A stretch of 32,000 nt of DNA, from assembly GCA_964351695.1 (NCBI GenBank), contig CAYGPE010000001.1, positions 85,106 to 117,105 on the forward strand. The letters are read 5' to 3'. Below the pieces are notes generated by a model that made no database searches, was not told where the DNA came from, and worked only from the letters and a program-made list of their open reading frames with translations. Shown piece after piece: positions 1 to 32,000 of this stretch (position 1 is its first letter; each line of letters opens with the position of its first letter). Position numbers and translations under genes: made by a program. Source of the stretch: an uncultured Hyphomonas sp. Its GTDB lineage: Bacteria; Pseudomonadota; Alphaproteobacteria; Caulobacterales; Hyphomonadaceae.

Positions 1-2104
1 CAGGTTTGGCCACAACAGTGTTGCCAGCGCTCAAGGCTGCAACCACCTGGCCAAGGAAAATCGCCAAGGGGAAGTTCCATGGGGAGATGCAGGCGACCGT
101 CCCAAGGGGGATGCGCGCGGTGACATCTGCTTTTTGTGCCTGCAATGCATAATAGCGACAGAAGTCTACCGCTTCGCGAACCTCTGCGACAGCATCCGGC
201 AGTGTCTTTCCGGCTTCCCGCACGCACAGTTCAAGCAGGTCAGCCATTTCCTGTTCGAGAAGGTCGGCGGCCTTGTCCAAGACGCTCTTCCGGCTGGCGG
301 GGCTTGTATTGCTTGGCCAATCTGAAGCGTTCGCGGCTTCAACCGCTTGATCAACACTGGCTGTAGCAGCGTAGTGCACCTCTCCGACAAGATGTTTTTG
401 GGCTTGTGGGGCTTTTATGGCCACGATCGATTCATCGGCCGCGCTGTTCTTCTGCACAAAGCTGCTCGCGTGATGCAGAGACGAGCGCGCTGCAACGCGA
501 GACATGTCTGCGGCGACGTCAGATTGGGTGAGATCAATACCTGCTGCTGAAAGCCGCCCGCCTTCCAGAGTATCGACTGGAGCAGGGATGCGCGGATGCG
601 CGGCGCTTTGATTATTGCTCGCGAGGGTCATGGGGTCGGTCACGATATCATCGATCGCGATACGCTCATCCATCAGCTGATTAACAAAGGAACTGTTGGC
701 ACCGTTTTCGAGAAGACGGCGCACCAGATAAGGAAGAAGATCTTTATGGGTGCCGACAGGTGCGTAAATCCGGCTCGGCATGCCGTACGCCTGCATGAGG
801 CGGGTGTGAAGCGCGCCGCCCATGCCATGGAGGCGCTGAAACTCAAAGGACGTGCCGGACTTCGCCATATGCGCGATTGCTGCTGCCGTATGAGCGTTAT
901 GCGTGGCAAATTGCGGGAAGATTGTCTCATTCATGCTGAGGAGTTTTCCGGCGCAGGCGAGATAACTGACATCGGTGTTCTCTTTACGCGTGAATACAGG
1001 ATAGCTGGGCAGCCCCAGCTCCTGAGCGCGTTTGATTTCCATATCCCAGTACGCACCCTTGACGAGCCTAACCGCGACTTTACGGCCAGCGTATCGTGCG
1101 AGCTCAAAAACATGGTCAATCACGGGCATGGCGCGGCGCTGGTAGGCTTGAACAACAAGACCAAGGCCAGGCCAGTCTTTCAGGCACTTAGCCGCTAGCA
1201 GGCGCTCAAGGACGAGGAGGGAGATTTCCAACCTGTCGGCTTCTTCGGCATCAATGTTCAACCAGAGCCCGGCATCTTTCGCGATGCGCGCAAGCTCGGT
1301 CAATCGGTCAACAAGAATAGGAATGCATGTGGCGCGATGGGCGTATTCATAGCGTGGGTGAAGCGCAGACAGCTTGACCGATAGGCCAGGATTAGTCGCC
1401 ATCTCAGATGACCCTGCTGAGCCTGCGGCTAGACGCTGAATCGCATTCAGATAAGCGTTGAAATAGGCATCTGCGTCATCCCGTGTGTGCGCGGCTTCTC
1501 CCAGCATGTCATAGGAATGAGAGAAGCCTTCACGTTCGGCTTTCCTGGCGCGCTTTAGGGCGCGATCAATGTTACGGCCAAGTACAAAATGGTCGCCCAT
1601 AACCGCCATGGCCTGCTCAACCGCGCGCTCCATTACCTGATCGCCAAGTTTCGCAAATAGGTTTTTTGCGCGCGTACCACCCGTACCGCTTACCCATGCC
1701 GATGTGAGGCGCAGGCCATTGGTCGCTTGATTGACGAAAAAAGACTCACTCTTGCCCGCATGCACCGACCAGTTGGCACCGCCAATCTTGTCGCGTATCA
1801 GGCTGCGCGACGTGGCAAAGTCCGGTGTGCGAATGAGAGCCTCGGCAAGACGCATCAGCGTGACGCCTTCCTCTGATGATAGTCCATACTCCAAGAGAAG
1901 GTCATCGATTGGTGACGTAGCGCGATTATCCGCGCGTACCTCAGCGACGATCTGTTTGGCATCCTCAAGGATTTGATTGCGGGCTTTGGGCGTAAGCCGG
2001 ATTTGATTGAGCAGACCCTGCACCAAATCGGCTTCGTTGCAGACGTAAGCTCTAGTGAGTCCGGTTGAGGCTTGCGACGCCTGTAAGTCCTGTAAATCCA
2101 GCAA
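1..2104 (-). CDS. putA: Bifunctional proline dehydrogenase / 1-pyrroline-5-carboxylate dehydrogenase PutA; N-terminal ~700 aa, 3' end runs off the window
   Basis: Absent from the ORF track because it has a TTG start and is truncated by the window edge. My minus-strand translation from TTG at 2104 (GGAG 6 nt upstream) stays open to position 1. It reads 'SVKLSALHPRYEY', 'VRLVKGAYWDMEIKRAQ', 'FATHNAHT', 'FEFQRLHGMG' and 'LVRRLLENGANSSFV' (PRODH barrel), then 'ACISPWNFPLAIFLGQVVAALSAGNTVVAKP' (ALDH domain). In-frame GTGs at 2125 and 2149 are alternative starts. Confidence 0.85.
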   Translation of the reverse strand, partial: MLDLQDLQASQASTGLTRAYVCNEADLVQGLLNQIRLTPKARNQILEDAKQIVAEVRADNRATSPIDDLLLEYGLSSEEGVTLMRLAEALIRTPDFATSRSLIRDKIGGANWSVHAGKSESFFVNQATNGLRLTSAWVSGTGGTRAKNLFAKLGDQVMERAVEQAMAVMGDHFVLGRNIDRALKRARKAEREGFSHSYDMLGEAAHTRDDADAYFNAYLNAIQRLAAGSAGSSEMATNPGLSVKLSALHPRYEYAHRATCIPILVDRLTELARIAKDAGLWLNIDAEEADRLEISLLVLERLLAAKCLKDWPGLGLVVQAYQRRAMPVIDHVFELARYAGRKVAVRLVKGAYWDMEIKRAQELGLPSYPVFTRKENTDVSYLACAGKLLSMNETIFPQFATHNAHTAAAIAHMAKSGTSFEFQRLHGMGGALHTRLMQAYGMPSRIYAPVGTHKDLLPYLVRRLLENGANSSFVNQLMDERIAIDDIVTDPMTLASNNQSAAHPRIPAPVDTLEGGRLSAAGIDLTQSDVAADMSRVAARSSLHHASSFVQKNSAADESIVAIKAPQAQKHLVGEVHYAATASVDQAVEAANASDWPSNTSPASRKSVLDKAADLLEQEMADLLELCVREAGKTLPDAVAEVREAVDFCRYYALQAQKADVTARIPLGTVACISPWNFPLAIFLGQVVAALSAGNTVVAKP

Positions 2105-2148
2105 AATAATCTCCGTCTGAATCACTCTGTGGTCGCATGAAGGTGGCA

Positions 2149-2191
2149 CTATTTAAAAAGGAAGTGGGTCTTTATTTCATCAGATAAATAG
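2149..2191. promoter_or_regulatory. AT-rich inverted repeats in the putA/putR divergent intergenic region; candidate Lrp-type operator
   Basis: CTATTTA (2149-2155) and TAAATAG (2185-2191) are reverse complements. An inner TTTAT-N8-ATAAA repeat lies at about 2171-2188. The position lies between divergent putA and the Lrp-family gene. Confidence 0.25.
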
Positions 2192-2237
2192 CCTTATGTG
2201 CTCACAATCTCAGGAAATGCAGTCGAAGAGATCTACG

Positions 2238-2726
2238 ATGACGGAAAATGCAGGCGTTTTGGATGCGATGGACCGGCGTATATTGCGAGCCATTCAAGCC
2301 GATGGGCGCCTTGCCGTCGTCGAGTTGGCCGAGCGTGTAGGCCTAAGTAAGTCACCTTGTTTGAAGCGGCTCCGGCGGCTCGAGCGTGACGGAATCATTC
2401 GCGGCTATCGCGCTGATATTGATCCTGATCGGATCCGTCAGGCTTACCTTGCCTATGTACAAGTCAAGTTGTCTAGCACAACGCGAGCAGTGCTTGATGA
2501 GTTCAATGCGCTGGTGAAAGACGTTCCCGAAATTATGTCCTGTCACATGATGGCGGGCGGCTTCGACTATCTCCTAAAAGTCCGCACGCCAGACATGAAG
2601 GCGTATCGTCAATTTATGGGGGACGTTCTTTCTCAGCTGCCGCATGTTGCGCAGACTTCAACCTTTCCCGTCATGGAGCAGGTCAAGGAATCCCATAAAC
2701 TCGTCATTTCAGAGCCAGATGGCTGA
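2238..2726 (+). CDS. putR: Lrp/AsnC-family transcriptional regulator, probably the proline-responsive activator of divergent putA
   Basis: 'LDAMDRRILRAIQADGRLAVVELAERVGLSKSPCLKRLRRLERDGIIRGY' is an AsnC-type HTH, followed by a RAM-like C-terminal domain. I prefer the ATG at 2238 (MTENAG) over the track start at 2196. The symbol rests on divergent putA context only. Confidence 0.75.
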   Translation: MTENAGVLDAMDRRILRAIQADGRLAVVELAERVGLSKSPCLKRLRRLERDGIIRGYRADIDPDRIRQAYLAYVQVKLSSTTRAVLDEFNALVKDVPEIMSCHMMAGGFDYLLKVRTPDMKAYRQFMGDVLSQLPHVAQTSTFPVMEQVKESHKLVISEPDG

Positions 2727-2743
2727 TTGAGCTGCGCAAGCAA

Positions 2744-3457
2744 TTATTGCAGGGCGTTTTTCACCTTGGCTACATGTGTGCTTATTTCAGAAACCGGGCT
2801 TGGAGTTGAGGCTGCAAGTGGGCCATGGTCTGGCCAAAGTTTTAGCAACTGCTCGAGTGATGCCATGAGGGGTTCAGAGCCTGCTGAATCCACATCACTG
2901 GCGATGCTCAAGGCGACCACCGTGAAGCCATAGGCGTCTTGATATTCGCCTGGGTCGGTGATCTTTCCGTCGACAACACCGATCTGATATTCCTCTAACA
3001 CCGTGTCCATGAGGTAGTCGATGATTTCGGCTGGATCACCGCCTGCATTGGCGCGCATCAGAGCCATGTTGGCTTCGGCTGCGGCGAGTTGAGGCTCGAT
3101 TTCGGCAGCAGGAAGGCCTTCATCCAGCGCGTCGGATACGGCGATGAAGAGGTCTTGTTCAAACCCAAGTGCACTTAGTCCAGCGCGCTCGGCTTCATGT
3201 GTCTCCGAGACGGGGTGTAGCAGATGCTTGGCGGCCTGCTCAGGGGCACCCGCGCGATACAAGGCCAGCCCCGCTTCGACATGCCCGGACATGAAGGCAA
3301 CGCGCTTCTCAACTGGAAGCATACTCATCATGTGGCCCGAGTTTTCGGAGGTTTCGACGCTTTTAGGGGCCACTTCAGGCGCAATACATGCCGAAATCGG
3401 CAAAAGCGTCAGGCTGGTTACGGTCGCAAGTTTCGCGATAGTTGAAAATTTCAGCAT
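2744..3457 (-). CDS. Hypothetical lipoprotein of unknown function
   Basis: ATG at 3457 with AGGGGG 5 nt upstream. The N-terminus 'MLKFSTIAKLATVTSLTLLPISAC' has a signal peptide and a lipobox Cys. The track start at 3520 is a TTG extension. I recognise no family. Confidence 0.55.
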   Translation of the reverse strand: MLKFSTIAKLATVTSLTLLPISACIAPEVAPKSVETSENSGHMMSMLPVEKRVAFMSGHVEAGLALYRAGAPEQAAKHLLHPVSETHEAERAGLSALGFEQDLFIAVSDALDEGLPAAEIEPQLAAAEANMALMRANAGGDPAEIIDYLMDTVLEEYQIGVVDGKITDPGEYQDAYGFTVVALSIASDVDSAGSEPLMASLEQLLKLWPDHGPLAASTPSPVSEISTHVAKVKNALQ

Positions 3458-3537
3458 GCATGCCCCCTTAAACGAAACTGCAAGAACACTAACCCGCGTG
3501 CCACACTTTGGCAGCCGCAAAAATACTTAGTATGCGA

Positions 3538-4458
3538 TCATAGTGTCATGTCGTTCGCTGCTGGCACCTTCTGCTGAAGCTTCTCTATTTTTTGCGCGAG
3601 GCGATCTGACACGAAATCTCGAAAGACGCGCATACGCGGTGTCTGGCGTAATCCGGCATGGGACAGCATCCACAAATCCAGAGACATGTCTGCTTCCAGA
3701 CCAGGTAATTTGTAGAGTTGTGTGCTTTGGTCCATGTACTCTTTACTCGCATAAACGATGGGTAGCACAGCGACGCCAAATCCATGTTGGCAAGCAGAAA
3801 GGCTAACCTCATTATCGTCATAGCGTAGGACATTCGGTGGTGGAGGCAGGTGTTTCATGACCCAGTCTGGCAGCTGGTGGGGGCTTTCGTTCATATTGAC
3901 GATAACCGGCACAGGTTTGCCGGCCAGATAGGCATCAAGGATGTCTTTGGAGCCATAAGCGGCAAACTCAAATGTACCGATCTGCCGGCCTATGAGGTTC
4001 TCATCAGGGGCATCCGTGAGTCTAAATGCAAAGTCAGCTTCGCGGGTTGAGAGACTGAGGGGATCCATTGAAGCGATGAGTTCCAGAGAGATGTTTGGAT
4101 AAGCTTCTTGGAATCCCTTTAATATTGGCATCAACAGGCGCTCGATAATCGGCCCGATTGACGTGATGCGCAGTGTGCCTTCGATTTCATGCGTCTCGCT
4201 GAACGCATTGCGCCTAACTTCACCAGCATAATCGGCCATGGCTTCGACTGACTTTAATATACTGGTACCAGCGGCTGTAATCGCCCATTTTCCGGATGAG
4301 CGATCAAACAGTTTGGTTTCAAGGCTCTCCTCAAGCGCGCTTATCCGCCGTGAGACCGTGGTGTAGGCCACGCTAAGCTCAGTACCCGCAGCAGTCGCGG
4401 ACCCGTATTGGGCCACGGCCTGAAAATACCTTAAGTCGTCCCAGTTGAGGTTTTTCAT
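3538..4458 (-). CDS. LysR-family transcriptional regulator
   Basis: 'LRYFQAVAQYGSATAAGTELSVAYTTVSRRISALEESLETKLFDR' is the LysR HTH. A substrate-binding domain of typical length (306 aa total) follows. Confidence 0.85.
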   Translation of the reverse strand: MKNLNWDDLRYFQAVAQYGSATAAGTELSVAYTTVSRRISALEESLETKLFDRSSGKWAITAAGTSILKSVEAMADYAGEVRRNAFSETHEIEGTLRITSIGPIIERLLMPILKGFQEAYPNISLELIASMDPLSLSTREADFAFRLTDAPDENLIGRQIGTFEFAAYGSKDILDAYLAGKPVPVIVNMNESPHQLPDWVMKHLPPPPNVLRYDDNEVSLSACQHGFGVAVLPIVYASKEYMDQSTQLYKLPGLEADMSLDLWMLSHAGLRQTPRMRVFRDFVSDRLAQKIEKLQQKVPAANDMTL

Positions 4459-4476
4459 TTATGCACACCAGTAATG

Positions 4477-4498
4477 CGAAAGTTTCTATATAATTTCG
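4477..4498. promoter_or_regulatory. Inverted repeat CGAAA-N12-TTTCG in the LysR divergent promoter region; candidate LTTR box
   Basis: CGAAA at 4477-4481 and TTTCG at 4494-4498. It lies between the LysR start (4458) and the divergent small secreted-protein gene (4550). Confidence 0.25.
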
Positions 4499-4549
4499 AA
4501 TACGCACGCTGTAAACCGAAAGCTCCTCAAACAAAAGTGGAGCCTCCCA

Positions 4550-4903
4550 ATGAAACTATTCAATCTTTCAACCTCGAAAGCCGTTCTGGCTAGCGGCGCA
4601 TTCTTGTTCACTACAGGTACGGCAATGGCCGGTCCTTCGGATGAAATCGCGCTTTGTGAAACAGCGCTCAGCACACATGTCGCTGCGCTTCAAAACGATG
4701 GCGGGCAAGCCGCTTCATTCAAATTTCAAGAACGCCGCGGTGCATCTGTGAAGAAACTATACTTCAAGATGAGCCACGCTGGGTATGACGGGAAAGTCAC
4801 CTGCAAAGTGCGTCGCGGTACCGTCATCGATATTCTCGACAACGATGGTGCGAGCATCATGACAGTTTCAGCCGACAAAACAACGTCTGACAAAAACGGC
4901 TAA
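4550..4903 (+). CDS. Small secreted protein of unknown function
   Basis: Signal peptide 'MKLFNLSTSKAVLASGAFLFTTGTAMA'. GGAG lies upstream (4540-4543). Divergent from the LysR gene. Confidence 0.55.
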   Translation: MKLFNLSTSKAVLASGAFLFTTGTAMAGPSDEIALCETALSTHVAALQNDGGQAASFKFQERRGASVKKLYFKMSHAGYDGKVTCKVRRGTVIDILDNDGASIMTVSADKTTSDKNG

Positions 4904-4939
4904 ACGACCTTCTGGCGTCTCCCATACGCCTTCAACTCG

Positions 4940-4973
4940 GCTCTCGTGATCGTAAGATTCCGGGAGCTTTTTT
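4940..4973 (+). terminator. Putative intrinsic terminator
   Basis: GCTCTCG (4940-4946) pairs with CGGGAGC (4961-4967) with one G.U pair. TTTTTT follows at 4968-4973. The loop is long (14 nt). Confidence 0.45.
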
Positions 4974-4999
4974 GAACGGTCTGTTCGGCCAATACTTGA

Positions 5000-5431
5000 T
5001 CAGACACCGCACCATGGCTTTGGTGCCCCCATTTCAATGGCTTGTCCCTGCGCTAGCAGTCGGGCGGCCAACGTCTCGCCATCTGATGTTGTGACGGAAG
5101 CAACGACCCTACCGCCATACTTGTCACGTGTAATATCTGACAGCGTAACGGTGCTTCCAACGGGGGAGGATGCAGCGACGGATGCCTTAGCCGTGCGAGC
5201 GAGCGCTTTTTCCGCCGCGCATTTTGGACGGTACAGCTCAGGCGCATCAATCCCTCGCAGCCGTACGGAGATTTCCACCGTTTGATCAACCCAGATGTGT
5301 GCACGCACTTTTACTGTGTCGCCATCAACGATCTTGATAACTTCAGCCGGAATCGGGCCGGGTAGTGGGTCGGCATGGATCGAGACCTGCGTAAAACCAA
5401 GGACCAAAAATGCAACCATAAAGCGAAACAT
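5000..5431 (-). CDS. Secreted thermonuclease (staphylococcal nuclease, SNase-like) family protein
   Basis: Signal peptide 'MFRFMVAFLVLGFTQVSIHA', then 'VIKIVDGDTVKVRA...VRLRGIDAPE' and 'DKYGGRVVASV', which are SNase-fold motifs. Confidence 0.7.
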   Translation of the reverse strand: MFRFMVAFLVLGFTQVSIHADPLPGPIPAEVIKIVDGDTVKVRAHIWVDQTVEISVRLRGIDAPELYRPKCAAEKALARTAKASVAASSPVGSTVTLSDITRDKYGGRVVASVTTSDGETLAARLLAQGQAIEMGAPKPWCGV

Positions 5432-5504
5432 GCGTTAGGTTGTAGGATTATGTTCCTGATTTGTACAGTCCCTTTTCGCACTCGTGACGCACTTGTAAAT
5501 GTGA

Positions 5505-6647
5505 TTAAGGCGCCAGTTCCTTGGCTATATAGTCAGCCAAAAGGCGGCCCTTTGAAGTCAGCTGGATATGATTATGCTTCAACGTAGTCATTCCAAGCTC
5601 TCTAAAGTCGTGGAGTTTTTTCTCATTAAGGCGCTGATCGATCAGGGATTCGACACGCCTTTTATCCAGCCCGGAAATGGGGCGTAGGCCCATAGCGATT
5701 AATTCATACGCGCTCTCAATCGGGGTTAAATCAGTTTCCAGGGCTGCATTGGTCTCGATATAATCACTGGGCTTTCGTGCAGCTTCGGTTGCCGTCCGTT
5801 TGCCATTCACGGTCAGCCGTCCGTGCGCGCCAGGGCCAACGCCGATCCAGTCGCCATTTGCCCAATAAATATGGTTATGGCGACTTTCATACTCGCTGGA
5901 TCGGGCATGATTGGAGACTTCATAGGCCGGTAGGCCAGCACTATCGCAAAGGCGTTGCGTGGCTTCATAGAGGTCGGCCTGATCATCATCTGGCATGGGA
6001 ATGAGCTCACCGCGCTCTGCGCGTTTTCCAAATGCGGTGCGCTCAGCAATGGTAAGCTCATAGAGAGACAGGTGCGGCGCACCCAAAGCGAGGGCTTGTT
6101 GAAGCTCGTTTTCCCAGTCGGATAAGCTTTGTCCAGGGCGGGCATAGATGAGGTCGATAGAGTGGTTGTCAAACACACTTTGTACAGCGTCCGCTGCATT
6201 CAGCGCGGTAGCCACATCATGGTCTCGCCCTAGAAAAGTAAGCGCCTCATCGTCGAGCGATTGTATGCCGAGCGAAACGCGATTGATGCCAGCGGCCTGC
6301 CAATCTTTGAGACGGCTAAGCATGACATCTGCTGGGTTGGCTTCAATCGTGACTTCAGCCTCTTCGGCAAACCCAAAAGACATCTGCGCCGTTTCGAGAA
6401 TATTCGCGATATCGCTCGCACTCAGTAGGGATGGGGTACCTCCACCGAGGAACACACTGTCCAGCGGCGGATGAGTAGGAAGGCGCTGGGCGTGGCGTGT
6501 AAGATCCTGGCGGATAGCTTTTAGGAGAGGGCCATTATCGCGCGCCTTAGCGGCGTAAACATTGAAATCGCAATAAGGACAGATACGGGCGCAATAGGGC
6601 CAGTGAACGTAAAGGCCAAACCCGTATTGAGGACCTAGAGCTTGCAT
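5505..6647 (-). CDS. hemW: Radical-SAM haem chaperone HemW (oxygen-independent coproporphyrinogen oxidase-like)
   Basis: 'YVHWPYCARICPYCDFN' is the CxxxCxxC radical-SAM motif, followed by 'FLGGGTPS'. Length is 380 aa. The start overlaps the rdgB stop (TAATG). Confidence 0.85.
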   Translation of the reverse strand: MQALGPQYGFGLYVHWPYCARICPYCDFNVYAAKARDNGPLLKAIRQDLTRHAQRLPTHPPLDSVFLGGGTPSLLSASDIANILETAQMSFGFAEEAEVTIEANPADVMLSRLKDWQAAGINRVSLGIQSLDDEALTFLGRDHDVATALNAADAVQSVFDNHSIDLIYARPGQSLSDWENELQQALALGAPHLSLYELTIAERTAFGKRAERGELIPMPDDDQADLYEATQRLCDSAGLPAYEVSNHARSSEYESRHNHIYWANGDWIGVGPGAHGRLTVNGKRTATEAARKPSDYIETNAALETDLTPIESAYELIAMGLRPISGLDKRRVESLIDQRLNEKKLHDFRELGMTTLKHNHIQLTSKGRLLADYIAKELAP

Positions 6648-7246
6648 TAGAGCAGGGCAGCTTTCAGTTTCTTGAACGCGTCTGCGCGATGAGACATGTC
6701 ATGCTTTTCTCTAGGTTTGAGTTCAGCAAACGTTTCGGCCCGGCCTAGCGGTACGAAAACCGGGTCAAAACCAAAGCCCATTTTGCCGCGCGGTGGCCAT
6801 GTCAGTGTACCATGACACTCGCCTTGAAATGTTTCTTCATGACCATCTGGCCAGACGACCGCGAGACAGCAGACGAATTTTGCGCGCCTGTCGCTCGTTT
6901 TGATGGCGCGAAGCTCTTGTTCGACTTTATTCATCGCCCGGTAAAAGTCGCGTGGCTCACCGGCCCAGTCGGCCGTGTTGACCCCCGGCATGCCGCCAAG
7001 CGCTGCAACCGCGATCCCGCTATCGTCAGACAGTGCAGGTGCGCCTGTAGCCTGAGCGGCTGCCCGCGCCTTAATCAAGGCGTTTCCAGAAAACGTGAAT
7101 TCGGTTTCATCGGGTTCTGGCAAATTCAGGTCAGCTGCAGAGGTTACAGTAAATCCGAGTGGTTCAAAAAGATCTATTAATTCAATCACCTTACCCTTGT
7201 TATGTGTGGCGGCGACGAGGCGGCCCGGAACGAGACGTCTGGACAT
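6647..7246 (-). CDS. rdgB: dITP/XTP pyrophosphatase (Ham1/RdgB family)
   Basis: 'LVAATHNKGKVIE', 'ETEFTFSGNALIKA', 'DDSGIAVAALGGMPGV' and 'GFGFDPVF' are Ham1-family motifs. Confidence 0.85.
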   Translation of the reverse strand: MSRRLVPGRLVAATHNKGKVIELIDLFEPLGFTVTSAADLNLPEPDETEFTFSGNALIKARAAAQATGAPALSDDSGIAVAALGGMPGVNTADWAGEPRDFYRAMNKVEQELRAIKTSDRRAKFVCCLAVVWPDGHEETFQGECHGTLTWPPRGKMGFGFDPVFVPLGRAETFAELKPREKHDMSHRADAFKKLKAALL

Positions 7247-7316
7247 GAGGTGTGGCTCCGTTCTTGCTTTAAACAGGAATGTGATTATCGTTTAACGGTA
7301 AGTTTTAATGATTCCG

Positions 7317-7333
7317 CTATCTCTTATTGATAG
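7317..7333. promoter_or_regulatory. Inverted repeat CTATC-N7-GATAG upstream of the DUF2975/XRE pair; candidate operator
   Basis: CTATC at 7317-7321 and GATAG at 7329-7333, about 30 nt upstream of the 7362 start. Confidence 0.2.
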
Positions 7334-7361
7334 TCTGATGACGAAAGGATGACAGATCGGT

Positions 7362-7892
7362 ATGGCACAGGCCAATACAAATTCAATTGCAGCTGTCTTG
7401 TCTCTGCTCGTGCGCGTGCTGTTTTGGCTCGCAATCATTGTCGGCGGTATTGGTTTCCTGATCTTCGGGGCAGGTTTGCTGGGTAGCTTAAATGGCGGTG
7501 CATTGAAACTGCCCATGATGGAAGCGCTCGCAGAAGGTGTATCGCCGGGGCGTTTGGCCATTGGGCTTGTGGGAATTGTTATTTTTGCAGCTGGTATTGC
7601 CTATGTCTGTAGTCAGTTAAGCCGGATTCTATCGACACTGGCCGAAGGTGATCCGTTTGTGCCTGAGAATGGACCGCGTCTATTGCGAATTGCTGTAGCT
7701 ATTGCGCTCATCGAGATCATCCGTACTGCGGCGACTTTGATTATCGCCGCGACAGTCGACCTCGGTGAAGAGATGGTCGCCAATATCAATATCAACCTTG
7801 CAGTGTGGGGCGCGGTCGTCGTGATCTTCGTTCTGGCGCAAGTTTTTCGTGAGGGCACGCGCCTTCGCGAAGAAGAAAAAATGACGATTTAG
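7362..7892 (+). CDS. DUF2975-like multi-pass membrane protein
   Basis: Four hydrophobic helices, 'GDPFVPENGPRLLRIA', and a C-terminal 'FREGTRLREEEKMTI' tail, as I recall for DUF2975. A YozG-like HTH gene follows 15 nt downstream, which is the usual pairing. Confidence 0.6.
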   Translation: MAQANTNSIAAVLSLLVRVLFWLAIIVGGIGFLIFGAGLLGSLNGGALKLPMMEALAEGVSPGRLAIGLVGIVIFAAGIAYVCSQLSRILSTLAEGDPFVPENGPRLLRIAVAIALIEIIRTAATLIIAATVDLGEEMVANININLAVWGAVVVIFVLAQVFREGTRLREEEKMTI

Positions 7893-7907
7893 GAGGGCCT
7901 TGAAAAC

Positions 7908-8141
7908 ATGTCTATCCGTGTAACCCTCGACCGTGTTCTGCTCGATAAGCGTATGTCGTTGACTGAGCTTTCTGAGCGTGTGGGCGTTACCCTCGCCAAT
8001 CTTTCTATTCTCAAGACCGGAAAAGCCAAAGCGGTGCGGTTTTCAACACTGGAAGCCCTTTGTCGTGAGCTGGACTGCCAACCGGGCGATATATTGGAAT
8101 TTGAAACGCCAAAGTCTGAGGCGAAAAGCGAAGCGGCCTAG
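7908..8141 (+). CDS. XRE-family (YozG-like) HTH transcriptional regulator
   Basis: 'LDRVLLDKRMSLTELSERVGVTLANLSILKTGKAKAVRFSTLEALCRELDCQPGDILEF'. Confidence 0.8.
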   Translation: MSIRVTLDRVLLDKRMSLTELSERVGVTLANLSILKTGKAKAVRFSTLEALCRELDCQPGDILEFETPKSEAKSEAA

Positions 8142-8854
8142 AGCTTAACCCAGCCGAGCGCCATCATTGCCAATAGCAATGCACTCACGACGGCTAGCAG
8201 TGAGGGCAGCATCAATTCGATGAGTGTGAATTGCGGAAAATTTCGCTTCTTGGCGACATGGATTTGCCATTCGCGCGTAAACGGGGCGAACTCGAAATCT
8301 GCCTCCATTTCCCCAATGACTTCATACTTTGTCGCGCTTAAGCGGCGGGCGGCAATCACCATTGAAAGCCACAGAATCGCGTTCAGAAACGCTAAAAATA
8401 GCGCTGCTATGGTCACAGCCTGAATGGGAAATGTGTCATTGTCAGAATTGATCACGAACGAGATCGACACAAAGATCGCCACAAACACTGAAAAGTAGAA
8501 TCGGTTAAGGACTTGCCGGCGGTCTATGCCGTGTTCAGCGCTATCCACCATGACTTTGTAGAGTTCAAACCGGCGATCATAATCATATTCCCCCATGGTC
8601 TCGTCGCGGGCGACAACATAGGCGCCAATCGTGCCATTTGACACCGGCGCGCTCGTTCCGGCTGCATCTTGCGCAGCCATGAAGGCGCTGACCTTATCTA
8701 GCGTGCGGGTCTGAAATGTCTTGTCTGGATCAAATAGCCGTTCGCAGAAATCAGCTTGGCCAAGGGCTTCTTCACCGAACGTTTCGGCATTCATATTGTG
8801 CCGATCAAGGAAAGACCGGACTTGCTGTCTAAACGGATCGAGGAAAGTAGACAT
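8138..8854 (-). CDS. Membrane protein with an N-terminal soluble (possibly HTH-like) domain and a C-terminal 3-TM module; partner gene of the upstream TIR protein
   Basis: The ATG at 8854 is 9 nt after the TIR gene stop. Predicted TM helices lie at aa 117-135, 144-169 and 209-235. Motifs are 'FELYKVMVDSAEHGIDRRQVLNRFYF' before TM1 and 'LSATKYEVIGEMEADFEFAPFTREW' in the cytoplasmic loop. The stop overlaps the convergent XRE stop (CTAG, 8138-8141). Confidence 0.75.
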   Translation of the reverse strand: MSTFLDPFRQQVRSFLDRHNMNAETFGEEALGQADFCERLFDPDKTFQTRTLDKVSAFMAAQDAAGTSAPVSNGTIGAYVVARDETMGEYDYDRRFELYKVMVDSAEHGIDRRQVLNRFYFSVFVAIFVSISFVINSDNDTFPIQAVTIAALFLAFLNAILWLSMVIAARRLSATKYEVIGEMEADFEFAPFTREWQIHVAKKRNFPQFTLIELMLPSLLAVVSALLLAMMALGWVKL

Positions 8855-8863
8855 TTCGGTGAT

Positions 8864-10402
8864 CTACTTTTCCGACAAATCAGATGTGGCGAGCCTGATG
8901 GTGAACACCTTGTCGCGGACGTTGCGATCGATCCGCGCCCGGTTCGCAGCGCGGTGGTCATCCGGGTCTCGTCCCCATGCGCCGCCGCGCAAAACTCTGC
9001 GTCCGCAGTCGCCGTTTGTCCGCGCCGTTCCATCAACTGGGGCGGCCGTATATGAATTGACGTAGCAGTCTTGCACCCACTCACGCGCGTTCACCAACAT
9101 GCCTTTTACGCCAAATGGGTTTGCAGGCAGGCTGGCGGCGTCTCGCGGGGCGCTCATTGGCGCAATCGAGCGGTCAAAGCTGGCACCCCACCAATAGGGT
9201 GTGTTGGTTCCAGCGCGCGCAGCATATTCCCATTCTGCCTCAGTCGGCAGGCGATAGGCGCGTCCGGATTTGGCTGAGAGCCAGCTCGTATAAGACTGCG
9301 CATCTTGCCACGAAATGCTCAGCACAGGCAGGCCACCACGGCCAAAACCATGATCAGATGGTGAATATGAGCAGCCGCCATCGGCGATGCAGGCGTCCCA
9401 CTGATCAAATGTCACCTCTGTCTCACTGATCGCGAAAGGCTGGACCGTGACGGTGTGCAGTGGGCCTTCATTTCCGGTGCGGCCAAGCTCCGTATCGGGT
9501 GATCCCATCTGGAATGCCCCGCCAGGCAGGGCGATCATTGTTGGGCATGTATCACAATCTGCAAACTGGCCGGGCGTGGTGGTCGTCTCGGTCTCTGCGG
9601 TTTCGGTACTGTCTTGATCACCGCCGCCTGACATGGCTTGGATTACGAAATAGCCAGCCACGAGTGATAGCGCGGCGGCGCCAATGATCAAAGGCAATTT
9701 GCTCGAAGAAGACTTTTCATCCTGGCTTGTTATCGGCTTTTTGGGCGCAGGTTTTGGGGTGGGTTTAGTCGCGGGCGCTGCCACAGGTGCCTCTGGTTCG
9801 GGCGTCAACGCAGGTGTTAAAGAGGTGAGGCGATTGCGCGCAAGGTCCGAGAAATGGCCCTCAGGATAGCGTTTCAGGTAGGCCTCATAGTCAGACGCCT
9901 CCGTGCTGGCCTGTATTGTGGTCCAGAACGTATTCTCCATGGTGAGGTCAGAGGTTGGATCAGATGGAACCGTCTCAACCGCCATAGGCTCGGCGGGCGC
10001 CGCACCACCATGTGAGGCCACAGCAGATTTGATATCTGCGATAAAACGCTGCCAGCGCGCTTCTGTACGGTCGCCGTCCCAGCCGATAAGGTCAGCTGAC
10101 TGGGTTAGCTCGAACATAATCGGGCGTTCGGCATCATCGATCATCGCGGGAATGAGCGTAGATGTACGTTCGCCAAGTGTCGCCTCTGTGCGCACCCATT
10201 TTGATTTTACCGAAACCTCTGACCACAACACGACAACCACACTGGCGTCGCGTAGCATGCCCTCGGTCACTTCGTCATAGGTCTGTCCAGCCTTGAGGAT
10301 TTTATCCCACCAGACGGTGAGCCCCTCATCCTCAAGTGCGTGTGCGATCATCTCGGCGCGCGGACGATCCGCGCGGCTATAGGATAGAAAAATAACCGCC
10401 AA
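8864..10402 (-). CDS. TIR-domain membrane protein with a C-terminal extracytoplasmic FGE-sulfatase (SUMF1/EgtB/PvdO)-like domain
   Basis: TTG start at 10402 preceded by GAGGGAGAGGG. It opens with 'VIFLSYSRAD'. The next Met (aa 18) would delete the first TIR strand. A single TM follows, then 'RLPTEAEWEYAARAG' and 'RVLRGGAW' (FGE-sulfatase fold). Confidence 0.85.
   Translation of the reverse strand: MAVIFLSYSRADRPRAEMIAHALEDEGLTVWWDKILKAGQTYDEVTEGMLRDASVVVVLWSEVSVKSKWVRTEATLGERTSTLIPAMIDDAERPIMFELTQSADLIGWDGDRTEARWQRFIADIKSAVASHGGAAPAEPMAVETVPSDPTSDLTMENTFWTTIQASTEASDYEAYLKRYPEGHFSDLARNRLTSLTPALTPEPEAPVAAPATKPTPKPAPKKPITSQDEKSSSSKLPLIIGAAALSLVAGYFVIQAMSGGGDQDSTETAETETTTTPGQFADCDTCPTMIALPGGAFQMGSPDTELGRTGNEGPLHTVTVQPFAISETEVTFDQWDACIADGGCSYSPSDHGFGRGGLPVLSISWQDAQSYTSWLSAKSGRAYRLPTEAEWEYAARAGTNTPYWWGASFDRSIAPMSAPRDAASLPANPFGVKGMLVNAREWVQDCYVNSYTAAPVDGTARTNGDCGRRVLRGGAWGRDPDDHRAANRARIDRNVRDKVFTIRLATSDLSEK
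8888..9571 (-). other. FGE-sulfatase-like domain (aa 278-505), predicted periplasmic
   Basis: 'MIALPGGAFQMGS', 'LPVLSISWQDAQSYTSWLS', 'YRLPTEAEWEYAARAG' and 'RVLRGGAWGRDPDDHRAANR'. Six Cys occur here and none in aa 1-235. Confidence 0.75.
9635..9697 (-). other. Single transmembrane helix (aa 236-256)
   Basis: 'LPLIIGAAALSLVAGYFVIQA'. The Lys-rich 'KPAPKKP...K' segment lies before it and the acidic 'GGGDQDSTETAETE' segment after it, which indicates N-in/C-out. Confidence 0.75.
10073..10399 (-). other. TIR domain (aa 2-110) of the 512-aa protein
   Basis: 'VIFLSYSRADRPRAEMIAHALEDEGLTVWWD...VVVVLWSEVSVKSKWVRTEATLG'. Glu73 is at the position of the TIR catalytic Glu. Confidence 0.8.
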
Positions 10403-10506
10403 AACCCTCTCCCTCTCGCAAGGTTTTGCCCATAAAGGGCTGTTTTGAAGGACTATTACATACTATTGCGCAAGAACAAATGACTATCGGTGTGTCACTA
10501 GTCTAC

Positions 10507-11229
10507 TTACCCTATGGCAGCTTTTTGTGCCGCGAAAAGCTCAGTGCACCCTTTTTCAGCCAATCGCATCATCTCGTCGAGTTCGGTGCGCGTCATCGGC
10601 CGCTCTTCGCCTGTGCCTTGCACTTCTATGAAGCCACCATCAGAACTCATGACAACATTCATGTCGGCTTCGCCTTTAGAGTCTTCTGGATAGTCGACAT
10701 CCAGAACTGGCATGTCCTGAAACAGGCCCACGGATATCGCGGCAGCTTGCTTAAGGATCGGGTCTTTCTCGATCACGCCCTCTGCTTTGAGATATTTCAT
10801 AGCCATAGCCAGCGCGACATATCCCCCTGTGATCGAGGCGGTACGTGTGCCGCCATCGGCTTGAATAACGTCGCAATCCACAGTGATCTGGTTTTCACCG
10901 AGCGCGGTAAGGTCGACGACTGATCGCAAAGAGCGCCCAATCAGGCGCTGGATTTCCTGGGTGCGCCCTGACTGCTTGCCGCGCGCCGCCTCGCGGTTGC
11001 CGCGCGTGTGTGTGGCGCGGGGCAGCATACCATACTCGCCGGTGACCCAGCCCTTGCCGCTGCCGCGCATCCAGCCGGGCACTTTGTCAGTCCAACTTGC
11101 CGTGCACAGCACATGGGTATGACCGAATTTTGCCAGGCAAGAGCCCTCGGCATAGCGGGTGACGCCCGTTTCGAGGCTGATCTCACGCAGCTGATCGGCA
11201 GCACGGCCGGAAGGGCGGACAAGTGTCAT
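10507..11229 (-). CDS. rph: Ribonuclease PH
   Basis: '[41 protein letters not shown]' and '[13 protein letters not shown]'. Length is 240 aa. Confidence 0.9.
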
Positions 11230-11312
11230 TGGAAGTCTTTCTCATTAAGTTGTGAGCCGCAAATTGCGGGTTTCGCCAGATGTGTCTAGCCTCTGTATAA
11301 ATCGGGACAAGG

Positions 11313-11945
11313 ATGGCGTGCATGAGCAAGACGGATTTGAAAGCCGCAGCACGCGCGTCTGTGCGCCCTCGCCGTAGTCTGGGGTATGAAATTGCACGGT
11401 TTTTCTTTGTCGGTTTCCATAAGCTTTCGGGTTGGAGCGTAGAAAGCGCCATGCCGCCGGACCTCAAAACAGTCATCATCGCCGCACCGCATTCCACCAA
11501 TTGGGATCTGCCACGCATGCTTGGCATAGCGTTTTACTATCGTATCCCGGTCCGTTGGATGGGGAAACGCAAGCTTGGCGAAGGGCCATTTGGATGGATG
11601 ATGCGTTGGTGGGGTTTGCTGCCCGTTGATCGGGAAAAGTCGATGAGCATTGTGCAGCAAGTGTCCGATGCGTTTGACGATGCGGAAGAGATGATAGTGG
11701 TCATCGCGCCGGAAGGAACGCGCTCGAAGGTGAAGCGTTGGAAGACGGGGTTTTATAATATCGCTCTGGCGGCGCAGGTGCCGATATGCCTTGGCTATAT
11801 CGACTATGACCGCAAAACTGGCGGCGTAGGCGGCCCGGTTATGCCGACCGGCGATTTTGTCGAGGATATGGAAAAAATCTTCGAATTCTACGACACGCAC
11901 TTGCAGAATTTTGAGCCACCATCCCTGCGAATGCCAGACGAGTAG
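11313..11945 (+). CDS. PlsC-like lysophospholipid / 1-acyl-sn-glycerol-3-phosphate acyltransferase family protein
   Basis: HX4D motif 'HSTNWD' and 'VIAPEGTRSK'. The start could be 11313 or the next ATG at 11322. Confidence 0.7.
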   Translation: MACMSKTDLKAAARASVRPRRSLGYEIARFFFVGFHKLSGWSVESAMPPDLKTVIIAAPHSTNWDLPRMLGIAFYYRIPVRWMGKRKLGEGPFGWMMRWWGLLPVDREKSMSIVQQVSDAFDDAEEMIVVIAPEGTRSKVKRWKTGFYNIALAAQVPICLGYIDYDRKTGGVGGPVMPTGDFVEDMEKIFEFYDTHLQNFEPPSLRMPDE

Positions 11946-11955
11946 CGGTTGACGG

Positions 11956-11984
11956 ATTGAAACACACCGTGCGCAAGCTTATCC
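11956..11984 (+). promoter_or_regulatory. Candidate sigma32-type promoter for hrcA-grpE
   Basis: aTTG (11956-11959), N18, CTTATCC (11978-11984), compared with the alphaproteobacterial consensus CTTG-N17/18-CYTATNT. It ends 8 nt before the hrcA ATG and no SD is present, so the mRNA would be nearly leaderless. Confidence 0.3.
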
Positions 11985-11992
11985 CTTAAGAC

Positions 11993-13069
11993 ATGACTGA
12001 GCCGAAAAACGCTTCCTTGATGCAAGTGCTGGATACGCGCTCACGCGATATATTCCGGCATGTTGTTGAAACGTATTTAGAGACCGGTGAACCGGTTGGC
12101 TCGCGCACGCTTTCAAAGAGCGGGATACAGCTTTCTGCCGCGTCGATCCGCAATGTTATGGCTGACCTGCGTGACCTTGGTTTGATTGATGCCCCACATA
12201 TCTCGGCAGGGCGTATTCCGACCCATGCGGGGTTGCGGCTTTTTGTGGATGGGTTTTTGGAGCTCGGCGAGCCGGGAGAACAGGACAAAGCTGAAATAGA
12301 TGCCCGCCTGAACGCTGTTCACGGCGATTTTGGTAGCGTCTTGAAGGAAGCCTCATCCATTCTATCTGGCTTGGCGGGCGGCGCGGGGTTGGTTTCTTCA
12401 CCCAAGGAAGACGCGCCTGTGCGCCATGTCGAATTCGTGCCGCTCTCCACGGGCGAGGCGCTATGCGTATTGGTCAATGAGCGCGGCGATGTTGAAAACC
12501 GACTCGTCAAATTGCCGAAGGGGTTGCCGCAGACGGCTCTGATTGAGGCAGGCAACTATCTGGCGACTCGCATGAAGGGCAAAACATTGTTCGAGGCGAG
12601 CGCTGAGGTGCGCCGCGAAATATCAGAGCACCGGGCGCAGCTCGATAGCGCGGCGAGTGATCTAGTCGAGCGCGGTCTCGCCCAATGGTCGGGGGCTTTA
12701 CCGGGCCAGGAGCGTGGTCTGATTGTGCAAGGCCGGGCTAATCTTCTGGAAGATACTCAGGCAGCCGAGGATATGGAGCGCGTCAGGCAGTTATTTGATG
12801 TACTTGAGCGCCAGAAGGGCTTGCTGGATGTCCTCGACTCGACGCAGGAGGCAGACGGCGTGCGGCTCTTCATCGGATCGGAAAACAGTCTTTTTCCATT
12901 GTCGGGTTCAAGCGTCATTGTTGCGCCCTATATAAGCGCTTCGAAACAGGTTATCGGCGCGCTCGGCGTGATTGGGCCGACGCGCTTAAACTATGCCCGG
13001 GTGATCCCGATGGTGGACTATACAGCGCGGATGGTGGGGCAAGTGCTTGGCCGCCGCGGACAAGAGTGA
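11993..13069 (+). CDS. hrcA: Heat-inducible transcriptional repressor HrcA
   Basis: 'SRDIFRHVVETYLETGEPVGSRTLS' and 'ASIRNVMADLRDLGLI'. Length is 358 aa. Confidence 0.9.
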   Translation: MTEPKNASLMQVLDTRSRDIFRHVVETYLETGEPVGSRTLSKSGIQLSAASIRNVMADLRDLGLIDAPHISAGRIPTHAGLRLFVDGFLELGEPGEQDKAEIDARLNAVHGDFGSVLKEASSILSGLAGGAGLVSSPKEDAPVRHVEFVPLSTGEALCVLVNERGDVENRLVKLPKGLPQTALIEAGNYLATRMKGKTLFEASAEVRREISEHRAQLDSAASDLVERGLAQWSGALPGQERGLIVQGRANLLEDTQAAEDMERVRQLFDVLERQKGLLDVLDSTQEADGVRLFIGSENSLFPLSGSSVIVAPYISASKQVIGALGVIGPTRLNYARVIPMVDYTARMVGQVLGRRGQE

Positions 13070-13078
13070 GAGACGATA

Positions 13079-13771
13079 ATGAGCGACGATACAGTCAAGG
13101 ATGAGATGCCGGAACTTGGCCAGAATGCCTCGAAATCTGACCTGAAGTCGGCTGCAGATGATATCCTCAAGGCGGCCAGAAAGGCTGACAAAGCCGCGGC
13201 TGCTGAGGCTGAGGCCACCGGAGAAGATGCAGGCGAAGAAGAATTCGGTGAGCCGGTACATGAGCTTGAACCCGAAATTCAGCACACGCCCGAACAGCAG
13301 ATAATGATACTTGAGGCCGAAAAGGAAGAGATGCGTGATCAACTCCTGCGCACGCTCGCCGAGGCGGAAAACATTCGTAAGCGAGCCGAACGCGAAAAGA
13401 CCGAAGCGCGTATCTATGCGATCGAAAAATTCGCACGCGATTTGCTCAGCGTCTCAGACAATCTAGCCCGCGCATTAGAGGCCTTACCGGAGGCTGAAAA
13501 GGCCGTCCTGACTGAAGCAGGTAAGGGATTGCTCGGCGGTATTGAAATGACAGAGAAAGAGCTGCAAACCGTTCTCTCCCGTCATGGCGTGACCACGATT
13601 GAAGCCGAGCCGGGCAGCGCGTTTGACCCGAATCTTCATCAGGCCGTCGCGAACATTCCGTCAGAACACCCGGCTGGGACGATTGCGTCTCACTTCCAGG
13701 CGGGCTGGAAAATCGGTGACCGTACCCTGCGTGCGGCCATGGTCGCTGTGAGTGCTGGCGAGGCGAATTAG
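13079..13771 (+). CDS. grpE: Nucleotide exchange factor GrpE
   Basis: 'LRTLAEAENIRKRAEREKTEARIYAIEKFARDLL' and 'FDPNLHQAV'. It starts 9 nt after hrcA. Confidence 0.9.
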   Translation: MSDDTVKDEMPELGQNASKSDLKSAADDILKAARKADKAAAAEAEATGEDAGEEEFGEPVHELEPEIQHTPEQQIMILEAEKEEMRDQLLRTLAEAENIRKRAEREKTEARIYAIEKFARDLLSVSDNLARALEALPEAEKAVLTEAGKGLLGGIEMTEKELQTVLSRHGVTTIEAEPGSAFDPNLHQAVANIPSEHPAGTIASHFQAGWKIGDRTLRAAMVAVSAGEAN

Positions 13772-13840
13772 CTCAGCTTGTCGCCTTCATTGCTTTACGA
13801 CTAACAGTCTTCAGACAAGTGGCTAGGGCGAATGCGCCTG

Positions 13841-14725
13841 CTACTCGACCTGCCATGCGGTGAGGCTGCCTGGTTTCCAGTTGGGGACGATGATCAGGTC
13901 ACCAACGCGGGTAAGATCGTTTTGGTAGATCTCACCCGGTTCCGTATTCAGCAGCGAAACAACGCGTCCATCTGTGCCCACATGCCAGATCCGGCCCGGC
14001 CAGCTAGATACCAGATAGCTACCATCATCAAGGATTGCGATGCCATCAGCATCGGGCATGCCCGACGCAATCTCGGTTACAGTCTGGTCGCCTGAAATTG
14101 AAACAAGTTGGCCCGCCGACATGGTGGCCGCCAGCAAGGTATCGCCTTGTGGCAACAGGCCGTTCAAGCCGCCAAGGTCGTCGCCCTCGCGCCAGGCCTT
14201 GTAGCCGTTGACGTCGAGTTGAAAGATAGTGCCTGTCGCAGAGTCGGAGGCAAAAACACCATTTTGCCAAACCGTCACATCATTCAAGAAGCCCGCTTCG
14301 GGGACGTCATATGTGTTGATGATTTCGCCAGTCTCTACATCTATCGTGTGGTAGGCATCAATATCAGTAACAAACAGGACATCGCCGCGTACCGCCATAC
14401 CTTTTGGGGCGTTCAGGCCCTTTGCCCATTGCGCATCAAGAATGCGCCCATCCATGCTGACGCGGGAAATCCAACCCTCACCATCCTTATCTGCGGCCTC
14501 ACCTGAAACGTTGGAGATAAACAGCACGTCATTATATACGGCGACGCCTTCTGGGTCTGAGAAACCGTCTGTCTGCCACACTTGTTGCAGTTTCGGCGTG
14601 CCTGCACTAGGCATCTCTGCCTCCGACGAGGCAGCGGGTTCCGCTGGTGCAGCGCTGTTTTCGGTTGGTGCGCCCTGACTGCAGGCGGTAATCAGTGCGG
14701 CGAGTATCAAGGACTTAATTTGCAT
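13841..14725 (-). CDS. Lipoprotein with a beta-propeller fold (SMP-30/gluconolactonase/NHL-like)
   Basis: 'MQIKSLILAALITAC' carries a lipobox. Repeated 'G(V/M)AV..D.LF..D'-type strands follow. The family assignment is tentative. Confidence 0.6.
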   Translation of the reverse strand: MQIKSLILAALITACSQGAPTENSAAPAEPAASSEAEMPSAGTPKLQQVWQTDGFSDPEGVAVYNDVLFISNVSGEAADKDGEGWISRVSMDGRILDAQWAKGLNAPKGMAVRGDVLFVTDIDAYHTIDVETGEIINTYDVPEAGFLNDVTVWQNGVFASDSATGTIFQLDVNGYKAWREGDDLGGLNGLLPQGDTLLAATMSAGQLVSISGDQTVTEIASGMPDADGIAILDDGSYLVSSWPGRIWHVGTDGRVVSLLNTEPGEIYQNDLTRVGDLIIVPNWKPGSLTAWQVE

Positions 14726-14830
14726 GTGGAGCCTCCTTTCGGCAGCATGCGCAACTTATGTGGCAGAAATGTGCGGGGCGTGCCCGCAGGACCACACTGA
14801 ACAAGGAAGTGAAACAATCCCATTTCCCCC

Positions 14831-14858
14831 CTTGAACCCGAGGCGGGATTCACCACAT
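14831..14858 (+). promoter_or_regulatory. Candidate sigma32 heat-shock promoter of dnaK
   Basis: CCCCCTTGAA (-35, CTTGAA at 14831-14836), a 14-nt spacer, then CACCACAT (14851-14858). The E. coli-type consensus is CTTGAA-N13-15-CCCCATNT. A lone TATAAT at 14910-14915 may mark a second promoter. Confidence 0.4.
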
Positions 14859-14995
14859 CGCACAATAACGGGATGAGCGGCATGAAAAGCCGTCCGCATC
14901 CCATTCTATTATAATCCAGAGTCGCTGGATGCCGGTGCTGCAAGTCAGGCCGAATCTAGGCACAAAGCGGCTGCTAATGAAGAAAGAAGACCATT

Positions 14996-16909
14996 ATGGG
15001 CAAAATTATCGGTATTGACCTCGGTACAACCAATAGCTGTGTGGCCGTTATGGACGGCGGCGATGCCAAAGTGATTGAAAATAGCGAAGGCGCGCGCACA
15101 ACCCCTTCAGTTGTTGCCTTTACGGAAAGCGGCGAGCGTCTGATCGGCATGCCAGCGCGTCGACAGGGTGTCACCAACCCAGATTTTACGTTCTACGCGA
15201 TCAAACGCCTGATCGGCCGGACGTATGATGATCCGACCGCTCAAAAGGACAAAGAGATGTCCCCATTTGAGATCGTCAAAGGCCCCGGCGGCGATGCTTG
15301 GGTTAAAGGCCGTGACAAGGATTACGCGCCGCAAGAGATTTCAGCCTTCATTCTGACCAAGATGAAAGAGACCGCGGAAGCCTATCTCGGCAGCGAAGTG
15401 ACGCAGGCCGTGATTACCGTTCCGGCCTACTTTAACGACGCCCAGCGTCAGGCCACTAAAGACGCGGGCAAGATTGCTGGCCTCGAAGTGCTGCGCATCA
15501 TCAACGAACCGACCGCTGCGGCGCTCGCTTATGGTCTCGACAAGGGCGAAAACAAGATCATCGCGGTTTATGACCTCGGTGGTGGTACGTTCGATGTGTC
15601 CTTGCTCGAAATCGGTGACGGCGTGTTTGAAGTCCTATCGACCAATGGTGATACATTCCTCGGCGGTGAAGACTTTGATATCCGCCTGTATGAGCACATC
15701 ATTGCCGAGTACAAAAAAGATACCAGCATTGATCTCAGCTCTGACAAGATGGCTGTACCGCGCATCCGTGAGGAAGCCGAGAAAGCCAAGAAAGAGCTGT
15801 CTTCCGCCTCGTCTTACGAAATCAACCTGCCCTTCATCACGGCTGATGCGAGCGGTCCTAAACACCTCAATATGAAGCTGACCCGTGCCAAGCTGGAAAG
15901 CCTGGTTGAGGATCTGATCAAGCGTACAATCGAACCGTGTAAGAAAGCCCTTGCGGATGCGGGCAAGTCGATTGGGGATCTGGATGAAATCGTTCTTGTT
16001 GGCGGTATGACCCGGATGCCAGCAGTTCAGCTCGCGGTTGAGAAATTCTTCGGTAAAGCGCCACATAAAGGCGTGAACCCGGATGAAGTCGTGGCGCTTG
16101 GTGCCGCCATTCAAGCGGGCGTGTTGCAAGGTGACGTGAAAGACGTTGTCCTGCTTGACGTAACGCCTCTTTCGCTGGGCATTGAAACATTGGGCGGTGT
16201 CTTCACGCGCCTGATTGACCGCAATACCACAATCCCGACAAAGAAGAGCCAGACCTTCTCGACGGCTGAAGACAATCAGCCAGCTGTGACAATCCGGGTC
16301 TTCCAGGGAGAGCGCGAAATGGCGGCGGACAATAAAATCCTCGGCCAGTTCAACCTCGAAGATATCCCGCCCGCACCGCGCGGCTTGCCGCAAATCGAAG
16401 TGACGTTTGACATTGACGCCAATGGTATCGTTTCAGTTGGCGCGAAAGACAAAGCGACGGGTAAAGAACAGCAAATCACCATTCAGGCCGATGGCGGCCT
16501 GTCGGATGATGATGTCGCCGCGATGATGAAGGATGCCGAGGCCAACGCTGAAGCTGACAAGGCGCGCCGCGATCTGGTCGAAGCGAAAAATAATGCTGAA
16601 GCCCTCGCGCATCAGACGGAAAAGCAGCTCGAAGAGCATGGCGACAAGGTTGGCGATGACGTGAAAACCGAGATCACCGATGCGATTGCGGCGTTGAAAA
16701 CCTCTGCTGAAGGCGACGACCTCGCCGACATTCAAGCCAAGCATCAGGAACTGATGACAGCGGCCATGAAGCTGGGCGAAGCAATTTACGGGGCGCAGCA
16801 AGCCGAAGCAGCTGAAGACGACGCCGCCGCAGACGCCGCTGCAGATGGCGATGATGTTGTCGATGCTGACTTTGAAGAAGTCGACGATGAGGATCGCCAA
16901 AGCGCCTAA
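14996..16909 (+). CDS. dnaK: Molecular chaperone DnaK (Hsp70)
   Basis: '[13 protein letters not shown]', '[20 protein letters not shown]' and '[10 protein letters not shown]'. Length is 637 aa with an acidic C-terminus. Confidence 0.97.
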
Positions 16910-16935
16910 GCGCTAAAAATATAGTGGACTTATTT

Positions 16936-16967
16936 GAAACCCTGCCGGTTTGGCGGGGTTTCTTTTT
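16936..16967 (+). terminator. Intrinsic terminator after dnaK, possibly bidirectional
   Basis: An 11-bp stem: GAAACCCTGCC (16936-16946) pairs with GGCGGGGTTTC (16952-16962). The loop is 5 nt, followed by TTTTT. The convergent gene ends at 16973. Confidence 0.8.
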
Positions 16968-16972
16968 GGGCG

Positions 16973-18601
16973 CTATTCTGCAATTGGCGCGGGCGGGCAA
17001 GTAGCCACTGAGGACAGCAACAACCGCTTTGGCGCGAAGGTCAGACGTTTTTCAGTCCGTGCGACTTCGGTGCAATCTGGTGGCGGCGCTGTAAAGGCCA
17101 GTGTGTAACCAGCCCAGATATGCCGGCTGTCTGGCCGGTCCGACGTGCGACCGTCCCATGGTGCGAGCGGGTTTCTGACATAAGGGTGTACGAGATGAAC
17201 CGGATAGCCGATTAGCGAGGTATAGGTTCCCGCGGGGCTGGCAGTGACGTGCGTATCGACGGCGGCGGCAGCCCGGCGCAGGGACAGGCCCCAATAGTCT
17301 GTCTCAAAGGTTTCAGCATCGACATAGAGGCGCGAAATCTCGTTAAAATATATATAGTTATACGGAAACATTCGTACATTATCGACGATGAATACTGCGA
17401 GGCTTGCCGTCATGGCGAGGCGGGCGGTTTTATGCAGGGCAGGCCTGTTTGTCTTGATTTTGTGGATCGCGGCGACCAGCATGCAGACCAGTACCGGGAC
17501 GATAAACAAGATATGGCGCAGGCCGTCATAGACAGCCGAATTGCGCAAGATGATCAGCGCTAAGGGTACAATGACAGCGGCGGTAATTACCCGCTCCGCA
17601 GCCGTTCCGCGCAGCGCCAGATAAAGCGCAGCAGGCAGGGCGCCGAGCATCAGGACGAGGGGCCAACGCGCGCTGATCCACAGTATGAGATAGGACAGGA
17701 CTGACCAGTCATCTTTTTGCGGGGACAGGCAACTACCCGCACTTATCACGCACCCAACCCATTCATGCTGGCTCATATAGCTGATTGAAAGGATAACAAA
17801 TCGTACCGGTTCAAGCCAAGCTGGAGGCGTGATGATATAAATACCGACCAAGGTGACCAGGCTGCCAATCATCAGTGCGCGAAGGCGCGGCAGGCGCATA
17901 TCCGCCTGGAGGGCTACAAAGAGTAGTGCACTCCATTGTACAATCAGGAGCGGTGCCCCAAGAAGTTTAATTGAAGCTGATCCAATTGTCGCCGCGACGA
18001 CAAACCAAAGACCGCGATAAAAGTCGGCTTTTTCGTTGCCAAGCGCGATTATGGCGCCGTAAAGCGCTAGCACATAGAAAAAGGCTTGGGCCAGGTCTTT
18101 GTAATTAAACAATGCGTGGCCAAACCAGACTGGGTATAGCGCCAGAAACCCTGCGCCGATTAAGGCCATATTGACGTCCGCAGTCAGGCGGAGCAGTAAT
18201 TTATAGACGATGATGACTGATCCAGCGGCCCAGAGTAGGGCATTGAAATGTAGCGCCCAGCGGAACACAGCTTCATCTTGCGCGGCGTCTAAATCAAAAA
18301 AACTGTTCGCAAATCCGGTGACGATCTCTGCCGGCAAGACCGGCAGCAGGCCATAATACTCCATATTGAAATAGATATCTTCGAAATCTTTATTGAAATC
18401 ACCGCTAAGAACGGCACCAGCGAAGCGGCGTATCTCATCGAAACCATAGCGGTGAATATCCTGGTCCCATGTCTCGCCTACTAGCATTTGTGCGGCGGAA
18501 AAGACGATGAGGAGACAGGCCATTAGGAGCGCCTGTGTCGCTTTAGCGCGCGCGGCTATAAAGGTTTCGGCGAGGTGAAATAGGCGAGCGATCTGATCCA
18601 T
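16973..18601 (-). CDS. Polytopic membrane protein, GT-C-type (ArnT/PMT, GT39/83-like) glycosyltransferase candidate
   Basis: At least 10 hydrophobic helices, an acidic first loop ('FDEIRRF', 'DFEDIYF') and a C-terminal soluble domain with 'ETDYWG'. The family call is from memory. Confidence 0.5.
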   Translation of the reverse strand: MDQIARLFHLAETFIAARAKATQALLMACLLIVFSAAQMLVGETWDQDIHRYGFDEIRRFAGAVLSGDFNKDFEDIYFNMEYYGLLPVLPAEIVTGFANSFFDLDAAQDEAVFRWALHFNALLWAAGSVIIVYKLLLRLTADVNMALIGAGFLALYPVWFGHALFNYKDLAQAFFYVLALYGAIIALGNEKADFYRGLWFVVAATIGSASIKLLGAPLLIVQWSALLFVALQADMRLPRLRALMIGSLVTLVGIYIITPPAWLEPVRFVILSISYMSQHEWVGCVISAGSCLSPQKDDWSVLSYLILWISARWPLVLMLGALPAALYLALRGTAAERVITAAVIVPLALIILRNSAVYDGLRHILFIVPVLVCMLVAAIHKIKTNRPALHKTARLAMTASLAVFIVDNVRMFPYNYIYFNEISRLYVDAETFETDYWGLSLRRAAAAVDTHVTASPAGTYTSLIGYPVHLVHPYVRNPLAPWDGRTSDRPDSRHIWAGYTLAFTAPPPDCTEVARTEKRLTFAPKRLLLSSVATCPPAPIAE

Positions 18602-18746
18602 GCAAAGTCCTAGTAGAAACGATGGCCAAGGAGCAACCAGATTAGCAGCGAGGCGTTAAGTTGGCGTGTAATCGCGGCATGTATTAGTCGTGTGAAAGGT
18701 GATTAACTCGCGTTTTGAGCGAGTTATTAGGTCTTTTACAGCGTAT

Positions 18747-18774
18747 AAAAAACCCCGATGCTTTCGCACCGGGG
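18747..18774 (-). terminator. Intrinsic terminator after ctrA
   Basis: The minus strand reads CCCCGGTGC-GAAA-GCATCGGGG followed by TTTTTT. Confidence 0.8.
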
Positions 18775-18801
18775 CCTTTGTCTGCTCGGGGGAGAACAGA
18801 A

Positions 18802-19503
18802 TTAAGCGGCAACCGCTTCCTTTTTCGGTTTTGGATCACGCAGCACATAACCACGACCCCAGACCGTTTCGATATGATGCTCGCCGCCAGTTGCCAATTG
18901 CAGCTTCTTGCGCAGCTTACAGATGAAGACGTCGATAATTTTAAGCTCTGGCTCGTCCATGCCGCCATAAAGGTGGTTCAGGAACATTTCCTTGGTCAAG
19001 GTCGTGCCCTTACGCAAAGAAAGCAGCTCGAACATCTGGTATTCTTTGCCAGTCAGGTGAACGCGCTCATCGTCGACTTCGACGGTTTTCGCATCCAGGT
19101 TGACCAAAATGTCACCGGTGCGGATGACGCTTTCAGCGTGGCCTTTTGAGCGGCGAACAATCGCCGTGATACGGGCAATCAGTTCGTCTTTATTGAATGG
19201 TTTGGTCAGATAATCATCAGCGCCATAGCCGAGTGTTTTCACCTTGGCTTCAATGTCTGGATTACCAGAAAGGATCAGTACAGGTGTATTGACGCGCGCC
19301 ATGCGCAGCTGTTTCAACACATCATACCCAGAGATGTCTGGCAGAGAAAGATCAAGGATGATGATGTCATACTCGTACACTTTGCCGAGATCGACACCCT
19401 CTTCGCCAAGATCGGTTGTATAAATGTTGAAGCCAGCGGCCTTCAACATTAGCTCGATACTACGGGCGACGGCATTGTCGTCCTCAATTAACAAGACTCG
19501 CAT
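18802..19503 (-). CDS. ctrA: Cell-cycle response regulator CtrA (OmpR family)
   Basis: 'MRVLLIEDD...[21 protein letters not shown]...PVLILSG...YLTKPF' and '[52 protein letters not shown]...[13 protein letters not shown]', which is highly CtrA-like. Confidence 0.93.
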
Positions 19504-19515
19504 GTTCAGCTCCCC

Positions 19516-19602
19516 GAATCAGTTTAACTTTCATCCTAGTCGTACAATTAACCATTGTGAATCTAGGTAACGAAGATTTCCGAAAGGTTAATGTTCGGAA
19601 TC
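19516..19602. promoter_or_regulatory. ctrA upstream region with CtrA half-sites and three GANTC (CcrM) sites
   Basis: TTAACCAT at 19548-19555 on the plus strand. TTAACC on the minus strand at 19586-19591. GAATC at 19516-19520, 19559-19563 and 19598-19602. The RBS GGGGAG lies 6 nt before the ATG. Confidence 0.45.
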
Positions 19603-19625
19603 GAAACGACTTTTTTATTTACTTC

Positions 19626-20426
19626 TTACAGTTCAAGGTCTTTTGCGGTTCGACCCAAAAGACTATGCGCGATGGCAATTGCATCAATGATCGGCTGAGC
19701 CGATGGCGTGGTCGAAATCAGGGTGCGCTGGCTACGAATTGCTTCGCGTACAGCCTCATCGCGCATCACAATACCGGCAAGCGCTGGGCGGAAACCAAGG
19801 AAGGTTTGGCAGGCACGGGCAATCGCTTCGAATGTCCGTTGACCTCCAGCGCGAGTCTCAGCTTGGTTAATAGCAACCACCTGTTCGACGTTTGGCGCGT
19901 AACCTTTCAGAACCTTGATGAAGGCATAAGCGTCCGTCATCGAGGTCGGTTCGTCGGTCACAACCATAACGACTTTATCAGCGGCGCGGGCTAGCCGCAT
20001 ACAATTGGCCTCAATCCCGGCGCCAAGGTCGACGATAACCTGATCATATTGAAGAGCTAGCGCAGAGAGACCTGCGGCGAGACGAGCCACTTCTTCTGAT
20101 GTCAGTTCAGCAAGTGCGCCAGACCCAGACCGGCCTGGCAGTACGTCAAAACCACCGTCGCCTGAACCGCCATCAACGGGCGTTACGGCGTCTTCAAGCT
20201 CGACCCATCCGGCGACAACAGCGGCCAAATCGGTCTCGGGCGCAATGCCCAACTGGACATCGACATTGGCAAGGCCAAGGTCACCATCAACCAGCAGTGT
20301 GCGCTTACCGGCCTGCGCGAAAGCACTGGCCAGTGTAATGGACATGAATGTCTTGCCGACGCCGCCTTTACCAGATCCGACGGCGATAATGGAGGCCGGT
20401 TCAACGCGGCGTGGAGGGGCCTGCAT
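19626..20426 (-). CDS. flhG: MinD/ParA-family ATPase FlhG (FleN/MotR-like flagellar number/placement regulator)
   Basis: Deviant Walker A 'GSGKGGVGKT' followed by 'LLVDGDLGLANVD'. I prefer the ATG at 20426 (MQAPP; AGGAG 6 nt upstream) over the track start at 20462. Confidence 0.8.
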   Translation of the reverse strand: MQAPPRRVEPASIIAVGSGKGGVGKTFMSITLASAFAQAGKRTLLVDGDLGLANVDVQLGIAPETDLAAVVAGWVELEDAVTPVDGGSGDGGFDVLPGRSGSGALAELTSEEVARLAAGLSALALQYDQVIVDLGAGIEANCMRLARAADKVVMVVTDEPTSMTDAYAFIKVLKGYAPNVEQVVAINQAETRAGGQRTFEAIARACQTFLGFRPALAGIVMRDEAVREAIRSQRTLISTTPSAQPIIDAIAIAHSLLGRTAKDLEL

Positions 20427-20463
20427 CGGTCGCTCCTGCGATTTTGGAAGTAGGAAGCTCATT

Positions 20464-21468
20464 CTAAGCAGCGCCTCTCAAAGCAACATGGGCTGGCGCG
20501 TCTTCCGTGAGAAGATGCGCAAGCCGCGAGGGTGTCGCGGGGACGAGACCACCGCCAATGAATGGCGTGACCGCAAGATGGGCGAAAGAAATTTTGGCCG
20601 CAGCAAGAGCTGAGACGATGCCGCCACGTCGGCGCGTGACATCCAGCTTGGTGATGATCGCTCGCCGGATACCGCAGCGCGCAAAGGCGCGAGCTGCTTC
20701 GGCTTGATCTTCAGGGTGGCCTTCGGCGCTAATCACGAGCACAGGCTCGGCATCAATTACGGCGATCAAGTCTTGTAAACTCGCCATATCATCTTGATCG
20801 AACGGCACAATCGCGGGCAAGTCGATGACACAACGTTTTTCGTCTTCGCGTATCTGCCTGAGCAGCGTGAACAGATCATCCGGATTTGATACGGCGCGAA
20901 CCTGATCTTGTTCGCGCTCCAGATATGCCGCCAATTGCGCGCCACCTGCGGTCGCGTCGAGGTCCGCCGCAACAGGCAAGATCTCAGAATTGGCAACTGC
21001 GGCCCGGCGCGTCAGTTTTGCAGCTGTCGCCGTGCGACCATGGCCAGGTGCGCCGACAAGCAAGACGTCTCGGGTCGGTCGCGCCAAGATCGGATCACAT
21101 GTGATCATGTTTTCCAGCGCCGCGGTTATGGAGGCGGTGGCATCCATATCGTGATAGCCGCTGGCGCTTCCTGCATCAGCGGCGCGATCAGCAAAGCGTT
21201 GCGGCGCACCGTGCCAGAGTAGGGCATCGCGAACACGGTTGCGCATTGGATTTTCAACAAGGCGCGGTGTCGGCGCTGCGCCAAGGCGTGATAGGATGCG
21301 CGATTCACTCGGCACCATGCCGCCGCCAAGTTTGTCGGTAGCCGCACGAACTTCAACACCGCCCGGAACTTCGCGCTCAGACAGGATGACAGCATCGTCC
21401 CCCATCTCGGCGAAAATCATGGCTTTTGCCGTCTCAATCGACTCAGCGGCAAACATTTTCATTCGCAT
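20464..21468 (-). CDS. flhF: SRP-type GTPase-like flagellar placement protein FlhF with degenerate G motifs
   Basis: 'MKMFAAESIETAKAMIFAEMGDDAVILSEREV' is the FlhF B-domain opening. The G domain reads 'LLVGAPGHGRTATAAKL', 'VIDLPA' and 'ITKLDV'. I prefer the ATG at 21468 (GGAG 9 nt upstream). Confidence 0.7.
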   Translation of the reverse strand: MRMKMFAAESIETAKAMIFAEMGDDAVILSEREVPGGVEVRAATDKLGGGMVPSESRILSRLGAAPTPRLVENPMRNRVRDALLWHGAPQRFADRAADAGSASGYHDMDATASITAALENMITCDPILARPTRDVLLVGAPGHGRTATAAKLTRRAAVANSEILPVAADLDATAGGAQLAAYLEREQDQVRAVSNPDDLFTLLRQIREDEKRCVIDLPAIVPFDQDDMASLQDLIAVIDAEPVLVISAEGHPEDQAEAARAFARCGIRRAIITKLDVTRRRGGIVSALAAAKISFAHLAVTPFIGGGLVPATPSRLAHLLTEDAPAHVALRGAA

Positions 21469-21565
21469 ATGATCACACTCCACTATTTGGGAACAGTGTT
21501 GCGATGTAATAGTTAACAGAGTCTGTCGATTTGTTAGCTTTTTGCGGCCAGACTTGGCTCGGCGG

Positions 21566-21838
21566 TTAACGGCCAGATTGAGCTGGCGCGCGGGGATCGA
21601 CTATTTCGCTAAGTGTGACACCAAGCTCGCCATCAGCAATTACAAGGCGTCCACGGGCCATCAGGCGGTCAGAGACATAGATATCGACAAGGTCGGAGGT
21701 GTCCCGTTCAAGTGCCAGAATTTCACCTTCGCTCATTGCCATTAAACTTTCGACAGGCATGCGGGCCTCACCTAGCACGACATCTACACGCACAGGTACA
21801 TCCATAAGGGCGTTTTCCAGCGCGCGATTCGTGGTCAT
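21566..21838 (-). CDS. fliN: Flagellar motor switch protein FliN (SpoA domain)
   Basis: 'VPVRVDVVLGEARMPVESLMAMSEGEILALERDTSDLVDIYVSDRLMARGRLVIADGELGVTLSEIV'. Confidence 0.85.
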   Translation of the reverse strand: MTTNRALENALMDVPVRVDVVLGEARMPVESLMAMSEGEILALERDTSDLVDIYVSDRLMARGRLVIADGELGVTLSEIVDPRAPAQSGR

Positions 21839-21894
21839 GCGAGGTATCTCTCTTCATCAGCGAATCACCAAAGTCAGACGGAATGGTTGCCGAC

Positions 21895-22272
21895 TTATGA
21901 ACGGCGCTCACTTTGTGTGAATAATTCTCCTTGCCCATCAATGAGCGTTCCAGCAATGCGGCGAATACTCTCAAGCGCAGTTTGGCGGTCATGCTCGTCA
22001 ATCGCGGCTTTTTCAAGATAAGCCGCAAGTTCCAAAATCGAGCCGAGTGCCACACGCAATTCGCGGCTGATCGCTTCTGCTCGTTCACTGTGCTCATGCA
22101 GCGTTTCATCGCGTATCATCTCGGCGGTAGCCTCACGCGCTTCAGCCAGCAGGGCAGCCAGATCACTGGCTGTCATATTGATCATGTCCTGCGTGTCAGC
22201 CGTTTCAGGCACGGGGGCGAAGAAATCAGCCGAGAAAGCGAACGGCTTTAGTTTTTCAATGCGCCGCTTCAT
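21895..22272 (-). CDS. Flagellar-operon protein, FlbE/FliH-like; call based mainly on position
   Basis: A 125-aa helical acidic protein. Its start overlaps the fliG stop (ATGA at 22269-22272). It occupies the slot between fliG and fliN that flbE holds in Caulobacter. Confidence 0.4.
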   Translation of the reverse strand: MKRRIEKLKPFAFSADFFAPVPETADTQDMINMTASDLAALLAEAREATAEMIRDETLHEHSERAEAISRELRVALGSILELAAYLEKAAIDEHDRQTALESIRRIAGTLIDGQGELFTQSERRS

Positions 22273-23192
22273 TCGATGAATTCCTCATCATTTGCGTCAT
22301 CTGGCAAAATGTCGCCGCGTTTAACAAGCGTTCGGGCAAGCCCAATAATCTCCATGCGCGCCGCCTCGATATCAGCGCGCCGTATTGGGCCGGAAGCTTC
22401 AATCTCGCTGCGCAATAACTCGCCTGCGCGGCTTGTCATATTCTTGAACAGGGCATCGCTGGTTGTGGCCTTGGCGCCTTTCAGAGCGGTAACCAGAACG
22501 GCGCGCTCTGTGCTCGCGAGCAAGGTCTGAATACTGGCGGGGTTCAGGGTCGCCAGATCATCGAACGTAAACATCAGGGCGCGGATGCGTTCGCCAGCGC
22601 CAGGCTCTGCAGTATCGAGCGCCGCCAAGAGACCATGTTCAGATTGCGTGTTCAGGCTGTCAAAGATGCGCGCCACATGCTCTTCGCCATGATGGCTAGT
22701 CTTGGTTGTTCCGGCTTGAAGCGCCGCGCGCAAGGCTGTTTCAATCACAGCAAGTGCCGCTGGACGAACACTGCCCAAATGCATCACTCGTTGCAGAGCT
22801 TCAGTCGCAAGACTTTGCGGCAAGGCGCGCACGGCGGTTGCAGCTGTCTCGGGCGTCAGCCGCGATAGGATAACAGCGATGATTTGGGGGCTTTCGCCGC
22901 CAATTGCGCTGGCTATTGCTGCACCTTGTGCTGGCATTAAGCCATTCCAGAAGTTTGCCCTCGCAACCGCTTGAGGTGCCGCTTCGGACATATCGCGTAC
23001 ATAAGCTCGAGCTGCTTCGGTTTCCGTTTCGGCATTCTCGGGCAAAGCGTCCATTGCGCTTGTGAGTTGCTGCGCTTCGGCAGGAGTCAAAGTCGACCAA
23101 ACGGCGTTGGCTTGCGCACCAAGCGCACGCATTAAAGCAGCGCTGCGTTGAAGCCCGGTTCTGGGCTCGGATTGTAGGGCAGGCAGGCTCAT
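22269..23192 (-). CDS. fliG: Flagellar motor switch protein FliG
   Basis: 'ESPQIIAVILSRL' (EHPQ-like), 'MFTFDDLATL', 'LVTALKGA' and 'RAGELLRSEIEASGPIRRADIEAARMEII'. I prefer the ATG at 23192, which overlaps the upstream stop as ATGA and has GGGGAG upstream. Confidence 0.85.
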   Translation of the reverse strand: MSLPALQSEPRTGLQRSAALMRALGAQANAVWSTLTPAEAQQLTSAMDALPENAETETEAARAYVRDMSEAAPQAVARANFWNGLMPAQGAAIASAIGGESPQIIAVILSRLTPETAATAVRALPQSLATEALQRVMHLGSVRPAALAVIETALRAALQAGTTKTSHHGEEHVARIFDSLNTQSEHGLLAALDTAEPGAGERIRALMFTFDDLATLNPASIQTLLASTERAVLVTALKGAKATTSDALFKNMTSRAGELLRSEIEASGPIRRADIEAARMEIIGLARTLVKRGDILPDDANDEEFIE

Positions 23193-23836
23193 CTCTGTGT
23201 CTCCCCGCTCGCGCCGATCCACGACCTTATGAGTTGTGCGGTTCCATCAGGGTCAGAGGCGGCGAGTTTTGCCGCGCGATCAATCTCAGCATCCTGCACA
23301 GGTGCAGTGCCCGCTGTTACTAGTCGTAATCCCTCATTACGCGCGGCGCGCTGGGATGTGTTTGGTTCGGCGCGTTGTGTGACAGGTTGCTGAGGCGGAA
23401 CGATCAGCATTGTTGTTAAGACGAGGCAAAGTAAGCTTAGGCTGATCAATTCTGTGAGTTGAAGCGGTGACAAAGTTGGCTGCGTTCCAGCCGCAAACGC
23501 AATCGGTGTAATCGTTATTTTGCTGGCGGCATCCCCAAAGGTGTTGGCGGTGATGGTTTCGACTGTTTCAACCAGTCCGGGTTGGAGCCGGGATTGATCA
23601 AGCAAGACAATAATCGTACGCTCTGCTTCACCGGATACCGAAACGCGGACGGCGCCCTCGCCAATGACGGGTTCGAGAATATTGGTTAGGGATTGTTCGG
23701 CGGCATTTGTGAAGGTTGCCTTCGGTGGGCCATCGACGAACAGGTCAAACGCGCGCAAACAAAGCACCCCCGAAGCCACAAAAAGGGCGACGAGGGCGAG
23801 TAGACGCGTGGTGGGTATTTTATTGGCACTTGCCAT
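23189..23836 (-). CDS. Short FliF-like protein: two TM helices, one RBM-like periplasmic domain and a FliF-type C-terminal tail
   Basis: TM1 is 'LLALVALFVASGVLCL'. The periplasmic segment 'LTNILEPVIGEGAVRVSVSGEAERTIIVLLD' resembles a ring-building motif. TM2 is 'LISLSLLCLVLTTMLIV'. The tail 'SDPDGTAQLIRSWI' resembles the FliG-binding end of FliF. It is only 215 aa, compared with about 530-560 aa for FliF. Confidence 0.55.
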   Translation of the reverse strand: MASANKIPTTRLLALVALFVASGVLCLRAFDLFVDGPPKATFTNAAEQSLTNILEPVIGEGAVRVSVSGEAERTIIVLLDQSRLQPGLVETVETITANTFGDAASKITITPIAFAAGTQPTLSPLQLTELISLSLLCLVLTTMLIVPPQQPVTQRAEPNTSQRAARNEGLRLVTAGTAPVQDAEIDRAAKLAASDPDGTAQLIRSWIGASGETQR

Positions 23837-23884
23837 TCGGCCTCAACCTCTCGTCGTCGCCTGCAAAACAGGTTTCTGACGCTT

Positions 23885-23915
23885 GATAGCGGAGGCCGTG
23901 TAAACGCCGGTTTAA
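23885..23915 (-). promoter_or_regulatory. Candidate CtrA-dependent class II flagellar promoter
   Basis: The minus strand reads TTAA-ACCGGCG-TTTA, which has one mismatch to TTAA-N7-TTAA. GCTATC (-10-like) follows 10 nt later. It lies 50-80 nt upstream of the fliF-like ATG. Confidence 0.3.
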
Positions 23916-23936
23916 CGCGGCGTCGAGACAGGCAGT

Positions 23937-24251
23937 TTAGCGGTACTGCTGGAGGCGGGTTGCGCGCAGGCCTTTGCGGCCGTGCTTGCTGTAGAGTTTG
24001 CGCCAGCCAGCGAATTCTTCTTCACTGAGGTCGTAGCGATCGCATGCGGCCTGTTCGCTAAGCAATCCGCCTGAAACGGCGGCGACAACTTCGGCCTTAC
24101 GACGCGTGACCCAGCGGGTGATGCCGGGTTTGGGGAGATCTTCAAGGGTGATTACGCGGCCATCCGGGCCGGTCACGCTGCGATTGAGTGCATTCTGCGC
24201 CATGTTCTTATCCACTATTCCTGCTTCATTGAAGCTACGTTCTGTAGCCAT
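23937..24251 (-). CDS. sciP: SciP-like small HTH protein (DUF1153; CtrA inhibitor family)
   Basis: 'GPDGRVITLEDLPKPGITRWVTRRKAEVVAAVSGGLLSEQAACDRYDLSEEEFAGWRKLYSKHGRKGLRATRLQQYR' closely resembles Caulobacter SciP as I recall it. An alternative start is the ATG at 24203. Confidence 0.75.
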   Translation of the reverse strand: MATERSFNEAGIVDKNMAQNALNRSVTGPDGRVITLEDLPKPGITRWVTRRKAEVVAAVSGGLLSEQAACDRYDLSEEEFAGWRKLYSKHGRKGLRATRLQQYR

Positions 24252-24274
24252 GACACCGTTTTACAGGATGCGGA

Positions 24275-24289
24275 TTAAGGGCAGTTTCA
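24275..24289. promoter_or_regulatory. Imperfect CtrA-box-like motif upstream of sciP
   Basis: TTAA-GGGCAGT-TTCA. It lies only 24 nt from the first ATG, so the second ATG or a leaderless transcript would be implied. A 10-bp perfect palindrome GTTTGCAAAC lies at 24350-24359. Confidence 0.2.
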
Positions 24290-24433
24290 ATTCGATCTGT
24301 GAATTTTCATCAAAATTCGACGGGTTCTTGGAGATGGCGTTAGGAGTGCGTTTGCAAACCTGTTCCGGAATGGGGCAGTCTGTAATGCCTGCTACAGATC
24401 TAGGCCTGAAGTGTGGCGAAGCCCGTGCAATGA

Positions 24434-24745
24434 TCAAAGCTCAGACCATAGTCCTCGCGGTACGATCTCACTTATAATACGGTCCCAGACGCTGGTTTTA
24501 GAAATTTCGCAAACATTGTCGCCGATGGCAAAGCCGAAGGATTTCAGCCGGGGAGACGCGTCAAAGTCTTCTTTCGTAAGTATAGCGCGGGGGTAATGGC
24601 TTAATAGCTCGCCGGTCTCAGGATCCGTCTCGGTGATTTTGAACGCCAGTAGCGCCTCGCAAGCGCGATCAACATGCTTGCTCTGGTTCGCAAACGTAGC
24701 GCCCTTTTTAGCGGCTCGCTTCCGCGAGCTATCGGACGTCAGCGC
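24434..24745 (-). other. C-terminal ~100-aa domain of unknown function (aa 1160-1262)
   Basis: It follows a basic linker 'SSRKRAAKKG'. It holds the only two Cys residues of the roughly 1000-aa extracytoplasmic part (C1187 and C1238). Confidence 0.4.
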
Positions 24746-27700
24746 GCTAATGTCGAAAACGACAACGCCTTCGCCTGATAGCAATAGGGACTGACCGTCA
24801 GGCGCAAAATCAGCTAGGGAGCCTAAGGCGCTAGAACCGTCGCTGAGCGGGGTCTCGACAATGTTTTCAGTGGTATCGCGGGCTAGCATGATGGGCCCTT
24901 CCGGCCTATTCGCGAAGAAGAATCTCCCGTCCGGAGAGATATCCGATGCTGTGACACTTGGTCTGTCGTGAACTTTTTCCAGAATCCATGGCCCAGCAAT
25001 GGTTTTGCGGTAGAGCGGGGTTTCGAGAGGGTCTTTCACACTCTGCAGCAAAATCTGTTTTCCGTCTGCGGAGAAGTGTGCCGTTTTGAATTTGGTTTTA
25101 ACTCCCGTGCTTTCGCGCACCCATGCCCCGTCCGCTCCGCGCGTCCAACGATAAGCTAAACCGTCGATTCCCCAATTACGCCCGGTGATAAAGCTTTGGC
25201 TGTCTGGCGCGATGGCGATGCCTCCGAGTTTGTTTTCCACAGCATGAGTAGCCGCGGTCCAATTATTATCTTTGTCGCGGCTCCACACGGTGACGATACC
25301 AGATTCGTTATATGTCCATTCTGGATTTTCCCAGTCGGGATTGTGATGTCCAATGCTAACGAAGTAGCTCTCATCTGGGGCGAACTTTGCTGAAGTAAGT
25401 TCGAATATTCCGGTCTGCAGTGTCTGATATGGCCACAGGCCATCACTGGTTTCTTGCCAGATTTTCAATGTGTTTGAACGTTCTCCTTCGTCAACAACAT
25501 TTTCAATCGTTAGAATTGATTTTCCGCTTGGTGCGAGCTCGATCATTTTTATACTCGGGGGATTAGTCTCGAGTGCACTATCAAGCGCGAGTTTTTGCGT
25601 TTTTTCCCAAGGTCCGTCCGGTGCGCGGTCCCAGATTTGATATTCAGTTTTGTTAGCGCGCGTCAAAAAGCGATCACCAGCATCCGAAATACCGACAAAT
25701 TCTCCTCCAAGATGCTCTTTCACCGCGGCGCTTGTCCAGTCACCAAAATTGACCCATTCGCCTGCCGCGTTGCGCTCCCACAAGGACAGATATGAGTTGA
25801 ATGAACCCCTTCGACTAGCACCCTTTCGGCTGGCAACAATCTTGTTGCCGCCATCGATAAATTTCGCGTCGTAGCCTGCACGTGAAACGATTATCTCGGT
25901 GCGTGGTGGGTGTTCGAGATGAGCAGTGTCCCAGATACGAATTTCACCCGTATCGTCACGTGAAAACAATTGCGTTCCATCAGCCGTAAATTCGAGCCAG
26001 TTAATCGCGCTTTGGTGGCCGACAAATGGGATGACTTCTTTTAAAATGGGATGCTTCTGCCAATCTAATTTGCCAGTGATTTCGTAGACCAGAACCTGAC
26101 CGCCCCAAAATCCGAGCGCGAGCAATTTGTCATCGTCAGACCAGGCATAGCTGCGAATGTGATCGAACTTACTACCATTTAGGCCATTAACACTATTGAT
26201 CGCGCTTGCCTTGGTACTGAGCTTCCGGCTCTTCCACTGATTATATGGAGCTCGGTACACCAGATGAGCCACACCAGGTTTCTCGTAGCCGTCTCGCTCT
26301 TTCGTAAACGAATTGTAGACGAGCATGTCGCCGCTATTGGAAAAGACCGGGAATGTACGCGTGAAGGGGGGCCCTGTGACATCACCAAATCCATTTGATT
26401 GCCATTGTCCGGCTTCGTCTTTTTCCCAGATGTCGACTTTTTGACCTTTTGACCGTGTGGCAAAAACCCCCGGTTTCGGGGAGAAGAAGACGCCGCGCGT
26501 ATGCGTGTTGATCACTTGTGATGACCATGTGCCCGCTTCGGTCCGCTCAAATACTATGAAACTGCCCCAGGTGTCAGTCCCTGAGCCCAGAACGGGCCCC
26601 TCGACTTCCACGATGATCAACTGGCCTGCCGGTTCAACATAGACTTTAGTGATCCGCACAAAGGCCTCGTTCCACATCGTAGGTGGGGGCGGGTTGTTTG
26701 TTGTATCAGCTTGCTCTTCTGGAGCGTCAGTAATGGGCGCTCCAGAAGCTGGCTCTGGCTCTAAGGTTTCTTCTGTTTGAAGATCATAGGCAAGCTCCTG
26801 CATCTCCCACGCTCCGGTCTCGCTGCGCACCCAAAGGTTGGCGAGTTTGATCCGGTTTTCTTCAAAAAGCGGTCGGCCAAGCGGGAGTGCGACATGATTT
26901 AGCCAAGGCATGTGGCGGCGTTCATCAAGATGAGTTTGGTAAAATGCTTCCCACTGAGCGCTCGTGCGGGCAGCGAGTTTTTCATGGTCTGCAATTTTTT
27001 CGCCCGACCACTCCCAAGCCTCATCATGAGTCCAAAGCTCATAGTGATCATCGAACCTCATGAGTATTGTCGACTGATCGCCTTCGGAGTGCACAGTTAT
27101 TCTGTCTTCATGGAGGACGCCGCCTTCAATTATCGTGTCGCGCCTCCAGCTACCATCAGATTGCTTGCGCCACTGAGTGAGCACGTGGTCATTACCAGGA
27201 GTTGTGAGTGTGTTGCCATCTGGCGCCAAGATGGGTTGAGGGCCGCTGCCAGCGTTTAAAATCCCGCTCAACCGATTGTGCTGAATGGCGCGCGCCAGAC
27301 CGAGCTGCGATCCCGGCGCCGCAGGGCTAAGCGACGTATCTGTTGCCGCAAGGACGGAGAATTTGAGGGCGCGATCATATCGCCACTGTTCAAAAGCGAT
27401 GGAGGCTTCTGGCGCGATAACGCGTGATGTGGCCAGCGAAACATTTCGTGCGCCCTGGATCGTTGAGTAAGCCCCCCAGGCGGTGAGCGCCATCGCGGCC
27501 AGCCCGACAACAGCCGTGACCCTGCGCCAGAAGCGCTGACGACGCAGATCTGCCGCGACCCGTTTTCGGCTTTCCTCCAGATAAGCAAAAAACAGTTCGC
27601 CCGGTGCGTCTTCGTTTGAGGGGCGGCGGGCCGACCAGGCCTCAGCTTCAACAAGCGCGCCTTCGCGCAGCAACAAACCATTAGGGCGCGCTTTGCGATC

Positions 27701-28222
27701 CCATTCGGAGATGCGGTCGAACAGGCGGCGGCCCTCGCGGTGCCAACTGACATCTGTATTCAGGGCAAGCTCAGCCGCATCCATGGCGGCGTCAAAGCCG
27801 GGCCCGCCCTCTGAAAAGTCGATTTGAACATTCAGAGCGGCGAGGCGGGGCGGGGCCTTGGCAAAATCAATGTCCTGAACTTTGACAGCGATAATGCGCT
27901 TTCCAAGGGCCCGAGCATAGGCAATTTCCTCGTCGCACACGACGCTGCCAGATGAGCCGGGAGATACCAGAAACAGCATCACATCGCAGGCGGCAATCAT
28001 CTCCTGAATACGCACCCACCATTCGTCTTCAGCTGAAATCCCGCCTGAAATCTGATGGGGGTCATAGGTTGCCTGATCAAAGTCTGGTTCGAAGCCGCGC
28101 GCCCTCAGGGCGTCAGCGATTTGACGCATGAAGGCTTCGTTTTGGCGTGAATAAGAAAGAAACACCCTCAATCGATCGGTGTTATCCCCAGCATTTTCCT
28201 CAACGACTTGTTGCTCAGTCAT
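24434..28222 (-). CDS. Giant TIR-domain membrane protein: N-terminal TIR, helical linker, one TM, about 14 WD40/PD40-like beta-propeller blades, and a C-terminal ~100-aa unknown domain
   Basis: ATG at 28222. 'RVFLSYSRQNEAFMRQIADAL...VMLFLVSPGSSGSVVCDEEIAYA' is the TIR domain. The TM is 'VTAVVGLAAMALTAWGAYSTI'. Recurrent '[FI][AS]PDG' and '[ILV]W.[RKE]...G.W' blade motifs follow. Confidence 0.85.
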   Translation of the reverse strand: MTEQQVVEENAGDNTDRLRVFLSYSRQNEAFMRQIADALRARGFEPDFDQATYDPHQISGGISAEDEWWVRIQEMIAACDVMLFLVSPGSSGSVVCDEEIAYARALGKRIIAVKVQDIDFAKAPPRLAALNVQIDFSEGGPGFDAAMDAAELALNTDVSWHREGRRLFDRISEWDRKARPNGLLLREGALVEAEAWSARRPSNEDAPGELFFAYLEESRKRVAADLRRQRFWRRVTAVVGLAAMALTAWGAYSTIQGARNVSLATSRVIAPEASIAFEQWRYDRALKFSVLAATDTSLSPAAPGSQLGLARAIQHNRLSGILNAGSGPQPILAPDGNTLTTPGNDHVLTQWRKQSDGSWRRDTIIEGGVLHEDRITVHSEGDQSTILMRFDDHYELWTHDEAWEWSGEKIADHEKLAARTSAQWEAFYQTHLDERRHMPWLNHVALPLGRPLFEENRIKLANLWVRSETGAWEMQELAYDLQTEETLEPEPASGAPITDAPEEQADTTNNPPPPTMWNEAFVRITKVYVEPAGQLIIVEVEGPVLGSGTDTWGSFIVFERTEAGTWSSQVINTHTRGVFFSPKPGVFATRSKGQKVDIWEKDEAGQWQSNGFGDVTGPPFTRTFPVFSNSGDMLVYNSFTKERDGYEKPGVAHLVYRAPYNQWKSRKLSTKASAINSVNGLNGSKFDHIRSYAWSDDDKLLALGFWGGQVLVYEITGKLDWQKHPILKEVIPFVGHQSAINWLEFTADGTQLFSRDDTGEIRIWDTAHLEHPPRTEIIVSRAGYDAKFIDGGNKIVASRKGASRRGSFNSYLSLWERNAAGEWVNFGDWTSAAVKEHLGGEFVGISDAGDRFLTRANKTEYQIWDRAPDGPWEKTQKLALDSALETNPPSIKMIELAPSGKSILTIENVVDEGERSNTLKIWQETSDGLWPYQTLQTGIFELTSAKFAPDESYFVSIGHHNPDWENPEWTYNESGIVTVWSRDKDNNWTAATHAVENKLGGIAIAPDSQSFITGRNWGIDGLAYRWTRGADGAWVRESTGVKTKFKTAHFSADGKQILLQSVKDPLETPLYRKTIAGPWILEKVHDRPSVTASDISPDGRFFFANRPEGPIMLARDTTENIVETPLSDGSSALGSLADFAPDGQSLLLSGEGVVVFDISALTSDSSRKRAAKKGATFANQSKHVDRACEALLAFKITETDPETGELLSHYPRAILTKEDFDASPRLKSFGFAIGDNVCEISKTSVWDRIISEIVPRGLWSEL
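24986..27172 (-). repeat. Protein-level tandem array of about 14 beta-propeller blade repeats (aa 351-1079)
   Basis: Blade-end motifs at aa 351, 397, 464, 558, 599, 656, 713, 764, 815, 864, 922, 980, 1026 and 1071. Examples are 'IWEKDEAGQW', 'LWERNAAGEW', 'IWDRAPDGPW', 'IWQETSDGLW' and 'RWTRGADGAW'. Spacing is 41-94 aa. Confidence 0.7.
27458..27520 (-). other. Single transmembrane helix (aa 235-255)
   Basis: It is preceded by 'RKRVAADLRRQRFWRR', a positive-inside signal that predicts N-in/C-out. Confidence 0.75.
27872..28171 (-). other. TIR domain (aa 18-117) of the 1262-aa protein
   Basis: It opens with 'FLSYSR'. E98/E99 in 'VVCDEEIAYA' sit at the catalytic-Glu position. Confidence 0.8.
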
Positions 28223-28295
28223 CGCTGAGGATGTCTTTGAAAATCGAATGTTGTCAATAATGTAATGTGGTCTTTCAGCAGCAGGTATAGCGCCG

Positions 28296-28664
28296 TTAGA
28301 TCGGTGGTCGTGGCCGTGTCAGGATGAATGTCGCGCTGGCGCTAAGGACGGCGGCCTGAATGGCCAGGACGGGCCACGAGACGTTCAAGGCGTAGGACAG
28401 GCCGAGCAGGGCGAGCATGGAGAGGACGCTGACGATCTTGGTGCGGCGGCTGATCGCGCCGTGAGCCTGCCAGTTGCGGATCATCGGGCCGAAAATCTTA
28501 TGGCTCATCAGCCAGGCGTGCCAGCGGTCTGATGAACGGGCGAAGGCAAAGGCGGCGACCAGCAGGAAGGGCGTTGTCGGCAAGAGTGGTAGCACTACAC
28601 CCAGTGCGCCGAGGGCAATGGCGACGAGGCCGAGCGTCAACCAAGCGGCGCGCTTGAGGCTCAA
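28296..28664 (-). CDS. ybaN: YbaN/DUF454-family inner membrane protein
   Basis: '[35 protein letters not shown]'. The TTG start overlaps the mnmA stop (TTGA). Confidence 0.8.
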
Positions 28665-29860
28665 GCCCTTAAGCGCTCGTCAGCTGCAACGGTGCTGGCG
28701 ATAAAACCGCCGCCGAGGATGCGGGACATGTCATGCGGGCTATAGAGGACGCAGGCCTGTCCGCGCGCGACGCCTTCCTCCGCGCCGTCGAACCAAACTG
28801 CAGGCGCGCCTTGATGGTGGCCAAGCCGGGCGGGCAGGGGCTCACGGGTGGAGCGCACGCGGGCCAGCACCGGATCGCCGCGATCGCAAGCGTCGGTGAG
28901 ACTGCCCGTGCCTAGCCAGTTGAGCTCTTCGAGCGTTAGTGCGGCGGTGGCGAGGGCTTCACGGGGGCCGACAATAACCTGACGCTCGCGGGCATTGATT
29001 TTGACCACGTAAAGTGGCTCGCCCACAGCGACGTTGAGACCGCGGCGCTGGCCGATTGTGTAATGGATAACGCCCTCATGCTGGCCAAGAACGCGGCCAT
29101 CAAGGTGCACAATGTCACCGCCGCGCCCGGAGCCGGGGCGCAGTTTCTCCACGACTTTGGCGTAGGAGCCTTCAGGCACGAAGCAGATGTCCTGACTATC
29201 GGGTTTGGCGGCGACAGGTAGATCGAAATGCTCGGCGAGGGCGCGCACATCGGTCTTGGGCAGGCCACCCAGCGGGAAGCGGACATAGTCCAGCTGCTCT
29301 TTGGTGGTGGCAAAGAGGAAGTAGGATTGGTCGCGTGAGCTATCAACAGCGCGGTGCAGCTCTGGCCCGTGCTCGCCGTCAAGGCGCTGGATATAGTGGC
29401 CGGTGGCGAGGCAATCGGCGCCGAGGTCTTTGGCGGTACGAAGTAGGTCTGAGAACTTGACCGTTTGGTTGCAGCGAATGCATGGGATCGGCGTCGCGCC
29501 CGACAGATAGGTGTCGGCGAAATCCTCCATGACCTGCTCCTTGAAGCGGGACTCGTAGTCAAGGACATAGTGCGGAATGCCGATCTGATCGGAGACGTTG
29601 CGCGCGTCGTGAATGTCTTGACCGGCGCAGCAGGCACCTTTTTTCTCAATTGCGGCGCCATGGTCGTAAAGCTGCAGCGTGATGCCGATGACATCATAAC
29701 CGCGGGCTTTGAGAAGTGCGGCGACGACGGAGCTGTCCACACCGCCAGACATAGCCGCGACAACGCGGGTTTCGCTGGGCGGTTTGGGGAAGCCAAGGCT
29801 GTTTTGTGCGCCGGGCGCGGGGTCAGGTTCGCGCGCTGTTAGCGCGGTCAGGTCAGTCAT
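28661..29860 (-). CDS. mnmA: tRNA 2-thiouridine(34) synthase MnmA
   Basis: '[18 protein letters not shown]' is the PP-loop, followed by '[12 protein letters not shown]', '[13 protein letters not shown]' and 'LATGHY'. Confidence 0.92.
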
Positions 29861-29935
29861 ATCGCTCTCCTAACGGGTTCAAGGCCCGAAGCAGATGGGT
29901 TTGTTAGCGCGATATAGGGGCTTTCAGGCGGGATG

Positions 29936-31132
29936 TCAGCCTTCTGCGTCAATGACGGCCTGTACCGCACGGTTGAAGTCGGCGCGGCGGGCGCGCTCAC
30001 CGTCCTTGAGGCCAAGCGCGGTGGTCCAGTTGCCATTCGTGGCGATAACGAGGTTTCGAGCTGGATCGATAAAGATACCTTGGCCAAAAATACCGCCCGC
30101 GCGGTAGCTGCCATCTGAGTTGATCCACCACTGATAACCATAGCCAGAGCCAGCCAGCTCAAACTCTCTGTCAATTTCTGCAAGAGGCTGAGAGGCGGTG
30201 TCGATCCAACCCTCGGGCAGCGCGCCTGCGCCCTTGTCGAGGGCGAACAGGCCAAAGCGGGCAAAGTCGCGCGTCGTCGCCTGAATGCAGCACCCGCTAA
30301 TCTCGTTACCGTCTTCGTCGAGTAGCCATGTCGCTTTCGCCGCCATGCCATAAGGTTGCCAGACCTTCTCAGACAGATAGTCGGCAAGCGTCTTACCCGT
30401 AGAGACGCGGACCAGAAGGCCGATCAGGTTAGTCTCGCCAGTGGAATAATTCCAACGGGTGCCAGGTTCGTGGGCGCGCGGCAGAGTGCGCATATAGCTG
30501 ACTATGACAGGCAGGCCATCATCGGCGACATGATTATTGAATCTGGCGACATCGGAATCTGGATCGGAATAGTCTTCATTCCACGCGACGCCGGAGGTCA
30601 TGGTGAGGAGTTGCGCAATCGTCACGCCATCATAGGCCGAGCCGTCTAGGTCGGAAATATAGTCAGCGACATTGTCATCAACGCTTTCAATATAGCCGTC
30701 CTTGATCGCTGCACCGACAAGACTTGAGGTGAAGGATTGAGCAACAGAAAAACTGGTCCAGCGCTCGTCTGGTTTGAAGCCGAGGCCATAGCGCTCATAG
30801 CGAATCTGGCCATTATGCACGATCACCATGGCGGCGAGGTTCTGTGCCTTAAAATGCGCGTCCATGTCGATCGGCATGTCGAGCGGCGCGCCTTCTGGTA
30901 GTTCACGGACCTGGGCTCCGGATGGAATGTCGCGTGACTTGACCATGAACTCAATCTGATCAGTCATCCGAAAGCCAATTTCACGCTGTGCCTGAGACCA
31001 GAACAGGACGTTATTGTCCTTTGGCATGTTCATAATCAAGGTGCGCCAGTTAGAACCTATGCTCCACCACGTGCAGCCGCCCATCAAAGCGAGGATTGCT
31101 ACAAGTATTCCAAGACGCTTCAGCCAGACCAT
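29936..31132 (-). CDS. Beta-lactamase-fold serine hydrolase family protein (6-aminohexanoate-dimer-hydrolase-like) with an atypical SxxQ motif
   Basis: Signal/lipobox-like 'ILALMGGC', then 'FSVAQSFTSSLVGAAI', 'WNYSTGETNLIG' and 'GGIFGQGIFIDP'. Confidence 0.7.
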   Translation of the reverse strand: MVWLKRLGILVAILALMGGCTWWSIGSNWRTLIMNMPKDNNVLFWSQAQREIGFRMTDQIEFMVKSRDIPSGAQVRELPEGAPLDMPIDMDAHFKAQNLAAMVIVHNGQIRYERYGLGFKPDERWTSFSVAQSFTSSLVGAAIKDGYIESVDDNVADYISDLDGSAYDGVTIAQLLTMTSGVAWNEDYSDPDSDVARFNNHVADDGLPVIVSYMRTLPRAHEPGTRWNYSTGETNLIGLLVRVSTGKTLADYLSEKVWQPYGMAAKATWLLDEDGNEISGCCIQATTRDFARFGLFALDKGAGALPEGWIDTASQPLAEIDREFELAGSGYGYQWWINSDGSYRAGGIFGQGIFIDPARNLVIATNGNWTTALGLKDGERARRADFNRAVQAVIDAEG

Positions 31133-31259
31133 GATTGTTTACTCCCGCTGTTTTCTTTTGGCTTAGCACGGCTGATGCGGGGGCCCTAGGCACATACGCT
31201 GAGACCTTGCGGCAAGCCCATTAGTAAGCGTGTTCAAAGCACTCTCTATAAGCGAGCCT

Positions 31260-32000
31260 TCAAGCGAAACGCGGGGCGATCTTCAGGTTTTGGACCCAGC
31301 CGATTTTCTCGTAAAAGAGCAGCATCGTGCCATTATAGTCGACGATCCGGTTCCAAAGGCCCTTGCGCGGGCGATGGAGCGCGCTTTGCGGTTCATCATG
31401 GTGGTGGTCGTGAAACGCCTCTCCGCCAGTTAAAAGCCCAATCACATGGTCAGCCCATTTGGGCGTTTTCAAGTGGCCGAGTACGTTGATGCCGTAAACG
31501 GTTGCGTGAAACTGAATGGCGCGGCCTATCACAAAACAGGCATGGCAGATGGCCGTCAAAACCAGTGAACCGCCTGACGCCCAGACGATGAGATAAATTA
31601 CGGCTGGAATGACCAGATGTAAGACCAGTGACAAGGAATTATAGAAACGGTCCATCCAGACGACGATGGGCTGGGCTTTGATCCAGAGAGGGATGGGGCG
31701 CATCAAGTCTTTAGCATCACGAAACAGAATCCAACCGACCCAAGCCCAGCGTTTCGACTCGAACGGATTGTGCGGGTCGCCGGGCTTGTCGGAGAAGCGG
31801 TGGTGCTGGCTGTGATAATTGATCCAGTCTTTCACATTGCCTTGCATCGCGATCATGAGATTGAGCATGGTCAAGACCTGCGCAGGGGCTTTCAGTTCGC
31901 CTGCCTTATGTTGCAATATTCGGTGCAGAGGACCAATACCCGCATTGCAAATAAAGATGGTGATGGCCACGATACCAAGACCAAGCGGCAAATAATACCA
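31260..32000 (-). CDS. Membrane fatty-acid (acyl-CoA/acyl-lipid delta-9-type) desaturase; N-terminus lies beyond the window end
   Basis: Histidine boxes 'HSQHHRFSDKPGDPHNP' and 'EAFHDHHHDEP'. The frame stays open to position 32000. Confidence 0.8.
   Translation of the reverse strand, partial: WYYLPLGLGIVAITIFICNAGIGPLHRILQHKAGELKAPAQVLTMLNLMIAMQGNVKDWINYHSQHHRFSDKPGDPHNPFESKRWAWVGWILFRDAKDLMRPIPLWIKAQPIVVWMDRFYNSLSLVLHLVIPAVIYLIVWASGGSLVLTAICHACFVIGRAIQFHATVYGINVLGHLKTPKWADHVIGLLTGGEAFHDHHHDEPQSALHRPRKGLWNRIVDYNGTMLLFYEKIGWVQNLKIAPRFA

Follow-up and report, generated by a model that had tools for sequence, protein, structure and literature searches.

A candidate Thoeris-like TIR signalling module with a predicted periplasm-facing sensor and a membrane partner in an uncultured Hyphomonas sp.

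What might a TIR domain do when it is joined in one protein to a transmembrane (TM) helix and a domain of the FGE-sulfatase fold, and is encoded directly ahead of a small membrane protein? A pair of genes with this layout raises the question in a 32,000-nucleotide stretch of DNA from an uncultured Hyphomonas sp. (GCA_964351695.1, CAYGPE010000001.1:85106-117105), the whole of which is called the window here. An earlier note, made from the sequence, had proposed that an extracytoplasmic cue activates the TIR domain and that the membrane protein acts as effector or relay. We followed this proposal through domain, structure and neighbourhood comparisons.

Gene organization of the locus

Both open reading frames were confirmed, with the spacers on either side of the TIR gene, as follows.

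8864..10402, minus strand: gene for the 512-aa protein (TIR, helical hairpin, TM helix, PvdO/FGE-like domain), TTG start, stop codon included in the end coordinate
8138..8854, minus strand: gene for the 238-aa partner (HTH-like N-terminal domain, disordered linker, 3-TM 8xMP core), ATG start
8855..8863: intergenic spacer of 9 nt, 'ATCACCGAA', as read from the sequence
10403..10506: spacer of 104 nt from rph to the TIR gene; as read from the sequence, it contains a purine-rich RBS

The TTG start is preceded immediately by a GGAGAGGG-like RBS and agrees with the start position in homologues. As each of the two frames has many conserved homologues, both are real genes and not chance ORFs, and the gap of exactly 9 nt is consistent with their co-transcription and translational coupling. 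The upstream neighbour of the TIR gene is rph on the same strand; a promoter and terminator scan of the 104-nt spacer was uninformative and detected no consensus promoter there.

Domain architecture of the 512-aa protein

Four segments of the protein were delineated.

10013..10402, minus strand: predicted cytoplasmic TIR domain, aa 1-130 (TIR_2 match; Glu73 codon at 10184..10186)
9812..9955, minus strand: predicted cytoplasmic helical hairpin, aa 150-197, 'ENTFW...YEAYLKRYPEGHFSDLARNRL' (conservation and AF2 model)
9641..9697, minus strand: single TM helix, aa 236-254, predicted N-in/C-out (hydropathy and flanking charge)
8888..9577, minus strand: predicted periplasmic PvdO-like FGE-sulfatase-fold (C-type-lectin-like) domain, aa 276-505 (Pfam, profile, Foldseek)

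The N-terminus, read previously as of TIR_2 type, is matched by Pfam TIR_2 at aa 4-111 (E 1.6e-19; 71 bits, cutoff 28), and a profile search of structures returned AbTIR (8g83, 7uwg, 7uxr) and PdTIR (3h16). The glutamate that the earlier note had picked out in 'SKWVRTEATL', Glu73, is invariant across 30 homologues and falls on the W-x-x-x-E glutamate of AbTIR, PdTIR and related TIR structures. The profile match and the glutamate at the catalytic position point to a TIR of the NADase type with putative activity. Mean column identity of the domain reaches 77% among 13 diverse homologues and its AF2 pLDDT is about 80-94. The helical motif suspected behind the TIR domain proved to be a conserved hairpin, with three helices in the AF2 model (pLDDT 91-94) and with W160, Y175, L176, Y179, G182, A188 and R191 invariant in the 30 homologues; no Pfam family matched aa 150-197.

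The TM helix has a Kyte-Doolittle peak of 2.24. Residue counts bear out the charge pattern described for its flanks, basic before and acidic after, as the 30 residues N-terminal of it hold 5 K/R and 2 D/E and the 27 residues C-terminal of it hold 0 K/R and 7 D/E. The cysteine count also held, the only six (283, 286, 338, 344, 446 and 466) lying C-terminal of the TM helix, and all are invariant in the 30 homologues. The TIR domain and hairpin are thus predicted to be cytoplasmic and the FGE-fold domain periplasmic.

The FGE-sulfatase fold assigned to the C-terminal domain was recovered both by the Pfam profile (aa 286-494; E 1.5e-47; 163 bits, cutoff 23.3) and by Foldseek of the AF2 model. The nearest protein by sequence and structure is PvdO of P. 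aeruginosa (5hha; phmmer E 2e-37, profile E 1.4e-56, 35% identity; Foldseek E 8.8e-24, TM 0.80), and the model also matches FGEs (Foldseek E about 1e-14 to 1e-15). PvdO is the closest homologue and not an equivalog, the PvdO equivalog model (NCBIfam NF051459) scoring 167 bits where 500 are required. True FGEs were recognized by a copper-binding catalytic Cys pair after RGG[AS]W, C336/C341 of human FGE (PDB entries 2aft and 2afy are named as C336S and C341S mutants). By direct reading, no Cys follows 'RGGAW' in the window protein, where the segment reads 'RGGAWGRDPDDHRAANRA', and alignments to FGEs end at this motif; the catalytic pair is absent.

The membrane partner

The partner comprises two parts joined by the linker.

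8660..8854, minus strand: N-terminal four-helix domain, aa 1-65, Xre/Cro-type HTH-like fold (Foldseek)
8138..8593, minus strand: 8xMP core, aa 88-238, with an Arg-rich amphipathic helix, TM1, TM2, a basic cytoplasmic loop and TM3 (hydropathy and charge)

The three TM helices ascribed to this protein correspond to hydrophobic helices at about 119-137, 149-167 and 214-232. Pfam places aa 96-230 in 8xMP (PF24838; E 1.5e-21; 77.1 bits, cutoff 30), a family of about 1,950 representatives at 50% identity, and NCBI names one homologue (P0132) 'RipA family octameric membrane protein'. 'Octameric' is a family name only, and the ring assembly is a prediction for the family. Invariant residues of the partner core include R95, R112, R113, R170, K176, R194, H199 and R204, with R94 and R171 conserved in at least 90%, and Y99, R113, W162 and E184 are invariant family-wide. 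The HTH-like domain resembles C.Esp1396I and phage Cro/Xre regulators (Foldseek probability 0.9-1.0, TM 0.6-0.78, E at least 0.3). It is weakly conserved, the least so of the partner, with F15 alone nearly invariant, and no HTH family was matched in Pfam. The AF2 model of the partner has a pLDDT of 76.5, and sequence and fold searches found no solved structure like the partner or 8xMP.

Two other identities were tried and rejected. There was no Pfam SLATT match and hhalign of 8xMP against SLATT partners gave a probability of 3.4%; for DUF2270/ThsF (PF10028), 0/61 members of the 8xMP family matched at E up to 1. As the 8xMP members P0150 and P0143 sit in TIR-free contexts, the family is not a dedicated TIR effector.

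Distribution and exchange of partners

The 512-aa protein has more than 3,800 homologues, and TIR_2 and FGE-sulfatase occur together in 117 of the best 120. This TIR-TM-FGE family forms thousands of clusters, most of them on chromosomes of Hyphomonadaceae or of other marine Alphaproteobacteria, and the HTH-8xMP partner subfamily is small, with about 21 close homologue clusters. The HTH-8xMP gene lies directly 3' of a TIR-TM-FGE gene in all seven distinct loci examined (L082, a second contig of the L081 protein, was left out of this count), at spacings of -4 to +32 nt and in at least five contexts.

rph/rdgB: the window and L081
accA: L083 and L090
FAD-dependent oxidoreductase neighbourhood: L084
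metG/DinB: L088
MCP/Gcw_chp: L089

An integrase lies about 5 kb from the pair in L090. The TIR protein and the partner diverge in parallel (pairwise identities, r = 0.65). Among unbiased metagenomic loci, 0/28 had 8xMP beside TIR-FGE, and loci L085 and L087 have no adjacent effector. The two-gene operon of the earlier note therefore stands in one direction only, with the partner next to a TIR-TM-FGE gene in every locus examined but most TIR-TM-FGE genes lacking it; 8xMP is a rare add-on to a protein that is usually encoded alone and does not need it.

In four loci (L086, L098, L099, L103) a 318-344-aa 4-TM DUF4231/SLATT_3 protein is encoded 41-66 nt 3' of the TIR-TM-FGE gene. In a neighbour-joining tree the window and L081, with 8xMP, are sister to L098/L099, with SLATT, and the partner-bearing genes all cluster. 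The presence of SLATT in the same slot of such close relatives indicates effector swapping. Elsewhere, a ThsB_TIR gene lies 4 nt 5' of a 291-aa 8xMP gene with an integrase adjoining, in an inovirus-like prophage (L096/L097), which is an independent association of 8xMP with an unrelated TIR. The membership in 8xMP, the HTH-like domain, the relatives without a partner and the replacement by SLATT are points absent from the earlier note.

Comparison with Thoeris and other known systems

It had been claimed that the pair fits no known TIR system. No curated defence model recognizes it: PADLOC/NCBIfam Thoeris models gave weak TIR matches only (ThsB 1e-3; ThcB4 18 bits, cutoff 220), and the partner had no match. 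However, its logic would be that of a two-gene Thoeris with a membrane effector, and by this analogy the combination is already known from Thoeris types II, V and VII. In type V the 3-TM ring-forming effector ThsF is gated by 3'cADPR, and in type VII a validated SLATT effector, ThsH, is gated by cADPR (Yirmiya et al. 2025, doi 10.64898/2025.12.03.692087). The window pair resembles type VII (ThsB and ThsH) in its order of a TIR gene followed by one for a small multi-TM protein, and SLATT_3 fills the partner slot in the four relatives named above; it differs in that the TIR protein is predicted to span the membrane with a periplasmic FGE-like domain and that the partner is 8xMP and not SLATT. 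With ThsF/DUF2270 of type V the partner shares three TM helices, basic cytoplasmic faces and a family prediction of a ring-shaped homo-oligomer, but it has an extra HTH-like domain and no DUF2270 match, and the ThsB of type V is soluble and cytoplasmic.

The same authors list a '3TM' class of putative Thoeris effectors (their Table S1). As the ThsB_TIR of L096, encoded beside the 8xMP protein P0232, is 39-47% identical to the TIRs listed for this class, '3TM' is probably the 8xMP family. Unlike the window protein, the TIRs of this class are small soluble ThsB types, and the accessible part of Table S1 has none with the window's TIR motifs. The ThsB TIRs tested in that study responded to phage infection of the cell, and the literature searched held no description of a membrane-spanning Thoeris TIR; a sensor placed outside the cytoplasm would be unusual among bacterial TIR systems.

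The C-terminal domain is like PvdO in being (by prediction) periplasmic and in lacking the FGE catalytic cysteines, but PvdO is a free periplasmic pyoverdine-maturation protein of a siderophore pathway and has no TM-tethered TIR. FGE or 'FGS' domains have been proposed as non-enzymatic sensor or binding modules in conflict systems (Kaur et al. 2020, PMC7159879; Dore et al. 2024, PMC10907252), where, as in the window protein, a C-terminal FGE fold follows N-terminal effector domains that include TIR. Those systems are mostly cytoplasmic and accompanied by STAND, vWA-MoxR or diversity-generating retroelements (DGRs), whereas the window has no NTPase or retroelement and its C-terminus is conserved and not hypervariable as in DGR targets. 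The order of an extracytoplasmic binding domain, one TM helix and a cytoplasmic TIR recalls animal Toll-like and IL-1 receptors. In the window protein, though, the TIR is N-terminal (the opposite polarity) and of enzyme type with the catalytic Glu, and the ectodomain fold is unrelated; the likeness is offered as an analogy, with no evidence of common origin.

Proposed mechanism and alternative explanations

We consider the pair to be a Thoeris-like two-gene TIR signalling module with an inner-membrane-spanning, periplasm-facing sensor and interchangeable membrane effectors, a function that we infer and to which we give a probability of about one half. The PvdO-like FGE-fold domain would serve as a ligand-binding sensor, and binding of an extracytoplasmic ligand would cluster or re-orient the receptors. 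The cytoplasmic TIR domains may then self-associate and cleave or cyclise NAD+, yielding an ADP-ribose-derived signal or a local loss of NAD+. The signal would act on the Arg/Lys-rich cytoplasmic face of oligomeric 8xMP, which may perturb the membrane, so that the cell, under stress or infection, stops growing or dies; a SLATT membrane effector would take the same role in close relatives, and in family members without an adjacent effector the TIR may work alone as an NADase. The proposed path from an extracytoplasmic cue through the cytoplasmic TIR to a membrane partner, as effector or relay, has real comparative support from the partner linkage in 7/7 loci, the SLATT replacement and the ThsB-8xMP pair.

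The pair may instead serve envelope or physiological signalling as a housekeeping function and not immunity, which we regard as unlikely. The periplasmic PvdO-like domain would then monitor an endogenous or environmental molecule (for example a siderophore-like metabolite or an envelope component), the TIR would adjust NAD+ metabolism or make a messenger, and 8xMP would tune a membrane or envelope process. A very large, conserved, mostly chromosomal family suits this reading, as do the role of PvdO, its best structural relative, in periplasmic pyoverdine maturation and the housekeeping genes around the pair in the window and the compared loci. No phage or plasmid copies were found, and high TIR conservation (77%) with such neighbours is not what fast-evolving genes of defence islands would show. 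The NCBI family is named after RipA, and Francisella RipA interacts with LpxA and is linked to envelope homeostasis (PMC4322802; PMC12444477), but its link to 8xMP is a database name only. Against this reading, the pair occurs, among proteins 50-70% identical, in contexts of at least five unrelated kinds, which suggests a mobile accessory cassette; the place of 8xMP can be taken by SLATT, a class of effectors that kill cells; and a parallel ThsB-8xMP pair lies beside an integrase in a prophage.

That most family members have no adjacent partner would suit a self-contained TIR-TM-FGE sensor-effector that depletes NAD+, with 8xMP as an accessory (a membrane scaffold nucleating TIR oligomers, a regulator or a brake in the manner of an antitoxin, or a factor for localisation whose HTH-like domain contacts the receptor). 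The same TIR clade is also the N-terminal output of single proteins with other sensor-type domains (TPR, FHA, AAA_16), and Yirmiya et al. treated standalone TIRs with fused sensors as NAD+-depleting effectors and excluded them (doi as above). A scaffold role would also be served by those 8xMP proteins that seem fused to TIR-like N-domains, but this likeness is weak (hhalign 0.4%). The exchange of 8xMP for SLATT in sister lineages argues for an equivalent effector and not a specific scaffold, and the conserved basic surfaces that 8xMP presents to the cytoplasm are similar to the nucleotide-signal pockets reported for ThsF; we find this explanation rather improbable.

The Cro/Xre-like fold of the first 65 residues of the partner would allow a membrane-tethered transcription factor, compatible with the 'relay' of the earlier note, in which TIR output alters the conformation of the 8xMP ring and the HTH domains then bind or release DNA and so induce a response regulon. 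Such a relay is quite improbable: the E-values of the fold matches are not significant, conservation is lowest in this part of the protein, Pfam has no HTH there, and SLATT and TIR-linked 8xMP relatives are without an HTH. That the C-terminal domain catalyses PvdO-, EgtB- or FGE-like oxidative chemistry in the periplasm, with the TIR as a mere regulatory or scaffolding appendage, as the NCBI label 'SUMF1/EgtB/PvdO family nonheme iron enzyme' and the best NCBIfam match (PvdO dihydropyoverdine dehydrogenase) might suggest, is very hard to credit given the missing Cys pair, a PvdO score far under its cutoff, EgtB matches of partial coverage, the lack of genes for siderophores, sulfatases or ergothioneine in the neighbourhood checked, and soluble cytoplasmic TIR-FGE versions (L011, L061) that fit a binding module.

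Implications for the TIR-TM-FGE and 8xMP families

Under the Thoeris-like reading, we suggest tentatively, as a possibility somewhat against the odds, that the pair is the functional counterpart, in bacteria, of a Toll-like receptor, in which the PvdO-like lectin-fold ectodomain would sense an extracytoplasmic cue (for instance a phage that adsorbs, a piece of the envelope or a secreted metabolite) and the NAD+-derived signal of the TIR would gate interchangeable 8xMP or SLATT effectors. If so, it would be the first case in bacteria of TIR immunity or stress signalling set off from the periplasm, and would make 8xMP a new family of effectors. A periplasmic TIR sensor would mean that bacterial TIR signalling can report cell-surface or envelope events, with the same topological logic as in animal Toll-like and IL-1 receptors. 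It would also provide the first functional assignment for two families that are large and uncharacterised, TIR-TM-FGE and the 8xMP/RipA-type 3-TM proteins, and offer a natural, directly testable case of effector swapping between 8xMP and SLATT.

Organization of the gene pair and its insertion site

The source organism is an alphaproteobacterium, and the nearest homologues lie in Hyphomonadaceae. Direct reading of the window recovered both minus-strand open reading frames (ORFs) where the earlier note had placed them, a gene for a protein with a TIR domain, a transmembrane (TM) helix and an FGE-fold domain (TIR-TM-FGE) and a gene for its membrane partner, together with the nine-nucleotide gap between them. 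The gene order is grpE, hrcA, acyltransferase, rph, an insert, rdgB and hemW, where two cassettes make up the insert: the TIR/8xMP pair and, convergent with it, a DUF2975 and HTH_26 pair.

Features of the rph-rdgB insert
7362..7892 (+), DUF2975 membrane protein, first gene of the two-gene cassette
7908..8141 (+), HTH_26 Cro/C1-type regulator, second cassette gene, overlapping the end of the convergent 8xMP gene by 4 nt
8138..8854 (-), partner gene, 238 aa
8855..8863 (-), intergenic spacer, nine nucleotides
8864..10402 (-), TIR-TM-FGE gene, 512 aa, TTG start, GGAGAGGG-type ribosome-binding site ahead

Membership of the DUF2975 and HTH_26 genes in the TIR/8xMP module was ruled out, as they accompany the pair only in the window and at L081, a related locus; being absent from the other five contexts, they probably form an independent cassette within the same rph-rdgB insertion. 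A promoter and terminator scan gave a site count no higher than in shuffled sequence. Elsewhere in the window, the ORFs 16973..18601 (-) (542 aa) and 2744..3520 (-) (258 aa) matched no Pfam family at E up to 1e-5.

Domain architecture of the TIR-TM-FGE protein

The TIR_2-type N-terminus and FGE-sulfatase fold proposed earlier were both found by Pfam, at aa 4-111 (E 1.6e-19) and aa 286-494 (E 1.5e-47) respectively. The TIR-region profile matched the bacterial NADase TIR structures AbTIR (8g83, 7uwg, 7uxr) and PdTIR (3h16), and the glutamate said to be retained in the catalytic position, Glu73, aligns with the Glu of their W-x-x-x-E motif and is invariant in 30 homologues. The mean column identity of the TIR domain is 77%, which is striking against the 53-70% overall identity of the same proteins. 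Between TIR and membrane lies a three-helix module (aa 150-197) that was modelled with confidence, matches no Pfam family and carries the invariant residues W160, Y175, L176, Y179, G182, A188 and R191.

A single hydrophobic helix follows at aa 236-254. Five Lys/Arg occur within the 30 residues on its N-terminal side, and the 27 on its C-terminal side contain seven Asp/Glu and lack basic residues. All six Cys of the protein fall within the C-terminal domain, each invariant among homologues. Charge asymmetry and Cys confinement hold as first described, and they form the pattern expected if, as predicted, the N-terminus is cytoplasmic and the C-terminal domain sits in the oxidising periplasm.

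The C-terminal domain is nearest to PvdO (5hha; 35% identity, Foldseek E 8.8e-24, TM-score 0.80), followed by ToxD and true FGEs. There is no Cys after 'RGGAW', which leaves the domain without the copper-binding Cys pair of FGEs, in agreement with the earlier observation that the catalytic Cys are lacking, and the NCBIfam PvdO equivalog cutoff is missed widely (167 vs 500 bits). For FGE-fold domains ('FGS', C-lectin-like) that end bacterial conflict proteins, some of which have TIR, a binding or sensing role in place of catalysis has already been suggested (PMC7159879; PMC10907252). We therefore infer that the domain acts as a sensor.

The partner and the 8xMP family

The 238-aa partner contains three hydrophobic helices, as claimed, and matches Pfam PF24838, the 'octameric membrane protein family (8xMP)' (E 1.5e-21); one homologue is labelled 'RipA family octameric membrane protein' by NCBI. 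Its AF2 model (pLDDT 76.5) runs from a four-helix N-domain (aa 1-65) through a disordered linker and a long Arg-rich helix into TM1, then TM2, a basic cytoplasmic loop and TM3. The N-domain resembles Cro/Xre HTH folds (Foldseek probability 0.9-1.0, TM-score up to 0.78, E-values not significant), and no other region of the protein is as poorly conserved. Conservation of the core is very high, with R95, R112, R113, R170, K176, R194, H199 and R204 among the invariant residues and R94 and R171 kept in at least 90% of sequences. Neither Foldseek nor sequence and profile searches of the PDB found a solved structure for the core, so the putative octameric state is taken from the family name. Literature searches on the 8xMP or RipA octameric family and on TIR with FGE-sulfatase found no description of the family, and the link to Francisella RipA is therefore one of database naming.

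The 8xMP family has about 1,950 representatives, mostly bare proteins of 140-190 aa, and the HTH-8xMP subfamily is a very small group (about 21 clusters at 90% identity among 5.8 billion proteins), set apart by score (270 bits vs at most 111 for the remaining family). No matches to the partner came from a tblastn search of phage and plasmid collections or from a metagenome scan with its alignment. Comparison with SLATT and DUF2270 ruled out 8xMP as a diverged form of either. The 8xMP members P0150 and P0143 lie in contexts without any TIR. Another homologue, P0140 (279 aa, 1.7-kb JGI contig), is annotated with a Phage_integrase domain in one predicted product; this is probably a gene-call fusion on a short contig, and the annotation hints at a mobile-element neighbourhood.

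Linkage of the two genes

Synteny across genomes, on which the earlier note had made its proposal depend, was found at every readable HTH-8xMP locus: a TIR-TM-FGE gene stands immediately upstream of each HTH-8xMP member with a readable contig, at a spacing of -4 to +32 nt (the window, L081, L083, L084, L088, L089 and L090; L082 is a second, shorter contig with the same protein as L081). From these loci, the coupling of the HTH-8xMP subfamily to TIR-TM-FGE genes is tight and exclusive. The flanks differ (rph/rdgB, accA, a FAD-dependent oxidoreductase neighbourhood, metG/DinB and an MCP/Gcw_chp neighbourhood), so the pair moves as one unit. Pairwise identities of the two proteins co-vary (r = 0.65, 15 pairs).

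The dependence is one-sided, the partner being tied to TIR-TM-FGE and not the reverse. The TIR-TM-FGE family comprises thousands of clusters; at L085 (Hyphomonas sp. Mor2) and L087 (Marinicaulis) the TIR-TM-FGE gene stands without a neighbouring partner; and in an unbiased metagenome sample collected with a TIR-only profile (33 TIR+FGE loci) no 8xMP gene was found at the 28 loci with at least 800 nt downstream. A genome-contig scan with the full-length alignment was swamped by the generic FGE motif P[TS]EA[EQ]WEY and returned FGE-sulfatase genes of many phyla rather than close relatives, none with 8xMP. The scan did reveal TIR+FGE fusions in Methylococcaceae, Bryobacteraceae, Cyanobacteria and Ca. 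Parabeggiatoa.

At L090 (4492-5989), where the 8xMP gene is intact, the TIR-FGE gene before it is broken into two overlapping ORFs (352 and 155 aa), either because a frameshift has made it a pseudogene or through an error of assembly. About 5 kb downstream there is a tyrosine recombinase.

SLATT proteins and an independent TIR-8xMP pair

Four close relatives without 8xMP have, 41-66 nt behind the TIR-TM-FGE gene and on its strand, a gene for a conserved DUF4231/SLATT_3 protein (318-344 aa, four TM helices, both DUF4231 and SLATT_3 above Pfam thresholds).

Membrane-protein genes behind TIR genes at related loci
L086 7595-8548, SLATT-type gene
L098 5584-6594, SLATT-type gene
L103 5616-6647, SLATT-type gene
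L099, SLATT-type gene
L096 4566-5876 (and L097), ThsB_TIR (143 aa) and 291-aa 8xMP, Pseudomonadales MAG

In a rough neighbour-joining tree without bootstrap, all partner-bearing TIR-FGE proteins group together, and L098/L099 (SLATT) form the sister group of the window and L081 (8xMP). SLATT is an alternative partner that replaces 8xMP in sister lineages. SLATT is also the effector of type VII Thoeris, where it is switched on by TIR-made cADPR (Yirmiya et al. 2025, 10.64898/2025.12.03.692087); the type V effector ThsF/DUF2270 is a different 3-TM ring, gated by 3'cADPR via basic inter-protomer pockets (same preprint).

The second pairing involves P0232, a 291-aa 8xMP protein of Pseudomonadales whose gene follows a bona fide ThsB_TIR gene at a distance of 4 nt (L096/L097), next to a phage integrase and inovirus-type genes (Zot, secretin, DUF2523) that indicate an inovirus-like prophage. 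The L096 ThsB_TIR is 39-47% identical to TIRs that the preprint's Table S1 (10.64898/2025.12.03.692087) pairs with an untested '3TM' effector, and L096/L097 looks like a candidate prophage-borne 'TIR + 3TM' Thoeris-type pair. The N-terminal extensions of the long 8xMP proteins P0232, P0256 and P0268 weakly match ThsB profiles, tentatively suggesting a TIR-8xMP fusion, on which we do not rely because the profile-profile test against the window's TIR clade was not significant (hhalign 0.4%).

Other TIR architectures

At seven metagenome loci (L149, L148, L175, L146, L152, L167 and L173) the same TIR clade (TIR domains 50-60% identical) is joined to TPR repeats, FHA or an AAA_16 (STAND-like) ATPase in place of TM-FGE; this TIR is therefore an N-terminal output module shared by varied sensor domains. 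TIR-FGE fusions with no detected TM helix occur at L011 (5932-7110) and L061 (5166-6410) in Methylococcaceae and Bryobacteraceae MAGs, L061 holding tandem TIR-FGE genes, one with a hydrophobic segment and one without. As both soluble and TM versions exist, the FGE-type sensor is used on either membrane side. In Candidatus Parabeggiatoa (L021 556-6717), an ORF of at least 2054 aa has six tandem TIR-profile matches and then an FGE-sulfatase domain.

The window itself encodes a second TIR protein, 24434..28222 (-). It is 1262 aa long and combines TIR_2 at its N-terminus (E 2.2e-16) with WD40 beta-propeller repeats, and its gene adjoins flagellar and positioning genes (FliG 22269..23222, SRP54/FlhF-like 20464..21483, MinD/ParA-like 19626..20462). 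Since the TIR HMM of TIR-TM-FGE gave no match to it, its TIR is assigned to another, unrelated clade.

Relation to Thoeris and proposed mechanism

The pair resembles Thoeris types II, V and VII in coupling a TIR to a membrane effector; the key difference is that here the TIR protein appears to span the membrane and carries an extracytoplasmic sensor-like domain. Curated Thoeris models do not recognize the pair, and searches of the available literature found neither a receptor-type bacterial TIR of such build nor 8xMP described as partnering a TIR, although for 8xMP there is probably an overlap with the '3TM' class of Yirmiya et al.

We assign a probability of about 0.5 to Thoeris-like TIR signalling. 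A non-immune role in envelope or physiology signalling, favoured by the strong conservation and the housekeeping neighbourhoods and set against the SLATT proteins found in the same slot, seems rather unlikely. Less likely again is a receptor that works as an NADase on its own, 8xMP serving as scaffold or regulator, a reading that the partnerless relatives favour. A membrane-tethered HTH relay, favoured by the Cro/Xre resemblance of the N-domain and opposed by its low conservation, is improbable, and an enzymatic, PvdO-like C-domain, close as the fold is to PvdO, is very improbable with the Cys pair absent.

Under Thoeris-like signalling, the TIR-TM-FGE protein would sit N-in/C-out and its periplasmic domain would bind a ligand, upon which the TIR domains may self-associate and turn over NAD+. 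A diffusible ADPR-derived signal, or direct contact, would then act on the basic cytoplasmic face of the 8xMP oligomer, and the output may be perturbation of the membrane.

Follow-up and report, generated by a model that had tools for sequence, protein, structure and literature searches.

A Hyphomonas protein with a TIR domain, a predicted membrane helix and WD40-like propellers, and its relatives

TIR domains joined to sensors in described systems

Animal Toll-like receptors are type I proteins in which an LRR ectodomain lying outside the cell is connected by one membrane helix to a C-terminal TIR domain inside, the latter serving as a scaffold for adaptors such as MyD88. The same layout of an outside repeat sensor, one membrane helix and an inside TIR is predicted for a 1262-aa protein encoded in the window analysed here, i.e., the whole 32,000-nucleotide stretch of DNA from an uncultured Hyphomonas sp., and activation by ligand-induced TIR proximity, as in the receptors, would be expected. 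A sequence-only reading had drawn this parallel, which stands for the topology but not beyond it. Indeed, the chain order is inverted, with the TIR at aa 17-155 preceding the helix at aa 235-255 as in a type II signal anchor without signal peptide, whereas Toll-like receptors carry their TIR at the C-terminus. The ectodomain consists of all-beta WD40-like blades and shows no LRR family match, and the TIR, likely an enzyme, keeps a catalytic-type Glu. Neither an adaptor nor a kinase cascade is apparent. The likeness concerns topology only and is convergent, the architecture not being of shared ancestry.

In TIR NADases combined with a sensor in one system, such as SPARTA TIR-APAZ, TIR-SAVED, TIR-STING and SARM1, activity depends on oligomerization. 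The Hyphomonas protein likewise joins a catalytic-Glu TIR to a sensor. However, those systems have cytoplasmic sensors for nucleic acids or cyclic nucleotides, whereas the sensor here is predicted to be periplasmic, is made of WD40 blades and has a membrane helix between itself and the TIR.

Thoeris ThsB shares with the protein a TIR domain of the TIR_2 or ThsB-like type, with weak matches: Pfam ThsB_TIR gives E 0.0045 and 17.8 bits versus 21.2, PADLOC ThsB gives E 1.5e-4, and NCBIfam ThcB4 reaches 27.2 bits versus a cut-off of 220. An assignment to ThsB was rejected, as the protein stays far below the family thresholds and has no ThsA-type partner. It is also much larger than ThsB and adds the membrane helix and the propellers. 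PADLOC and NCBIfam returned only weak matches at the level of the TIR domain.

STAND/NLR-like proteins (Avs, bNACHT, TIR-NLR and nSTAND-WD40) also join an effector domain to a repeat sensor, and the nSTAND1 protein P0109 shares a module made of a membrane helix, WD40 and a C-terminal Cys-pair tail. This class was rejected too, because no NTPase or Walker A lies between effector and sensor: as had been stated from the sequence, the regular expression [AG]xxxxGK[ST] found no match, and Pfam found no NTPase family. Since both are missing, oligomerization cannot be NTP-driven.

Conflict-system proteins with an extracellular CHASE2 and accompanying membrane helices, linked to caspases, have been described (Kaur et al. 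2021, PMC8195603). Cache/CHASE2 transmembrane sensors follow the same logic as the Hyphomonas protein, i.e., an extracytoplasmic sensor, one or several membrane helices and a cytoplasmic output. They differ from it in that its output is an N-terminal TIR with a dedicated linker instead of a kinase, cyclase or caspase, and its sensor a double propeller, while its sister proteins carry Cache or CHASE2.

A solitary gene among housekeeping genes

The gene occupies positions 24434..28222 of the minus strand (1262 aa plus stop codon, ATG start), and a protein identical to its product is found in an NCBI assembly (P0001). Upstream are genes for DUF454/YbaN, MnmA and a beta-lactamase-fold protein; downstream come DUF1153 (SciP-like), then FliG, FliN and an FlhF-like gene. 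These neighbours are those that the sequence-only reading had named (ybaN-mnmA and sciP), and its statement that no effector gene is adjacent holds as well, since neither a ThsA-type effector (SIR2, Macro or SLOG) nor an adaptor-like TIR gene is found among them. The locus is a housekeeping/flagellar neighbourhood and no defence island, and the gene is solitary among housekeeping genes in this genome as well as in Oceanicaulis and Ideonella. Gene order is the same around an ortholog whose product is 82% identical.

Across the clades of relatives, no conserved neighbour genes were found, and the protein is most likely a stand-alone, single-gene system. Given the lack of a conserved partner gene, we regard the TIR itself as the effector. 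The housekeeping/flagellar site and the gene order conserved with the ortholog count against a role in defence.

The TIR domain and its glutamate

The TIR domain (aa 17-155; 27758..28174, minus strand) is matched by Pfam TIR_2 at aa 20-147 (E 2.2e-16, 60.9 bits for a cut-off of 28) and by our own family HMM at aa 17-151 (E 2.6e-65). Its AlphaFold model (pLDDT 89.7) retrieves with Foldseek the TIR of SPARTA TIR-APAZ as best match (E 2.6e-6), then RPP1, MyD88, TIR-STING and Toll-like receptors, with the TIR domains of TLR10 and TLR15 among the fold matches. At the sequence level, no similarity to solved TIRs was found.

Glu99 (codon 27926..27928, minus strand), located in 'VVCDEEIAYA', is the residue which we take to be the catalytic Glu of TIR NADases, on the basis of the known TIR motif 'S..S..C..E[IL]' rather than of an alignment with solved TIRs or a superposition of structures with residue read-out. 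In an alignment of 62 sequences (A1), it is invariant together with D49, S93, K108 and W174, in agreement with the earlier description of an N-terminal TIR with its Glu retained. The dN/dS of the domain, calculated against the 82% identical ortholog, is 0.037, i.e., very strong purifying selection. As the catalytic-type Glu is kept, an enzymatic TIR is more probable than a scaffold that recruits adaptors.

The opposite reading, in which the TIR is a non-catalytic interaction module of a protein that, like TolB or BamB, has a structural or scaffolding role in the envelope, is highly improbable. Periplasmic propellers are often scaffolds, the flagellar gene neighbourhood is suggestive, and no solved TIR is close in sequence, but the invariance of Glu99 and four other residues and the selection acting on the domain argue against such a module, as do the tandem TIR arrays and the caspase or patatin fusions of relatives. 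Moreover, the propellers evolve quickly, which is unexpected for a structural scaffold.

The linker and the (TIR+linker)n family

The TIR is followed by a helical linker domain (aa 156-234; 27521..27757, minus strand) with the pattern 'W.RE..R....EW......LLR.....EAE.W..RRP'. Our own HMM matches aa 152-234 (E 1.2e-32), no Pfam family covers the linker, and the AlphaFold model places helices at aa 158-176, at aa 187-198 and from aa 209 onward. The helical linker and the motifs quoted previously are all present in the ORF translation, and the dN/dS of the linker against the ortholog is 0.031.

A search with the linker profile matched 8196 representative proteins (clusters). In the best 150 of these 8196 matches, every linker unit directly follows a TIR, tandem (TIR+linker) arrays are the majority, three units being common, and cyanobacteria are the main source where a source is named; a membrane helix comes straight after the last linker in 117 of the 137 proteins with a long enough tail. 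Behind the helix come WD40 propellers or sensors of a classical extracytoplasmic kind (Cache, CHASE2), and the sensor regions of family members comprise WD40, Cache, CHASE2, TPR or Sel1. Cache and CHASE2 variants are equally compatible with ordinary environmental signalling.

The Hyphomonas protein has the TIR with a linker of about 80 aa directly behind it, a post-linker hydrophobic helix with more K/R before than after it, and a large C-terminal sensor with few cysteines and a C-terminal Cys pair. It is best explained as belonging, with a single unit, to a very large family whose members are built of one to seven (TIR+linker) units, a membrane helix and an extracytoplasmic sensor. The tandem TIR arrays of relatives fit a requirement for TIR-TIR assembly and are suggestive as regards an activity that depends on oligomerization. 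In the papers searched, we found no characterization of, or experiment on, any member of the TIR-linker-helix family, so that the novelty claimed for the architecture survives for the family (8196 clusters) rather than for the single gene.

The membrane helix and the orientation of the protein

The predicted membrane helix (aa 235-255, 'VTAVVGLAAMALTAWGAYSTI'; 27458..27520, minus strand) would act as a signal anchor with the N-terminus inside. Of all 19-mers in the protein, the one with the highest hydrophobicity lies within it (aa 237-255, Kyte-Doolittle 1.47), and the AlphaFold model runs one continuous helix through it from aa 209 to 278. The strongly positive-inside segment initially described is sound as regards charge, with 8 K/R among the 20 preceding residues and 2 among the 20 that follow, but the helix is Ala-rich and only marginally hydrophobic. 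Its summed Hessa-scale energy is +2.8 kcal/mol versus -1.3 to +1.35 in relatives, the weakest hydrophobicity in the family.

About 80 of 110 homologs have a strongly hydrophobic helix at the equivalent position. Homologs within each set are related, so that the topology statistics are not phylogenetically independent. Counted over 15 residues on either side, the mean K/R number is 5.1 ahead of the helix versus 2.3 behind it (higher ahead in 83 of 85 relatives) and, in a second set, 5.2 versus 2.3 (108 of 117). The post-helix cysteine density is 0.22 per 100 aa versus 1.28 in helix-less relatives (p ~1e-5) and, in a second set, 0.36 versus 0.83 per 100 aa (p 7e-4). The post-helix cysteine count is even in 68 of 77 relatives. 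The seven helix-less relatives scored contain 7-14 cysteines each, whereas the Hyphomonas protein has 2 in 1007 post-helix residues. Cache and CHASE2 are established extracytoplasmic sensors, and some sister proteins have one of them immediately behind the same helix, namely dCache_1, CHASE2 or a dCache_2 with a membrane helix on either side.

A cytoplasmic TIR, a single membrane helix and propellers outside are supported because the positive-inside bias, the helix position, the scarcity of cysteines, the Cys-rich helix-less relatives, the Cache/CHASE2 sisters and the structure models all point the same way. These computational lines agree with the orientation proposed by the sequence-only reading. 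Canonical WD40 proteins are mostly cytoplasmic, and some close relatives have no post-linker helix, some of those being tail-anchored instead. It is conceivable, if unlikely, that the helix does not span the membrane and that the protein is cytoplasmic or peripheral, its WD40 part sensing a cytoplasmic trigger as in helix-less relatives. The marginal hydrophobicity of the helix, its absence from relatives that share the TIR, linker and neck, and the usual location of WD40 repeats favour this reading; it is opposed by the alignment of the segment with clearly hydrophobic helices of relatives, by the charge asymmetry, by the two conserved cysteines set against the cysteine-rich helix-less proteins, by the sensors found behind the same helix in sisters, and by the identity of helix and neck between orthologs described below.

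Neck, propellers and C-terminal domain

A helical neck (aa 256-318; 27269..27457, minus strand), with three helices in the model, follows the membrane helix. Its motif 'RALKFSVLAATDTSLSPAA' is conserved, also in relatives without post-linker helix, and its dN/dS against the ortholog is 0. Over helix and neck (aa 237-318), 82 of 82 residues are identical to those of the ortholog despite a dS of 0.57.

The next region (aa 319-1160; 24743..27268, minus strand) is modelled as about 16 WD40-like four-stranded blades, with room for two propellers; aa 482-519 and aa 670-697 form disordered inserts. The repeats announced by the sequence-only reading are WD40-like propeller repeats as expected, but their number was put at about 14, whereas the ectodomain model (pLDDT 71, pTM 0.65) displays 61 strands and 16 'C' strands, and regular WD40 repeats number 16 in the relative P0007. 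In the Hyphomonas protein, Pfam WD40 finds a single repeat above cut-off, at aa 733-765. The best Foldseek match of the propeller model is 2ymu_A ('a highly repetitive propeller structure', E 5e-23), with further matches to tandem-propeller proteins (Utp, Pwp2, EML-like). The check by AlphaFold and Foldseek proposed beforehand thus recovered both the TIR fold and a propeller.

The propellers show a dN/dS of 0.28-0.32 versus 0.03-0.04 in TIR and linker, i.e., an evolution about 8x faster than that of the TIR, and the identity of homologs to the Hyphomonas protein is about 50% at the N-terminus and below 25% in the ectodomain. Such a pattern suggests that the propellers evolve in a sensor-like fashion.

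The chain ends with an alpha/beta domain (aa 1161-1262; 24437..24742, minus strand; dN/dS 0.089 against the ortholog) harbouring a conserved pair of cysteines, C1188 (codon 24659-24661, minus strand) and C1238 (codon 24509-24511, minus strand). They are the only post-helix cysteines, and each is at least 90% conserved in 33 helix-bearing relatives. They probably form a disulfide, although such a pair need not do so. Comparable Cys-pair tails end cyanobacterial relatives and one nSTAND-TM-WD40 protein.

Possible mode of action and role

The reading judged somewhat likelier to be right than wrong is that of an N-in/C-out, single-pass inner-membrane TIR receptor, clustered by its ligand, cleaving NAD+ and serving in defence. 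The TIR and the 80-residue helical linker would be cytoplasmic, one long helix would span the inner membrane, and about 1000 residues would lie in the periplasm, comprising the helical neck, about 16 blades forming two propellers and the small domain with its probable disulfide. At rest, the TIR domains would be held apart. Binding of a ligand, possibly a phage, a competitor-derived component or a product of envelope damage, to the fast-evolving periplasmic propellers would cause the receptors to cluster or re-orient, and the rigid, highly conserved helix and neck would relay the change to the cytoplasmic side. Assembly of the TIR domains into the oligomer required for TIR enzyme activity would follow, and Glu99 would cleave NAD+, leading by depletion or through an ADP-ribose-derived signal to cell arrest or death, probably as a defence against phages or competitors. 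If this is true, the family represents a large unstudied group of "outside-in" TIR receptors, which may let bacteria sense threats to their envelope.

The same architecture and topology could also belong to an ordinary one-component transmembrane signalling protein, a reading considered rather unlikely. In that case, the periplasmic domain would respond to a cue from the environment or the envelope, and the TIR would regulate physiology, for instance motility or the cell cycle, by yielding a non-lethal NAD-derived messenger or by tuning NAD+. The Cache and CHASE2 small-molecule sensors of family members, typical for signal transduction, are in line with this, as are the stable inheritance of the gene with a constant order beside sciP and flagellar genes, the strong purifying selection and the location outside a defence island. 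On the other hand, no messenger receptor or effector is conserved nearby in any clade, the rapid evolution of the sensor is more usual in immune receptors, and sensor-swapped paralog arrays, transposase/integrase contexts and caspase/patatin fusions resemble conflict systems.

The contexts and fusions of relatives suggest, indeed, a conflict-system flavour. In Hyphomonas sp. Mor2, five adjacent TIR genes, whose products end with caspase, FGE-sulfatase or WD40 regions, lie beside a transposase. The gene for P0007 adjoins a phage integrase, DndB and a weak HATPase_c_3 match, and that for P0054 sits amid phage remnants and GmrSD. TIR-WD40-patatin fusions exist among relatives as well, and a patatin gene is also found nearby.

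The Gene, Its Domains and Its Neighbours

The ORF of the query opens with an ATG, occupies 24434..28222 of the minus strand and codes for 1262 aa, its coordinates and length agreeing with the sequence-only reading. An identical protein is present in an NCBI assembly. In Pfam, TIR_2 matches aa 20-147 over its curated cut-off (E 2.2e-16), a single WD40 repeat passes its own cut-off, and aa ~680-770 give sub-threshold matches to many propeller families. Neither a Walker A motif nor an NTPase family was found in the protein by motif search and Pfam, as had been claimed, and, being devoid of an NTPase, it does not display the defining features of STAND/NLR proteins. The matches to ThcB4 (NCBIfam, 27 bits for a cut-off of 220) and to ThsB (PADLOC, E 1.5e-4) are weak and confined to the TIR level. 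With sub-threshold scores and no ThsA partner, the query also falls outside the definition of Thoeris; Thoeris, CBASS, Pycsar and Avs were all ruled out, as PADLOC, NCBIfam and Pfam returned only weak TIR-level matches.

Upstream of the gene stand DUF454/YbaN, MnmA and a beta-lactamase-fold gene, and downstream of it DUF1153 (SciP-like), an unknown 215-aa ORF, FliG, FliN and an FlhF-like gene, among which ybaN-mnmA and sciP had been correctly named beforehand. The same gene order surrounds an ortholog at 82% identity on a metagenomic contig. The SciP-like and flagellar genes, together with the nearest homologs, point to an alphaproteobacterial host. Around the gene, predicted promoters and terminators were no more numerous than in shuffled controls, and neither Rfam nor tRNA searches gave a match in the window. 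The G+C content is 50-52% in the propeller-coding part of the gene (window 24500-26500), 58-59% in its 5' part and 56-64% in the flanking genes upstream. Elsewhere in the window, a PQQ_2/BamB-like propeller protein of 294 aa is encoded between grpE and dnaK (13841-14725, minus strand), and a 542-aa ORF past dnaK (16973-18601, minus strand) has no match in Pfam or PADLOC.

Predicted Fold

An AlphaFold model of aa 1-300, based on the 62-sequence homolog alignment (pLDDT 89.7), places a TIR fold at aa 19-154, followed by two linker helices (aa 158-176 and 187-198), an unbroken helix (aa 209-278) passing through the hydrophobic segment aa 235-255, and an additional helix at aa 282-293. The nearest Foldseek match of the TIR is the NADase TIR of SPARTA TIR-APAZ (E 2.6e-6), and PDB sequence searches with the TIR alone and with the N-terminal profile yielded no real match, so the domain is remote from all solved TIRs. 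D49, S93, E99, K108 and W174 are invariant in the alignment. E99 sits within 'VVCDEEI', and we take its position to be that of the catalytic glutamate of the common TIR motif, by motif comparison rather than by alignment to a solved TIR.

In the model of aa 256-1262 (pLDDT 71, pTM 0.65), three neck helices precede 61 strands, which fall into 16 four-stranded blades if the recurrent '...W..' strand is taken as the third of each. Disordered inserts separate blades at aa 482-519 and 670-697, and a small alpha/beta domain ends the chain at aa 1161-1262. Such a structural check had been proposed in the sequence-only reading, which had counted about 14 blades; the TIR fold was recovered and the count is revised to about 16.

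Predicted Membrane Helix and Orientation

The most hydrophobic segment of the query, aa 235-255, is yet Ala-rich and marginal (Kyte-Doolittle 1.47), with a position-free Hessa-scale sum of +2.8 kcal/mol versus -1.3 to +1.35 in relatives. A second-ranked rival explanation is that this weak helix fails to span the membrane. Because the query's own helix is marginal, the argument for topology is comparative. A strongly hydrophobic 19-mer (KD 1.8-2.9) occupies the same position in about 80 of 110 homologs. The mean number of K/R in the 15 residues before and after the helix is 5.1 versus 2.3, with more before than after in 83/85 sequences, and the same count in an independent set gives 5.2 versus 2.3 and 108/117, the sequences within each set being related and not phylogenetically independent. 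The query itself carries 8 K/R before its helix and 2 after it (20-residue counts). This distribution reads as the positive-inside pattern of a predicted N-in orientation; of the strongly positive-inside helix noted earlier, the charge bias stands, whereas the hydrophobicity is only marginal.

Cysteines give a further line of evidence. After the helix, their median is 0.22 per 100 aa in a set of related sequences, with an even count in 68/77, whereas their density is 1.28 per 100 aa in related proteins devoid of it (p about 1e-5). A second set, likewise of related sequences, gives 0.36 with the helix versus 0.83 without it (p 7e-4). Only C1188 and C1238 occur in the 1007 post-helix residues of the query, each at least 90% conserved, which fits an oxidising compartment and one predicted disulfide. 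In sister proteins, dCache_1, dCache_2 or CHASE2, all established extracytoplasmic sensors, directly follow the same helix, dCache_2 being bracketed by a second membrane helix.

Relatives devoid of the post-linker helix are real, and some of them end in a tail anchor at the C-terminus, so that cytoplasm- and periplasm-facing versions both exist. The cysteine contrast follows this difference. In two such relatives, P0066 and P0072, a hydrophobic helix stands at the extreme C-terminus, and these tail-anchored versions would be membrane-attached and cytoplasm-facing.

A Family Defined by Its Linker

The newly delimited linker domain of 80 residues, covered by no Pfam family, is a family marker with which members can be searched for. 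A word-indexed homolog search with its profile gave short fragments only, and an exhaustive search was used instead: among 1.84 billion representative proteins, the profile matches 8196 at E <= 1e-3 and 5395 at E <= 1e-10. The query, whose linker is shared by these 8196 representatives, is thus one of many members of a very large uncharacterised family and no singular oddity. This family comprises thousands of representative clusters, with cyanobacteria and Hyphomonas-like alphaproteobacteria prominent among its hosts. The literature searched contains no account of a bacterial TIR-membrane helix-propeller protein or of a TIR-linker family, and no experiment on TIR-linker-helix-sensor proteins.

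The top 150 of the 8196 matches, ordered by summed score and hence favouring multi-copy proteins, are nearly all tandem TIR+linker arrays, three units being commonest (109 proteins) and seven the maximum. A hydrophobic helix directly follows the last linker in 117 of the 137 members of this top 150 with at least 150 residues past that linker, and 50 of these 117 run on into at least four WD40 repeats. A source was named for 6 of 10 proteins looked up, four of the six being cyanobacterial (Leptolyngbya twice, Cyanothece, Oculatellaceae), and all six are annotated only generically, for instance as 'TIR domain-containing protein'. The nearer relatives of the query are single-unit proteins, mostly from Hyphomonas, other Hyphomonadaceae, Hyphomicrobiaceae and Oceanicaulis, with a few in MAGs labelled Acidobacteria, Anaerolineales, Acidimicrobiia or Algoriphagus.

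In cyanobacterial members, the post-helix cysteines usually number exactly two and are located in a C-terminal 'GC.W...YL ... DR.LC' tail. P0109, a Chloroflexota protein labelled 'AAA family ATPase', combines an nSTAND1 NTPase, a strong membrane helix (aa 546-564) and WD40 repeats with a tail, 'C..VARNLTWDEWQEYLG...YRQTC', that carries its only two post-helix cysteines. It thus shares the module of helix, WD40 repeats and Cys-pair tail, and the ectodomain chassis therefore serves other cytoplasmic heads too; STAND NTPases also occur with apparently extracytoplasmic propellers.

Selection on the Receptor Gene

The query was compared region by region with its 82% identical ortholog. The dN/dS is 0.037 for the TIR, 0.031 for the linker, 0 for the membrane helix and neck (82/82 residues identical, dS 0.57), 0.28-0.32 for the propellers and 0.089 for the C-terminal domain, and the gene is therefore functional. 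The constraint on helix and neck is far greater than a mere anchor would need, and the evolutionary rate of the propellers is about eight times that of the TIR, in keeping with a sensor surface. The dS is itself uneven between the query (window 24437-28222) and the ortholog's locus (L001 10001-13807), with 1.42 for the TIR, 0.72 for the linker and 0.31-0.58 for the propellers, an unevenness that a mosaic history, or recombination within the sensor region, may account for.

Genomic Context of the Family

Partner genes were sought by clustering all flanking ORFs of 38 loci, and no neighbour is conserved across clades, in line with the earlier remark that no obvious effector gene is adjacent. A 1420-aa Trypsin_2 neighbour was rejected as a conserved partner, being restricted to one Hyphomonas clade and devoid of a membrane helix. 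In that clade, a Trypsin_2 protein of 1420-1432 aa is encoded next after the TIR-helix-propeller protein (15 loci, absent elsewhere; for instance L002 11696-15961 and L005 7790-12088), whose C-terminus resembles, by eye, a peptidoglycan-binding domain. L002 and L005 continue with DUF1353, RyR and Y_phosphatase3 genes.

The query gene stands alone among housekeeping genes, as do its counterparts in Oceanicaulis and Ideonella. Elsewhere, the relative P0007 adjoins a phage integrase, DndB and a weak HATPase_c_3 match, and P0054 is surrounded by phage remnants and GmrSD. Hyphomonas sp. Mor2 (L038 1-14272, CP017718.1) has five adjacent TIR genes beside an rve transposase, encoding a TIR-linker-caspase, a TIR-helix-FGE-sulfatase and three TIR-linker-WD40 proteins. 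Of these WD40 proteins, two contain the membrane helix and have 4 and 2 cysteines past it, and the third has no helix near the linker and 9 cysteines beyond aa 78. The lack of a conserved neighbour, together with the mobile or defence-like settings of members, suggests that the system consists of one gene and that its repertoire of receptors is diversifying. Patatin was also encountered near relatives, as a TIR-WD40-patatin fusion of 1153 aa (L026 4041-7502) beside a 1413-aa WD40 protein, and as a separate gene (L030 11237-12496) near a 1421-aa TIR-WD40 protein.

A Receptor Reading and Its Relation to Known Systems

The best-supported reading of the query is an outside-in receptor. The computation establishes which domains the protein has, the family it belongs to, how its regions are conserved and the statistics on topology, and from there we infer that its own TIR lies inside and its sensor outside, that it is catalytic, that clustering activates it and that it serves in defence. 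Periplasmic propellers would bind a ligand, upon which receptors would cluster or re-orient; the rigid helix and neck would pass the change across, and the TIR domains would assemble for a Glu99-dependent cleavage of NAD+. The tandem arrays of relatives fit a need for TIR-TIR contact, and the single-unit query would depend on assembly between molecules. Since no partner is conserved, the simplest view is that the TIR serves as its own effector, through NAD+ depletion; alternatively, a diffusible product could act on an unlinked target.

A broader reading is put forward tentatively, as somewhat less likely than not. The family would be a large unrecognised class of bacterial surface pattern-recognition receptors, in which one or more TIR NADases in the cytoplasm are joined, through the dedicated helical linker and a single membrane helix, to an extracytoplasmic sensor (propellers, Cache, CHASE2, FGE-sulfatase or TPR). 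Phage, competitors or envelope damage would be detected outside, before or without cytoplasmic entry, and answered by NAD+ cleavage, and genomes would hold repertoires, such as the two receptors in the window and the five in a row in Mor2, with and without the helix. The main rival of the best-supported reading keeps the architecture and assigns it to ordinary, non-lethal signalling, as favoured by the Cache and CHASE2 variants of the family and by the stable housekeeping context of the query gene; the phage-associated settings of P0007 and P0054 and the Mor2 array lie on the side of a defence role.

The Toll-like-receptor-style layout proposed from the sequence holds for topology, the only likeness to Toll-like receptors, from which the query differs by its inverted chain order, its propeller sensor and its seemingly catalytic TIR. 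The query thus stands outside that family, and the earlier interpretation, largely right, is re-framed as a convergent, inverted analogue of it. SPARTA, TIR-SAVED, TIR-STING and SARM1 share its catalytic logic, whereas its sensor is predicted to be extracytoplasmic; a TIR effector fused to a sensor is a kind already known, of which the query is one variant. Outside-in sensing ending in a TIR domain is viewed as an animal trait and, to our knowledge, nearly all characterised bacterial anti-phage sensors act in the cytoplasm. If the predicted topology and NADase output are true, bacteria have independently arrived at the same scheme, in which one membrane helix connects an external repeat sensor to an internal TIR, and this would offer a single-gene, genetically tractable model of a transmembrane signal activating a TIR enzyme and a new place to seek envelope-level immunity or kin/competitor sensing. 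In comparative genomics, conflict-system proteins with extracellular domains past membrane helices have been noted, examples being caspase with CHASE2 (PMC8195603) and membrane-proximal iSTAND and GAP1 systems (PMC7159879).

A Second TIR Gene in the Window

A 512-aa protein encoded at window 8864-10402 (minus strand) also combines a TIR (TIR_2 at aa 4-111, E 1.6e-19), a membrane helix ('LPLIIGAAALSLVAGYFVIQAM') and an ectodomain. Its linker differs from that of the query, with a 'YEAYLKRYPEGHFSDLARNRL' motif and then a Pro/Ala-rich spacer, and its FGE-sulfatase domain (aa 286-494, E 1.5e-47) has 6 cysteines. Immediately downstream (8138-8854, minus strand), a gene encodes a 238-aa 8xMP protein (Pfam 'octameric membrane protein'), for which PADLOC gave no match and no literature on 8xMP was found. 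This protein has three hydrophobic helices and could be a membrane effector paired with the TIR-FGE-sulfatase protein. The TIR-helix-FGE-sulfatase combination recurs in Hyphomonas sp. Mor2, next to TIR-WD40 genes.
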